From: Escherichia phage vB_EcoS_HdK1
Sequence record: MK373794.1
Length of the DNA: 64,000 nucleotides
Strand: one strand, 5' to 3'
Below, piece by piece: positions 1 to 64,000 of the stretch. The translations under genes and the position numbers were made by a program. The notes beneath the pieces are model-generated. The model was not told the DNA's origin and ran no database searches. It saw only the letters and a list, made by a program, of their open reading frames with translations. Every line of letters starts with the position of its first letter. The first letter of the stretch is position 1.

Positions 1-339
1 ATAAAGGGGTCTCGTGGGGTCGTCAGTAGACAACTCAAAAATAAAAAATCTTTATAAAATTTATATAAATACACACATATACACATTTTTACCTTATTTT
101 TCATGCACTTACCTCCTTTCATTTCGTATATTAAGCGACAATATACGAGCAATATAAGAAATATTTGTTGCGCAACAACGAGGCGCTCACAAGCTCGCGC
201 ACGCGCATAATGCGGGCACGCGGTCTAACACAAAAGAAAATTGAATTGCAAGCGATTTTTGCTGAGGTAACTCTCGAAGCGAAAGCGATTTGCGAGTTTG
301 AAATTTTGTAGCCCGAAAACGATTCTATTTTATGGTATA

Positions 340-660
340 AATGTCGGATTTTTCGGTGAAAGGTGGCTTTTCGGTGAGGTTGGGTGGCTGGGATCGGTGT
401 AACTGGTAGCCCATAAAGCGAAAATAGCCGCGAAAACGGGGCACGCAGCGCGATTAAATGGTTGGATCAGTGTAAGGGTGGCGGTGAGGGGGCGAAAATG
501 CCGCAAAATCGCTTACAGGGATGCAGGGAGTGGGCCGCTGTAAGGGCGTATAAGGCGATTAAATTGGAGTCTATGGTAATGTATGGAAGATGGATTTAGG
601 CTCTTAGAGCGCGAATGGTGGAGCTATGGGTGAGGAATATGTGGTCAGCAGGGTAGCGCG
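340..660. repeat. Non-coding G-rich region with reiterated CGGTGAGG / TGTAAGGG-like short motifs
   Basis: No ORF of 60 aa or more; repeated motifs such as cggtgaaagg, cggtgagg, cagtgtaaggg, ggcggtgaggggg, gctgtaaggg, gggtgagg read directly in the sequence. Confidence 0.5.
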
Positions 661-675
661 GGAGGTTATGCAGGT

Positions 676-714
676 ACAAAAACGAAAGCGCCCCGTTGGA
701 CTTCAACAGGGCGC
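676..714 (-). terminator. Rho-independent terminator candidate downstream of the leftward small-gene operon
   Basis: GC stem gcgccc / gggcgc (688..693 and 709..714) with 15-nt loop; on the minus strand it is followed by a T-rich tract (revcomp of 676..687). Lies just past the stop of CDS 738..986. Confidence 0.4.
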
Positions 715-737
715 GGATTGTATAATGCTTTTAGAAG

Positions 738-986
738 TTATTTACTAGTTAATAATACCGCCCAGGTATTATCTGGAAGCGTACCAACTCCGAGTATCTT
801 AAACTGAAGCGACTTGTTCTGCATGTTGTAGTTGTCGAGTAACTCCTGGGCAGCCGCAGCAGCGTTCGCTTCACCGTTCAGGTTGTAGTCGTTTGCAGTT
901 ATTGCACACATACCGAGACCGACCGCTTTGAAGCGCATACCTTTGGATTGAGTCGGTGCAAGTGCTTTAACATGGATAGCGTTCAT
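738..986 (-). CDS. hypothetical protein (82 aa)
   Basis: ORF with GGAGA Shine-Dalgarno-like sequence upstream of the ATG; balanced composition. Confidence 0.6.
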   Translation of the reverse strand: MNAIHVKALAPTQSKGMRFKAVGLGMCAITANDYNLNGEANAAAAAQELLDNYNMQNKSLQFKILGVGTLPDNTWAVLLTSK

Positions 987-1015
987 ATTATTTATCTCCG
1001 TTACAATTTGAAAGG

Positions 1016-1279
1016 TTAGCAGTTTTTTAACAGGTTGATGAAGCCCACCAGCGTGGACGCTGTTGCAACCAGGCGGCCCATAGTATGCAGTTCCGCGTAA
1101 ACTTTACCGTCGTCAAACACAGTTAAATAAACGTTAAGACCATTGCAACGGACGCGATATTTGCGCGAGTTATTACCAAAAGTTTCCAGCTCTGCGGTGA
1201 TAGTCGCAAGATTAGCTATACGTTTGCCGATAATGCGGCGAGTGATAGTGGACTGGTTTAATACTGTAGACATAATCAT
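1016..1279 (-). CDS. hypothetical small protein (87 aa); paralog of 2588..2893
   Basis: ORF with AGAGGAA RBS; N-terminal motif QSTITRRIIGKR shared with the protein at 2588..2893 (QSQITKRIIGKR). Confidence 0.6.
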   Translation of the reverse strand: MIMSTVLNQSTITRRIIGKRIANLATITAELETFGNNSRKYRVRCNGLNVYLTVFDDGKVYAELHTMGRLVATASTLVGFINLLKNC

Positions 1280-1341
1280 TTCCTCTGTTAACTATGCGAA
1301 GTGCATATTATTGCCCACTGTTACTATGGGCAATGTATATG

Positions 1342-1506
1342 TCACTCAGCGGACACATATTCTAACGCTTCTGATAGTGTAGCGAAGTAACCATCGCTCA
1401 CCAGATTAATAGCGTACTCAAGTTGATCGCGGGTCAGGTTGCGAAACTTGTTACGGATGTGATAGCAACGACCGCGATAAATAACCTGGAAATAGTTGCG
1501 TTCCAT
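1342..1506 (-). CDS. hypothetical small protein (54 aa; ORF-track version 1342..1662 is probably over-extended)
   Basis: Internal ATG at 1506 is preceded by AAGGGGA RBS; the longer ORF overlaps the well-formed gene 1517..1762 in another frame. Confidence 0.4.
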   Translation of the reverse strand: MERNYFQVIYRGRCYHIRNKFRNLTRDQLEYAINLVSDGYFATLSEALEYVSAE

Positions 1507-1516
1507 AATTATCCCC

Positions 1517-1762
1517 TTATGCAACGATGAACGCGTAACCGCTTTGATCCGGGAGTTCACCACCGGAAAGAATTTCAAACTCAACGCCCGCTTTATCGCT
1601 GAACTTTTTGATAAGCTCTTCCGCTGCGGCGCGGTGGTTGCCGTAAACACCAAGATCGTCACGCCACGTGATAGTCAAGGAGCCGTTCCAACCTGTTGCT
1701 TTTACGCGCGGGTTACGGGTGGCAGTCGGGTTCATGAATTTTGTGATGATAGCTTGAGCCAT
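1517..1762 (-). CDS. hypothetical protein (81 aa)
   Basis: ORF with GGAG RBS upstream; protein-like composition. Confidence 0.55.
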   Translation of the reverse strand: MAQAIITKFMNPTATRNPRVKATGWNGSLTITWRDDLGVYGNHRAAAEELIKKFSDKAGVEFEILSGGELPDQSGYAFIVA

Positions 1763-1767
1763 GATAA

Positions 1768-1953
1768 TTACTCCGGTAAAATTACAGTGACGTTAATATT
1801 TGCAAGGCGAGCGCACTCGCGGAAACCTTTTACATAAGCATCCATTTCGTCATAGGATGCGAAAGTTGCGTCCGGGACTGGTCCGTTGTTAATATTCACG
1901 CAATATTCGTGTTCGTCCAGGTCAACCCAACAAGTCAGAACGATAGTTTCCAT
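1768..1953 (-). CDS. hypothetical small protein (61 aa; start at internal ATG)
   Basis: ATG at 1953 preceded by GGAGGG RBS; ORF-track version extends to 1986. Confidence 0.45.
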   Translation of the reverse strand: METIVLTCWVDLDEHEYCVNINNGPVPDATFASYDEMDAYVKGFRECARLANINVTVILPE

Positions 1954-2031
1954 ATTATTTGCCCTCCGTATAATACAGACCCGCAACTATTGGAGCTCCG
2001 AAAACTAAGAAAGCTAATAAATAGAACATAA

Positions 2032-2511
2032 TTAGTTACCCCCTTTATTGTTGAGCCCGTTGAATTTACGCCATGCGTAGAATTCAATCGTTGCATTATT
2101 AATATTCCAACCATTAGCTTTCGCAAGGTCACGGACGTTACCAATAGTTGGCACACCATCAGGCAACATATTATCCAGGGCATTCCAAACGTCTGCGCAT
2201 TTACCTTTAATCGGGCGACGAACCCCGTTGCGCGTTTCGCTGCGCGTTTTGCTCTTGGCTGGAGCGACCGGAGCTTGTTGTGTGGTCACTTCCACGACAG
2301 TCGCTTTATCAGCTTCCACCAGATCGCTAGCTGCCTTATTAACCGCGCTTTCGCTGTACCAGTAGCGACCACCGTCTTCGTGCGGTTCCTGGTGAATAAA
2401 GCTATTTGCTGTCGCAGTGTCCACATCCAGAACCTTTTTTAAGGCACGGCGAGCGTTAGACATAGTGGCGAAGAAGCGAGCGTCTTTTGCTACGCGAGTG
2501 ATAGTAACCAT
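2032..2511 (-). CDS. hypothetical protein (159 aa)
   Basis: ATG at 2511 with GGAGA RBS; ORF-track version 2032..2526. Confidence 0.55.
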   Translation of the reverse strand: MVTITRVAKDARFFATMSNARRALKKVLDVDTATANSFIHQEPHEDGGRYWYSESAVNKAASDLVEADKATVVEVTTQQAPVAPAKSKTRSETRNGVRRPIKGKCADVWNALDNMLPDGVPTIGNVRDLAKANGWNINNATIEFYAWRKFNGLNNKGGN

Positions 2512-2587
2512 TGTGAATATCTCCATGTTGTTCTAGCGGATTGCTAGTGGGAGCCCACTGTTACAATGGGCAACCATTAGCACGCTA

Positions 2588-2893
2588 TTATTGTTGAATA
2601 GCTTTATCTATCATTGCGATGAAGCAGAACACAGACCAAAGGCTATTCGCTTGGCATACTGCGCGACCATACATTACGCTATAAGAGCTGACAGTACCGT
2701 CCTCGTTAATGCGAATATATAACGCGGTGCTGGAATACTTTTCGTTGCCCGGGAGCATTACTAAATACTCGTCGAAACCCCAATCCCCGTCGACTTTTTC
2801 CGCAGTAAGGCCCAGTTGGTGCAGTCGCTTGCCAATAATGCGCTTAGTAATCTGAGATTGGGACATGGAACGCGGTAAGTAGATAATGGACAT
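2588..2893 (-). CDS. hypothetical small protein (101 aa); paralog of 1016..1279
   Basis: ATG at 2893 with AGGGAGA RBS; shares the ITKRIIGKR N-terminal motif with 1016..1279; ORF-track version extends to 3010. Confidence 0.55.
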   Translation of the reverse strand: MSIIYLPRSMSQSQITKRIIGKRLHQLGLTAEKVDGDWGFDEYLVMLPGNEKYSSTALYIRINEDGTVSSYSVMYGRAVCQANSLWSVFCFIAMIDKAIQQ

Positions 2894-2968
2894 AATGCAA
2901 TCTCCCTTCGGGTGAGGCGGGCGCGGAACCCGTGTCCCGCTTAACAACCCCCTTAACCCTACACAGTT

Positions 2969-2997
2969 ATAGTATGACAACGGGGTATCAGATGCAA
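2969..2997 (-). promoter_or_regulatory. sigma70-like promoter candidate driving leftward transcription of 2893..738
   Basis: Minus strand reads TTGCAT-N17-TACTAT (revcomp of 2992..2997 and 2969..2974). Confidence 0.25.
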
Positions 2998-3073
2998 CTA
3001 TTATCTGCAATATTTTAGAACTTTTTTAGTTGTGTTTCATAATAATAACATCCGGGACTATGCGGTAGATGGT

Positions 3074-3147
3074 GTGCCGGAAATACCAGGTAGCGCGAGC
3101 GTGCCGAAAATACCAGGTAACAGCACGCGCCGAACATACCAGGTAGC
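3074..3147. repeat. Three 21-bp direct repeats (iteron-like), consensus GyGCCGrAmATACCAGGTArC
   Basis: gtgccggaaataccaggtagc (3074..3094), gtgccgaaaataccaggtaac (3101..3121), gcgccgaacataccaggtagc (3127..3147); spacing 27 and 26 bp; non-coding region. Confidence 0.6.
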
Positions 3148-3535
3148 ACATACATAGACAGCACATAGTGGGCAGGTGGATAGTAACAGATGCAATTATA
3201 CTGGACGGTACAGTATAGTCATGTAATAGATAGCATACTAATTAAATAAAAAATAATAACGCGTGTAACAATAAACAACGTTACAGTAGAGCGCGCAACA
3301 GTCACATGACGTAACAATCACCTCACTGACGATCACGGGACGTTATAGTAACGCCGCGGGGCGGCTCTTAGATCTCTGCCAAGGATTCTAGACGTAAACA
3401 TTGAATCGCCACTAGACTATTTACATCACAACCTCACTCCTCACACAATAATACATAGAATTTAAATCCGTATATAAATACTCGAGATAGTATCTACATA
3501 TTCGAGGATGAGTGCTCAATCATTGTAGGTTATAA

Positions 3536-4015
3536 ATGCGTATCAATTGGTGTGATTATTTCTCTTACGAAGATGGTAGACTTTACTGGAAGGCCAGTAG
3601 AGGAAGAATACGAGTAGGTTCAGAAGCCGGAAGCGAGGACCAACAAGGTTACATTGTGGTCAGGTTAAACGGGAAAGATTATAAAGCCCACCGCATCATT
3701 TGGGAAATGCACTATGGGCCGATACCAGAAGGAATGGAAGTTGACCACATTTGGCATAACCGAAAAGATAACCGGATTGAGAATCTGCGGTTAGTGACGC
3801 GTACAGGTAATGGGCGTAATCAGTCTAAATTTGCGACAAATACATCAGGTGTAACTGGTGTGAATTGGAATAGCCGGGCTGGTAAATGGAGAGCGGAAAT
3901 TTATGTTGATGGAAAGCATATATCTCTTGGTTTATTCACAATCTTTAATGATGCTGTCTTAGCGCGTAAATCGGCCGAGGCTAAGTATGGTTTCCATAAA
4001 AATCATGGCGAGTGA
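3536..4015 (+). CDS. HNH homing endonuclease with AP2 DNA-binding domain
   Basis: HNH motif EVDHIWHNRKDNRIENL; AP2-like segment GVTGVNWNSRAGKWRAEIYVDGKHISLGLF. Confidence 0.8.
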   Translation: MRINWCDYFSYEDGRLYWKASRGRIRVGSEAGSEDQQGYIVVRLNGKDYKAHRIIWEMHYGPIPEGMEVDHIWHNRKDNRIENLRLVTRTGNGRNQSKFATNTSGVTGVNWNSRAGKWRAEIYVDGKHISLGLFTIFNDAVLARKSAEAKYGFHKNHGE

Positions 4016-4075
4016 GCATGTTAATCAACTTGCGTATCCTGTTATAGTTATTCCGTTAACGTTAAAGGGGTTTAT

Positions 4076-4441
4076 ATGAACGAGAATATAGTTAAAGCCT
4101 GGTCTATCTTACGACCACAGCTGAAAGACGATCATGTCGCTTTTGTTTTATGTCCTGCTAACGAATATCGCCGGAAGCTCGAAGAAGTGTTGCGCGAAGA
4201 TCCTGAGTTCGTTCGCTGTGTGCAACTGTCGCGCGAGTCATCTGTGGTACAGTTTGATCGTTTCCATCTTCGTTTGGTTTCTCATCACAGAGCATCGTAT
4301 GAAGACACTGTTATTCGTACGAGTGGCTTTCATTGCGATATTGCAATTCTTGACTGCAAACTGGACATTGGGCAGAAACAGGATTTATATAATCTCGCTC
4401 GTGAACGTCATGGTGAATTGTTAATTGTGGAAGTGCAATAA
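4076..4441 (+). CDS. hypothetical protein (121 aa)
   Basis: ORF in a compact same-strand gene array; no recognised motif. Confidence 0.5.
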   Translation: MNENIVKAWSILRPQLKDDHVAFVLCPANEYRRKLEEVLREDPEFVRCVQLSRESSVVQFDRFHLRLVSHHRASYEDTVIRTSGFHCDIAILDCKLDIGQKQDLYNLARERHGELLIVEVQ

Positions 4442-4779
4442 TGGCCAAAGATATCGTTATTCCGAAAATGTATTGTCAGCTCCGTGATACTTTATTACAG
4501 AGCGGCTGGATTATTAGTCACAGCGATGTAAATGACACTTATATCGTTCTTATACCACCTGAAGGAACGATATCTTGCATTTTGCACTATATGCCCGAAG
4601 CAAAGACGGTTTATCCGAACGGGTCGTTCTTGCTTCGTCTGCGCTCCGACACATGGAAGATCCAGACTGATACCTGTGCAATTGACGAGAATACCAGTAA
4701 AGAGTTTATTCGCAAGCTAACTCAGCTGAATAAAATCTACGAGCATGTTAAATTTGATTTGTTTAAGGAAGTGTTCTAA
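4441..4779 (+). CDS. hypothetical protein (112 aa)
   Basis: ORF start overlaps the previous stop (ATGG/TAATGG style coupling). Confidence 0.5.
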   Translation: MAKDIVIPKMYCQLRDTLLQSGWIISHSDVNDTYIVLIPPEGTISCILHYMPEAKTVYPNGSFLLRLRSDTWKIQTDTCAIDENTSKEFIRKLTQLNKIYEHVKFDLFKEVF

Positions 4780-5219
4780 TGGTTACTATTAACGATCGCA
4801 TCACACATAAAACTCAGCCGACAATGATGTCTTGCATGGCAGCCTGTTTGGCTATGCTTCTTGACAGGGATGTTGAAGAGGTTGACAACGAATTCAGCCT
4901 AGACTACGTTCGTGGGTATATTGATGTTGCTACTTATCTATATCGACAAGGTATCTTTGCACAGCCACATATCACTGCCGGTATGCACCAAATATATCCA
5001 GGGCGCTTGTATCTTGCGACTGTACCTTCTTTGCAGTTACCTGGGCTTTTCCATCAGATCATTATTGACGCTCGTTTTGACGGTGTAACCGTATACGATC
5101 CAGCTAAAGGTCTGGAAGGGAAACAATATTATTCCTATGACCACATTGCAGAAGAAAACGAGCTGGCGTATCCTTTGCGGTCTTTCTTGATTGATTACGA
5201 AATTATATTACCGGAGTGA
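4779..5219 (+). CDS. papain-like cysteine peptidase, C39-like domain (putative)
   Basis: Q-x5-C signature QPTMMSCMAACLAMLL and a His block HQIIIDARFDGVTVYDPAKG resembling the C39 peptidase Gln/Cys/His arrangement. Confidence 0.45.
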   Translation: MVTINDRITHKTQPTMMSCMAACLAMLLDRDVEEVDNEFSLDYVRGYIDVATYLYRQGIFAQPHITAGMHQIYPGRLYLATVPSLQLPGLFHQIIIDARFDGVTVYDPAKGLEGKQYYSYDHIAEENELAYPLRSFLIDYEIILPE

Positions 5220-5222
5220 TTC

Positions 5223-5576
5223 ATGAGCTTGCAACGTTTTGACAATGCAGAACTCGCGTGTGAATTTGCAAAGCGCAAGTTCGCTAAAACAGGTACGCCG
5301 CGATGCGTGCACGCGGCTATTGGGCAAAATGGGGCAAAGTATTGGTACGTTGGTACAGTAGCTCAGATCAAGCGAAGATTCGCGACTACGCTCGAAATGC
5401 GCCGGCTTGGGTCCCCTACACTTGTACGAAACAGGCACTTGGATAAAGAGGAAATTTATCAATTTCTCAGAAATTACACTGGTAAAGAGAATAGATTTCA
5501 GGTTGCAGCGAAAGAGTTTAATATTGGTCTTTCCACTGCTTATAAAATTTATCACATATATGGGCGTTTAATATGA
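5223..5576 (+). CDS. hypothetical protein with C-terminal helix-turn-helix-like segment
   Basis: C-terminal KEFNIGLSTAYKIYHIY resembles an HTH; otherwise unassigned. Confidence 0.45.
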   Translation: MSLQRFDNAELACEFAKRKFAKTGTPRCVHAAIGQNGAKYWYVGTVAQIKRRFATTLEMRRLGSPTLVRNRHLDKEEIYQFLRNYTGKENRFQVAAKEFNIGLSTAYKIYHIYGRLI

Positions 5577-6076
5577 CCGCAATTGCTTATCGTAATGGGA
5601 TATTAGCTGTAGATCGACAGGTTACATGGGGTAATATTGCAACGACTACGAATAAAGTTCATACTATCAGTATTCCAGGGATTGGTCTGTGTCTTGTTGC
5701 CATGTCTGGTAAACTACGTGCTGTAGATGACATTGTAGAACATTTACAAACTACGTCACGTGGACGCAAAGAACCTTTCTCAGATTTAAACCCAGATTCG
5801 CGTTATGGTATTGCTGTGACGCAGGAACTTGTCGTATATCCTATCTACGGGGATGGTAAATTAGGTCTACCGGACACTAACGAATTTATTGCGGAAGGTA
5901 GTGCGTTTGAGTTCTTGATGGGTGCAATGGCGGGAGGTTGCACCGCCGAAGAGGCTGTACGACTGGCGTGCGTATACTGCGACAGTTGTGGTCAAGGGGT
6001 TAAGTTCTATGACGTAGCTTATACTCTAAAGTGGCGCAGTGTAAAATCGAGGAGAAACCATTTTGAAGAAGCCTAA
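5573..6076 (+). CDS. HslV / proteasome beta-subunit-like Ntn hydrolase (putative)
   Basis: N-terminus MTAIAYRNGILAVDRQVTWGN parallels HslV [25 protein letters not shown] (Thr nucleophile directly after Met); later IAEGSA resembles HslV IAIGSGG. Confidence 0.5.
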   Translation: MTAIAYRNGILAVDRQVTWGNIATTTNKVHTISIPGIGLCLVAMSGKLRAVDDIVEHLQTTSRGRKEPFSDLNPDSRYGIAVTQELVVYPIYGDGKLGLPDTNEFIAEGSAFEFLMGAMAGGCTAEEAVRLACVYCDSCGQGVKFYDVAYTLKWRSVKSRRNHFEEA

Positions 6077-6254
6077 GACTGGTCTGTTCCTTTGTGTTGG
6101 TGGACCTTTTGACGGTAAGCGTATACGCTTAACAACATCAGATTTGTATCCAAGTTCTTCCGTTTTCTCTGTTCCATCCTATAAAAACGGTGAGAAGGGG
6201 AAATACGTCTGGAATGATGAAATTCGAAACAGTGTAATCTGGAGAACATCGTGA
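6063..6254 (+). CDS. hypothetical small protein (63 aa, TTG start)
   Basis: GGAGAA RBS 8 nt upstream of TTG. Confidence 0.4.
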   Translation: MKKPKTGLFLCVGGPFDGKRIRLTTSDLYPSSSVFSVPSYKNGEKGKYVWNDEIRNSVIWRTS

Positions 6255-6478
6255 GTGATTCTACAAATGCGCAATTAGCCGCTGCAAGAGTGTATATGCG
6301 CGGAGCTGCCGCTGAGATTGATGCTTTGCCACAATTTGAAAAGCATGTACAGCAACTCGAAGATAAATTTAAGACTCTTAAAGATCTAGGGGATACGAAA
6401 GATGCTATAGCCTTTCTTCTTGCTATCCAATACTTGTCTATGGGGGTTGGTGACAAAGTATGTTCCTTAGAAGAATAA
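6251..6478 (+). CDS. hypothetical small protein (75 aa, GTG start)
   Basis: GGAGAA RBS upstream of GTG; coiled-coil-like composition. Confidence 0.4.
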   Translation: MSDSTNAQLAAARVYMRGAAAEIDALPQFEKHVQQLEDKFKTLKDLGDTKDAIAFLLAIQYLSMGVGDKVCSLEE

Positions 6479-6990
6479 TTGGTATTGTTGCACCTTGGAT
6501 ACCACTTGTCATAATTGTTATTCTAGCCAACTGGGCTTATGACAATGCCATAGAATCAGCTAGAAAGGAGGGTTTCGATGCCGGTGTGTCGTACCAAAAA
6601 GAAACTCAGAAAGCGGTTGATTTCGAGGAGGAGAAACGAAGAGCGTATGAGAAAGACACTATCGAACGTCAGTACAGATCTCGTATTGAATCTTTGGTTG
6701 CGATCTTAATAATTATCGCGCTACTAATGACAGGTTGCACAACGAAATCGCAACCGTCCGTAAGTACCTCGGTGACGCTACCGGCCCTCAGCCCGACAGC
6801 AAGACAACCGCCCAGATCGCCCGTGTGCTCACCGAGCTGTATTCAGAAAGCGTCACAGAATACAGACAAGTGGCAGAAGAGGCTGAAAAGTATCGTATTG
6901 CCGGCGAGCAGTGCGAACTACAGTATGATGCAATGCGAAATCCGCGTAAAGAAAAGTGATAAACTGCAAAGTCCTTGCCGGGTTGCGTAA
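6460..6990 (+). CDS. spanin-like locus (N-terminal TM domain; lipoprotein-box segment; coiled-coil C-terminus in another frame)
   Basis: N-terminal TM helix IIGIVAPWIPLVIIVILANWAY; signal-plus-lipobox LVAILIIIALLMTGC followed by Pro-rich tail; an overlapping frame (6690..6959) encodes a charged coiled-coil segment. Confidence 0.4.
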   Translation: MFLRRIIGIVAPWIPLVIIVILANWAYDNAIESARKEGFDAGVSYQKETQKAVDFEEEKRRAYEKDTIERQYRSRIESLVAILIIIALLMTGCTTKSQPSVSTSVTLPALSPTARQPPRSPVCSPSCIQKASQNTDKWQKRLKSIVLPASSANYSMMQCEIRVKKSDKLQSPCRVA

Positions 6991-7081
6991 CTAAACGTTC
7001 AATCTTAATTGCACATAATTGATTGTGTACATGTGATAATTCAACTATGCTCTATTCGGTTTAACTGAATGGAGCTTTTTT

Positions 7082-7516
7082 ATGACTGTGCAACCACGAG
7101 GTATCCGGAATAACAATCCGGGAAATATTCGTTGGGGTGATAATTGGAAAGGTCTTGTTCCTGAAAACAAACGGACTGACCGTTCCTTCTGTCAATTTAT
7201 CGATGTAAAATACGGTATTCGCGCCATTGCGCGTATTCTACTAAACTACCGCAACCGCGAAGGAATGAAACGTGTCGGAAACAAAGGGATTGACACTGTA
7301 CGGGAGATTATTTCGCGCTGGGCTCCGCCGAATGAAAATAACACTGAAGCCTATATTCAATCTGTGGCTAAGGCTTGTGGTGTTGGTGCAGAACAGCCGA
7401 TTTCAGTGACCGATGATAAAATCATGCTTGCAATCGTGAAAGCGATTATCAAACATGAGAACGGTGTGCAACCTTATTCTGATGAAGTTTTGCTCGCGGG
7501 TATTCACATGGCATAG
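7082..7516 (+). CDS. hypothetical protein; candidate endolysin by position only
   Basis: 144-aa soluble protein between the spanin-like and holin-like genes; conserved-looking motif RNNNPGNIR; no catalytic family confidently recognised. Confidence 0.3.
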   Translation: MTVQPRGIRNNNPGNIRWGDNWKGLVPENKRTDRSFCQFIDVKYGIRAIARILLNYRNREGMKRVGNKGIDTVREIISRWAPPNENNTEAYIQSVAKACGVGAEQPISVTDDKIMLAIVKAIIKHENGVQPYSDEVLLAGIHMA

Positions 7517-7529
7517 TAAGAGGTTATAA

Positions 7530-7838
7530 GTGTCGCCGAACTGGGATTGGAATATAGTTTTTATTCTCACTGCCATTGCGATGGTAGGGGGTTCCCTTGG
7601 CTACGCTGCAAGAACCCATGATGCTAAAGAAAGGTTCAGACTTAGTGTCTTCATTCAAGAGGGTGCTTTTTCTGCATTCTTTGGTTTCTTGATAGGTGTA
7701 ATTAACGTGGAACATGGTGTCTCACTGGGGCTCAGTGGGGCGTTCATAGGCGTGTTATCTTGGTCCGGTTCAAGAACCATGCTAAAGTTTCTACGGAGAA
7801 AGACAGAAGCATGTGACCGAGAAAAGGAAAGAGGTTGA
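7530..7838 (+). CDS. holin-like membrane protein (putative)
   Basis: Three predicted hydrophobic helices and a charged C-terminus (RRKTEACDREKERG); AGAGG RBS before GTG start. Confidence 0.45.
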   Translation: MSPNWDWNIVFILTAIAMVGGSLGYAARTHDAKERFRLSVFIQEGAFSAFFGFLIGVINVEHGVSLGLSGAFIGVLSWSGSRTMLKFLRRKTEACDREKERG

Positions 7839-8077
7839 TTATGCGTCACTTCATCAATGATCTTCTTATATTGTGTAAGAAACCGCGATTGCTTTTCATC
7901 TATATGATGATTGGACTTGCACAAATTGGAGTCAGTGCTATCGCCATTGATCAGATGCACAAGAAACACAGGGCAAACCTGCAACCTTCAACACCACCTG
8001 TTTATGTGGTCAATAAGGTTGAACAAATCAAACAAGACATCCGGGAGATAACGTACATTCCTAAAGTTGAAATGTAG
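7835..8077 (+). CDS. small membrane protein (single TM; possible antiholin or spanin component)
   Basis: 80 aa with central hydrophobic helix LLFIYMMIGLAQIGVSAIAI. Confidence 0.4.
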   Translation: MIMRHFINDLLILCKKPRLLFIYMMIGLAQIGVSAIAIDQMHKKHRANLQPSTPPVYVVNKVEQIKQDIREITYIPKVEM

Positions 8078-8092
8078 ATTGGTTTATAAGTA

Positions 8093-8130
8093 AAGCCCGC
8101 TCCTTGAATTTATATCGAGCGGGCTTTTTA
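8093..8130 (+). terminator. Rho-independent terminator
   Basis: Perfect 10-bp inverted repeat aagcccgctc / gagcgggctt (8093..8102 and 8118..8127) followed by TTTTT. Confidence 0.6.
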
Positions 8131-8160
8131 TTGACATTTGCTATAACCCTTGCAATTAAT
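8131..8160 (+). promoter_or_regulatory. sigma70-like promoter candidate for the terminase/morphogenesis operon
   Basis: TTGACA (8131..8136), then 18 nt, then ATTAAT; lies immediately after the terminator and about 50 nt before the terS RBS. Confidence 0.3.
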
Positions 8161-8206
8161 TAATCCACCGCTTATATTCGTGTCAAGAATCGACAGGAGT
8201 AACGTT

Positions 8207-8758
8207 ATGGTAAAGCCTATTCTACCTTGGACACGTAGCATTGAATACGAAGCCGATCTCACTAAAGAAGAGATGGCTATACGTGACTCTGTCGTTGAAG
8301 AATATCTGTTCGATTATGATTGGGTTAATGCGTGTAAACGTGTAGGCATGAGCTCCGCAATGGCGTTTGATTATGCTAAACGTTTTCAGGATGATAGCTA
8401 TTGCCAAAGACGAATTAAAGAACTTCAACAGCAGAAAGCAAGAAGTGCTCAACGTGACAGCAAATATGAAATAGAACAAGAGCGCCAGCGCATCATTGAA
8501 GGTCTTAGATTTGAATCCACTTATCGTGGTCCTGGATCTTCTCAAGCTGCTCGTGTTGCTGCATATAAACAATTATGTAGCATCTTTGGATTTGAAGCTC
8601 CTAAGCAACAGAAGATGGATGTTGGTGTATCTACTGGTGTTATGCTGGTTCCTATGGTTGGTTCTATGGATGATTGGGAAAGAGTTGCTGGGGAGTCTCA
8701 GACTAAGCTGCAAGAGGATACTTTAAATGGACTCAATGATTCAGACACCGTCCACTAA
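8207..8758 (+). CDS. terminase small subunit (putative)
   Basis: Position immediately upstream of and overlapping terL; AGGAG RBS 7 nt before ATG at 8207 (ORF-track version begins at 8150). Confidence 0.5.
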   Translation: MVKPILPWTRSIEYEADLTKEEMAIRDSVVEEYLFDYDWVNACKRVGMSSAMAFDYAKRFQDDSYCQRRIKELQQQKARSAQRDSKYEIEQERQRIIEGLRFESTYRGPGSSQAARVAAYKQLCSIFGFEAPKQQKMDVGVSTGVMLVPMVGSMDDWERVAGESQTKLQEDTLNGLNDSDTVH

Positions 8759-10325
8759 GGTAGTATGGAAACCACATCCAGGATCTCAGGTACTGGCACT
8801 GAGTTGTCCAGCGGATGAGATTTTATATCATGGTACTCGTGGCCCTGGAAAGACCGATGCCCAGTTGATGCGTTTTCGTCGTTATGTTGGCATGGGGTAT
8901 GGTAAACACTGGCGCGGTATCATTTTTGACCGAGAATACAAAAACTTAGATGACTTAGTTGCAAAGTCACAGCGTTGGTTTCCTGAATTTAATGATGGTT
9001 GTAAATTCTTATCTTCCAAGTCAGATTATAAATGGGTATGGCCTAGCGGCGAAGAACTAATGTTCCGTGTTGCTAAAAAGCCTAAGGATTACTGGCTGTA
9101 CCACGGTCAGGAATTTCCATTTATTGGATGGAACGAATTAACTAAATATCCCGATAGTGGGCTTTATGAAGCAATGAAGTCTTGTAACCGTACATCCTTT
9201 GTTGCAGAAGAAAACCCGATAATTATTGACGGTGACGTGTATCAGAGAACTGGGCGTCTTGTGCTTGTTCAACCGGACCATGAATACGCAATGCAGTTCA
9301 TACTACCACCTTTGCCGTTGCAGATCTTTTCTACGACTAACCCATTTGGGGTTGGACATAACTGGGTCAAGAAATATTTTATTAACTCCTGTCCTCTTGG
9401 GTCCATGAAGAAGGAAGTAACAAACGTCTTCAACCCGCGTACACAGAAACGGGAAGACGTAGTTCGAACTCGCTGCCATATATTTGGTTCGTATCGAGAG
9501 AACCGCAACTTGACACCCGAGTATGTTGCGCAGCTTGTAAACATTGACGATCCTAACCTCCGTATGGCATGGCTCGGTGGTAGCTGGGATATTACGTCAG
9601 GTGGAATGTTCGACGACCTGTGGCGCCAGAATATACATGTGGTCAAACCATTTCCAATACCTCACTCCTGGAGAATTGATAGATCATTTGACTGGGGCTC
9701 AAGTAAACCGTTTTCTGTCGGTTGGTGGGCAAGAAGTGATGGTAGCGATATCGTGTATCCAAATGGGCGTCGTGTACGAACAGTACGAGGTGACTTATTT
9801 AGGATCATGGAGTGGTATGGTACTAACGGGAAACCGAACGAAGGTTTAAGATTATTGGATTCTGAAATTGCTCGTGGTATCATCGTCAGGGAAATTGAAG
9901 CTGGTTTATACGGTCGCGTAGTTCCAGGCCCTGCTGATAACAGCATTTGGGACGTTAAGGATGGTAACAGTACCGCAGCAACAATGTCTAAACCAATAAC
10001 CATCAATGGTCGGTCTTATCCAGGTGTACAGTGGATTCGAAGTGATAAATCTCCTGGATCTCGTAAAGCAGGTTGGAAACGAATGCGGGAATATTTAGCT
10101 GCTTCAATTCCGGATCCTAAGGTTGCCGCTTTACGTGAAAGACCTTCTATGTTTATTTTTGACAACTGTCATCACTTTATAGATCTTGTTCCAACTCTTG
10201 CCAGAGACGAAGATGATCTTGATGATGTCGATACTGATTCTGAAGACCACATTGCTGACGAAGCTCGTTATCGCGTAGCCAACGAAGCACGTGGCGGTAG
10301 TATCGGTAAGACTGTGGGGACATAA
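8727..10325 (+). CDS. terL: terminase large subunit
   Basis: 532 aa; Walker A-like GTRGPGKTD near the N-terminus; size and position typical of TerL ATPase/nuclease. Confidence 0.85.
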   Translation: MDSMIQTPSTKVVWKPHPGSQVLALSCPADEILYHGTRGPGKTDAQLMRFRRYVGMGYGKHWRGIIFDREYKNLDDLVAKSQRWFPEFNDGCKFLSSKSDYKWVWPSGEELMFRVAKKPKDYWLYHGQEFPFIGWNELTKYPDSGLYEAMKSCNRTSFVAEENPIIIDGDVYQRTGRLVLVQPDHEYAMQFILPPLPLQIFSTTNPFGVGHNWVKKYFINSCPLGSMKKEVTNVFNPRTQKREDVVRTRCHIFGSYRENRNLTPEYVAQLVNIDDPNLRMAWLGGSWDITSGGMFDDLWRQNIHVVKPFPIPHSWRIDRSFDWGSSKPFSVGWWARSDGSDIVYPNGRRVRTVRGDLFRIMEWYGTNGKPNEGLRLLDSEIARGIIVREIEAGLYGRVVPGPADNSIWDVKDGNSTAATMSKPITINGRSYPGVQWIRSDKSPGSRKAGWKRMREYLAASIPDPKVAALRERPSMFIFDNCHHFIDLVPTLARDEDDLDDVDTDSEDHIADEARYRVANEARGGSIGKTVGT

Positions 10326-10337
10326 GGAGTTCAACAG

Positions 10338-11864
10338 ATGGCCATTTCTTCGGTTCATCCTAAATATTTACAGTTTAGTGCATTATGGTTGAAGATGCGG
10401 GACTGTTTCCTTGGAGCTGACCACGTTAAGGCTCAAGGTACTTTGTATCTTCCACCGACACCTGCTATGCGTTATGACGGTATGAAACCAGGCGAAGATG
10501 GCTATATCCGTTACAACGATTATAAAGACCGTGCAGTGTTCCCGGAGTATGTCGCTGATGCAGTAGTTAATCACAGTGGTATGCTTCATAGTAAGTCAGC
10601 TATTATTCAGTTGCCTGCTGCAATGGAACCCCTTCGTCAATCTGCTACCAGCAAGCGCGAAGGTTTAGATCAGCTATTACGCCGCATAAACGAGCTACAG
10701 CTACGCGATGGTCGTCTTGGCCTTCTGTTGGAGCTGCCAGCGGGAAGTACCCGTGACACGCTCCCGTACATTGCGGTATACGAGGCGTTAAGTATACGAA
10801 ACTGGGACGACGGTGAGGATGATCTTGGTTCACTTAACCTTAACCTAGTTGTTCTGGATGAGTCCAAAGAAGTAATGGACAAGACTTCATTTGATTGGAC
10901 TTATAAAGTTCAATACCGAGTTCTTGTTCTTGGAAGCGCCAATGTAGATGAACCATCAGATAGCGGTTACGTGTATGGGCAGTACATGACAGAACTGCTT
11001 CCTGGTGAAGATGACGAACCAGAAGAGGTGAGCTCTGACGTTGTAGTTCCTCAATATAAAGGTACTCCGCTTGAGCAGATACCTTTCGTATTTTGTAACG
11101 CTATGGACTTAGTCCCAGAACCAGATAAACCACCGCTACTCGCATTAGCAAACAGATGTATTTCCATTTATCAGGGTGAAGCTGATTATCGACAGGCTTT
11201 GTTTATGCAGAGCCAGGATACGCTGGTTGTTCGTGGTGGTATTACGAACAGTGACGCAGTTGATGATAAAGCTCCTGTTCGTGTCGGTGCTGGTGCTCGT
11301 ATTGATGTATCTCCGGACGGTGATGCCAAATACATTGGTACTAACTCGCAAGGTCTACCGGAGCAACGTAAAGCACTTGAAGCTGACCATAAAGACGCTC
11401 AGACCCGTTCCGGGCATTTAACCAGTGCAGAAAGTGCTTCTCAAGAGTCCGGCGACGCACTGGAAACACGTCTTATCACTAAGACTGCTTCATTAGTTGG
11501 TATTGCTAAGACTGGTGCTGCTGCGTTAGAAAAAATCCTTCGTATTTGCGCTATATGGATGGGATTAAATCCAGACGAAGTTAAAGTTACACCTAACCTT
11601 GACTTCAGCAAAGCTAATATTGAAGGCCAGGAATTGGTGCAGGTGCAGACTGCCAAGAATCTTGGTGCTCCGTTATGTGCTGAGTCTATGCACAACTGGT
11701 TGCAGGATAAGGGGATGACCTCTTTGACGTTTGAAGAGGAGATGAAACGGCTTGAGGAAGAGCGCAAAGAATACCCGTTCCTTTTACCTCAAGTTAAAAA
11801 CGATCAGAACCAGATCCAGCAAACAACTGGAGAACAGACGGGGAATGAAAACGCCGCTAAGTAA
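10338..11864 (+). CDS. portal protein
   Basis: 508 aa immediately after terL with AAGGAG RBS; acidic C-terminal region; position and size typical. Confidence 0.75.
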   Translation: MAISSVHPKYLQFSALWLKMRDCFLGADHVKAQGTLYLPPTPAMRYDGMKPGEDGYIRYNDYKDRAVFPEYVADAVVNHSGMLHSKSAIIQLPAAMEPLRQSATSKREGLDQLLRRINELQLRDGRLGLLLELPAGSTRDTLPYIAVYEALSIRNWDDGEDDLGSLNLNLVVLDESKEVMDKTSFDWTYKVQYRVLVLGSANVDEPSDSGYVYGQYMTELLPGEDDEPEEVSSDVVVPQYKGTPLEQIPFVFCNAMDLVPEPDKPPLLALANRCISIYQGEADYRQALFMQSQDTLVVRGGITNSDAVDDKAPVRVGAGARIDVSPDGDAKYIGTNSQGLPEQRKALEADHKDAQTRSGHLTSAESASQESGDALETRLITKTASLVGIAKTGAAALEKILRICAIWMGLNPDEVKVTPNLDFSKANIEGQELVQVQTAKNLGAPLCAESMHNWLQDKGMTSLTFEEEMKRLEEERKEYPFLLPQVKNDQNQIQQTTGEQTGNENAAK

Positions 11865-11968
11865 AGGCGTGCAACGTAAAGCAAAAGCCAAGAGTAAAAA
11901 ATAGTTGCTTCATTCTTAATGATGTATTAGTCTTTATAGCGCGGTAGAACGGTCTATCGCGCTTTTTA

Positions 11969-12874
11969 GTGGAACGGTCCACAATGGAGAATTTTATGAA
12001 CAAATATCACATTCATCTAGCGGTAGCTTATTCCGCTGGCTTCTTCCAGTCCATGCCTCGTTTTGGTGCATTGGAACTTGAATATACTTCTGAGGATGAA
12101 ATCCCGGAAAACGCTCGTGAGTATTATTCCCAAGAAGGTGATAAGTGGATCCTCACTGGTGTAAAGGGTGGCGGCAAACAGAATATTGACAGGTTGCAAT
12201 CCGCACTTGAAAAAGAACGCAACGATCATAAAGCGGTTAAGAGTAAGCTAAGTAAGCTGAACGGACGTGATATTGACGAACTCTTGCAGCGCGACGCTGA
12301 ATATGAAGAGCTTAAACTGCGTGCGGATAAAGTTGATGATGAAAAGTTGGAGCAGATCATTAACGTGCGAATCCGTAACAAGTTGACTCCGCTTGAGCGT
12401 GAACGTGACGAGCTGAAAAACAAACTTTCCACCTATGAGAAGCAAGTGGAAGAGCTGACCACAAAAGAGAAGAACCGCATCGTTAAGACCGCTCTGAGCA
12501 AGGCTGCAATGTCTGCTAAAGTGATCACGGAAGCTATCGACGATGTGGAACTGATTGGTTCTCGTTTGTTTGAGCTCACCGAAGACGGTCAGGTTGTAAC
12601 ACGCGACGGTGTGGGTGTAACTCCGGGCATCACTCCAGAAATGTGGTTACAGGACATTCAGGATAAGAAACCTCACTGGTTCCCTGGAAACGTTGGCGGT
12701 GGTGCTGGTGGCTCCCGTACTCCTGGCGCGGCTGGTAAGAACCCGTGGAGTGCTGACGGTTGGAACCTTACTGAACAGGGTAAAATTCTTCGTGAAAATC
12801 CTGAAAAAGCAGGCCGTCTGGCAGCCATGGTTGGCGTGGACTTGAAGCGTCCAGTACGTCCAGTTAAAAAATAA
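11969..12874 (+). CDS. scaffolding protein (putative)
   Basis: Charged, coiled-coil-rich protein between portal and major capsid; likely true start is ATG at 11996 (GGAGA RBS). Confidence 0.5.
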   Translation: MERSTMENFMNKYHIHLAVAYSAGFFQSMPRFGALELEYTSEDEIPENAREYYSQEGDKWILTGVKGGGKQNIDRLQSALEKERNDHKAVKSKLSKLNGRDIDELLQRDAEYEELKLRADKVDDEKLEQIINVRIRNKLTPLERERDELKNKLSTYEKQVEELTTKEKNRIVKTALSKAAMSAKVITEAIDDVELIGSRLFELTEDGQVVTRDGVGVTPGITPEMWLQDIQDKKPHWFPGNVGGGAGGSRTPGAAGKNPWSADGWNLTEQGKILRENPEKAGRLAAMVGVDLKRPVRPVKK

Positions 12875-12883
12875 TAAAATTTG

Positions 12884-12912
12884 TTGACACTCCCTCCGGT
12901 TGGTGCTAGTTT
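12884..12912 (+). promoter_or_regulatory. promoter-like element and structured 5' leader before the major capsid gene
   Basis: TTGACA at 12884..12889; weak -10 (TAGTTT); 9-bp inverted repeat ctccggttg / caaccggag in the leader. Confidence 0.25.
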
Positions 12913-13012
12913 TACATCAACCGGAGCACGGGCTCCGATCAATCAAGGATTATTGGAGCCTCCCACGGCGGTAGAGTTCCAAAGTAAATCGATTAACTTT
13001 GCGGAGACTACC

Positions 13013-13573
13013 ATGTCTAAAATTCTGTCAGCTCCGATGCTTAATTTGCGAGCTACCAATTCAATTCTTCTGTCTGCTGTTCGTCGTGGTGCAATCACTG
13101 AACTTGCAGATGTTATCGTTCCAGAGATCTTCGTACCGTATGTGCAGAACCGCACAACTGAAAAGTCCCGACTGATCCAGTCTGGTGCTATTGAGATTTC
13201 TGAGCGTCTTAACGCTGCATTGATGGGTGAAGGTACTACCTTTAACCAGCGTTTCTTCAAAGATCTGGATCGTGACGAAGAAAACGTTTCAAGCGCAAGC
13301 GATTCAACCGATTCTACTCCTGGTGGTATCAAATCTGGGCGTGAAATTCAGATCCGTCTGTCCCGTAACCATTCCTGGGGTTCTGCGGACCTGCTGGACA
13401 GCCTGATCTCCCCGGACCCGCTGGATGCTATCATTAACTTAGTGGCAAGCTACCGTCAGAGCCGTCTGCAACGTGCATTCGTTGCAACTGTCAGTGGTGT
13501 GTTTGCTATGAACGCCGCTGCTCTCCGGTTGGTTCCGGTGATAAGAAGTCTACCCATGTTCAGAACGATATGA
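13013..13573 (+). CDS. major capsid protein, N-terminal fragment (gene interrupted by frameshift)
   Basis: ATG at 13013 with GGAG RBS; ORF terminates at 13573 while the capsid-like sequence continues in the -1 frame. Confidence 0.7.
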   Translation: MSKILSAPMLNLRATNSILLSAVRRGAITELADVIVPEIFVPYVQNRTTEKSRLIQSGAIEISERLNAALMGEGTTFNQRFFKDLDRDEENVSSASDSTDSTPGGIKSGREIQIRLSRNHSWGSADLLDSLISPDPLDAIINLVASYRQSRLQRAFVATVSGVFAMNAAALRLVPVIRSLPMFRTI

Positions 13574-14130
13574 CCCATGATATCTCTGGTTCATCCTTCA
13601 CTGATGGTGTGACTAACTTCAACCCGGCCGGTGTTATCCTGGCGGCTGGTACTATGGGTGACTCCCTGAACGACCTGTCCATGATGATGGTTCACAGTGT
13701 GGTTTACCAGCGTATGCAGCTGATGAACCTGATCGACTTCATCCCGGATGCCCGTGCTGAAGTAATGATCCCAACTTACATGGGCCGTGAAGTTATCGTT
13801 GATGATATGATGCCTCACGATAGCGGTAAGTACGAAACCTGGCTGGTCGGTCGTCGTGGTGCATTCCAGTTAGGTGTTGGTTCACCGAAAGTTCCTGTTG
13901 AAACTGAACGTAAACCTGCGTCCTACAAAGGTGGCGGTTCTGAAATCCTGTTCCACCGCTGGGAAAACATCATTCACCCTGTCGGTCACGCATGGGTTGG
14001 TACTGCTGCTGAAGGTGGCCCGGATAACGCCGCTCTGAAGACTGCTGCCAACTGGGCTCGTGTATTCCCTGAGCGTAAACAGATTAAGATTGCTCGCCCT
14101 GATCACTCGCGAACACGCTTAATGCTTTAG
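13570..14130 (+). CDS. major capsid protein, C-terminal fragment
   Basis: Open frame continues upstream of 13570 into the previous ORF (GSGDKKSTHVQND...); combined length about 370 aa fits an HK97-fold capsid protein. Confidence 0.7.
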   Translation: MTHDISGSSFTDGVTNFNPAGVILAAGTMGDSLNDLSMMMVHSVVYQRMQLMNLIDFIPDARAEVMIPTYMGREVIVDDMMPHDSGKYETWLVGRRGAFQLGVGSPKVPVETERKPASYKGGGSEILFHRWENIIHPVGHAWVGTAAEGGPDNAALKTAANWARVFPERKQIKIARPDHSRTRLML

Positions 14131-14140
14131 CCATGTAATT

Positions 14141-14166
14141 AAAGGGGCCTATATGGTCCCTTTTTT
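14141..14166 (+). terminator. terminator-like hairpin after the capsid gene
   Basis: aagggGcc tatat ggtCcctt stem (one mismatch) followed by TTTTTT. Confidence 0.45.
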
Positions 14167-14179
14167 GTTAGGAGGAAAC

Positions 14180-14614
14180 ATGCGTTATCAACGTCATTCA
14201 AGACATCGTCGTTATGTACGTCATGAACGTCACGGTTCAGATGCAACACCTAAAGCGAAGATTAAGACTGTAGGTAAAGTTCAGTATTCAGCTGATGGTG
14301 AAAGTGGTTGGCAAGATACAATCCCTGAAGGTCTTATGAAAGTAAGTACACCACTGACTTTCTACATTCGTGCTAAAGAAGTAGATCCAGAGGATGATGG
14401 TTCTTATATCTACAAGTTTGAAATTGCTGCTGGAACTGGTGATGCGTTGTCCCTTCAAAATACGGACGTCAACAAAGCAAAAATCTCTGGTACGGCTCCA
14501 GAAGGTATGCTGAGTAAAACGTTCAGTGTGAACTGTACTGTTGAAGACAGTTATGGGACAGAAGTTACGGGAACTGCATTAACGCAAGCCTGGTCTGCAG
14601 CTTCCGAAGTATAA
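14180..14614 (+). CDS. hypothetical structural protein (Arg/His-rich N-terminus)
   Basis: GGAGGA RBS before ATG at 14180; N-terminus RYQRHSRHRRYVRHERH; located in the head module. Confidence 0.5.
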   Translation: MRYQRHSRHRRYVRHERHGSDATPKAKIKTVGKVQYSADGESGWQDTIPEGLMKVSTPLTFYIRAKEVDPEDDGSYIYKFEIAAGTGDALSLQNTDVNKAKISGTAPEGMLSKTFSVNCTVEDSYGTEVTGTALTQAWSAASEV

Positions 14615-14683
14615 ACGTTAAATTGCTAGATGTTTTAAAGGGTGTTACACTTCGCTTGTAACACCTTTTATTTTGAGGAATGA

Positions 14684-14863
14684 ATGATGAAAGACAAGAT
14701 CATTGAAGGGCTTCGTAAACTCAACGTTGAGAATGACAATCATTGGACTGCCGATGGCCTGCCTAAAATTGAAGCATTGAAGTTTACAGTTGGCCCGTCC
14801 GTCACGCGAGAAGATGTCAATTCTGTTGCGCCTGGGTTCACTCGTTTCAAATCCTGTAATTGA
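14684..14863 (+). CDS. hypothetical structural protein, fragment 1 of 3 (frameshifted gene 14684..15357)
   Basis: ATG at 14684; reading continues in the +1 frame after a stop at 14861..14863. Confidence 0.45.
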   Translation: MMKDKIIEGLRKLNVENDNHWTADGLPKIEALKFTVGPSVTREDVNSVAPGFTRFKSCN

Positions 14864-15191
14864 GGACGTCGAACATGAAGAAAAGCATGACACTTCCTCA
14901 TTGCAGGAAACCGAACAGACGGAAGTTGTTGCAGATACCGACAATGCACAATATGAGTCCTTATCTAAGGCTGAAGCAGATAAGGAAACTGTTAACGGTA
15001 AATCGATTGTCACTACGCGAGTAGCTTTAGAAGTCAACGTGAGCGATGCAGTTAAAGCAATGCTCAAAGATATTCCAGATATTGACTTTGACACTGTTTC
15101 TGTGGAAGAGCTTAAAGAATATGAAAAAGTTCTTTTCGGAACAAGTCAACGCAGACAACCAGATGTTATCTGCAATGCACGAACTTGTTGA
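14790..15191 (+). CDS. hypothetical structural protein, fragment 2 of 3
   Basis: Acidic protein-like segment; frame breaks near 15120..15140 in an A/T homopolymer region (aaaaagttcttttc). Confidence 0.45.
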   Translation: MARPSREKMSILLRLGSLVSNPVIEDVEHEEKHDTSSLQETEQTEVVADTDNAQYESLSKAEADKETVNGKSIVTTRVALEVNVSDAVKAMLKDIPDIDFDTVSVEELKEYEKVLFGTSQRRQPDVICNARTC

Positions 15192-15357
15192 ATCTCGTGC
15201 TAAACTGTACGCAAAAGTCAACACTGAAATTGAACGTCGTAAGCCTAAGACCGAGCTGGCTCACACGTTAGCATCTTTCCGCGATCAGATGGCACAAATC
15301 CCACATGTAGTCAATCAGCCTCGTATGGTTGTTCGTAACGGTATTCGCACTCGTTAA
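15046..15357 (+). CDS. hypothetical structural protein, fragment 3 of 3
   Basis: Continues the protein-like sequence of fragment 2 in the +1 frame. Confidence 0.45.
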   Translation: MQLKQCSKIFQILTLTLFLWKSLKNMKKFFSEQVNADNQMLSAMHELVESRAKLYAKVNTEIERRKPKTELAHTLASFRDQMAQIPHVVNQPRMVVRNGIRTR

Positions 15358-15365
15358 GGTGACAT

Positions 15366-15695
15366 ATGGCATTTCGAACAGACAAAAAGTTCTTGTTTCA
15401 TATGATGCAACGTAACAGACGTCGTCGAGATGCCACGTTGAACCCTGTAAGCGGTGTCCTGGGGTGGGTAACGCCGCCCCCGTCGACAGGTGTGGTAGAT
15501 ACCGATTACGTTACAACGTGGCAGAATGGACAAACACCTTACGTTGTACAGGTCTTTAAAGATAAAGAATTGGTCTCACAGAATCAGTCTGATCTGCAGA
15601 CCTTCACAATTAACGAATCGTCTGCTGCAAGGTATGACATTAAAATTATAAGTGCAGACGGTCAGATTCTTAATGGTACAATAGATATTGCCTGA
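15366..15695 (+). CDS. hypothetical protein (109 aa)
   Basis: AAGGTGA RBS before ATG. Confidence 0.5.
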   Translation: MAFRTDKKFLFHMMQRNRRRRDATLNPVSGVLGWVTPPPSTGVVDTDYVTTWQNGQTPYVVQVFKDKELVSQNQSDLQTFTINESSAARYDIKIISADGQILNGTIDIA

Positions 15696-15702
15696 GGTGC
15701 AT

Positions 15703-15828
15703 ATGACTGTAACTATCATTGTTGAAGATGGGTCTTGTGTACCTAACGCAAATAGCTATATTGATGTCGAATATGCTACGCAATATTTAGAAGACCGTGG
15801 ATTTACTGTTCCGGGCGGAAGATAAGTT
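15703..15828 (+). CDS. head-tail adaptor-like protein, N-terminal fragment (frameshifted)
   Basis: GAGGTG RBS before ATG at 15703; 41 codons then stop, with continuation in the next frame. Confidence 0.4.
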
Positions 15829-16207
15829 GAAACCTATGCTTATCAACGCAATGGATTTTATGGAAAGTCTTAATCGCTATAAGGGTAAGCGCACCAACCA
15901 GGATCAGGAACTACAGTTCCCGCGCAGCGGCTTATACAGCGACGGTGTAGAGATTCCAGGTAATACCATACCCGTAGCAATTAAGCGAGCACAGGCCCAA
16001 CTGGTCGCGGATACGGTGCAGAGCGGTAAGCCATTATTAAGTAACAGTACCAATTATGCACTGAAAAAACGTATTCTTGGACCGCTGACGCTTGAATATG
16101 CAGTTGGTCAGAGTGCTGTATTAGAAAGTGCGACACCACACCCGCGTTTCTGGGCTTTGATTAATGACTACCTGCGAAGCTCTAGCTCACAAGGAGTAAT
16201 GCGATGA
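15797..16207 (+). CDS. head-tail adaptor-like protein, C-terminal fragment
   Basis: Continuation of 15703..15828 in the +1 frame; position between head and tail genes. Confidence 0.45.
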   Translation: MDLLFRAEDKLKPMLINAMDFMESLNRYKGKRTNQDQELQFPRSGLYSDGVEIPGNTIPVAIKRAQAQLVADTVQSGKPLLSNSTNYALKKRILGPLTLEYAVGQSAVLESATPHPRFWALINDYLRSSSSQGVMR

Positions 16208-16578
16208 CAATTGCTTCAGAATTTATTGCAATGGCACATGAGATGTTGAACGACCAAGAAATTGGTTTTGATGGAACACTCATTGTTAAAGTAAAAGAAG
16301 ATGGAAGTGAATCAAAGCCTTGGGCTCCCACTTTTAAAGAACAAGAAATACCACTGCGTTTGTTCTATGACGAGCAGTCAAAGACTAGCGTAAACGGTAG
16401 TATAGTTCTTCAAGGTGAAAAGGTCTTTATCACTTACGAACCGGACGGTATTAGTCTGGAAGATTGCATTGGTTTTAAATTTATTGACCACAAAGGGCGC
16501 TCGTTCGTTGTTAATGCAGTTGAGCCTATCGGTGCGGGTGGAACTACAATCATTAGTTACGTTAAAGTTGGTTCCTAA
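16204..16578 (+). CDS. head-tail connector / head closure protein (putative)
   Basis: AGGAG RBS; start overlaps previous stop; position in the neck module. Confidence 0.45.
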   Translation: MTIASEFIAMAHEMLNDQEIGFDGTLIVKVKEDGSESKPWAPTFKEQEIPLRLFYDEQSKTSVNGSIVLQGEKVFITYEPDGISLEDCIGFKFIDHKGRSFVVNAVEPIGAGGTTIISYVKVGS

Positions 16579-16997
16579 TGGCTAAGAAGAGCTTCCGTGA
16601 TCAGTTTACCAGTGCTCGATTAAGAGCTATGCAAAAAGCCGCAGGTGAGGTAAAACAAAGACTTTATGGCTTCGTTAGTGCTGTTGTTGATGACACTCCT
16701 GTTAAGGACGGTGAATTACGCGGAAGTTGGCAGATACAGAAATCACCCGACCTTATTGAGGACAATCTGCCGGAAGACCCGTCCGGAGCTGCTACGAAAC
16801 AAAGATTGTTTACTATAATAAGATATCTCCCAATCCATCAAGATTGGGATATTTATTTTGGTAACGGTAAGCCTTATGCTCAGAAGATCGAATATGAAGG
16901 TTACAGTAAGCAGGCGCCTAACGGGATGTTGCGTAAGAACATCGCAAGAGGTGGACAAGCATTCAGTGGATTTAAACTTGGGAGCTTTGATAAATGA
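16578..16997 (+). CDS. neck / tail completion protein (putative)
   Basis: Translationally coupled to flanking genes; position only. Confidence 0.45.
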   Translation: MAKKSFRDQFTSARLRAMQKAAGEVKQRLYGFVSAVVDDTPVKDGELRGSWQIQKSPDLIEDNLPEDPSGAATKQRLFTIIRYLPIHQDWDIYFGNGKPYAQKIEYEGYSKQAPNGMLRKNIARGGQAFSGFKLGSFDK

Positions 16998-17461
16998 TCC
17001 CGTATCCGTTTCATTGGGTAGAAGATACCCTGAAATCACACTTAGTGAATAACTATGCTGAAATGTCACACGCTATGGCGTGGAAGAACTTGACATTTGA
17101 TGCCAGCGGCTTTAAAGTGTGGTTAAAGATTATCAATACCCCATCCAGTGAAGATCCTGTAACGTTAGGCCCTTATGGCGATAATGAAATGCGTGGGTTT
17201 TTACAGATTGGTATATATTCACAGTTGAATATCGGTATTGAAGAATCTAACGCTGTTCTTGGGCATGTGAGTAAAATCTTTAGTGTGCCAAGACAGCTCC
17301 AGGCACCGGACGGCTGCATGTTAAGACTGACAAGAAAGACGTTTTCCCAGGGCGGGCAGACGTCAATTGCAGACTTCACTCGCGGTGGTGTTGAAGGTGT
17401 TTGGGATGCTCAATATGTAACAATCTACTGGCTCGCACGTGAGCCTAAACAGAGGATATAA
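16994..17461 (+). CDS. tail terminator-like protein (putative)
   Basis: Immediately upstream of the major tail gene; ATGA overlap with previous gene. Confidence 0.4.
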   Translation: MIPYPFHWVEDTLKSHLVNNYAEMSHAMAWKNLTFDASGFKVWLKIINTPSSEDPVTLGPYGDNEMRGFLQIGIYSQLNIGIEESNAVLGHVSKIFSVPRQLQAPDGCMLRLTRKTFSQGGQTSIADFTRGGVEGVWDAQYVTIYWLAREPKQRI

Positions 17462-17463
17462 CG

Positions 17464-18645
17464 ATGGCTGAAGGTTCACGTTATAGTAGCTATTACATCA
17501 AAGAACAGACCTCCGGTGTCACTCCGTCTAGCGGAACTCTGAAGGTCTTTCGTGCTACTAAATCGGGTCTTGATATTAAAGTCGCTACTCTGCAATCTGA
17601 AGAAATTCGAGATGACGCGGAAGTGGCGGATTTCCGTCTTGGTGCTCGTCACGTAGAAGGTACAGCAACGGGTGAATTGTCTTATGAGACATTTGACGAC
17701 CTGTTGGGTGGTGCATTACGTGGTACGTTTGCGGGAGAAGCGTTGACCGCAAGTATCGAGCGCCAATCTTTTACCTTTATTGACTATAACGCAGATATTC
17801 CGGATTTCCCGTATACCATCTATCGTGGTTGTGAAGTTAACAGTCTTGCAATTACTGTAAGTGCTGAAGCTATCACCAGCGTGGAATTCGGTATCGTTGG
17901 TCGTACAATGGAACAGGCTGCTACCCTGCCGTCTGGTCTAAGTAAAGGTACTCGTACGACTACGTCACCTATGGATGGCTTCTCTGGTAAGCTAACTATG
18001 GGCGATGTGTCTGTTGATGTTATCACTGAGATGGCTATTAACATTGAGAACGGCATCGAGCCTCGTTTCGTTGTTGGTTCCAAGTTCTCTATCAAGCCAA
18101 GCTCTAAACGTCGTCAGATCAGTGGTACACTGACCGCCTACTACGAAGATAACAAACTGCGTAGTAAATTCCTGAACGAACAGGAAAGCGACCTAACTAT
18201 CGACATCCTGGACGGAACTACTGGTGCTGGTTATCGTTTCAGTATGCCTCGTATCAAGATTACGGAAGCTCCGCGTCCGATCGATGGTGAAGGCGATATC
18301 ATGCTGAACATGAGTTATACTGGTCTGTTGGACCAAGACGAAGGTTACAGCATTCGTATTACTAAACTTCCTCCGATGTCTTTCACGACCGATCTTACAG
18401 GAAACAAGACTATCACTAAAGGACAAACACTAACCCTTTCAGTTGTGGTCAAAGGTGGCGAAGAACCTTATACCTATGTATGGAAGAAAGGTGGTGTTGT
18501 TATTCCGGAAGCTAAACAAGCGACATACACTAAATCTAACGCACAAGAGGTGGATGCCGGTCAGTATGTATGTGAAGTAACAGATTCACATGGTCGTACT
18601 ATACCGAGCACACCTTGCCTTGTTGCTGTTAATCCTGGTGAGTGA
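17464..18645 (+). CDS. major tail protein with C-terminal Ig-like domain
   Basis: 393 aa; C-terminal segment TLTLSVVVKGGEEPYTYVWKKGGVVIPEAKQATYTKSNAQEVDAGQYVCEVTD resembles an Ig-like (Big_2-type) domain as in lambda gpV. Confidence 0.7.
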   Translation: MAEGSRYSSYYIKEQTSGVTPSSGTLKVFRATKSGLDIKVATLQSEEIRDDAEVADFRLGARHVEGTATGELSYETFDDLLGGALRGTFAGEALTASIERQSFTFIDYNADIPDFPYTIYRGCEVNSLAITVSAEAITSVEFGIVGRTMEQAATLPSGLSKGTRTTTSPMDGFSGKLTMGDVSVDVITEMAINIENGIEPRFVVGSKFSIKPSSKRRQISGTLTAYYEDNKLRSKFLNEQESDLTIDILDGTTGAGYRFSMPRIKITEAPRPIDGEGDIMLNMSYTGLLDQDEGYSIRITKLPPMSFTTDLTGNKTITKGQTLTLSVVVKGGEEPYTYVWKKGGVVIPEAKQATYTKSNAQEVDAGQYVCEVTDSHGRTIPSTPCLVAVNPGE

Positions 18646-18651
18646 TTGGAA

Positions 18652-18677
18652 CGGGGTGCAAACCCCGTTTTATTAAG
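18652..18677 (+). terminator. terminator-like hairpin after the major tail gene
   Basis: acgggg tgcaaa ccccgt stem-loop followed by TTTTATT. Confidence 0.4.
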
Positions 18678-18685
18678 GAACGATT

Positions 18686-19114
18686 ATGTCTTCAGAAAAC
18701 AAACAAGTATCCACTGAAGTTGCAAAGAAAGCTGTTGGTACATCTTTCCGTGACTTTAACTTGAAAAAGAAATTAGAGAACGCTCCGCTGCTGCATTACC
18801 CGCTTGTTTTTCCAGGACAGGGCGATACAGGTCACTGGTTGAAAATTCGCAACCGCCACAGCGAAGAATTTCGTCAAGCAGATTTAAAAGCACAACGTCA
18901 GATCAGTGCGCTTGTCGTTGCCAACGGATCTTTTGAAAAGATTGATAAGGACATGCTCGACGATATCAATATGCGAGCGTTCTGTAAGTTGGTTGCTTCG
19001 TGGAGCTTCGAAGAAGAATGCAACGAAGACAATCTTCTTGAATTCTTTGATAATAACCCGTTTGCGTATGACGACATCAACCGTCTGGCAGCGCAAGATT
19101 CCCTTTTTTTCTAA
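18686..19114 (+). CDS. tail assembly chaperone (G-like)
   Basis: 142 aa directly upstream of the tape measure gene, ending in a T-run slippery site. Confidence 0.65.
   Translation: MSSENKQVSTEVAKKAVGTSFRDFNLKKKLENAPLLHYPLVFPGQGDTGHWLKIRNRHSEEFRQADLKAQRQISALVVANGSFEKIDKDMLDDINMRAFCKLVASWSFEEECNEDNLLEFFDNNPFAYDDINRLAAQDSLFF
19104..19110 (+). promoter_or_regulatory. slippery heptamer T_TTT_TTC for programmed -1 ribosomal frameshift
   Basis: Run of seven T then C at 19104..19111, 1 codon before the chaperone stop; the -1 frame is open from 19072 to 19506. Confidence 0.5.
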
Positions 19115-19506
19115 GATCCCGCGAAAAGCTAATTGATCACTTACTGCTCGAATGGCAATTGCACAGTTGCCCGCCGGGCAGTAAGACTCCAACAATTAAA
19201 CATCTCCAGCACGTTAAAAAAGTCACTGGTAAGACTCCCTCCTTACTAGCAAAGTACGAATCCAGCTCCGTACCACACGAACTCAGATACATTTACAAGT
19301 TATTTCTTGACTTTTATAATGGTGATAAATTCAGTTACAGCGAATTTAACGCCTGGCAAGATTATATAGGTGTAGAACTTGATTTCAGAGAGCGTGAACT
19401 AATTCGGGCCAGATTTGTCTTGAACGGCAAGCATTTGATATTAGGCGTCAACAAGAACTTATGCAACACGCTCAGACCAATAATAAAGGAGGTAAATAAT
19501 GGCTGA
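19108..19506 (+). CDS. tail assembly chaperone frameshift extension (G-T-like product)
   Basis: -1 frame relative to 18686..19114, open across the slippery site to 19506; ORF-track portion 19159..19506. Confidence 0.6.
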   Translation, partial: FLRSREKLIDHLLLEWQLHSCPPGSKTPTIKHLQHVKKVTGKTPSLLAKYESSSVPHELRYIYKLFLDFYNGDKFSYSEFNAWQDYIGVELDFRERELIRARFVLNGKHLILGVNKNLCNTLRPIIKEVNNG

Positions 19507-20335
19507 TGCAGCTGACATCGTCATTAGAGTCCGTGCTGAAGGTATTCAGAATGCTGAAACAGCACTGCGACGCTTGCAAGCGGCAGGTGTAAGAGTTGAG
19601 ACTGTCAGCTCGCGTATGGAGAATGGTTTTCACCGTGCGGCTACAAGTGCTGACGCGTTCCATCATGCCATTAGTGCAATCTATACGGTAATGACTGTAA
19701 CCACACTGACATCCTACGTCGGTGGGCTTGCTAAGTTATCGGATGCGTGGCTGGACGTTACTAACAAACTGGCTAACGCCAACTCTGCAAACGAGCAGAT
19801 GGTTGATATTCAAGAGCGAGTATTTGGTATCGCTCAAAGAACTCGTACGAGCCTGGAAGCTACGTCAACTCTTTATGCTCGTATGGAACGTTCACTGAAC
19901 CAGTACGGTGTGACTGGTAAACAGGTCGCTCAGATCACTGAAACAATTAACAAGGCAATGATTGTTTCTGGTGCAACCACTGCGGAATCCACTGCTGCTA
20001 TTATCCAGTTCTCACAGGGTCTGCAATCTGGTGTGTTACGTGGGGACGAATTCCGTTCTGTAATGGAACAAGCTCCTCGTCTTGGTAAGATGATTGCAGA
20101 TGGTCTTGGTGTTGGTACTGCTGGTCTACGCCAGATGGCTAACACTGGACAATTAACCGCTGATGTTGTTATTAACTCCATCTCTAAAGCTGCATCAACT
20201 ATTGACGATGAGTTTAATCGTACAATACCAACGTTCTCTCAGCGAATGGAGATTGCGAATAACAACTTAATTAAATTCGCGGGGAACGTCAACCTCGGTA
20301 CAAACTGTGGTCAATTCAATGGGTGCTGTCATTGA
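19499..20335 (+). CDS. tape measure protein, fragment 1 of 3
   Basis: TMP-like N-terminus; ORF ends at 20335 but protein-like sequence continues in the +1 frame from about 20271. Confidence 0.8.
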   Translation: MADAADIVIRVRAEGIQNAETALRRLQAAGVRVETVSSRMENGFHRAATSADAFHHAISAIYTVMTVTTLTSYVGGLAKLSDAWLDVTNKLANANSANEQMVDIQERVFGIAQRTRTSLEATSTLYARMERSLNQYGVTGKQVAQITETINKAMIVSGATTAESTAAIIQFSQGLQSGVLRGDEFRSVMEQAPRLGKMIADGLGVGTAGLRQMANTGQLTADVVINSISKAASTIDDEFNRTIPTFSQRMEIANNNLIKFAGNVNLGTNCGQFNGCCH

Positions 20336-21458
20336 AACTGCTACAGACCACCTCACCTTGCTGTCTAATGTCGCAATCGGTGTTGCTGCTATTGTTGGCG
20401 GTCGAATGATTACTGCACTGGCTGCACAGATTGCGGCATTCATAAAGCTCAACGCGATACAAGCAAGTAGCTCGGCCATAAACATTAAGACTATTGATGG
20501 TATCACAAGATCCGCAGTAGCTCGATATAATGAAGCACAAGCAACGTTAGCACAGGTTGCAGCCGAGCGCACCAAGATTCAGGCAGCATTGCAAGCCAAC
20601 CAAACGTATTATAAAGGTATAGCGACACTCAACGCATACATGCAGAATACGCGGCAGGTGCGCGAAGCTACGGAAGCGGTTGCTATTGCCCAGACTACCA
20701 TGCAGGCGCGTATGTCTGCCGCGACCGTAGCGTCCCGTGTGCTTACTGTCACCATGACAGGACTGCGGACGGTAATGGGCTTGATGGGTGGACCTGTAGG
20801 TGTGGTCACATTGGCTGCTGCCGCATGGTTCATGTGGAGTCAAAATAGCAAACAAGCTGTCCAGGATGCACAGAACCTTGCTTCCTCCCAAGAAGATTTA
20901 AAGAACAAGTTAAAAGAAACAACTCTTGAACAGCAACGAGCTCTTAGTGTTCAGTTGCAACGTGCCGCTATTACGTTGGACGAACAGATTGCCTCTGAAA
21001 ACAGGGAGTTGGCTGAATTAAAGAACCGTCTTAGCACAGTAACGCGCTATCAAGCTGAAGCAACTGAAGGAACAAGCGAGTATAACCGACTCACTAAAGA
21101 CCGTAAGGAATTAGAAGGTGATGTCGCTATTAAGATTGGTGAAATATCCACTCTTGAGCAAAAAGCACAACAGATTAAATCTAATTTAACGACTGTACTG
21201 AACAATTTAACTGCTGCTGTAATGGGTCACACCGATGCACTCAAAGCAGAAAACGAGCAGTTATCTATTAATATCAGTTCTGCTGCCGGTCGTTCGAAGG
21301 AGCTAGTTAGTGCAATCCAAGCTCAGAATAATGAGCTCGATGTTGCTCAATTGAAGATGTCTGGTCATGCACGACAAGCAAGCATCTTAAAAGATGCTCA
21401 GACAGCTCTTGGTAAGAAGTATAAAGAAAACGAATCGTTCATCCAAGAATTATATTAG
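20307..21458 (+). CDS. tape measure protein, fragment 2 of 3
   Basis: Hydrophobic and coiled-coil segments typical of TMP; second frame break near 21400..21458. Confidence 0.8.
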   Translation: MVNSMGAVIETATDHLTLLSNVAIGVAAIVGGRMITALAAQIAAFIKLNAIQASSSAINIKTIDGITRSAVARYNEAQATLAQVAAERTKIQAALQANQTYYKGIATLNAYMQNTRQVREATEAVAIAQTTMQARMSAATVASRVLTVTMTGLRTVMGLMGGPVGVVTLAAAAWFMWSQNSKQAVQDAQNLASSQEDLKNKLKETTLEQQRALSVQLQRAAITLDEQIASENRELAELKNRLSTVTRYQAEATEGTSEYNRLTKDRKELEGDVAIKIGEISTLEQKAQQIKSNLTTVLNNLTAAVMGHTDALKAENEQLSINISSAAGRSKELVSAIQAQNNELDVAQLKMSGHARQASILKDAQTALGKKYKENESFIQELY

Positions 21459-22761
21459 CGGTCACGCTGACGCAACTGCTGTATTAACGGATGAGCAACG
21501 AGGACTGGTTGAATTTATCAACTTGTCTGGAAAGAACTATGACGCTCAGAAGAAGATCCATGAACAGCAAGAAAAAGAACGTCAGAGTAAGAAAGACAAT
21601 AAAGCTGCCATACGCTATGCTGAACAATGGGATAAAGCATATGAACGCGTAGAAGCGCGTGGTGCTACTGGTTTACAGCGTCTTAACTTACAGCAAGAAG
21701 CTGAAGTTCGTGCTATTCGTGATAAAGCTGAACGAGCTAAAGCATCTGAAGAAGAATTACAGAATGCCTTACTGGCTATTCAACGTAAGTACGATCTGAA
21801 ACGTGCAGAACTGGCAGAGCAGTACAAGCCAGGCGTTGCAATGGTGCGTGCGTACAAAGAAGCCCAGCAAGAAATAAATCAGTTGCTTGAAGCTGGTTTA
21901 TTGACAGAGCAACAGGCATATACGGCTAGATTGAATTTGCAGGCGGATTATTATACAAAACGTGCGCAAATGCAATCTGAATTGAACCCCGCTGGACAAG
22001 CTGCTGATCAAGAAGCTGCTGAACTTGCAACACTTAAATCCCAGTATGAAACAGCGATTGAATTAGCTACTGGTAAGGAAGAGCAACTAACCGCTATCAA
22101 AGAGAACTATGAGCGCATACGACACGACATTCAGTTGAAGTACGCTCAGAAGCAGATGCTCGCACAGAACCAGACGGCAATGGCTTACATTGAAAGTCTG
22201 AGCTCTATGGCTGGATCAATGACCACAATTATGGCGGCTGCTGGCGATGATGCTAGTGGTGCTTACAGGGTTATGTTCGCACTGTCTAAATCGTTCAGTA
22301 TTGCTCAGTCGATGTTAAGTATTACTACCGCACTGTCGCAGGTGTTAGCAGATCCGACAGCATTGACACCGATGCAAAAGATGGCCAACTACGCGACTAT
22401 TGCAGCCGCTGGTGCTAACATTATTTCGACATTATCCAGTGTCGCCCTTACTGGTATGGCTCACGATGGTATAGCCAACGTTCCAGAAGAGGGTACGTGG
22501 CTTCTGAATAAAGGTGAACGAGTTCTTAGTCCCCAACAGAACGCGGACTTTACTAACTTTATGAAGGGTCAATCAAATACTGGCAATAATTCGGGTGGGG
22601 GTGTTATCATTAACCAGAACTTTAACATCCAGGGTAATGGTGATGCAGCTTTGAAAAGCGCAGTTCAACAAGCTGCGAGAGATGGCGCCCAGCAAGGTTA
22701 TAACATGGTACTCCAAGACTTTGCTAACCGTGGATCAATTAGAAAATTAGCGTTGGGGTAA
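21394..22761 (+). CDS. tape measure protein, fragment 3 of 3
   Basis: Coiled-coil rich; the three fragments total about 1,090 aa. Confidence 0.8.
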   Translation: MLRQLLVRSIKKTNRSSKNYISGHADATAVLTDEQRGLVEFINLSGKNYDAQKKIHEQQEKERQSKKDNKAAIRYAEQWDKAYERVEARGATGLQRLNLQQEAEVRAIRDKAERAKASEEELQNALLAIQRKYDLKRAELAEQYKPGVAMVRAYKEAQQEINQLLEAGLLTEQQAYTARLNLQADYYTKRAQMQSELNPAGQAADQEAAELATLKSQYETAIELATGKEEQLTAIKENYERIRHDIQLKYAQKQMLAQNQTAMAYIESLSSMAGSMTTIMAAAGDDASGAYRVMFALSKSFSIAQSMLSITTALSQVLADPTALTPMQKMANYATIAAAGANIISTLSSVALTGMAHDGIANVPEEGTWLLNKGERVLSPQQNADFTNFMKGQSNTGNNSGGGVIINQNFNIQGNGDAALKSAVQQAARDGAQQGYNMVLQDFANRGSIRKLALG

Positions 22762-22763
22762 AG

Positions 22764-23354
22764 ATGGCGATATTAACCTGGCCTGAAGCCTTAAGACCTT
22801 CTACGATGGACTGGGATCTCGTATCTAACTCTGTAAAATTTACAAGCCCCTTCAACGGGGCTTCACAGGTTGTAGGATATCCAGGATCACGTTGGAAGGC
22901 GAGTCTTAAATTTAATAACTTGGACGATTGGGAATCCAGAAAGCTGGAAGTCCTTATCGCTAAGTTGGACGGCATGGTTGGCATGATAAAGTTACACGAC
23001 TTCGGTAGATGGGGACGTCCACCAGTTGGGACACCTGTGGTCAAAGGAGCAAATAATACCGGGACACAGATACAGTCAAGAGGTTGGCTCGCTAAACGCC
23101 TTGTTCTACAAGAAGGTGATTACATTACTGTCAACAACGAACTCAAACTTGTTACGGAAGATGTATGGAGCGACGCGAGTGGCCTTGCTACGGTGTACTT
23201 TGCACCTATGTTAAGAAATGTCCCACCTGACGGAGCTAAGATAGAGACTGAAAACCCATTTGGATTGTTTCGTTTATCCGATAACACAAATGGCGTGTCC
23301 CGTCAACCTGCATTCAATAACTCGTTCACGTTAGAGTTTGAGGAGACTTTTTAA
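22764..23354 (+). CDS. minor tail protein (putative)
   Basis: First gene after the tape measure gene; position only. Confidence 0.5.
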   Translation: MAILTWPEALRPSTMDWDLVSNSVKFTSPFNGASQVVGYPGSRWKASLKFNNLDDWESRKLEVLIAKLDGMVGMIKLHDFGRWGRPPVGTPVVKGANNTGTQIQSRGWLAKRLVLQEGDYITVNNELKLVTEDVWSDASGLATVYFAPMLRNVPPDGAKIETENPFGLFRLSDNTNGVSRQPAFNNSFTLEFEETF

Positions 23355-23939
23355 ATGATATTTAGTCCGTTCAGTGACTCTTTATTGGACTCTATGGAAC
23401 AACCTAGCGTCACGATGATAATTGCAGTTGCAATTTATTTTGATTCAGGAACAACGAGAGTCCATTCTGGTACTGGAGTATTATCCATTGATGGCCAGAC
23501 ATTCGTTGGTGTCGGTAATCTTGGTGATGTAGGTGGTGTCACGGAAGAGAATACTACCAGTGCAAGTACGATGTCTCTTACATTAAGTGGACTTGATATG
23601 ACACTTGTTGGGCAGACACTCAATGAAAACTGCGTAGGACGCGATGTGAAATGTTATATCGCTACTATGGATGAAAGAGGGCAAGTGACTAACGCTAACG
23701 TCCTTTTTGAAGGTTTTATTAGTGATACTGCAATGCAAGCTGGCACAACAAACGCTATCACATATACGGTGTCAAATATATTTGAAAAGTGGTCTTCCGG
23801 TATACCGGATCGTTATACGGATGAAAGCCAACAGCGATTACATCCAGGAGACCGCTTCTTTAGATATGTTGCACAGATGGCGGAGCGTTCAATTTATTGG
23901 GGAAGTAAAAAAGATGCACCAGGATTCAACTACAATTAA
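23355..23939 (+). CDS. minor tail protein (putative)
   Basis: Second gene after the tape measure gene; position only. Confidence 0.5.
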   Translation: MIFSPFSDSLLDSMEQPSVTMIIAVAIYFDSGTTRVHSGTGVLSIDGQTFVGVGNLGDVGGVTEENTTSASTMSLTLSGLDMTLVGQTLNENCVGRDVKCYIATMDERGQVTNANVLFEGFISDTAMQAGTTNAITYTVSNIFEKWSSGIPDRYTDESQQRLHPGDRFFRYVAQMAERSIYWGSKKDAPGFNYN

Positions 23940-24348
23940 GATTCCAGGTTGGCAGACACGCTTGCTAACCACAGTTAACTCCCTCAAAGAAGTTCCTTTC
24001 CAATGGGGTCAAAATGATTGCTGCATCTTTGCTGCTAAGTGTATTGATGCTCAATATGGTACAAAGATTGCGGATGAAGTTATCGGTCAATATGACTCCG
24101 AGATTAGCTGTAAACGCTTTATGCTAAAACGAGTCAAAGACACATCCTTAGCAATGGTTCTGGACTCATTCTTACCAGTTCGTGTAGACAGAAAGTTTGC
24201 TCAACGCGGTGACGTAGTGACATTTAACGGGGATCTTGGCTTAACTGCTGGGGTACTGTGGACAGGTTGCATCTGGGCGATGGGCCCGAATGGTGTTGTT
24301 ACCTTTAAACTGGCGGACGTCGAAATCACAGACGCGTGGAGGGTGTAA
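23914..24348 (+). CDS. tail assembly protein (putative, Cys-containing)
   Basis: ATG at 23914; motif GQNDCCIF; position before the J-like gene (ORF-track version 23707..24348). Confidence 0.4.
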   Translation: MHQDSTTIKIPGWQTRLLTTVNSLKEVPFQWGQNDCCIFAAKCIDAQYGTKIADEVIGQYDSEISCKRFMLKRVKDTSLAMVLDSFLPVRVDRKFAQRGDVVTFNGDLGLTAGVLWTGCIWAMGPNGVVTFKLADVEITDAWRV

Positions 24349-27300
24349 ATGCCACCAGCAATAATTGGAGCTGTAGTTGCTATCGGGGCAGCGGCTGGCG
24401 CAGCGGCAGGTATTATCACAGCCACTACCGCGCTTGTGATTGGTATTGCTGCCAGTGCTGCTGGAGCTCTACTTACAAAAACTCAGAGCTATAACTTTGA
24501 CTCCTATACACCTCAGAGCGAGCGTAAACAGGTTATTCGTGCCGCCGCTGCATCTAGAACTGTGATTTATGGGACAACTGTGTCTAGTGGTGTTCTTGTA
24601 TTTGCAGAAGAAGAACCAGGAGTACAAGATCCAGATAAACACGGTGAGAACTACGAGAAGTTGACTCTTGTATTGGCGTTAGCCGGACACGAACTGACAG
24701 AAGTAGGACAAGTGTGGTTAGGGGACGATCCAATAGGTACTTATGCTGGAAACGCATCCTATAAGGTATACAACAACCCTACTACGGTCAGTCAAGACAT
24801 GTTAAATCGTTGCCCATCATGGAAAAGGGACATGATTGGTAAAGGTATCTGCTGGATGCAATTGAATCTAGTATATGATTCACAGAAGTTTCCAGCTGGG
24901 CTTCCTAATGTCAAATGTGTTAAGAAGGGGAGAAAAGTTCTAGACCCTAGAACTGGTCAGATGGTGTTTAGCAATAATGCCGCCCTTGTGATTTTGGACT
25001 ATCTTCGAGTGTATCTTAAACGCGGAGACGATTCAATTCTTTGGGACCAGTTCAAAGAGGCCGCTAACATATGTGATGAAAGAGTTAAGAACGCGGATGA
25101 CACGTTTGAATCCCGGTATACTATCAACGGGGAATTTGACATGGATGAAGCACCTTCCAAGATCCTGGAAGACATGCTTGACGCTTGCGGTGGGGAGTTG
25201 ACTTATATCGGCGGTAAGCATGGTATCCTAGTAGGTGCATATTACGGGCCTCCTGAATTAACTCTGGATACGAGTTGCATTGCTGGTGACATTAAAATCA
25301 CACCAGAGACAGCTTTTAAAGATCGAACTAATACAATCACAGGTACTTACATCGATCCTCTGCAAAACTATCAAGAAGCAGACTTCCCGTCTGTAAGTGT
25401 TTCTGAATGGGTACAACAAGACGGTCAAGAGATTACACAAGACGTCGATTATCGTTTTGTCACAAGCCCATATCAGGCTCAACGTCTAGCTAACTTGACG
25501 TTGAAACGCAAACGTATTGGTCGTTCCATCGAGATACCATGTAACATGCGTGGGTATCGTTTCCGTCCAGGTATGTATGTCTACGTTGACATTCCTAATA
25601 TTGGAATGAACAAAGTAGAGATGCGTGTTATTAAGTGGCAGTTTGATCCGAAAGGTGGTGTCACTGTAACTGTACGTCAAGACTTCCCGGACTTATGGGA
25701 CGATGCAATTGGCAAACCTGTAGAGCGACCAGATCTAGTGGATTTGCCTACTGGTGGCGCTATGCAACCTCAGAACCTACAATATGAAGTCTTACAAATT
25801 AGCGACGTTGTACAGGGTGTTCTGTCGTGGCAAAATATAATGGCTGTAGCCTACAACAACGTAGTAATTAAGAAAGATGGTACTACCGTATTGACGGTGC
25901 AAGTACCGGGCCAGAGCACGCGGATTACGGGGCTTATTCGCGGCGCTTATACAGCACATGTGAAAGCTGTGGCGTATACCGGCGCAACAAGTCCAGAAGC
26001 GTATCTTGAATTCAATATTCAAGCACCTTCCGCTCCTACGTCTGTTGAAGTGACGCAAGGCTACTTCGCAGTAACATTGAAACCAAAATCTGCAGATCTA
26101 GCTAACGTTAGTACACAATATGATTTCTGGACGTCCGGTGAAACAAGATTACCATCCGCCGCTGTAGACGTTGTAGAACGACAGGCCACCCGTGCTGGTA
26201 TGGGCACAACGTGGACTTCAGAGGGGTTGCTTAATGACCACACTTATTACTGGTACGTGCGGGCAATTAATGCTTTTGGTTCTTCTTCATTTGTAGAGGT
26301 GGCTGCAAGATGCTTCACAGATGCTGCTGGCCTTATTCCGCAAATTGACACAGAGTTCAAAGGTACTAACACCTATAAAGAACTTATGGCTGAGATTGGA
26401 AGCGTCAGCGATGGTGTCAAGAGTTATGTGGACGACCAAATTGAAACCTCTGAAGGGCGCTTAACTCAAACAATAGATACAGTGCAACAATCTGTAGTTC
26501 TTGTTGACGGTAAAGTGCAGCAACAAGGCGTCACAATCAATGAACAGGGGCAGTTAATAGATGCTCAAGGTAAGTTAATTGAGACAAACGGCCAACAGAT
26601 TAATGTGGTCAAAGCTACCGTACAGGAAGTCAGTAAGTCCGTTGTGGATCTTGAAGGTAACGTCAACGCTCAGTGGGGTGCCAAGATCCAGGTGGATAGT
26701 AAAGGTCAAAAATACGTTGCCGGTATTCAGTTAGGTATGGAAGGTTCCGGTGGAGCTATCCAATCTTACTTTATGGTCAACGCCAACAACTTTGCTATCT
26801 ATAACCCAACTAACAGCACAGCGGATTTAGCATTTGCAGTTAAAAACGGTCAAGTGTTCATGAAGGCAGCGTTCATTGAGAACGGTTCTATTGATAATGC
26901 TAAGATCGGTAACTATATTCAATCTAACAACTATGTAGCTGGTTCTGCAGGCTGGAAGTTGAATAAAGCTGGGGATGCTGAACTGAATAATGTTGTCGTG
27001 AGGGGTACGGTATATGCCACAAACGGTAGATTCACAGGCGAGATACAAGCAACTAGTGGGACATTTAAAGGTACAGTTGAAGCAAGTAGATTTATCGGGG
27101 ATGTAGTCGCAATCTATACTTTCCCAGATATATTAAGTATAGGTACGGATATTTCCGGTGAGCAATATAAAGTATACACTTATAATGACTCGTCATCCTC
27201 CCCACAAGCAAGATCTGTTGTATTTGATTGTATAGTGAGAACTACAAATACTACAAATGGATATAAATTAAAACTAACATTAGCAGGTCAATATAGGGAA

Positions 27301-27477
27301 TATGTATTCTATCAAACTAATACTATGATTCCTATAAAATTCGGAGTAAGTGGAGTTACAACACGTAGTATACAACTGATTCTGGATACAGATAGGGGTA
27401 GTGGTACACATATAGATATAATAGCACCGACATTAACAATAGGGAGAGCTAGTGGTACTTTCACTGTAAGTGGATAA
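24349..27477 (+). CDS. tail tip / host-specificity protein (J-like) with glycine-zipper N-terminus
   Basis: 1,042 aa; N-terminal hydrophobic Gly/Ala-rich segment; large size and position after the minor tail genes. Confidence 0.65.
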   Translation: MPPAIIGAVVAIGAAAGAAAGIITATTALVIGIAASAAGALLTKTQSYNFDSYTPQSERKQVIRAAAASRTVIYGTTVSSGVLVFAEEEPGVQDPDKHGENYEKLTLVLALAGHELTEVGQVWLGDDPIGTYAGNASYKVYNNPTTVSQDMLNRCPSWKRDMIGKGICWMQLNLVYDSQKFPAGLPNVKCVKKGRKVLDPRTGQMVFSNNAALVILDYLRVYLKRGDDSILWDQFKEAANICDERVKNADDTFESRYTINGEFDMDEAPSKILEDMLDACGGELTYIGGKHGILVGAYYGPPELTLDTSCIAGDIKITPETAFKDRTNTITGTYIDPLQNYQEADFPSVSVSEWVQQDGQEITQDVDYRFVTSPYQAQRLANLTLKRKRIGRSIEIPCNMRGYRFRPGMYVYVDIPNIGMNKVEMRVIKWQFDPKGGVTVTVRQDFPDLWDDAIGKPVERPDLVDLPTGGAMQPQNLQYEVLQISDVVQGVLSWQNIMAVAYNNVVIKKDGTTVLTVQVPGQSTRITGLIRGAYTAHVKAVAYTGATSPEAYLEFNIQAPSAPTSVEVTQGYFAVTLKPKSADLANVSTQYDFWTSGETRLPSAAVDVVERQATRAGMGTTWTSEGLLNDHTYYWYVRAINAFGSSSFVEVAARCFTDAAGLIPQIDTEFKGTNTYKELMAEIGSVSDGVKSYVDDQIETSEGRLTQTIDTVQQSVVLVDGKVQQQGVTINEQGQLIDAQGKLIETNGQQINVVKATVQEVSKSVVDLEGNVNAQWGAKIQVDSKGQKYVAGIQLGMEGSGGAIQSYFMVNANNFAIYNPTNSTADLAFAVKNGQVFMKAAFIENGSIDNAKIGNYIQSNNYVAGSAGWKLNKAGDAELNNVVVRGTVYATNGRFTGEIQATSGTFKGTVEASRFIGDVVAIYTFPDILSIGTDISGEQYKVYTYNDSSSSPQARSVVFDCIVRTTNTTNGYKLKLTLAGQYREYVFYQTNTMIPIKFGVSGVTTRSIQLILDTDRGSGTHIDIIAPTLTIGRASGTFTVSG

Positions 27478-27481
27478 AAAA

Positions 27482-27507
27482 TAGGCGCTCTATCGAGCGC
27501 CTATAAT
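27482..27507. terminator. bidirectional terminator hairpin between convergent genes
   Basis: taggcgctc tat gagcgccta perfect stem; T-rich tracts on both strands (strong T-run on the minus strand). Confidence 0.55.
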
Positions 27508-27798
27508 TTATTTACAACCTTCAGACCAACCAATACGGTTCATAGCCGGTGAGCAATCAGGTTTGACTTTTTTACCTTTCATCCACTCAGCTTTAGCTTT
27601 ACCAGCGGTAGTACCTTCGTAGATGGAAGTCTGGTGCTCAATGTTACTTACTCCACCAGTATGCCCGCCTAATGATGAACCACTACCAGGACCACCAGCT
27701 CCACCATTACCTGGACCACCAGTACCACCGGAAGGACCAGTCGCGTAAGCAAAAGTAGCAGTCATAGAAAGGATAATGGCGCAGATTAAAGTCTTCAT
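27508..27798 (-). CDS. small secreted glycine-rich protein encoded antisense between tail tip and tail fibre genes
   Basis: ATG at 27798 with AAGGAG RBS; signal peptide MKTLICAIILSMTATFAYA; mature part Gly-rich with two C-terminal Cys. Confidence 0.55.
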   Translation of the reverse strand: MKTLICAIILSMTATFAYATGPSGGTGGPGNGGAGGPGSGSSLGGHTGGVSNIEHQTSIYEGTTAGKAKAEWMKGKKVKPDCSPAMNRIGWSEGCK

Positions 27799-27829
27799 TT
27801 CGAACTCCTTTATGTTTGTGTGTAACAAC

Positions 27830-27857
27830 TATATAGGGATATAATTTAAGATGTAAA
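27830..27857 (-). promoter_or_regulatory. sigma70-like promoter candidate for the antisense secreted-protein gene
   Basis: Minus strand reads TTTACA-N16-TATATA about 30 nt upstream of the RBS. Confidence 0.3.
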
Positions 27858-38362: not shown

Positions 38363-38977
38363 TTACTTTTTACACGCTTCAAGAAATTCCCGACGCCATG
38401 TGTCACCAGTTACGTCCGGTAATACACCATCACCCAATGCAGTACGTCCGCGGAATGCTTTAGTGATGGTTGAGCTTCCGCATACCTGTTTAATACCGCG
38501 CGACTCCATGCACATATGTTTTGCATCGATGTAGACACACACAGCTTTCGGCTCTAAATGGTCACGGATAGCGTCCGCAATTTGATTAGTCAGACGTTCT
38601 TGGACTTGCAAACGTCGAGCAAAAGCATCAACCACACGAGATAACTTACTAAGGCCAACAATTTTTCCATTCGGGACATACCCGACCACCGCATGACCAA
38701 TAATAGGAGCCATATGATGCTCACAATGACTGTAGACAGGGATATCACGGACGATGACCATTTCATCACAGTTTTCCCCACCATCCTCAAACGTTTTGAA
38801 CAGGGATGCAATATCGACAGAATAACCCCCGAACCACGTTTCAAATGCTTTAGCGACGCGCAATGGAGTTTCAACTAGACCTTCACGCAAGTCATCGCCA
38901 CCTTCAATCAACTTTAAAATCTTTTCGATACTGTGCGAAATTTCTGCTCGGTTTGTCATCTTTGTAAATTCATTCAT
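38363..38977 (-). CDS. folE: GTP cyclohydrolase I
   Basis: Motif HCEHHMAPIIGHAVVGYVPNGKIVGLSKLSRVVDAFARRLQVQERLT; ATG at 38977 with AAGGAAA RBS (ORF-track TTG start at 39013). Confidence 0.85.
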   Translation of the reverse strand: MNEFTKMTNRAEISHSIEKILKLIEGGDDLREGLVETPLRVAKAFETWFGGYSVDIASLFKTFEDGGENCDEMVIVRDIPVYSHCEHHMAPIIGHAVVGYVPNGKIVGLSKLSRVVDAFARRLQVQERLTNQIADAIRDHLEPKAVCVYIDAKHMCMESRGIKQVCGSSTITKAFRGRTALGDGVLPDVTGDTWRREFLEACKK

Positions 38978-39003
38978 GGTTTGCAGTTTCCTTGTGTGGT
39001 CAA

Positions 39004-39540
39004 TTATTTGCAATAGTTAACATGGCATTTAGATGTTTCTTCAATGGTACATTCTACCAGTTCAACACCATATTGGTCAAGCAGTTGAGGACCAATTACG
39101 TCAACCATATATGCAGCTAAGTTTTCCGCAGTTGGGTTGAATGGTAAAGCTACCAAAGAATTAAAGAAAGGATCATAATCTTCATCCGTCACTAAATTGT
39201 TCTCGCGCGCAAACTTAGTCGATGCAACAACAATGAGCGAATTAATCAGGCTGTCTTGTTCCCAATGCAGGAACTTATGATCCCAATTATCTTCCAGCCA
39301 CTGGCAGAGCGTAGTTTTAACCACACTAAAGTCGATAACGCGGCCTACATCGTCCAGGGATCCTTCTAAAGCAAATCCACTTACAGACTTAACGTAACCT
39401 TCCGACAATGTTTTCTTTGGTGCGACTTTAAAATGGAACTTATAGTTGTGACCATGAAGATGGCGACATTTGCTTTCGTGACCTACAACACGATGACCAG
39501 CGCAAATCTCGTGTGTGAAACGAATAACAGTGTAACCCAT
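39004..39540 (-). CDS. queD: 6-carboxy-5,6,7,8-tetrahydropterin synthase (QueD-like), with C-terminal extension
   Basis: Zn-binding motif CAGHRVVGHESKCRHLHGHNY; GAGGAA RBS. Confidence 0.8.
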   Translation of the reverse strand: MGYTVIRFTHEICAGHRVVGHESKCRHLHGHNYKFHFKVAPKKTLSEGYVKSVSGFALEGSLDDVGRVIDFSVVKTTLCQWLEDNWDHKFLHWEQDSLINSLIVVASTKFARENNLVTDEDYDPFFNSLVALPFNPTAENLAAYMVDVIGPQLLDQYGVELVECTIEETSKCHVNYCK

Positions 39541-39542
39541 TT

Positions 39543-40958
39543 TTATTCCTCGTTTTCGTATTTAATAACTTCTTGTGCGTTATTAATATTAAACGCAGTC
39601 CGGCGCATCATGCAAGGGCCACAAGTACCGCAATGCAAATCCCCGTTACGGTAACAGCTCCAGGTGTGCTCCAACGGGGCCCCTAAACGCAGACCTGTAG
39701 CGACAATCTCGTGCTTCATTAAGTTACCTACAGGCATGAGCACTTCAACGCGCTTACCGTCCCCTACAGCGAACGGTAACACCTGATTAAAGCGATTAAT
39801 AAACTCAGGTTCGTTGTCCGGATAGGCTCCAGCTTCTTCTAGGTTGTTACCAAGAACAATATAGTCGAAACCGTTAGCTTCTGCGTATGCAGTAGCAACA
39901 GAAAGCATCACAAGGTTACGAGCTGGAACCCATTCATGCGCGAACTCAGCGCCTTCTTCACCGCCCGCAATTGCAGCATCTTGGTCAAATAACGGGCTAT
40001 CTTTTTTATCGTAAATTGGGATTGGGAATTCAACTAATGGAACTTCCATCACTTCCGCAATTTTACGAATAGCCTTCAACTCGTTAGTTTCTGCACGACA
40101 ACCATACTGGAAGTTAATTAGAGTGACATCTAAACCATTGGACTTACACATTTGAGCTGCTACTGTGCTGTCCATACCACCACTGGCGACAACTAACGCA
40201 CGTTGAGTTTGCTTATTTGGAATAAGATCAACTTCATTACATACATCAGTGGATGTGACCACATTACATGAATAAGGCTTCAGCATTTGCTTAATAGCGC
40301 GTGTTGGTAGCATGTCTTCCTGGCTGGCGAAATACATACCAGTATCAGTCTTACCAATCCAGATTGGACGATAATTACATGCTGTAAACACACATCCCGG
40401 AAAGGAATCATGTGTCGCAAGGATTGCGAAGCTACCTTTTAATTTGCGAACAACTTCATGAAACACACTGTACAGGTAATTAAAGTCAGACAAACACATT
40501 TCATCTGCTGAAAGTGTACATTCCGCTAACTGTTCAACAATCGCAGCACTATCAATCTTAGTCTGTAGGGCATAGGTACGAAGGTCTTTATCGTTCGCAA
40601 TAGTACCGTTATGAACAATAGTCCAACCATCCATATGATACGGTTGCTGGTCCCACTCATTCTTGTCAACGACCCACTCTGTAGTCGGTTCAGCGCGAGC
40701 GTTACCAATCATTGTGAAGCTACCAATAGCTCCAGCATGAGATACAATGCGCCCAACTTTAACAAGACGTTCCAGCGATGTTTTCTTACCGACACTAACA
40801 ATACGTTGCGGGTGCATACTGTGGTCACCATGCGTAAAGCGTACACCAAGACCATCACGACCACGGTTGATACTAGCTTTAATAAGATCCTCAATGTCGT
40901 TACGGATAATAAGACTTTCAGGTTGACCGTTAGTAATAACACCAAAGATAGAGCACAT
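39543..40958 (-). CDS. queC: glutamine amidotransferase (class II) - QueC fusion, 7-cyano-7-deazaguanine synthase-like
   Basis: Starts Met-Cys (MCSIFGV, Ntn amidotransferase); PP-loop VVASGGMDSTVAAQMC; C-terminal Zn motif CGTCGPC; AAGGAAGG RBS. Confidence 0.8.
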   Translation of the reverse strand: MCSIFGVITNGQPESLIIRNDIEDLIKASINRGRDGLGVRFTHGDHSMHPQRIVSVGKKTSLERLVKVGRIVSHAGAIGSFTMIGNARAEPTTEWVVDKNEWDQQPYHMDGWTIVHNGTIANDKDLRTYALQTKIDSAAIVEQLAECTLSADEMCLSDFNYLYSVFHEVVRKLKGSFAILATHDSFPGCVFTACNYRPIWIGKTDTGMYFASQEDMLPTRAIKQMLKPYSCNVVTSTDVCNEVDLIPNKQTQRALVVASGGMDSTVAAQMCKSNGLDVTLINFQYGCRAETNELKAIRKIAEVMEVPLVEFPIPIYDKKDSPLFDQDAAIAGGEEGAEFAHEWVPARNLVMLSVATAYAEANGFDYIVLGNNLEEAGAYPDNEPEFINRFNQVLPFAVGDGKRVEVLMPVGNLMKHEIVATGLRLGAPLEHTWSCYRNGDLHCGTCGPCMMRRTAFNINNAQEVIKYENEE

Positions 40959-40959
40959 A

Positions 40960-41706
40960 TTATTTACCTTCCTTAACCATTTCAATTTCACGCTCAACGG
41001 ATGCAATAATATCGTTGAGGTCTTCCAGTAAGTCTTTATGACCGCGCTCACCCGCACACAGCACTTTCTTCAGTGCATGTTGCATGGGCCCACTGGTTAC
41101 ATTGAATGCTTTAATTACGTCGTACACGTCAACCCATACATCAATTTCAATTGGGCTACCATTAATGTCATGGGATTCAAAAGTTTTAATTTTGCGCATA
41201 TATTTATTCGGACGTGGAGCTTTAATCTCCTGGATACAACCCTTGTCGATAAACGTTTCTTTAATAAATACTTCAGGATTACCTTCTTTGTCACGATCAA
41301 CGTTAAAGACATTCGTAAGTAGATCGTCCATGATACTGGTTAATTTCTGAGTAGACGTCGTATGCTTCACGGTATTCACTTCCTCTTCTGCTTTCTGACT
41401 TCTTCTGGCAGAAGTATTGATACGCCATTTGTAAAGTGCATTACGTGGAGGCGTTACATGCGTGTTGTAGACCGTCTTTAAGTTCATAAGATCGTGTCCA
41501 TCCATACCTTCAACAAAGACAGTGAGTGCAGGGCAACTATCGTTCAGAACATCCACCATATACCCTTCTCGAATCACAGATGCAAGAGCTGCATGGGACG
41601 CAGCCTGAGAAACTGTGGTTACATAATGTTTTACAAATCCGTCTTCATCAAACAGACACTGGTTCAACACATTTTCTGGAACGATTTCACCGAGTAAACT
41701 GAACAT
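40960..41706 (-). CDS. hypothetical protein embedded in the deazaguanine cluster (248 aa)
   Basis: ORF between queE and gat-queC on the same strand, 1-nt spacing to the gat-queC start; no motif recognised. Confidence 0.5.
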   Translation of the reverse strand: MFSLLGEIVPENVLNQCLFDEDGFVKHYVTTVSQAASHAALASVIREGYMVDVLNDSCPALTVFVEGMDGHDLMNLKTVYNTHVTPPRNALYKWRINTSARRSQKAEEEVNTVKHTTSTQKLTSIMDDLLTNVFNVDRDKEGNPEVFIKETFIDKGCIQEIKAPRPNKYMRKIKTFESHDINGSPIEIDVWVDVYDVIKAFNVTSGPMQHALKKVLCAGERGHKDLLEDLNDIIASVEREIEMVKEGK

Positions 41707-41779
41707 ACTTATTCATAATAACCTACCTTATTAGTTGAACATACCATGTCTTCTAGCGTGTGCGTGAGTATGTATAGCT

Positions 41780-42544
41780 TCACTCTACACCTAAATATTT
41801 GTGGATCTGCAATTGCACGATGTAATTGTGCTTCATTGCATATTTAACGACAGCTTGAGCGTTTGCTTTATTAGCATCGTCGTCCTGTTCATCCATAGGT
41901 TGAAGATAAATCTTACCTTTAAAGTGTACAGGCGGACGTGCGATAAATGGTGTCGCACGGTGATCCAGTGCCTGCAACGGTAAACCATCTTCCTCGTTGA
42001 CGTTTCCGCTTTTCATTACATATTTGAAAGCATCCGCTCGAGCGGAAACGCTAGGGTGAACCTTTGCTGCCTTAGGACTACATACTACCACACAGTTATA
42101 GTTGAGTTCACGCGGGATAGGCATAGTTCCGTTAGTTTCAACCTGTACGCGATAACCTTTCATATCAATAAGGTAATTGATAAAATTAGCAACTTCAGGT
42201 TGACGGAAAGGTTCTCCGCCAGTAATGACAACTAAGTTAGTCTTGGCTTCACCAGTAACACGGACAATCTCTTGCCAGATGTCACCGTGATTCATCTTCT
42301 TACGATTGGACGTGTAGTTTGTATCACATCCTGGGCATTGCAAATTACAACCAGCTAATCGAACAAACACGGCAGGTTGACCACAAAACGGGCCTTCGCC
42401 TTGAATGGTATGAAAAATGGAATGCACGTCAAGAATACCACGTTCACGAACTAACTTCTCAGGTTCCTGAGTATTAATAATTTTCATATGATTTCCAAAT
42501 TTGGCTTGAGCCCAGTGGTGGGCGATAATGGCTTGTGCAAACAT
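41780..42544 (-). CDS. queE: 7-carboxy-7-deazaguanine synthase (radical SAM QueE)
   Basis: Motifs IQGEGPFCGQPAVFVRLAGCNLQCPGCDT and VITGGEP; start uncertain (ATG at 42544 or 42487; ORF-track TTG at 42568). Confidence 0.8.
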   Translation of the reverse strand: MFAQAIIAHHWAQAKFGNHMKIINTQEPEKLVRERGILDVHSIFHTIQGEGPFCGQPAVFVRLAGCNLQCPGCDTNYTSNRKKMNHGDIWQEIVRVTGEAKTNLVVITGGEPFRQPEVANFINYLIDMKGYRVQVETNGTMPIPRELNYNCVVVCSPKAAKVHPSVSARADAFKYVMKSGNVNEEDGLPLQALDHRATPFIARPPVHFKGKIYLQPMDEQDDDANKANAQAVVKYAMKHNYIVQLQIHKYLGVE

Positions 42545-42612
42545 TTGAACCTCGGGGTAAGATAACAAAGGGGCAGTAAATGCCCCTTCTGAGTTTCCGA
42601 AGTATCTACAGA

Positions 42613-43438
42613 TTACTCTGCAGTTTTCTGAGACGGAATTTCTACGTTAGCGGCCGCTTGTGCAATATTAGCAGGTACTGGAACGGATACGCGACCAGTA
42701 ATGCCCATGTATTTCTTCCAGCGAGCGTATTCCGCTTTAACGTTGGCTTCGTTCAGGCCTTTGTCCAGTGCAACAGGCCAGAACGTAGCTGATCGGTGCA
42801 GTCTGCCCCAGCTCCAGGGTCACAGCGTCAAAGATATCCCATGCAGCACGGCACAGAGTACCAACACCAGGCTTGCGAATACCGTTCTGTTCAGGCTCTT
42901 TCTTAGCTTCGCGTTCTGCTGCTTTACGAGCACGCTCTTCGTCCTGCAGACGTTTCTTCTCAGCGCGTTGTGCGTCACGTTTCGCTTTTTCAGCGGCCTT
43001 AGTGGCTTCGCGGGCAGCGGATACACGACCTTTAACATCTTTCAGAGTGGATTCAATGGAGGAAACCAGATCTTCAGATGCTGCAACGGCAGTTTTCAGC
43101 TGATCGTTGTCTTTAACTTTACGTGCTGCCGCTTTAACAGCTTTCAGACCTTCTTTAGCGGTCTTCAGCTGAGCGGTAACTACGCCTTCAACTGCTTTAA
43201 CTTCGTCCAGCAATGAACCTTCGTTCAGGGTCGCGAACTGTTCTTTAACAGCGGACGTAGCACCTTCGATCACATTGTAACCGGCAGTGGCTTCGTTCAT
43301 TGCGGCGTCAACTTTAGCCTGCAATTCACGTGCTGCTTTTTCTTCAGCTTCACGTTTTTTCTTTGCTTCAGCTTCTTTTGCTGCTTTCTTTGCTGCTTCT
43401 TCTGCTTCCAGTTGTTCTGGAGTTTTCTCTTTAGCCAT
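42613..43438 (-). CDS. Lys/Ala/Glu-rich helical protein (frameshifted near 42790)
   Basis: N-terminal AEEAAKKAAKEAEAKKKREAEEKAAREL-type low complexity; C-terminal segment ending ...VEIPSQKTAE lies in another frame, ending at 42613 (ORF-track 42737..43438). Confidence 0.45.
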
Positions 43439-43534
43439 GATTTAAATCCTCACAGTGTGGTTATTGGTTGTGAACTACGTTCTAAGTGGTTGCACTATAA
43501 CCCCTCTAAAAGAACTATGCAATATTTTAGTTAA

Positions 43535-44107
43535 TTAATTTAAGCCACGTTCTTTTACCCAGACCCCTAATGTATTACTTGATGTATTACGCTTCACACC
43601 TTGTGCCTCTAAACGATCCATCATTTGTTTTCTAAGCTGAAGGATTTCCTTCTTGTCACGAGGTTCACCAGCTTCTTTCCACATTTCGTCAGCAACAGCG
43701 AAAATAATATCGCGAGTGCCGGCTGTACGCGACGTTGCGGCACGTTTTTCGTTTGCCGGTGTGCTAGTACCTTGCCGCTCTCTTGTCGGTGTCCATGCCC
43801 CTTGTATGCCCATATTTGTTTGTACGGTTGGGCCGTCAATGATGGCGGATTCCAATGAACTATCATTCCGTACTTGAATATTAGGCTCCTCCCCCAAATC
43901 TGGAACAGAGCTGCCTTCGCGGTACATGCACTCACCCTCTTTATTACTAGCAATTGCCCAGTCCGCTTGTTCAGCCACATCCGCATCTATTACTGTCTCC
44001 GGTATTTCATTTAAAAAGTAATGGATGATCTTACTGATCATTTTCTTTGGATATAAAGCACCTTGCTTATTACCCGTTAAGTTGATGTACAAAAGCTGCA
44101 TTTGCAC
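43535..44107 (-). CDS. hypothetical protein, C-terminal fragment of frameshifted gene 43535..44337
   Basis: Upstream same-frame continuation (SSFPLEVEELYKEFDDVQ...) joins the 44140..44337 ORF after a frame change. Confidence 0.45.
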   Translation of the reverse strand: MQMQLLYINLTGNKQGALYPKKMISKIIHYFLNEIPETVIDADVAEQADWAIASNKEGECMYREGSSVPDLGEEPNIQVRNDSSLESAIIDGPTVQTNMGIQGAWTPTRERQGTSTPANEKRAATSRTAGTRDIIFAVADEMWKEAGEPRDKKEILQLRKQMMDRLEAQGVKRNTSSNTLGVWVKERGLN

Positions 44108-44139
44108 ATCATCAAACTCTTTATACAGTTCTTCAACTT

Positions 44140-44337
44140 CTAACGGGAAAGAACTACAGAACTTTCGCTACAGCATAGAATTCCATACTCATGAAGACGT
44201 TGAAAGTTTGGATGTTTGGCTAATACCTGCATCCGATCGTAATCAATTAAGACGTACATATTAATCCTTCCACCATTCGGGCCCACAATACATTCCACGT
44301 AGTTCTTCACGCATGTAATTTTCAAACTCGTCTTCAA
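44140..44337 (-). CDS. hypothetical protein, N-terminal fragment of frameshifted gene 43535..44337
   Basis: MYVLIDYDRMQVLAKHPNFQRLHEYGILCCSE then stop; continuation in another frame. Confidence 0.4.
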   Translation of the reverse strand: MKTSLKITCVKNYVECIVGPNGGRINMYVLIDYDRMQVLAKHPNFQRLHEYGILCCSESSVVLSR

Positions 44338-44500
44338 TATTGATTACTTGACTTTCGTGAAAAACTGCTACACCATGAATAAATCGTTTAGCTCTTTCTC
44401 CTTTAATTACACCGTAACCTAACGCCTCCCACTCTTTAAAAGTCTTCCATTCACCATCTTCCGGTGAATAGTCGTCACTTCTAAACGTCATCTTTGCCAT
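44261..44500 (-). CDS. hypothetical small protein (79 aa)
   Basis: ATG at 44500 with GAGG RBS, just downstream of the helicase stop (ORF-track version extends to 44668). Confidence 0.45.
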   Translation of the reverse strand: MAKMTFRSDDYSPEDGEWKTFKEWEALGYGVIKGERAKRFIHGVAVFHESQVINIEDEFENYMREELRGMYCGPEWWKD

Positions 44501-44507
44501 ATAAGCC

Positions 44508-46511
44508 TCAAAACGGAATGTCGTCATCAAAGTCTGGTGGTAGTTCTTTACCGTTACCAGTAAGAATAGGTTGATTAGACGTAGAATGCAATACTGTCGT
44601 ACGGGAATCAGTCTGCTCATCTTCATCAAACTTATTCGTATAACTTCCACCAAACTGGGACAGACCATTCATTGCTGCAATTTGTACAACCGGACGTTCG
44701 TTTGTTGCTTCTTTCTTACCGAATTCACTACCATCATAGCAACTATTCAACACTTCGGGGAACTTACCCTTCAAGTTGACATATATGTGCGTCGGTACAC
44801 GAAGCTGGCTGACCACATTGAGTGCTTCGTCAATGTTAGCTGGGATTGCCAAGCTGCAATGCTCGCGCCACCAGTTACGCGCTTTCTTACCTGCAAAGCC
44901 GGTATGGAACAGGCAAATATATTGTTGAATAGTTTGTGAGCCACAAAGATAGTCCACGCGAAGTGTCGGTGGCTTAGAACGGTCACCCCTGTTCTCGTGG
45001 CGGTAGTAACTCACCATATCAACTTTCAATACCTCAGTGACTGGTAAATCATTCTTGATAATAGCTTTCGTACTAGCACTCGCCATTAGTTTCTTCTCAA
45101 AAGTAAACTCATGACCGCAATAACCAGCACGGCACGCTTTATTATTCGTAATGGTATAACCTAATCCTTGCAGATAGAGTATTTCTTCATGTGACATGCT
45201 ACTTGTGTCGAATGGTTTTAACCCACCACAGAAGCGAACTGACGCATGGTTCCATGTTTTACATATTGGGCATTCCTTAACAGGTGCAGCGGATTTTCCT
45301 TTCTGCCCTGGACGCTTAGGAATAACAGGGTCATTAATAGGCCCAAGGCGCCTTGTGTTACCTGCATAATCCAATACAAGACAGTTCTGTTTATGCGAAG
45401 CGGAGATAGCTTGCAAACGACCCTCTGTTGTGGTCAAATCAAAACCATCTGCATAATCAGGTCGTGTACCACGTCCAAGCATCTGAACCCACAAACGGGA
45501 AGATTGAGATGGTCGCATACCAATTATCAAGTCAAGTCCTGGATGGTCAAAGCCTGTCGTTAATACGTTGTTGTTTGCTATTGCCTGTAAACGACCAGCT
45601 TTAAAATCAATAAGATACTGGTCACGCAAGGCTTTCGGTGTATCACCAGTTACAACTTCACAACTAATACCGCGCTCGTTGAGGTAGTCCTTGACATCTT
45701 TTGCATGGTCTACACCAGCACAAAAGACAAGCCAACTCATTCTATTCTCTTCTTCCGCAATACTAATCGCATCATCTAATAAATGGCGAGTTACATCAGG
45801 ATCGTTTACAACCTTTTGAAGCTCACTTTCAATGAACTCACCGCCTCGAGTATGAACACCACTTACATCATACTCTTTCTTTGTTTTACGTGGTACTAAC
45901 GGAACAAGATAACCCTCATCAATGAACCAGTTGAAGCACTCTACGGTACATGCGTTAAATACGATTTCATCAAATAAAGCATTAGGCGCATAATCATCTT
46001 TGATAATAGAACCAAAACCAAGACGCCAACTCGTAGCAGTAAGACCGATAATCTTTAGATATGGATTCTTTTCACGAATGTGCGCAAAGAACTTCTGGTA
46101 ACTTGTTTGTTGATTTGGGCTAATAAGGTCACATTCGTCAACTATAATAATATCAACGTCCTCAAAGTATTTAGCTTGTTTTGCAACAGACTGAATACCC
46201 GCGAACGTTATCATTGCGTTCTTATCTTTGCGGCCCATACCAGCACTATAAATACCAGTCGGTGCTTCAGGCCACAACTTCTTAAATTTATCGTGGTTCT
46301 GGTCTATCAATTCTTTTACGTGAGTAATTACCATCATGCGGGTACTACCCCAATTATCGTGAATTGTCTTTAATAGACCAGCAATTACAAGGGACTTACC
46401 AGTCCCTGTAGGCAACAAGATAACAGGATTTCCTGACTTTTCACCATGCTTGATGAAATAGCGCAATGTACTGTTTACAGCTTCTTGCTGATAATCACGT
46501 AGTTTGAACAT
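44508..46511 (-). CDS. superfamily 2 DNA helicase (DExD-box) with zinc-finger and SSB-like acidic C-terminal tip
   Basis: Motif I LLPTGTGKS; motif II IIVDECD; motif VI QMLGRGTR; CPICKTW...FCGG zinc finger; C-terminus ...PPDFDDDIPF. Confidence 0.8.
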   Translation of the reverse strand: MFKLRDYQQEAVNSTLRYFIKHGEKSGNPVILLPTGTGKSLVIAGLLKTIHDNWGSTRMMVITHVKELIDQNHDKFKKLWPEAPTGIYSAGMGRKDKNAMITFAGIQSVAKQAKYFEDVDIIIVDECDLISPNQQTSYQKFFAHIREKNPYLKIIGLTATSWRLGFGSIIKDDYAPNALFDEIVFNACTVECFNWFIDEGYLVPLVPRKTKKEYDVSGVHTRGGEFIESELQKVVNDPDVTRHLLDDAISIAEEENRMSWLVFCAGVDHAKDVKDYLNERGISCEVVTGDTPKALRDQYLIDFKAGRLQAIANNNVLTTGFDHPGLDLIIGMRPSQSSRLWVQMLGRGTRPDYADGFDLTTTEGRLQAISASHKQNCLVLDYAGNTRRLGPINDPVIPKRPGQKGKSAAPVKECPICKTWNHASVRFCGGLKPFDTSSMSHEEILYLQGLGYTITNNKACRAGYCGHEFTFEKKLMASASTKAIIKNDLPVTEVLKVDMVSYYRHENRGDRSKPPTLRVDYLCGSQTIQQYICLFHTGFAGKKARNWWREHCSLAIPANIDEALNVVSQLRVPTHIYVNLKGKFPEVLNSCYDGSEFGKKEATNERPVVQIAAMNGLSQFGGSYTNKFDEDEQTDSRTTVLHSTSNQPILTGNGKELPPDFDDDIPF

Positions 46512-47462
46512 TTACTCACCGTAATAATCTGCTGCTTCGTATTGACCACATGCTGCCATTTGATCTTCCTTCGTTAACACACCTTCGGTTCCATCGGTGA
46601 TGTATGCAGTAGCAGAAGCTACTTTGATTGCGCATCTCCAGGTTCCATCTTCAAGCGGATAAGAGTGCTTACAGGTGCGGCAGTTAACTTCAGGCATTTT
46701 GTTGTTATGGCACACCGCTTTGTGGTCACACCATTTGCATTTATAGTAAGATTTACTTTCATTGATCTTAGGTGGTGGGCATTCCGCCAGTGCAATTACA
46801 AATCCACGGTCTTTGTAGCGTTCTGCTGTTTCTTTATCAAACGGTACAAGCTCTGCCCAAATCTCGTCCGTGTTCTTATTAACTGCAATATAAAGAGCGG
46901 CTGGGAGTCCATAATACAACATGTATTCCTGCATCTGAACATAGTGCTCCCATTTGGATTCCATCACACCATTAACGACAAGTTTCTTGAACGAATCGTT
47001 ATTGTGCGTTTTCATCTCCGTTAAGATTGGTGTAGAAGGTTGTGGCATGTCAGGACAACCAATGACAATACCATCTATCGCGGAACCAAAGTGCCCGTTG
47101 AGATAGCTGACTCTATACTGGCTGCCATTTTCGTCTTGTTGGATGACTTGCATACCGGCGGTAAGTAATAAGGCCACGAAGCGACCTTCTTCAAGATGCC
47201 CGCGATTGAATAGACGTAAGGTCTTACCGTTAAAGTGTGGTTTTGTTGCCCATCGCCATCCGTAGAAGATTGCTCTGCTACACTCCTGCCCGATAAGACT
47301 AATCCCAAGATGCGAACGGAATCCGCCATCCCCCTCTCGATATGCGTCTTCAATATGCGGTAATACTTTTCCGAGCCATACTCTGTAAGCGGATCCTTGA
47401 TCTCGTTCAATACAGTCATTGAATAACTCCATTGTCTTAGTAGCAGGATAAAAATGTGGCAT
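46512..47462 (-). CDS. RecB/Cas4-like PD-(D/E)xK exonuclease with C-terminal Cys cluster (putative)
   Basis: D...EMK nuclease-like motif (AIDGIV...ILTEMKTH); four-Cys cluster CKWCDHKAVCHNNKMPEVNCRTC. Confidence 0.45.
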   Translation of the reverse strand: MPHFYPATKTMELFNDCIERDQGSAYRVWLGKVLPHIEDAYREGDGGFRSHLGISLIGQECSRAIFYGWRWATKPHFNGKTLRLFNRGHLEEGRFVALLLTAGMQVIQQDENGSQYRVSYLNGHFGSAIDGIVIGCPDMPQPSTPILTEMKTHNNDSFKKLVVNGVMESKWEHYVQMQEYMLYYGLPAALYIAVNKNTDEIWAELVPFDKETAERYKDRGFVIALAECPPPKINESKSYYKCKWCDHKAVCHNNKMPEVNCRTCKHSYPLEDGTWRCAIKVASATAYITDGTEGVLTKEDQMAACGQYEAADYYGE

Positions 47463-47524
47463 ATCATAATCCTATATAGAAAAATAAAGCTCCCGGAGGA
47501 GCTTTATTATAACATGATTTTTAA

Positions 47525-48445
47525 TTACTGTGCAGCGTCATCGCCTTCGGTGGAACGTTTCCACGGTGGAGTCTTGGTCTGAGCTGCTTTAGCGATATCG
47601 TCCTGGACTTCAGGTTCTGCATGGTTAGCAGTACCAGTGTTCTGAGCTTGAGTTTGCGGTTGCTCCGCTCCAGGCTGTACCTGCTGAGTTGCCCAGTTAG
47701 GCTGCTGTGTGGCTTGTTGCTGCGGCTGCTGCGCACCAGTAGCCCACGGTTGAGATTGTGCCGCGCTGTTAAAATCAACTGTTCCAGACTGCTGCTGTTG
47801 CTGTACCGGCTGCTGCGGCTGTTGTTGCTGCTGCGGCTGCTGGAACCCCTGAGTCTGAGGTTGTTGCTGCTGTTGCTGCGGCTGCTGCCCAAATGCGCCC
47901 GGGAAACCCTGCTGCGGTTGCTGCTGTTGTTGCTGAGCACCACCGAACGCACCGCCACCAAATGCTGGGGATTGTGCTGCCGCTGCCGGAGTTGATTTAG
48001 GCAGGTTAGCCATATCCGCCTTAGTTGCGTATACAACACCTTCCATATTATCAATTGCTTGATAAATCTGAGGTTCGTTGTTTGGCTCATAGCCGGGTTG
48101 CTGACGAACTTTCACTTTCAGGTTAAACGGGATACCGTGCAGTTGTTCAGTATCGTTCCAGACTGGAACTTTAACAGCACGAGACAGCTCTGCCAGTTCT
48201 TCCATTGCAATCTGTACAGCGACAGGGTTCGCGTTCTTGACGTTGTAACCGCCAAACATTACACGACCAGCAAAATCACCCTGCATAATCTTAAACTGAA
48301 GATTCAGACGCGCACCGCCTGGAGTTTTAGTCGGTTTGATTTCAGAGTTTACAATCTGAACAACATACCAACCAGCGGGCATCAAGCTGTTGTGTTGACG
48401 CTCTGCGTGTTGTCCAGCGTTAAATTGCATTCCTAAACCGGCCAT
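47525..48445 (-). CDS. single-stranded DNA-binding protein-like, with Gln/Pro-rich low-complexity tail (putative)
   Basis: About 130-aa N-terminal domain followed by a Q/G/P-rich linker; next to the Sak4-like ATPase gene; lacks the canonical acidic tip. Confidence 0.35.
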   Translation of the reverse strand: MAGLGMQFNAGQHAERQHNSLMPAGWYVVQIVNSEIKPTKTPGGARLNLQFKIMQGDFAGRVMFGGYNVKNANPVAVQIAMEELAELSRAVKVPVWNDTEQLHGIPFNLKVKVRQQPGYEPNNEPQIYQAIDNMEGVVYATKADMANLPKSTPAAAAQSPAFGGGAFGGAQQQQQQPQQGFPGAFGQQPQQQQQQPQTQGFQQPQQQQQPQQPVQQQQQSGTVDFNSAAQSQPWATGAQQPQQQATQQPNWATQQVQPGAEQPQTQAQNTGTANHAEPEVQDDIAKAAQTKTPPWKRSTEGDDAAQ

Positions 48446-48466
48446 TATTGTACCCCTTTGATTTTG

Positions 48467-49195
48467 TTAATGATTGCACCGAGATGTGGATATTCCATCT
48501 GTTCTAACGAACGAACCAGAACGATCTTTACATACATTTGACAGATCTGGTCTTGTCAGCAGATAACGAAAATCTGCTTGAGTATTTTGGTCTTTACCAA
48601 CACTAATCTTGAACACTTCGTCAAAAAAGTATGGTAATTCTGGACCTAATTTTGCACCAGGCATAGAAGGACCATAAGACGTAATACCTGTTAACTCGTC
48701 CTTATTACGGGACATTTTAGCTGCCATGTATACGTTAAGTCCAGGGATATCTCGAAAAGCACGAACCAACGTTTGCATCTTCTCAATGAGATCCCCATAA
48801 GCCTGACGCGGATCCTTTACAGTACGCTTCGCATTGTTAAGGCACTTTTCAGCAATCTCAGTAAGTGAATCCAGCGCAAGAGATTGAAAGCGCGGTAAAC
48901 CATCTTCACCTACAGGATTGTTTGCAGGATTAGTTGCCCAAACATAAGCCTGCTCCACATCCTGGATATTTTCAACCGTGATGGTTGGAATATCGTAACA
49001 GATATCTGGTCTGTTTTCACCAAACACACGAGCAATGTTATTCGGTGTTAAAGACAGAAGCCCAGACTCTGCAGAAATCAGCAACGGTCTTGGAAGAGTT
49101 GCTGTAAGCATGGTCTTACCCATACCGGATTCACCATACACAAGCATCTTGACACCAGTGTCCAAAACTGCCTGCGCGGTAGTTGTAAATTGCAT
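48467..49195 (-). CDS. Sak4-like RecA-family ATPase (recombination)
   Basis: Walker A VYGESGMGKT near the N-terminus; size about 240 aa; adjacent to the SSB-like gene. Confidence 0.6.
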   Translation of the reverse strand: MQFTTTAQAVLDTGVKMLVYGESGMGKTMLTATLPRPLLISAESGLLSLTPNNIARVFGENRPDICYDIPTITVENIQDVEQAYVWATNPANNPVGEDGLPRFQSLALDSLTEIAEKCLNNAKRTVKDPRQAYGDLIEKMQTLVRAFRDIPGLNVYMAAKMSRNKDELTGITSYGPSMPGAKLGPELPYFFDEVFKISVGKDQNTQADFRYLLTRPDLSNVCKDRSGSFVRTDGISTSRCNH

Positions 49196-49259
49196 AAGTT
49201 GTTCCTTGTGTGGTTACGGTTGCAATACTAGGACCTAATTAACCTGAATGCAAACGTGA

Positions 49260-50204
49260 TTATTCACTAATATCTGTTGGATCACGGAAACTTTGATGCG
49301 TAGGAATACGCAATTTGTCTTTCATACCGTGAGCAAAGAATTTCCATTTAGAAATCTTCCCAATGAATTCATCAGGATGCTCAAAATAATATTTACGTTC
49401 TTCGTGCGTAAGACGACCAGCACCTACACGCATCTCTTGCCCGACTTCAATAAGATCTTCAAGGCCTTCTGGTACTGTAAGCACACGTACATCAAATGAG
49501 CCGACCATACCATTTGGAACCATATTAGCTTGATGGCTTGAACGATAAGTCTGCCCTAACTCATTAATCTGGGCTTCATTCCCATTGGTGCAACCTTCGA
49601 TAATACGAATGATCTCACCTTCACCATCAGTGAAACGCTTAATGCGGAGATAACCGCCTTCACGCTGCGTACTACGACCCCATTTATATTTCGCTTCAAG
49701 GTCACGAATAATAACACCTTCGTATCCCATATCGAGCCAAATATTTTCCCACTCCAAGAGTTCTTGTTCGTTGTTGACCACATACAGTGGCACAAGTTTC
49801 ACGTCCATTAACTCACCGTTAGCGTGGCATTCGTCCACGTACTTCTTGAGCATGTCATAACGCTCTTTGTACGGTAGATGTGCAACATTCGGTTCGCATA
49901 AATCGAACACATGCCACGTCCAAACGTATTCAGCTTCGATTTTAGATGTTGCACTACTTGTCTTGCGACATAAATCAAAGTCTGTTTCGTCCCCAACGGC
50001 AAGCTCACCGTCCATACCATCATAGATGGGAGATCCAAATACCTTTGCGACCTGCTTATTTGCAAAAGATTTAAGACTTCGTCCAACAAGCTCCCCAAAC
50101 GGTTTCATCCCACGAACGCCGTCAATTTTAGGCATGATACCTACAGGGTATTTCTGTTTAGCTGAATCCCAATCTGTTGCTAGATAAGGTTTAAATCGAG
50201 CCAT
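49260..50204 (-). CDS. ATP-dependent DNA ligase
   Basis: Adenylation motif MPKIDGVRG (KxDGxR); size 314 aa. Confidence 0.75.
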   Translation of the reverse strand: MARFKPYLATDWDSAKQKYPVGIMPKIDGVRGMKPFGELVGRSLKSFANKQVAKVFGSPIYDGMDGELAVGDETDFDLCRKTSSATSKIEAEYVWTWHVFDLCEPNVAHLPYKERYDMLKKYVDECHANGELMDVKLVPLYVVNNEQELLEWENIWLDMGYEGVIIRDLEAKYKWGRSTQREGGYLRIKRFTDGEGEIIRIIEGCTNGNEAQINELGQTYRSSHQANMVPNGMVGSFDVRVLTVPEGLEDLIEVGQEMRVGAGRLTHEERKYYFEHPDEFIGKISKWKFFAHGMKDKLRIPTHQSFRDPTDISE

Positions 50205-50781
50205 TGAAATTTACCTTTGTGTGTTCCCGAACAAGAAGTTTTAACTTCCTAACCCAAGATTGCTGTTTCTCAATGTTAACTTTCTTCGGTTTAGGAATAA
50301 CGGATTTTGCTGTATCTACTTTTAATTTATCGTAGTCCATGCGTCGTCTACCTGTTCGCATGTGCATACCCGCAATTTCATCGCACTTGTCTTGTGCAAG
50401 ACTACGGGGATCCATCCTACCCGAATGACCTTTAACATGACGGAATTGGAAACTAAGCCTATTCTCGACAATAGTATCCATGAACCATTTATATACTTGC
50501 TGTTCTTCTCCTCTCGGTGGACGTTTACCTTCGAACATATGGATTGCTGCTTTGCAATCCGTCTGGAATAATATAACGTCGTTTGTGTAGATAAGTCCAG
50601 CTTCTATGCCGTGATATAAACCGTTAGCTACTGCAATACATTCAACTACGGTATTATCTGTGTGACCATGTGCAGGGCCACCAAAAGCCTTCTTACCCCG
50701 TTTGGAGGCTACCCAAATCCCATAGCCTCCACATTTAGTACGGTGACAAAACGACGCATCCGATATTATCGTGATGAGCAT
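50191..50781 (-). CDS. ribonuclease H
   Basis: RNase H-like catalytic pattern: SDASF, VVECIA, FQTDCK, HVKGHSG, DKCDE. Confidence 0.7.
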   Translation of the reverse strand: MLITIISDASFCHRTKCGGYGIWVASKRGKKAFGGPAHGHTDNTVVECIAVANGLYHGIEAGLIYTNDVILFQTDCKAAIHMFEGKRPPRGEEQQVYKWFMDTIVENRLSFQFRHVKGHSGRMDPRSLAQDKCDEIAGMHMRTGRRRMDYDKLKVDTAKSVIPKPKKVNIEKQQSWVRKLKLLVREHTKVNFNGSI

Positions 50782-51207
50782 TTAACCCTTCTTAACAGCG
50801 ATCTTAACCTGTGGAGAACCTGGAGTTGTGGTCACACATTCATCAAAGATTGCCAACTGTTCCGGTGTTAACTGACGGTATTTAGCAACTCGAAGTTCTA
50901 CTTTAGTTTCAGTAACTTCGTTGACGTCAACTCCAGCTTTTACAAGATCTGGAAGGATTTGACTAAAGATAGCCTTATCAACTTTACGAGTATAAGGTTG
51001 AGTAACAACAAGATCGTCACCTGTATCAAGTTTGATCTTGTTAGTATTTTCATTGAGACCATCTGGAAAGAAGACGCTAACCACACTCTGGCGCAGTGCG
51101 CGTTCTTGCGCTTGCACTTTGGTTAATTCTTCTTTCTTAGAATACCAGTTGTAAAGGAGTTCGTACTTCTGCTCTTCAGTTAAGTTCATTTCTGGTAACT
51201 GGACCAT
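50782..51207 (-). CDS. hypothetical protein (141 aa)
   Basis: ORF in the replication block; no motif recognised. Confidence 0.45.
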   Translation of the reverse strand: MVQLPEMNLTEEQKYELLYNWYSKKEELTKVQAQERALRQSVVSVFFPDGLNENTNKIKLDTGDDLVVTQPYTRKVDKAIFSQILPDLVKAGVDVNEVTETKVELRVAKYRQLTPEQLAIFDECVTTTPGSPQVKIAVKKG

Positions 51208-51282
51208 GTTATTGCCCTCGTTGTTTGCTAATAGGGGTATAATACTTAGAATTAAATTCCTTGTAAATACCCCTAAATATGA

Positions 51283-51792
51283 TTACAACTTACCAGTAGA
51301 ACCAAAACCCCCGCGGCCTGTTTCTTCTACAATACCAGAAACAATGCGCGTACGAACCAACTCCACAAGACGTGCCTGTGCAATACGTTCGCCAACCTGG
51401 ACTGTGTAAGGTTCACAAGAGTCGTTATGTAGACGTATTTTCAACTCATCACGGTAATCATGATCGATGATACCAGTACAGTTACCTAAACGAATCCCGT
51501 GTTTAAACCCGTGACCGCTACGTGAATAAACTTCCAGGCCATAACCATGAGGGATCTGTAGCTTAATACCCGTGCTGAACGTATACGCACGACCTGCATA
51601 GATAGTTACGGGCTCTGGTTCATCCGCATAGATATCAAAGCACATAGAACCTGGAGTGGCAAATCGTGGCATTTGAGCAGTGTCCGTAAGGAGCTCCACG
51701 ATTAGCTGTTGCACAGCGCCATCTTGAACCGCAATAGTACCTTTGACAGTTACATCTTTGATAATATTAGACATATCGCCTTTGTTAGTCAT
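51283..51792 (-). CDS. dut: dUTP diphosphatase
   Basis: Motifs RSGHGFKHGIRLGNCTGIIDHDYRDE and C-terminal GRGGFGSTG. Confidence 0.8.
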   Translation of the reverse strand: MTNKGDMSNIIKDVTVKGTIAVQDGAVQQLIVELLTDTAQMPRFATPGSMCFDIYADEPEPVTIYAGRAYTFSTGIKLQIPHGYGLEVYSRSGHGFKHGIRLGNCTGIIDHDYRDELKIRLHNDSCEPYTVQVGERIAQARLVELVRTRIVSGIVEETGRGGFGSTGKL

Positions 51793-51928
51793 GTTTTTCA
51801 CTCTCTTTATCGGACAGACGTTGTTCCCACTGTTGCTTTAACTGATAATAACGATAAGCGTCCTCACCAGTTTCAGCTTCCCGTTGCATACGTTCACACC
51901 ATTGAACGGGACTTTCCTCACTACTCAC
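51788..51928 (-). CDS. hypothetical small protein (46 aa, GTG start)
   Basis: AGGAGG RBS 8 nt before GTG; stop overlaps the dut start; below the ORF-track size cut-off. Confidence 0.3.
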
Positions 51929-51940
51929 TTCTTACACCTC

Positions 51941-52402
51941 CTAAGCGTGGCCGTTTCTCTTAATGTATTCGTAAGCATGTGATTTAAAGATCATTCGAAA
52001 ATCTTCCAGGGATATTTCACATCTTGGGGGATCTTCTTTGTGATGTTTCGCTTCATCAGCGAAAAGCATGATAGGGTTCATATACAGGACTACGCGCCAG
52101 GACTTTTTATTTTGACGGTACATAAGAACTGGAAACTTGTCTGCTTCCAATGCACTCTTAACACACTGCGCCCACCATGTGTTAATTGATAGCTGCTCCT
52201 GTCGTTTAACTTCTACCGCATAGAAACAGGTATTTGTGATATCACAACCACCTACAGCACTCTGATTCTGGTTACGTTGTGCTATGGGCTTTTCTGGATA
52301 AGTCATTCCAAGAGCGGCGTAAACTTCTTCGTAGATATCATTAAAGAATTTACAAATTTCACGCTCACCTGTTTGACCTTTAGTACGAGGATTAGCTCCC
52401 AT
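51941..52402 (-). CDS. PD-(D/E)xK-type nuclease, Holliday-junction-resolvase-like (putative)
   Basis: GQTGERE...GGCDIT...AVEVKRQ pattern resembling the D/E-x-K catalytic core; GGAGA RBS before ATG at 52402. Confidence 0.35.
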   Translation of the reverse strand: MGANPRTKGQTGEREICKFFNDIYEEVYAALGMTYPEKPIAQRNQNQSAVGGCDITNTCFYAVEVKRQEQLSINTWWAQCVKSALEADKFPVLMYRQNKKSWRVVLYMNPIMLFADEAKHHKEDPPRCEISLEDFRMIFKSHAYEYIKRNGHA

Positions 52403-52419
52403 GTTATAAATCTCCATCC

Positions 52420-52445
52420 AAAAAATAGGGGTACACAAGTACCCC
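52420..52445 (-). terminator. Rho-independent terminator (minus strand)
   Basis: Perfect stem ggggtac / gtacccc with 4-nt loop; T-tract follows on the minus strand. Confidence 0.5.
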
Positions 52446-52587
52446 CGAAAGCGAAGCATATAATAGATAATAACATGTCAGCGAGAGGCAGCCTTCGAAA
52501 AGGGGTAATCTACCAACCACTCTCGCAAATAATGTTAACCTGTTTACGTGTTTGATTACAATACACGAATTCGTCAGAATTCACAGG

Positions 52588-52863
52588 TCATACCGTACAT
52601 TTTTGCCAATGGCCCATAGAAAATGACAGCGAAGTGCAGACAACTTCCAACCCGTCATCATCACGTACCACGGGCAAAGCTAGGCCGCTGCGGGCGTTAT
52701 GTACAGTGCGGTGTACTCTATACACAGAGTTATGCGTAAAGCGCCGCGTGTTCGCGTTTGTGCAGCGTAATAACGATCCGATATGCACAAGTGGAGCAGG
52801 CATAGTAAAACCAATCATTAGATCCTTCTCTTTCTTATTAGGCTGGCGTACAGTTACATTCAT
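52588..52863 (-). CDS. hypothetical protein (91 aa)
   Basis: GAGGGGA RBS; ATGA overlap with the upstream HTH gene. Confidence 0.45.
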   Translation of the reverse strand: MNVTVRQPNKKEKDLMIGFTMPAPLVHIGSLLRCTNANTRRFTHNSVYRVHRTVHNARSGLALPVVRDDDGLEVVCTSLSFSMGHWQKCTV

Positions 52864-53039
52864 TGTGTCGTCCCCTCATTTAAAGATTCCAGGCGCCCAC
52901 CTAACAAAATGAGCGATTTAATTTGATGCGGTTTCTTACCAAGATGTTCAGCAATGTGGTTATAAGTAAAACCTTTCTCCCGCATACGATAAGCAGTAAT
53001 GGCGGCATTGCGATTGCGGATATCGGTTTTCTTACTCAT
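52860..53039 (-). CDS. small helix-turn-helix DNA-binding protein (59 aa)
   Basis: FTYNHIAEHLGKKPHQIKSLI HTH-like segment; ATGA overlaps on both sides; below the ORF-track size cut-off. Confidence 0.4.
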   Translation of the reverse strand: MSKKTDIRNRNAAITAYRMREKGFTYNHIAEHLGKKPHQIKSLILLGGRLESLNEGTTQ

Positions 53040-53344
53040 GGTAAACTAGCTCCCCTTAATTTAGCTTCAATACGATTAATTAGCATCGACATACTACGAT
53101 CTGCAACCATATGATGCGGTTCGTAGTAACCATATGCCCAATAGTTTACCTCTTGCCCACAATGATTACAATTAATCTTTGACTCGCATACAGGCGAATA
53201 GTAGCCATCCACTTGATCTACGACAATCTCTGTAAACTCAGTGTGACCACACTTTGGGCATCGTATGCACTTCATTTTCTTGTCGTAGTTTGAGCGAAAA
53301 GTATAAGGCTTCCACCCTAACACCTTGTATATTTTGCTAGGCAT
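53036..53344 (-). CDS. zinc-finger protein (CxxC x2)
   Basis: CIRCPKCGH ... CNHCGQ motifs. Confidence 0.5.
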   Translation of the reverse strand: MPSKIYKVLGWKPYTFRSNYDKKMKCIRCPKCGHTEFTEIVVDQVDGYYSPVCESKINCNHCGQEVNYWAYGYYEPHHMVADRSMSMLINRIEAKLRGASLP

Positions 53345-53568
53345 TAGTGTAGATTCTCTTTAGGTTGTTCTTCGCTCGTCATAAGGTGAGCTAATACGCT
53401 ACATGTGTTTGATTTCTGCCAGGCTTTCTCAATTTCATCTAGCGAGGATTCTGGTTTACATAAGCGATAGGCTTCCATGAAGGAATTCTGGGCTGCTTCA
53501 ATGATTGCCAAAGACACCAACACTCTTTCGTCTATCATTGTCATCATTTCTTCACATTTATCACACAT
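53344..53568 (-). CDS. hypothetical protein (74 aa)
   Basis: Coupled to the downstream gene (start/stop overlap). Confidence 0.45.
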   Translation of the reverse strand: MCDKCEEMMTMIDERVLVSLAIIEAAQNSFMEAYRLCKPESSLDEIEKAWQKSNTCSVLAHLMTSEEQPKENLH

Positions 53569-53585
53569 ATTATTTCTCCAGTGTC

Positions 53586-53807
53586 CTAATCATCAATTAA
53601 TGTGATATCATCCACAAAAAATAAGCTATCGTTCTGGATACATTTACGTCGATTGATAATATCGTCGACATTGTAGTCCATCAAGGAAGGGTACTCGACC
53701 TCATCCTTCATACAAGGCCCATACACACTCAGACCCAACTCAGCCAAATGTTGCATGAATCCTTCAAGAGATTTTTTAGTATAAATTGTCGTTTTTAATT
53801 TACCCAT
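53586..53807 (-). CDS. hypothetical protein (73 aa)
   Basis: ATG at 53807 with AAGGAG RBS (ORF-track version extends to 53909). Confidence 0.45.
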   Translation of the reverse strand: MGKLKTTIYTKKSLEGFMQHLAELGLSVYGPCMKDEVEYPSLMDYNVDDIINRRKCIQNDSLFFVDDITLIDD

Positions 53808-53842
53808 CGCCCACTCCTTAAATCTTAATGGTAAACTGGAAG

Positions 53843-54040
53843 TTAAAAGAACGTACCAGTTAACACATACAGCACAGCGTCGCGCAGTGTTGGTAACAAA
53901 GGTGAACAATTAGGAACGCTGTAGAATTTACGTGATCCCACTTTAACACTCACTATTGTAATAGAACGTTTATTGCGCTCTACTGCGTAGAGACCACCAC
54001 CGAGACGACGGACTTTATATAGAGGTTGATGCTTTTGCAT
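53843..54040 (-). CDS. hypothetical small basic protein (65 aa)
   Basis: AAAGGAG RBS before ATG at 54040. Confidence 0.45.
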   Translation of the reverse strand: MQKHQPLYKVRRLGGGLYAVERNKRSITIVSVKVGSRKFYSVPNCSPLLPTLRDAVLYVLTGTFF

Positions 54041-54057
54041 GTTTTAACTCCTTTCTT

Positions 54058-54336
54058 TTATTTGCTGACACGTATGGCTCTACCTGTTAAGAAGGTGTAT
54101 CCACAGTGCCGCATTAAGTCACGTTCTTCTATTACACTTCGTAACTGGCGTGACAGCGTTTCATAGTAAGGACGGACTTCGTTCTTACTTATAGCTAAAG
54201 CATAGGCGAACAGTTGTTCCGAGTCAATACGATTAGACTTGATTCTTTTGATCGCCTGCTCAATTCCTGGGAACTCCTCATCCTGGTATAGAGCACCGTA
54301 CACAATTTTAATAGCTGCTAGATTGTAACTGGACAT
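54058..54336 (-). CDS. hypothetical protein (92 aa)
   Basis: ORF in the compact minus-strand array. Confidence 0.45.
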   Translation of the reverse strand: MSSYNLAAIKIVYGALYQDEEFPGIEQAIKRIKSNRIDSEQLFAYALAISKNEVRPYYETLSRQLRSVIEERDLMRHCGYTFLTGRAIRVSK

Positions 54337-54434
54337 TTGACCCTCGGACGTAAAATAATTCTTGATACCTATTGCATTCCTAAGGAAATGCTCTATAGTA
54401 TGTATTATACAGTTTGTAAGCGGAGGAACACAAA

Positions 54435-54665
54435 ATGACTCACCAAGATCTTATAAAAAGAAACATCAGAACTGCAATGAACAAGTCAGAGGAATTCTCA
54501 CATAACTGTACTGATGGTACTCATAAAATTAGATACGAATATATGGGATCCTCAACTGTGGTTAAGTTTGAGAAAGATGAGTATCACGTTGGAGATTTTT
54601 CAACACCAGATTACGACGAGATGTTTGAATACGTTGTATGTGGGTTCTTAAAATTGCACGAATAA
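54435..54665 (+). CDS. hypothetical protein (76 aa), lone plus-strand gene inside the minus-strand block
   Basis: GGAGGAA RBS; followed immediately by a strong terminator. Confidence 0.5.
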   Translation: MTHQDLIKRNIRTAMNKSEEFSHNCTDGTHKIRYEYMGSSTVVKFEKDEYHVGDFSTPDYDEMFEYVVCGFLKLHE

Positions 54666-54669
54666 TATA

Positions 54670-54696
54670 ATGGGCGCATATAGCGCCCATTTTTTA
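54670..54696. terminator. bidirectional Rho-independent terminator
   Basis: Stem atgggcgc / gcgcccat (54670..54677 and 54683..54690) followed by TTTTTT on the plus strand and T-rich sequence on the minus strand. Confidence 0.55.
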
Positions 54697-55746
54697 TAAC
54701 TTAATAACTTCGTTCATTCTCTCAATATCTACCAAATAACACTTCATTCTCGGTGGTGTAAACTCTGCGCCGAAGAAATTTGAAAAGTCCATTGGCCTCA
54801 TCTCGGTAAGAACTTCCATAGACATCAAACCATAGATTGTATTGTCTATGACCTGTAGGATGTTGTCATTTCTTGTCTGTTTAAAAGCCTTGAACTGGCG
54901 ACATACTGTGCATAGATCACTCCTTGTGACAATAAATGCGTCCTTAAACATGGGAAACCGTTTATATACACCAGCTTTAACTTCACCATCCAAGAACTTC
55001 TTAATGGAGTTCAGCATTATCTTCTCACGACTTGTACTGTCCGTAGAACCAATCTGCCCACTGTTACGCTTCTCTAAGAAACGCTCGTTACCCTGATCGA
55101 TAAATGACTCAGCCCAACGATAATGTTCCATAGTGACAACAGGACGCTCACTGTTATCTGCAACAGCAAGAAGAGAAGCTATACGCAATACCTTCAACGC
55201 CTTCCTTGTGTACATCTGACGAATTACTTCGTCTTGCACCTGCTCACCATCATTGCCGCTGTTCAGGAACTTCGCAACAATATTATCAAGATTATCAAAC
55301 GCTTCGTGTACCTCTGCTTCCATTTCAACATAACACGGAGCAGTCCCTGACATAATACGCACAGCTTGTTTATAGATAGCTCCAATAGTGCGCAGTATTG
55401 CTTCTGGATATTCCAGGAGCATACTCTTATTCATCAATGGGCGGTTAGCTGTACATTCCCATGCGATAATACGGGACATGAAACCACTCGACATCATGCG
55501 GTCATCTACGTTCCCGTAAAATTCATCTGGTGTTGTTTCACCTGCAAAACTATACGCCTTAACCTTACCGCCAGCAGTCGTATTATCTTTACTAGAGTGC
55601 TTTGAACCACCAGAGAAAGCATAGAAATGCCCCTTGTCATAAAGGGAAAGCATTTCATCCATAATGTCTTTAGCTTTACCGACTTCCATCTTACCGTTAC
55701 GGAAAAAATGCACCGACTTCAGTCTTATAGTTAATGGATGAGCCAC
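54694..55746 (-). CDS. primase-polymerase / helicase-like replication protein, C-terminal fragment (multiply frameshifted gene spanning 54694..57260)
   Basis: 350-aa ORF continuous in sequence with upstream fragments; frame break next to an 8-A homopolymer at about 55881..55888. Confidence 0.45.
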   Translation of the reverse strand: MAHPLTIRLKSVHFFRNGKMEVGKAKDIMDEMLSLYDKGHFYAFSGGSKHSSKDNTTAGGKVKAYSFAGETTPDEFYGNVDDRMMSSGFMSRIIAWECTANRPLMNKSMLLEYPEAILRTIGAIYKQAVRIMSGTAPCYVEMEAEVHEAFDNLDNIVAKFLNSGNDGEQVQDEVIRQMYTRKALKVLRIASLLAVADNSERPVVTMEHYRWAESFIDQGNERFLEKRNSGQIGSTDSTSREKIMLNSIKKFLDGEVKAGVYKRFPMFKDAFIVTRSDLCTVCRQFKAFKQTRNDNILQVIDNTIYGLMSMEVLTEMRPMDFSNFFGAEFTPPRMKCYLVDIERMNEVIKL

Positions 55747-55767
55747 AAGACATAACGGACGTATCCA

Positions 55768-56352
55768 TTATGACATCCTTGCGCAATGCAGCATCAGACG
55801 CATAGGTACTTGTATCCAAGACACGTTCGATACCAAATATCTGCTGACCGTCTTGACCGCCATAATTGGATACTTGAGAAAAAAAAGAATAGTTTCAATG
55901 TTGGAGCGAAACGCTTCTTTACCAATACCAGAACGTGCAATTAGTACAAAGTAGTTATTCAAACCACTTCGTGTGACTGTGTTCCACGCCTTACCGCACA
56001 TACCACTAAATAAAGCAAGCGCAGACAGAATACTAATGTCTTTAATAGGCAACAAGCTCGCTTTATACATATTACGCGCAACCTCGCCCATAAAGCCCGG
56101 AGGCCAAGCCAAACCGTCTGCCTGCTCTTCAGTGTAATTACCATCTGTAGTCAACACTTCTTCAGGTGGGCGTTCTGGTGTAGTTGCTTGACGTAGTTTT
56201 TCCGTGCGCTCTATAGCTGCATTAACGTTATTCTGAACTATCTGCATAAGTCCCATAGATTTAACATGGGCATCGTAGCGATAGTTGCGAATCATTCTAT
56301 CCAGGTGGTACGGACGTTTAATTTTTTCACCAGGCATACGACGGGGAATCAT
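55768..56352 (-). CDS. primase-polymerase / helicase-like protein, central fragment
   Basis: Segment ...NYFVLIARSGIGKEAF then out-of-frame tail; overlaps the upstream fragment in another frame. Confidence 0.4.
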   Translation of the reverse strand: MIPRRMPGEKIKRPYHLDRMIRNYRYDAHVKSMGLMQIVQNNVNAAIERTEKLRQATTPERPPEEVLTTDGNYTEEQADGLAWPPGFMGEVARNMYKASLLPIKDISILSALALFSGMCGKAWNTVTRSGLNNYFVLIARSGIGKEAFRSNIETILFFLKYPIMAVKTVSRYLVSNVSWIQVPMRLMLHCARMS

Positions 56353-56474
56353 CGTAACGGCTACTCATTGGTGAATACATGAATAGACGTCTTACCTGGA
56401 AATTGTACTTACTCTTAAAGCAAAGAAAGTCAATTAATGCAAATTCTGCTTCAGACTGAGAAGGGAAACAACGT

Positions 56475-56855
56475 TCACCGATTAGAAGTATCAACTTCTT
56501 CAGCTCTCCAACGACCCTCCCATAGCTGCTTAAACAATGTTCCGTTTTCTTGTTCGCACAACTGAATATAGACATCCTGGTCTTCCATTGCATATGGGTC
56601 GTTACTAAAATCTTCTTCAGTAAGTTCCAGCATTTGGAAGCCATCAGACTCATTAATCTCACTCATCTCAGACATAAGTTGGATGAATGAGATTAGCGAT
56701 ATACCCTTCGCTTTCACTGCCTGGAGCACCAGACACAGTGCGCGGGAGTAAAGTAACATCCCAGTGATCCCCTGTACAGATAATAAAACGATACTGGGAA
56801 TACACTTCCACACCGTCACGGCGCTTACCAGCCTGAGGGGATGGAATAAATCCAT
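56475..56855 (-). CDS. primase-polymerase-like protein, internal fragments (at least 3 frames used between 56327 and 56871)
   Basis: Protein-like segments alternate between frames, e.g. TEISRSGDGLHTWIYSIPSGW then AGKRRDGVEVYSQYRFII then SEMSEINESDGFQMLELTEEDF. Confidence 0.35.
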   Translation of the reverse strand: MDLFHPLRLVSAVTVWKCIPSIVLLSVQGITGMLLYSRALCLVLQAVKAKGISLISFIQLMSEMSEINESDGFQMLELTEEDFSNDPYAMEDQDVYIQLCEQENGTLFKQLWEGRWRAEEVDTSNR

Positions 56856-56894
56856 GTGTGCAACCCATCACCGCTTCTGGAAATTTCCGTATAG

Positions 56895-57260
56895 CTATGG
56901 AAACGATTCAACAATCTTCTTATATCGCTCACCAGCAACTTTCTTTTCCATTTCAGACATGGTATCTTTAATGTCCATGTCGATACAACAGAACGGGTCA
57001 CTTGGAAGTAGATAGAAACCTAAACGCAAGTTATGACCAATCTCGTTATAATAACGAACGCAGCGTTCAGCATCTTCAAAAGACATAAGTAAATGCAGGT
57101 TAGACGGTTTCTTATCATTACCGTCTTTACGAAGTGGGACCATATCCCCTAAATCATCGTCCCATACATAAGGTTGTTTTTCTGATGATGTACCCGGATG
57201 GAAACCGCAGACAGCCCACTGTTCGTATTGTTTAATTTCTTGAGGAAAAAGTTCCAGCAT
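56895..57260 (-). CDS. primase-polymerase (AEP superfamily) N-terminal fragment
   Basis: Prim-pol-like pattern EQWAVCGF...KKP...LMSFEDAER...GHNLRLGFYLLPSDPFCCIDMDIKD (DxD motif); downstream SGDGLHTW motif in a shifted frame. Confidence 0.5.
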   Translation of the reverse strand: MLELFPQEIKQYEQWAVCGFHPGTSSEKQPYVWDDDLGDMVPLRKDGNDKKPSNLHLLMSFEDAERCVRYYNEIGHNLRLGFYLLPSDPFCCIDMDIKDTMSEMEKKVAGERYKKIVESFP

Positions 57261-57269
57261 GTTATTACC

Positions 57270-57506
57270 TTAAAACGTAGCGGGATTAATTTCAAATAAC
57301 GAACGTGATGGTACAACATCAAAGTTGACATCTACCAGCTTAAAAGAATTCGTGTAAACACACCATGTACCGACTTTTTCATTAAAGACGGGCTTGTCAT
57401 TATTAAATGCGTACACGCAACCATCAGAATCTGTTGCAATATATCTTGTGTCTTTTGGTACTTCTACATCTGAACCATAATAGTGAACGATAATTAAATC
57501 TGACAT
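57270..57506 (-). CDS. hypothetical protein (78 aa)
   Basis: AGGAGA RBS before ATG at 57506. Confidence 0.5.
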   Translation of the reverse strand: MSDLIIVHYYGSDVEVPKDTRYIATDSDGCVYAFNNDKPVFNEKVGTWCVYTNSFKLVDVNFDVVPSRSLFEINPATF

Positions 57507-57556
57507 GTTATTCTCCTACGATCCATTAGGACACACATAGTATATACTGATGGATC

Positions 57557-57576
57557 GCAGGGGGCTAACCCCCTGC
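57557..57576. other. perfect GC-rich hairpin (8-bp stem gcaggggg / ccccctgc, loop ctaa) in an intergenic gap
   Basis: Read directly; no adjacent U-tract on either strand, so it may be an RNA processing or regulatory structure rather than a terminator. Confidence 0.4.
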
Positions 57577-57579
57577 AAA

Positions 57580-57978
57580 TTATGGTACTAAGACCCAACG
57601 ACAGGTGATAGGTTTACACGTTACTTGTTCTTTAGAGATAGTAATTCTGTCCCTGAACATTATTCTCGGATAAAAGTATTGCATGTAATTATCCGAATCC
57701 GTTTTACATTGTGCATTCAATATGCGGGAGCTAACAATAAACTTTAAATCCGCCCAATCCTCCATAGAATCAGAAAAAGATAGGATACGCCCATTTCCAC
57801 GAACTTTAGCCGTTGACTCAGCTGGTAGTCTGTGGTTAATATCACACGGTAAATCTAAAGCAGGTAGCTTCCCTTTGATTAATTTATCGGTATTAAAAGA
57901 GCCAATTTCTAAAGTATGAATATTCTGACCTTTAATTGGTTCTTCAAACTTAACATCAACAACAAGTTTGACTAGCAT
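57580..57978 (-). CDS. hypothetical protein (132 aa)
   Basis: ORF in the early-gene array. Confidence 0.45.
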   Translation of the reverse strand: MLVKLVVDVKFEEPIKGQNIHTLEIGSFNTDKLIKGKLPALDLPCDINHRLPAESTAKVRGNGRILSFSDSMEDWADLKFIVSSRILNAQCKTDSDNYMQYFYPRIMFRDRITISKEQVTCKPITCRWVLVP

Positions 57979-57992
57979 AGCTTACCCTATAA

Positions 57993-58262
57993 TCACCATA
58001 AAATTTCTACACTTTCAGTATCCAGCTGACTTAATGGTTGCTTATATGAGATTGTATATCCAAATGATACCAGTTGTTCAGTTACCTTTCTCATTACAGG
58101 ACGTGCATTAGGACTACCGATTTCACTATATGGCTTTTTAAATAATTTAATATGATCCCTGCCATCTAGAGATGCTTTAGTAATCCATTTATCCAAATCA
58201 TCAAGATATGCACTGGTATCCAGACTTTCACTATTTGTACGGGCTTCTTGTGCTGTAATCAC
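57993..58262 (-). CDS. hypothetical protein (89 aa)
   Basis: ORF in the early-gene array. Confidence 0.45.
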   Translation of the reverse strand: MITAQEARTNSESLDTSAYLDDLDKWITKASLDGRDHIKLFKKPYSEIGSPNARPVMRKVTEQLVSFGYTISYKQPLSQLDTESVEILW

Positions 58263-58264
58263 GA

Positions 58265-58573
58265 TTATTGCTCCATAGCTTGTTTCATCAATGCGTCATA
58301 GATACGTTTCGTGCTAGACGCGTTCCACAGTTGTTCGTCTGTCTGAACTTCCTGGTTCCATTGCTTGTCCAATAAACCTTCTTCATACGCATCTTTAATA
58401 CGCTTGCACAAAGTAAGGATGTCTGTTTGAAGAATATCAATTTCTTCTTGAGTTAACGGAGCATTCTTAAATGGCTCTTTAACTACTGCAATAATTGCTT
58501 CATAAATGCTGTATGCAATGCCGCCGCAACAATGTGCCTCCCGCGCAATAGCTTCACCAATGTCGTCTGTCAT
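58265..58573 (-). CDS. hypothetical protein (102 aa)
   Basis: ORF in the early-gene array; tightly packed with neighbours. Confidence 0.45.
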   Translation of the reverse strand: MTDDIGEAIAREAHCCGGIAYSIYEAIIAVVKEPFKNAPLTQEEIDILQTDILTLCKRIKDAYEEGLLDKQWNQEVQTDEQLWNASSTKRIYDALMKQAMEQ

Positions 58574-58605
58574 TTCACGCGGGATAATAACAGGATCTGC
58601 AAGGA

Positions 58606-58815
58606 TTAGATAGAGCGAAGAGCCTGCAACTCTTTCTCCAATTGGTCGATTCGCATATCACGATGTCCCAACTCCGCAGCAATAGCACTTTTACTATGCA
58701 GTTGTTCGGACGTCATTGCCATAACGTGACGAGAATAAAAACCACCAGCTTTATCTAATTCAAAAGCGTCACGCTCTTGATATAAACGCACACATTCTTT
58801 ACTCATCTTTGCCAC
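58606..58815 (-). CDS. hypothetical protein (69 aa)
   Basis: ORF in the early-gene array. Confidence 0.4.
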   Translation of the reverse strand: MAKMSKECVRLYQERDAFELDKAGGFYSRHVMAMTSEQLHSKSAIAAELGHRDMRIDQLEKELQALRSI

Positions 58816-59158
58816 CTTCTTTATTCAGTTGACTACATGCTGGAGTCCATTGTCCGTTCAATGTCCGCTTAAGATCATCTTTGCGCATACGTTCGAACCA
58901 TTCAGTGTGGTCATGAGGATTGTCGCTTACTTTATAGTCAATATTAACACACGTTTCTTTGAAATCCATACCTTCCAGGTCCACGTTATAACAGATATCT
59001 ATTTCAATACCTGGCTCAGTTAATACCCAAAAACCATCGCCATCGATACATTCGCACCACTGAGGCTCATTCTCGAACGCAGTTAAAGTACCGTCCTCGT
59101 CGACCGCAAGGTATTTCGCCCACACTGGAACAAACAACACTTCACCGAAGTATCGCAC
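58799..59158 (-). CDS. hypothetical protein (119 aa)
   Basis: ORF in the early-gene array. Confidence 0.45.
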   Translation of the reverse strand: MRYFGEVLFVPVWAKYLAVDEDGTLTAFENEPQWCECIDGDGFWVLTEPGIEIDICYNVDLEGMDFKETCVNIDYKVSDNPHDHTEWFERMRKDDLKRTLNGQWTPACSQLNKEGGKDE

Positions 59159-59175
59159 AGCCTTCTGGAGTAAGA

Positions 59176-59505
59176 TTAATTTGCATGTTCACCTCGAAGC
59201 AGACGCTCGAGCTTCGATTTATTTTTGATAAGCTGATATTGCCGATCCACCACAAGCGCCTTCTGACGGTTACGCATAAGGTATTCGAACGCACTTTGAA
59301 AATCTTCGACTTTACCTTCATAACCTAAAGCCTTGGCGACGTGCGACACGCGATGGAACAGAAAGTCCGCAAAGTCCATAATTTCCATCGCATTGACAAT
59401 AGCGTCAAGTAAATCAGGATTTATATTCGGGTCCACCTTTTTAGCTTGTTCAAGAAGTCGCACCTTTGCTTTATATAAAGGTGAATTGCTTACTGTTTGC
59501 ATCAC
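59176..59505 (-). CDS. hypothetical protein (109 aa)
   Basis: ORF in the early-gene array. Confidence 0.45.
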   Translation of the reverse strand: MMQTVSNSPLYKAKVRLLEQAKKVDPNINPDLLDAIVNAMEIMDFADFLFHRVSHVAKALGYEGKVEDFQSAFEYLMRNRQKALVVDRQYQLIKNKSKLERLLRGEHAN

Positions 59506-59771
59506 TTCCTCCAGATATCACGCGATTCTTTAATACGGATGTTATACCGTATAAGTTGCTGCATAACTTTATGCAGGTCATCGAGATGCTTCCTTAAACG
59601 AAGACGTTTCTTGATAGCCCACAAGTTCTTCATATCCGTTCGTTGGAGATCCTCCCTTAAATACAATGAAAAGTCAGTCTGGTGATCTAAGATAAATTGG
59701 ATACGCATCAAAGTATCCGACTTACGATAATCAGGATACCACTTAGGAAGCACATCTTGTTCGCCAATCAT
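59502..59771 (-). CDS. hypothetical protein (90 aa)
   Basis: ATG at 59771 with GGAG RBS; corresponds to the C-terminal third of ORF-track 59502..60278, which appears chimeric. Confidence 0.45.
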   Translation of the reverse strand: MIGEQDVLPKWYPDYRKSDTLMRIQFILDHQTDFSLYLREDLQRTDMKNLWAIKKRLRLRKHLDDLHKVMQQLIRYNIRIKESRDIWRK

Positions 59772-59772
59772 C

Positions 59773-60393
59773 TTACGCTCCAAACTGATCAATGTATTCA
59801 ATGAGCTCTTGCAATTCTTGCTGTAACTGCACATTACCACTATTATTCGTCTGAAGTCTAACGAGGCGTTCCTTGATATGTGCAATGTGGTTAGTGCCCA
59901 TCCGACGCTTCTGTACATCACACCAGCGAACAACACCATCTTCAATATATGCACGACGGGCTTTACCACGCGGGTATCGCAGCGGCGCCGAATTTCACAC
60001 TTATCGCCCACCCACTTAAAGCCCAGGATCATAACAGCGTTACCTTCCGTATCAGGACACACGTCAAAACAACTGTTGAACCCTTTACTGCGCATATACT
60101 CGTCGAGCGGAATCACCTTATCAGGCGACAACCATTGATACCCGAAGTAAATATCGACAGTGAACACCGTACCCAACATCGGAGCCGACCAGCACATATA
60201 CATCCGCCCGTCATCCAACTTCTTGACCGCATTCGGCCCGCAACACGAGGCCAGCCGCCTTCCACGCTTTGACCACATTAATCGTGTTGTCCTGCTCCTG
60301 AAAGATTGCGTCTGCCTGCATATATGTAGGCGCGTCCCAGCCCGAACATTTCCTTTACATGAGCATTAGTGATTTTAACCTTTTGATTGCGCA
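59773..60393 (-). CDS. hypothetical early protein, frameshifted (at least 2 frame changes)
   Basis: ATG at 60393 (MRNQKVKITNAHVKEMFGLGRAYIYAGR...) stops after 38 codons; protein-like sequence continues in two other frames down to a stop at 59773. Confidence 0.4.
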
Positions 60394-60446
60394 TAACCTC
60401 ACCTTTGATGATAATAAATCGATTAATTTTGAAATTCAGTTGCCGG

Positions 60447-60474
60447 TTTTATGTTTATTTTACGCAATGTGTTT
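60447..60474 (-). promoter_or_regulatory. sigma70-like promoter candidate for the leftward early operon
   Basis: Minus strand reads TTGTAT-N16-TAAAAT (revcomp of 60469..60474 and 60447..60452), about 50 nt upstream of the ATG at 60393. Confidence 0.35.
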
Positions 60475-60600
60475 TGCAATACAATATTGATATATTTTGT
60501 TTTTGCATTGCAATGTTTTTGTATTGCAAAAATTACAACAGTCTGAAGGTGAGAAATTGCAAATTTATAAAGATTGGTGAAAAAATGCACAATTTATAAA
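60455..60600. repeat. Cluster of TTGCAA / TTGCAAT palindromic half-sites and duplicated AATTTATAAAGATT element
   Basis: ttttgcaatacaat, tttgcattgcaatg, tgtattgcaaaaa, aaattgcaaattt; aatttataaagatt occurs twice (about 60562 and 60590). Confidence 0.5.
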
Positions 60601-60692
60601 GATTCAGCAATATACGAAACGGCGAAGCGAAGTGTATGAAAAATAAGGGAAAATTTCGAGAGTTGGGAGGTTTGTAGTGATTTATATTATTT

Positions 60693-63600
60693 ATAAAGGG
60701 GTCTCGTGGGGTCGTCAGTAGACAACTCAAAAATAAAAAATCTTTATAAAATTTATATAAATACACACATATACACATTTTTACCTTATTTTTCATGCAC
60801 TTACCTCCTTTCATTTCGTATATTAAGCGACAATATACGAGCAATATAAGAAATATTTGTTGCGCAACAACGAGGCGCTCACAAGCTCGCGCACGCGCAT
60901 AATGCGGGCACGCGGTCTAACACAAAAGAAAATTGAATTGCAAGCGATTTTTGCTGAGGTAACTCTCGAAGCGAAAGCGATTTGCGAGTTTGAAATTTTG
61001 TAGCCCGAAAACGATTCTATTTTATGGTATAAATGTCGGATTTTTCGGTGAAAGGTGGCTTTTCGGTGAGGTTGGGTGGCTGGGATCGGTGTAACTGGTA
61101 GCCCATAAAGCGAAAATAGCCGCGAAAACGGGGCACGCAGCGCGATTAAATGGTTGGATCAGTGTAAGGGTGGCGGTGAGGGGGCGAAAATGCCGCAAAA
61201 TCGCTTACAGGGATGCAGGGAGTGGGCCGCTGTAAGGGCGTATAAGGCGATTAAATTGGAGTCTATGGTAATGTATGGAAGATGGATTTAGGCTCTTAGA
61301 GCGCGAATGGTGGAGCTATGGGTGAGGAATATGTGGTCAGCAGGGTAGCGCGGGAGGTTATGCAGGTACAAAAACGAAAGCGCCCCGTTGGACTTCAACA
61401 GGGCGCGGATTGTATAATGCTTTTAGAAGTTATTTACTAGTTAATAATACCGCCCAGGTATTATCTGGAAGCGTACCAACTCCGAGTATCTTAAACTGAA
61501 GCGACTTGTTCTGCATGTTGTAGTTGTCGAGTAACTCCTGGGCAGCCGCAGCAGCGTTCGCTTCACCGTTCAGGTTGTAGTCGTTTGCAGTTATTGCACA
61601 CATACCGAGACCGACCGCTTTGAAGCGCATACCTTTGGATTGAGTCGGTGCAAGTGCTTTAACATGGATAGCGTTCATATTATTTATCTCCGTTACAATT
61701 TGAAAGGTTAGCAGTTTTTTAACAGGTTGATGAAGCCCACCAGCGTGGACGCTGTTGCAACCAGGCGGCCCATAGTATGCAGTTCCGCGTAAACTTTACC
61801 GTCGTCAAACACAGTTAAATAAACGTTAAGACCATTGCAACGGACGCGATATTTGCGCGAGTTATTACCAAAAGTTTCCAGCTCTGCGGTGATAGTCGCA
61901 AGATTAGCTATACGTTTGCCGATAATGCGGCGAGTGATAGTGGACTGGTTTAATACTGTAGACATAATCATTTCCTCTGTTAACTATGCGAAGTGCATAT
62001 TATTGCCCACTGTTACTATGGGCAATGTATATGTCACTCAGCGGACACATATTCTAACGCTTCTGATAGTGTAGCGAAGTAACCATCGCTCACCAGATTA
62101 ATAGCGTACTCAAGTTGATCGCGGGTCAGGTTGCGAAACTTGTTACGGATGTGATAGCAACGACCGCGATAAATAACCTGGAAATAGTTGCGTTCCATAA
62201 TTATCCCCTTATGCAACGATGAACGCGTAACCGCTTTGATCCGGGAGTTCACCACCGGAAAGAATTTCAAACTCAACGCCCGCTTTATCGCTGAACTTTT
62301 TGATAAGCTCTTCCGCTGCGGCGCGGTGGTTGCCGTAAACACCAAGATCGTCACGCCACGTGATAGTCAAGGAGCCGTTCCAACCTGTTGCTTTTACGCG
62401 CGGGTTACGGGTGGCAGTCGGGTTCATGAATTTTGTGATGATAGCTTGAGCCATGATAATTACTCCGGTAAAATTACAGTGACGTTAATATTTGCAAGGC
62501 GAGCGCACTCGCGGAAACCTTTTACATAAGCATCCATTTCGTCATAGGATGCGAAAGTTGCGTCCGGGACTGGTCCGTTGTTAATATTCACGCAATATTC
62601 GTGTTCGTCCAGGTCAACCCAACAAGTCAGAACGATAGTTTCCATATTATTTGCCCTCCGTATAATACAGACCCGCAACTATTGGAGCTCCGAAAACTAA
62701 GAAAGCTAATAAATAGAACATAATTAGTTACCCCCTTTATTGTTGAGCCCGTTGAATTTACGCCATGCGTAGAATTCAATCGTTGCATTATTAATATTCC
62801 AACCATTAGCTTTCGCAAGGTCACGGACGTTACCAATAGTTGGCACACCATCAGGCAACATATTATCCAGGGCATTCCAAACGTCTGCGCATTTACCTTT
62901 AATCGGGCGACGAACCCCGTTGCGCGTTTCGCTGCGCGTTTTGCTCTTGGCTGGAGCGACCGGAGCTTGTTGTGTGGTCACTTCCACGACAGTCGCTTTA
63001 TCAGCTTCCACCAGATCGCTAGCTGCCTTATTAACCGCGCTTTCGCTGTACCAGTAGCGACCACCGTCTTCGTGCGGTTCCTGGTGAATAAAGCTATTTG
63101 CTGTCGCAGTGTCCACATCCAGAACCTTTTTTAAGGCACGGCGAGCGTTAGACATAGTGGCGAAGAAGCGAGCGTCTTTTGCTACGCGAGTGATAGTAAC
63201 CATTGTGAATATCTCCATGTTGTTCTAGCGGATTGCTAGTGGGAGCCCACTGTTACAATGGGCAACCATTAGCACGCTATTATTGTTGAATAGCTTTATC
63301 TATCATTGCGATGAAGCAGAACACAGACCAAAGGCTATTCGCTTGGCATACTGCGCGACCATACATTACGCTATAAGAGCTGACAGTACCGTCCTCGTTA
63401 ATGCGAATATATAACGCGGTGCTGGAATACTTTTCGTTGCCCGGGAGCATTACTAAATACTCGTCGAAACCCCAATCCCCGTCGACTTTTTCCGCAGTAA
63501 GGCCCAGTTGGTGCAGTCGCTTGCCAATAATGCGCTTAGTAATCTGAGATTGGGACATGGAACGCGGTAAGTAGATAATGGACATAATGCAATCTCCCTT

Positions 63601-64000
63601 CGGGTGAGGCGGGCGCGGAACCCGTGTCCCGCTTAACAACCCCCTTAACCCTACACAGTTATAGTATGACAACGGGGTATCAGATGCAACTATTATCTGC
63701 AATATTTTAGAACTTTTTTAGTTGTGTTTCATAATAATAACATCCGGGACTATGCGGTAGATGGTGTGCCGGAAATACCAGGTAGCGCGAGCGTGCCGAA
63801 AATACCAGGTAACAGCACGCGCCGAACATACCAGGTAGCACATACATAGACAGCACATAGTGGGCAGGTGGATAGTAACAGATGCAATTATACTGGACGG
63901 TACAGTATAGTCATGTAATAGATAGCATACTAATTAAATAAAAAATAATAACGCGTGTAACAATAAACAACGTTACAGTAGAGCGCGCAACAGTCACATG
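60693..64000. repeat. Window-end exact duplication, copy 2 (identical to 1..3308); contains duplicate copies of the small minus-strand early genes
   Basis: Same as copy 1; all ORFs at 61430..63702 duplicate those at 738..3010. Not re-listed individually. Confidence 0.9.

Follow-up and report, generated by a model that had tools for sequence, protein, structure and literature searches.

A putative sigma70-like promoter beside a candidate packaging signal at the left DNA end of Escherichia phage vB_EcoS_HdK1

Introduction

Phages of the genus Nonagvirus and the subfamily Queuovirinae are widely used, in the BASEL collection and in work on DNA-modification defence, and their genome ends and control regions are undescribed. 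The question addressed here is what function resides in a short stretch (positions 60455-60600) of Escherichia phage vB_EcoS_HdK1 (sequence record MK373794.1), in which TTGCAA sites and a duplicated 14-bp element occur near a promoter-like sequence, and which a first-pass annotation had read as an operator array controlling early leftward transcription. All positions refer to the window, that is, the entire 64,000-nt DNA stretch analysed. The window shares 86-94% identity with 9g-like coliphages (genus Nonagvirus, subfamily Queuovirinae). It was compared with 12 relatives, giving a set of 13 sequences, and with five metagenomic contigs. An exact-word scan of viral contigs returned members of the same genus only, a range within which no deeper comparison is possible, and the protein encoded by the first gene of the adjacent operon is genus-specific and thus unusable as an anchor for comparison with Seuratvirus.

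Results

Leftward transcription into the replication operon

All genes between 34368 and 63702 are encoded on the minus strand. The stretch in question belongs to a spacer of ~1 kb (60395-61430) that lacks a consistently annotated coding sequence in the relatives, and is located 60-200 bp upstream of the first gene of a replication operon and 90-240 bp to the left of the boundary of a direct terminal repeat (DTR). The elements that bear on leftward transcription are:

61380-61406, minus strand: intrinsic terminator of the leftward unit of small DTR genes; 11-bp stem with 8 G-C pairs, and a T-run
60457-60484, minus strand: putative sigma70-like promoter of the replication operon; -35 TTGTAT (60484-60479), 16-nt spacer, -10 TAAAAT (60462-60457)
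60426-60444, no strand assigned: invariant block ATTTTGAAATTCAGTTGCC, shared by all 13 sequences; part of the 5' leader predicted for the leftward transcript

The terminator (61406-61380), in which 96% of the alignment columns are invariant and which is annotated as such in HdSG1 and SP8, closes the small-gene unit, so that the operon beginning at 60394 needs a promoter of its own. That operon had been termed early; it is not the first to be transcribed and follows the small DTR genes.

The predicted TTGTAT-N16-TAAAAT sequence is indeed present on the minus strand, and is the top-scoring sigma70-like site of that strand within 60380-61450 (10.7 bits). It stands 63 nt upstream of the first ATG of the operon (60394), which is preceded by the Shine-Dalgarno sequence GGTGAGG. 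The match is ordinary in strength, as 51 sites genome-wide, mostly inside genes, score at least 10.7 bits, and a simple scan of 59500-62000 revealed no excess of promoter-like sites over shuffled sequences. Each of the 12 relatives has a promoter-like site in the corresponding position, at a distance of 57-63 nt from the ATG, and two haplotypes are seen: TTGCAA-17-TAAATT (12.6 bits) in ten of them, and TTGCAT-17-AAAAAT in HdSG1 and ESCO3. The retention of a promoter through this sequence swap, with a terminator upstream and an operon downstream, provides good circumstantial evidence, and leftward transcription of the replication and nucleotide-metabolism operon probably starts anew here from a host sigma70 promoter. 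No transcript mapping for Nonagvirus or Queuovirinae phages was encountered in the titles and abstracts of the literature searched.

The ATTTTGAAATTCAGTTGCC block also holds the -35 hexamer (TTGAAA, 60429) of a conserved promoter-like site on the plus strand, TTGAAA-15/16-TATGTT/TAATTT, which scores 11.4 bits in 12 of the 13 sequences. The first operon gene itself (59990-60394, minus strand) is interrupted by three insertions that shift the reading frame when compared with its counterparts in HdSG1 and the remaining relatives, whose products comprise 205-206 amino acids. The extra bases are located at ~60343 and ~60239, both within G runs, with two more at ~59990-59991, a pattern that fits homopolymer errors of PacBio sequencing or a pseudogene.

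DNA ends and the direct terminal repeat

Self-comparison showed that the first 3308 nt of the window recur, base for base, near its right end:

60693-64000, no strand assigned: right DTR copy, cut by the window end and identical to window 1-3308

The exact repeat implies a unique genome of 60,692 bp, with the terminal repeat included in the record. By homology with HdSG1, the full DTR measures ~3.37 kb and ends at the equivalent of window position 3367. HdSG1, the closest deposited relative (63,595 bp, linear), carries two 3363-bp DTR copies in which no base differs. Its record starts with TTTATAAAGGGGTC (opening letters TTTATAAAGGGG), equivalent to window position 60690 and 3 nt apart from the start of the window's record, and it ends in GCGGGGCGGCTC, equivalent to 3367. 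For phage 9g, a single hot spot of read starts was reported at 28,243, and a terminal repeat of unknown size was inferred (PMC4276943). This hot spot coincides exactly with the last base of the HdSG1 record, which lends independent support to the right end as well as to the reliability of record ends. This right-end hot spot is the sole one in the 9g paper, which lists none for the left boundary (PMC4276943). The left DTR boundary is taken as the physical left end, at 60692/60693 within about 3 nt, on the basis of the ends of GenBank records that derive from PacBio assemblies of one laboratory. According to Korf et al., PacBio reads were used to assemble some of their phages, and genomes of Nonagvirus reach up to 64 kb (PMC6563267). 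The DTRs of a related Queuovirinae phage, whose TerL clusters with that of Nonagvirus, were determined experimentally (PMC10484667). The DTR is absent from most deposited Nonagvirus genomes (56.7-60.7 kb), and no description of a ~3.37-kb Nonagvirus DTR was found in the literature searched.

Several further features of the DTR were observed. The small DTR genes include two paralogue pairs (61430-61678 with 62209-62454, and 61708-61971 with 63280-63585), which are assigned to PHROG 3199 (twice) and PHROG 13865 (twice), of unknown function and without a Pfam match. A non-coding part of the DTR of ~460 bp (60916-61379) is 77% invariant with 93% pairwise identity, above the level of the neighbouring genes, and contains repeated GATCnGTGTAAGGG, GCGATTAAAT, TTTTCGGTGA and CGAAAA elements. 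Within it, 60995-61025 is 97% invariant. This part may serve as an origin, an RNA or a packaging element. In JenP1, a gene for a homing (HNH) endonuclease is inserted in the conserved non-coding part (JenP1 1109-1409, corresponding to window ~61200). Three direct GCCGRAMATACCAGGTARC repeats with a 26-bp period occupy the divergent early/late promoter region in the DTR (window 3077-3147, equal to 63769-63839). These repeats resemble iterons or operators, and would make a more convincing candidate operator array than 60455-60600.

A repeat family centred on the left end

Both copies of the duplicated 14-bp element, AATTTATAAAGATT, noted in the first-pass annotation are exact (60562-60575 and 60591-60604). 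The second runs 4 nt beyond position 60600 and lies 88 bp to the left of the DTR boundary. The annotation had overlooked a third copy of the 10-mer core, ATTTATAAAG, and an inverted copy of the 14-mer, which extend the series to the DNA end and past it:

60548-60575 and 60576-60604, plus strand: tandem 28/29-bp repeat, GGTGA(G/A)AAA(A)T(T)GCA(A/C)AATTTATAAAGATT, with the 14-mers as its 3' parts
60689-60698, plus strand: third ATTTATAAAG copy, spanning the left DTR boundary at 60692/60693
60739-60752, minus strand: inverted 14-mer copy ATTTTATAAAGATT, one mismatch, 47-60 bp inside the DTR and nearly invariant in relatives

Both tandem repeats end in ATTTATAAAGATT. The core occurs three times in 64 kb (at 60563, 60592 and 60689-60698; 0.18 copies expected), each time within the same 136 bp. 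The TTTATAAAG(A/G) family has four members: two direct copies outside the DTR, one on the cut and one inverted inside. The repeats are invariant among relatives, and their copies show no co-variation to test. The position of the third copy on the physical DNA end makes it more likely that the repeat serves DNA cutting and packaging than gene repression. The 14-bp elements had been thought to overlap the promoter; they are located 78-120 bp upstream of its -35 hexamer, and the element is absent from every other promoter region of the genome. When judged by eye as a -10 or -35 element, the 14-mer was rejected, as its spacings are wrong and its TATAAA lacks a final T.

The right DTR end, ...ACGTTATAGTAACGCCGCGGGGCGGCTC (window 3342-3367), sits in a GC-rich hairpin, GCCGC-GGG-GCGGC. 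There is no copy of ATTTATAAAG at this boundary, so the motif cannot account for both cuts. The only words common to the left and right boundaries are two AT-rich 11-mers of doubtful meaning. With no motif in common, the left and right ends probably arise in different ways.

The palindrome around the boundary

All copies of the repeat family are found in or beside a large imperfect palindrome, the components of which (no strand assigned) are:

60609-60824: nested imperfect palindrome, 215 bp, centred near 60716, around the DNA end
60609-60619 and 60814-60824: outer arms
60630-60653 and 60779-60802: middle arms
60680-60698 and 60742-60762: inner arms

Its centre contains GGGGTC twice (60698-60703 and 60708-60713). 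As single-stranded DNA, the palindrome folds better than shuffled sequences (z = -5.1). Of its 62 predicted pairs, 21 vary among relatives, with only one compensatory change, which indicates that it is the sequence of the arms that is maintained, as expected for protein sites, and not a hairpin. A hairpin or cruciform under selection was rejected on these grounds, the good fold being unaccompanied by covariation. The fold of 60455-60600 showed no structure beyond chance relative to shuffles (z = -0.47), and an Rfam search of 60200-61700 returned only sub-threshold chance hits (mir-4703, 27.7 bits compared with the 88 needed).

The palindrome is flanked by the direct repeats AGCAATATACGAAA (60606-60619) and GACAATATACGAGC (60829-60842). 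Both are altered jointly (AATACAT) in HdSG1, FritzHoffmann, ChristophMerian and L021, and are not so altered in 9g, JenK1, ESCO3 and JenP1, which suggests gene conversion or a mobile-element-like footprint. On the minus strand, a perfect AAGGAGG-N7-ATG (MKNK...) is present in the right arm (60779-60824); ATGAAAAATAAGG recurs in the left arm, where a ribosome-binding site is missing. As the frame downstream of the right-arm ATG is not conserved, both arms may have arisen from duplication of the start of a gene. As a coding sequence, the small minus-strand ORF (ATG 60796, strong AAGGAGG) was rejected because single-nucleotide indels break its frame after a few codons. Such indels occur even among close relatives, and annotators disagree on this ORF.

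Conservation divides the stretch into two parts

Positions 60496 to ~60830 form a single block that is better conserved than the flanking genes in the 12 relatives and the five metagenomic contigs. Over 60532-60605, invariant columns make up 84% and pairwise identity reaches 95%, compared with 60-62% and 82-86% for the flanking coding sequences; over 60695-60815, 87-93% of the columns are invariant per 30-nt bin. Taken as a whole, the candidate terminus signal has 81-93% invariant columns vs. the 60-62% of the flanking coding sequences. The interval 60450-60531 as a whole is 60% invariant and no better conserved than coding DNA. Two haplotypes, that of the window, HdSG1 and ESCO3 and that of the rest, extend over ~60280-60495, which covers the 5' end of the first gene and the core promoter. 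The core promoter (~60445-60495) is thus represented by two divergent versions, each with good -35 and -10 hexamers. Conservation splits 60455-60600 into a core promoter and a terminus-associated block. The most variable part of the spacer, 60845-60905, adjoins the conserved palindrome; it is 23% invariant and exists in three unrelated versions.

TTGCAA sites and the operator reading

The four TTGCAA hexamers are confirmed (60474, 60508, 60524 and 60557), with spacings of 34, 16 and 33 bp (no strand assigned):

60474-60479: TTGCAA hexamer S1
60508-60513: TTGCAA hexamer S2
60524-60529: TTGCAA hexamer S3
60557-60562: TTGCAA hexamer S4

The reading that these palindromes, together with the 14-bp repeats, bind a phage or host repressor or activator controlling the leftward promoter is considered unlikely. 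In its favor, TTGCAA is locally enriched, with four occurrences in 146 bp, where dinucleotide-shuffled versions of this AT-rich sequence would give 0.96 (P about 0.005); over 60395-60692, the expectation is 0.52 (P about 0.001). The sites are also conserved: TGCAA recurs at the same four offsets in relatives, at S1-S3 in 13 of 13 sequences and at S4 in seven, as TTGCAA, and this retention makes protein binding there possible. The remaining six genomes have TTGTAC at S4, which counts against an operator. As regards the supposed overlap with the promoter, S1 abuts the -35 hexamer and forms it in relatives; S2-S4 begin 24 bp or more upstream and belong to the conserved block, and S2-S4 and the 14-mers together lie 24-120 bp upstream of the -35 hexamer. 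A perfect 13-nt inverted repeat surrounds S1 and S3 in the window's haplotype, to which it is limited. The 14-mers weigh against regulation of this promoter, given their distance of 78-120 bp and the position of the other family copies on and beyond the genome end; their membership in a four-copy family centred on 60692/60693 does not fit a single operator array. Neither TTGCAA nor the 14-mer occurs in the divergent early/late promoter region (3010-3536). Phage-encoded regulators were expected by the 9g authors (PMC4276943), yet the search for one returned no candidate, as the 10 neighbouring and DTR proteins contain no Pfam domain, DNA-binding domains included, and all of them fall into PHROG families without an assigned function.

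Discussion

A promoter beside a candidate packaging signal

The preferred reading, to which about an even chance of being correct is assigned, is that a sigma70 promoter for the leftward replication operon stands beside a terminus-associated signal for recognition and cleavage in DTR packaging. The candidate signal is located at the repeat boundary itself, its candidate recognition elements flank the cut, no further exact copies of the 10-mer core exist in 64 kb, and the right end is independently backed by the 9g read mapping. In the proposed mechanism, terminase, probably via its small subunit, would recognize the TTTATAAAG(A/G) repeats and the inverted arms on either side of the boundary on concatemers. 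Cleavage within the boundary ATTTATAAAG copy would generate the left end, from which packaging would proceed rightward. The right-end cut, 3.37 kb away, would be made in another sequence (...GCCGCGGGGCGGCTC), which would leave the DTR in two copies. In the least supported step of this scheme, a host or phage protein may bind the TGCAA hexamers and tie promoter activity to the junction. Entry of the right end into the cell first would present the DTR genes, the replication genes and the late genes in that order, and entry by either end would bring in a DTR copy first. As a usual rule, the DNA packaged last is ejected first. In the 9g paper, the early region is proposed to leave the virion first (PMC4276943). 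Under the last-in-first-out rule, packaging would then start at the left boundary, which is the expected place of a recognition site.

A more comprehensive version is put forward tentatively, and is somewhat doubtful. Here, 60496-60830 would constitute a complete left-end maturation site consisting of the TGCAA sites, the 28/29-bp repeats, the boundary ATTTATAAAG, the inverted copy and the 215-bp palindrome. The terminase would read an AT-only motif, devoid of the guanines that the phage modifies to 2'-deoxyarchaeosine, and promoter and junction would be functionally linked, in that end formation might be aided, for instance, when the junction is transcribed or bound by a protein. In T7, such transcription or protein binding has reportedly been proposed to help end formation.

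Alternative functions of the region

A replication origin, in which an AT-rich unwinding element and iteron-like repeats lie beside the primase-helicase/polymerase operon, is improbable. The interval 60400-60700 is the genome's lowest-GC 300-nt window (28.7% vs. 44%), which fits an origin equally well; the TGCAA and 28/29-bp repeats, the large palindrome, the location directly upstream of the replication operon and conservation above the coding level all agree with this possibility. However, scans of the spacer for the DnaA box (TTWTNCACA) and the IHF consensus gave no match, and the lack of a DnaA box argues against an origin, as does the placement of the repeat family around the DNA end instead of an AT-rich core. 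Cumulative GC skew is dominated by gene orientation and uninformative on this point.

There is a slim chance that the palindrome-repeat block acts as a T5-like injection stop, or first-step-transfer boundary, at which DNA entry pauses until the DTR genes are expressed. First-step transfer and a stop signal are documented for T5 in PMC13250531, which cites Heusterspreute 1987. Both layouts have a long DTR whose small genes lack an assigned function, and non-coding DNA rich in repeats comes next; nevertheless, the DTR is short here (3.4 kb), and such a stop leaves unexplained why a repeat copy coincides with the cut. That the repeats are functionless relics of local duplication in an AT-rich spacer is highly improbable, because the block is conserved above its neighbouring genes in 12 relatives and five metagenomic contigs and a motif copy coincides with the genome end, even though the two ~45-nt inverted modules resemble duplicates of the 5' end of a gene, of which the right arm alone has AAGGAGG-N7-ATG.

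Significance

With the left end placed within a conserved repeat family, the reading of a promoter beside a packaging signal supplies a concrete candidate for each of the two elements, the packaging signal and the promoter of the replication operon. These would be of use in genome annotation, in phage engineering, where it matters what the ends must keep, and in the timing of early expression. If the maturation-site reading is true, Queuovirinae would have a defined, mutable packaging signal. The locus also illustrates that an operator-like repeat cluster near a promoter can belong to a DNA end instead.

Comparison with known systems

The type of element is already known, and the present instance is undescribed. 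The closest analogy is the concatemer junction of T7 and T3, where exact DTRs adjoin packaging signals and arrays of short repeats; these facts are said to go back to Dunn and Studier in 1983 and to the packaging studies of Fujisawa and of Hinkle. HdK1 resembles this junction in its exact DTRs, sequence-defined ends, short repeats just outside and inside the boundary, a promoter close to the junction, and left and right cuts at different sequences. In contrast to the 160-230-bp non-coding repeats of T7 and T3, the DTR here is 3.37 kb long with about 7 genes. Moreover, HdK1 is a siphovirus, its DNA carries 7-deazaguanine modifications and its genes are transcribed by the host RNA polymerase, and there is no sequence similarity.

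In lambda cos (cosQ-cosN-cosB) and SPP1 pac (pacL-pacC-pacR), repeats that bind the small terminase flank the cleavage site. The HdK1 locus is similar in having a short element, both direct and inverted, on both sides of the cut, within an AT-rich and probably bent region. It differs in that those phages have cohesive or headful-permuted ends, whereas long exact DTRs are found here, and in that the motifs are unrelated; binding at the HdK1 repeats is, unlike in these two systems, inferred only.

With T5, as cited in PMC13250531, HdK1 shares a long DTR with small early genes followed by non-coding direct and inverted repeats. The DTR here is three times shorter, and the repeat block is at the cut itself. 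Finally, the leftward promoter resembles sigma70 early promoters of phages in its -35 and -10 hexamers at 16-17 nt, T-rich upstream DNA, 57-63-nt leader and Shine-Dalgarno sequence; it differs from them in that its consensus strength is unremarkable and its core is swapped between haplotypes along with the 5' end of the first gene.
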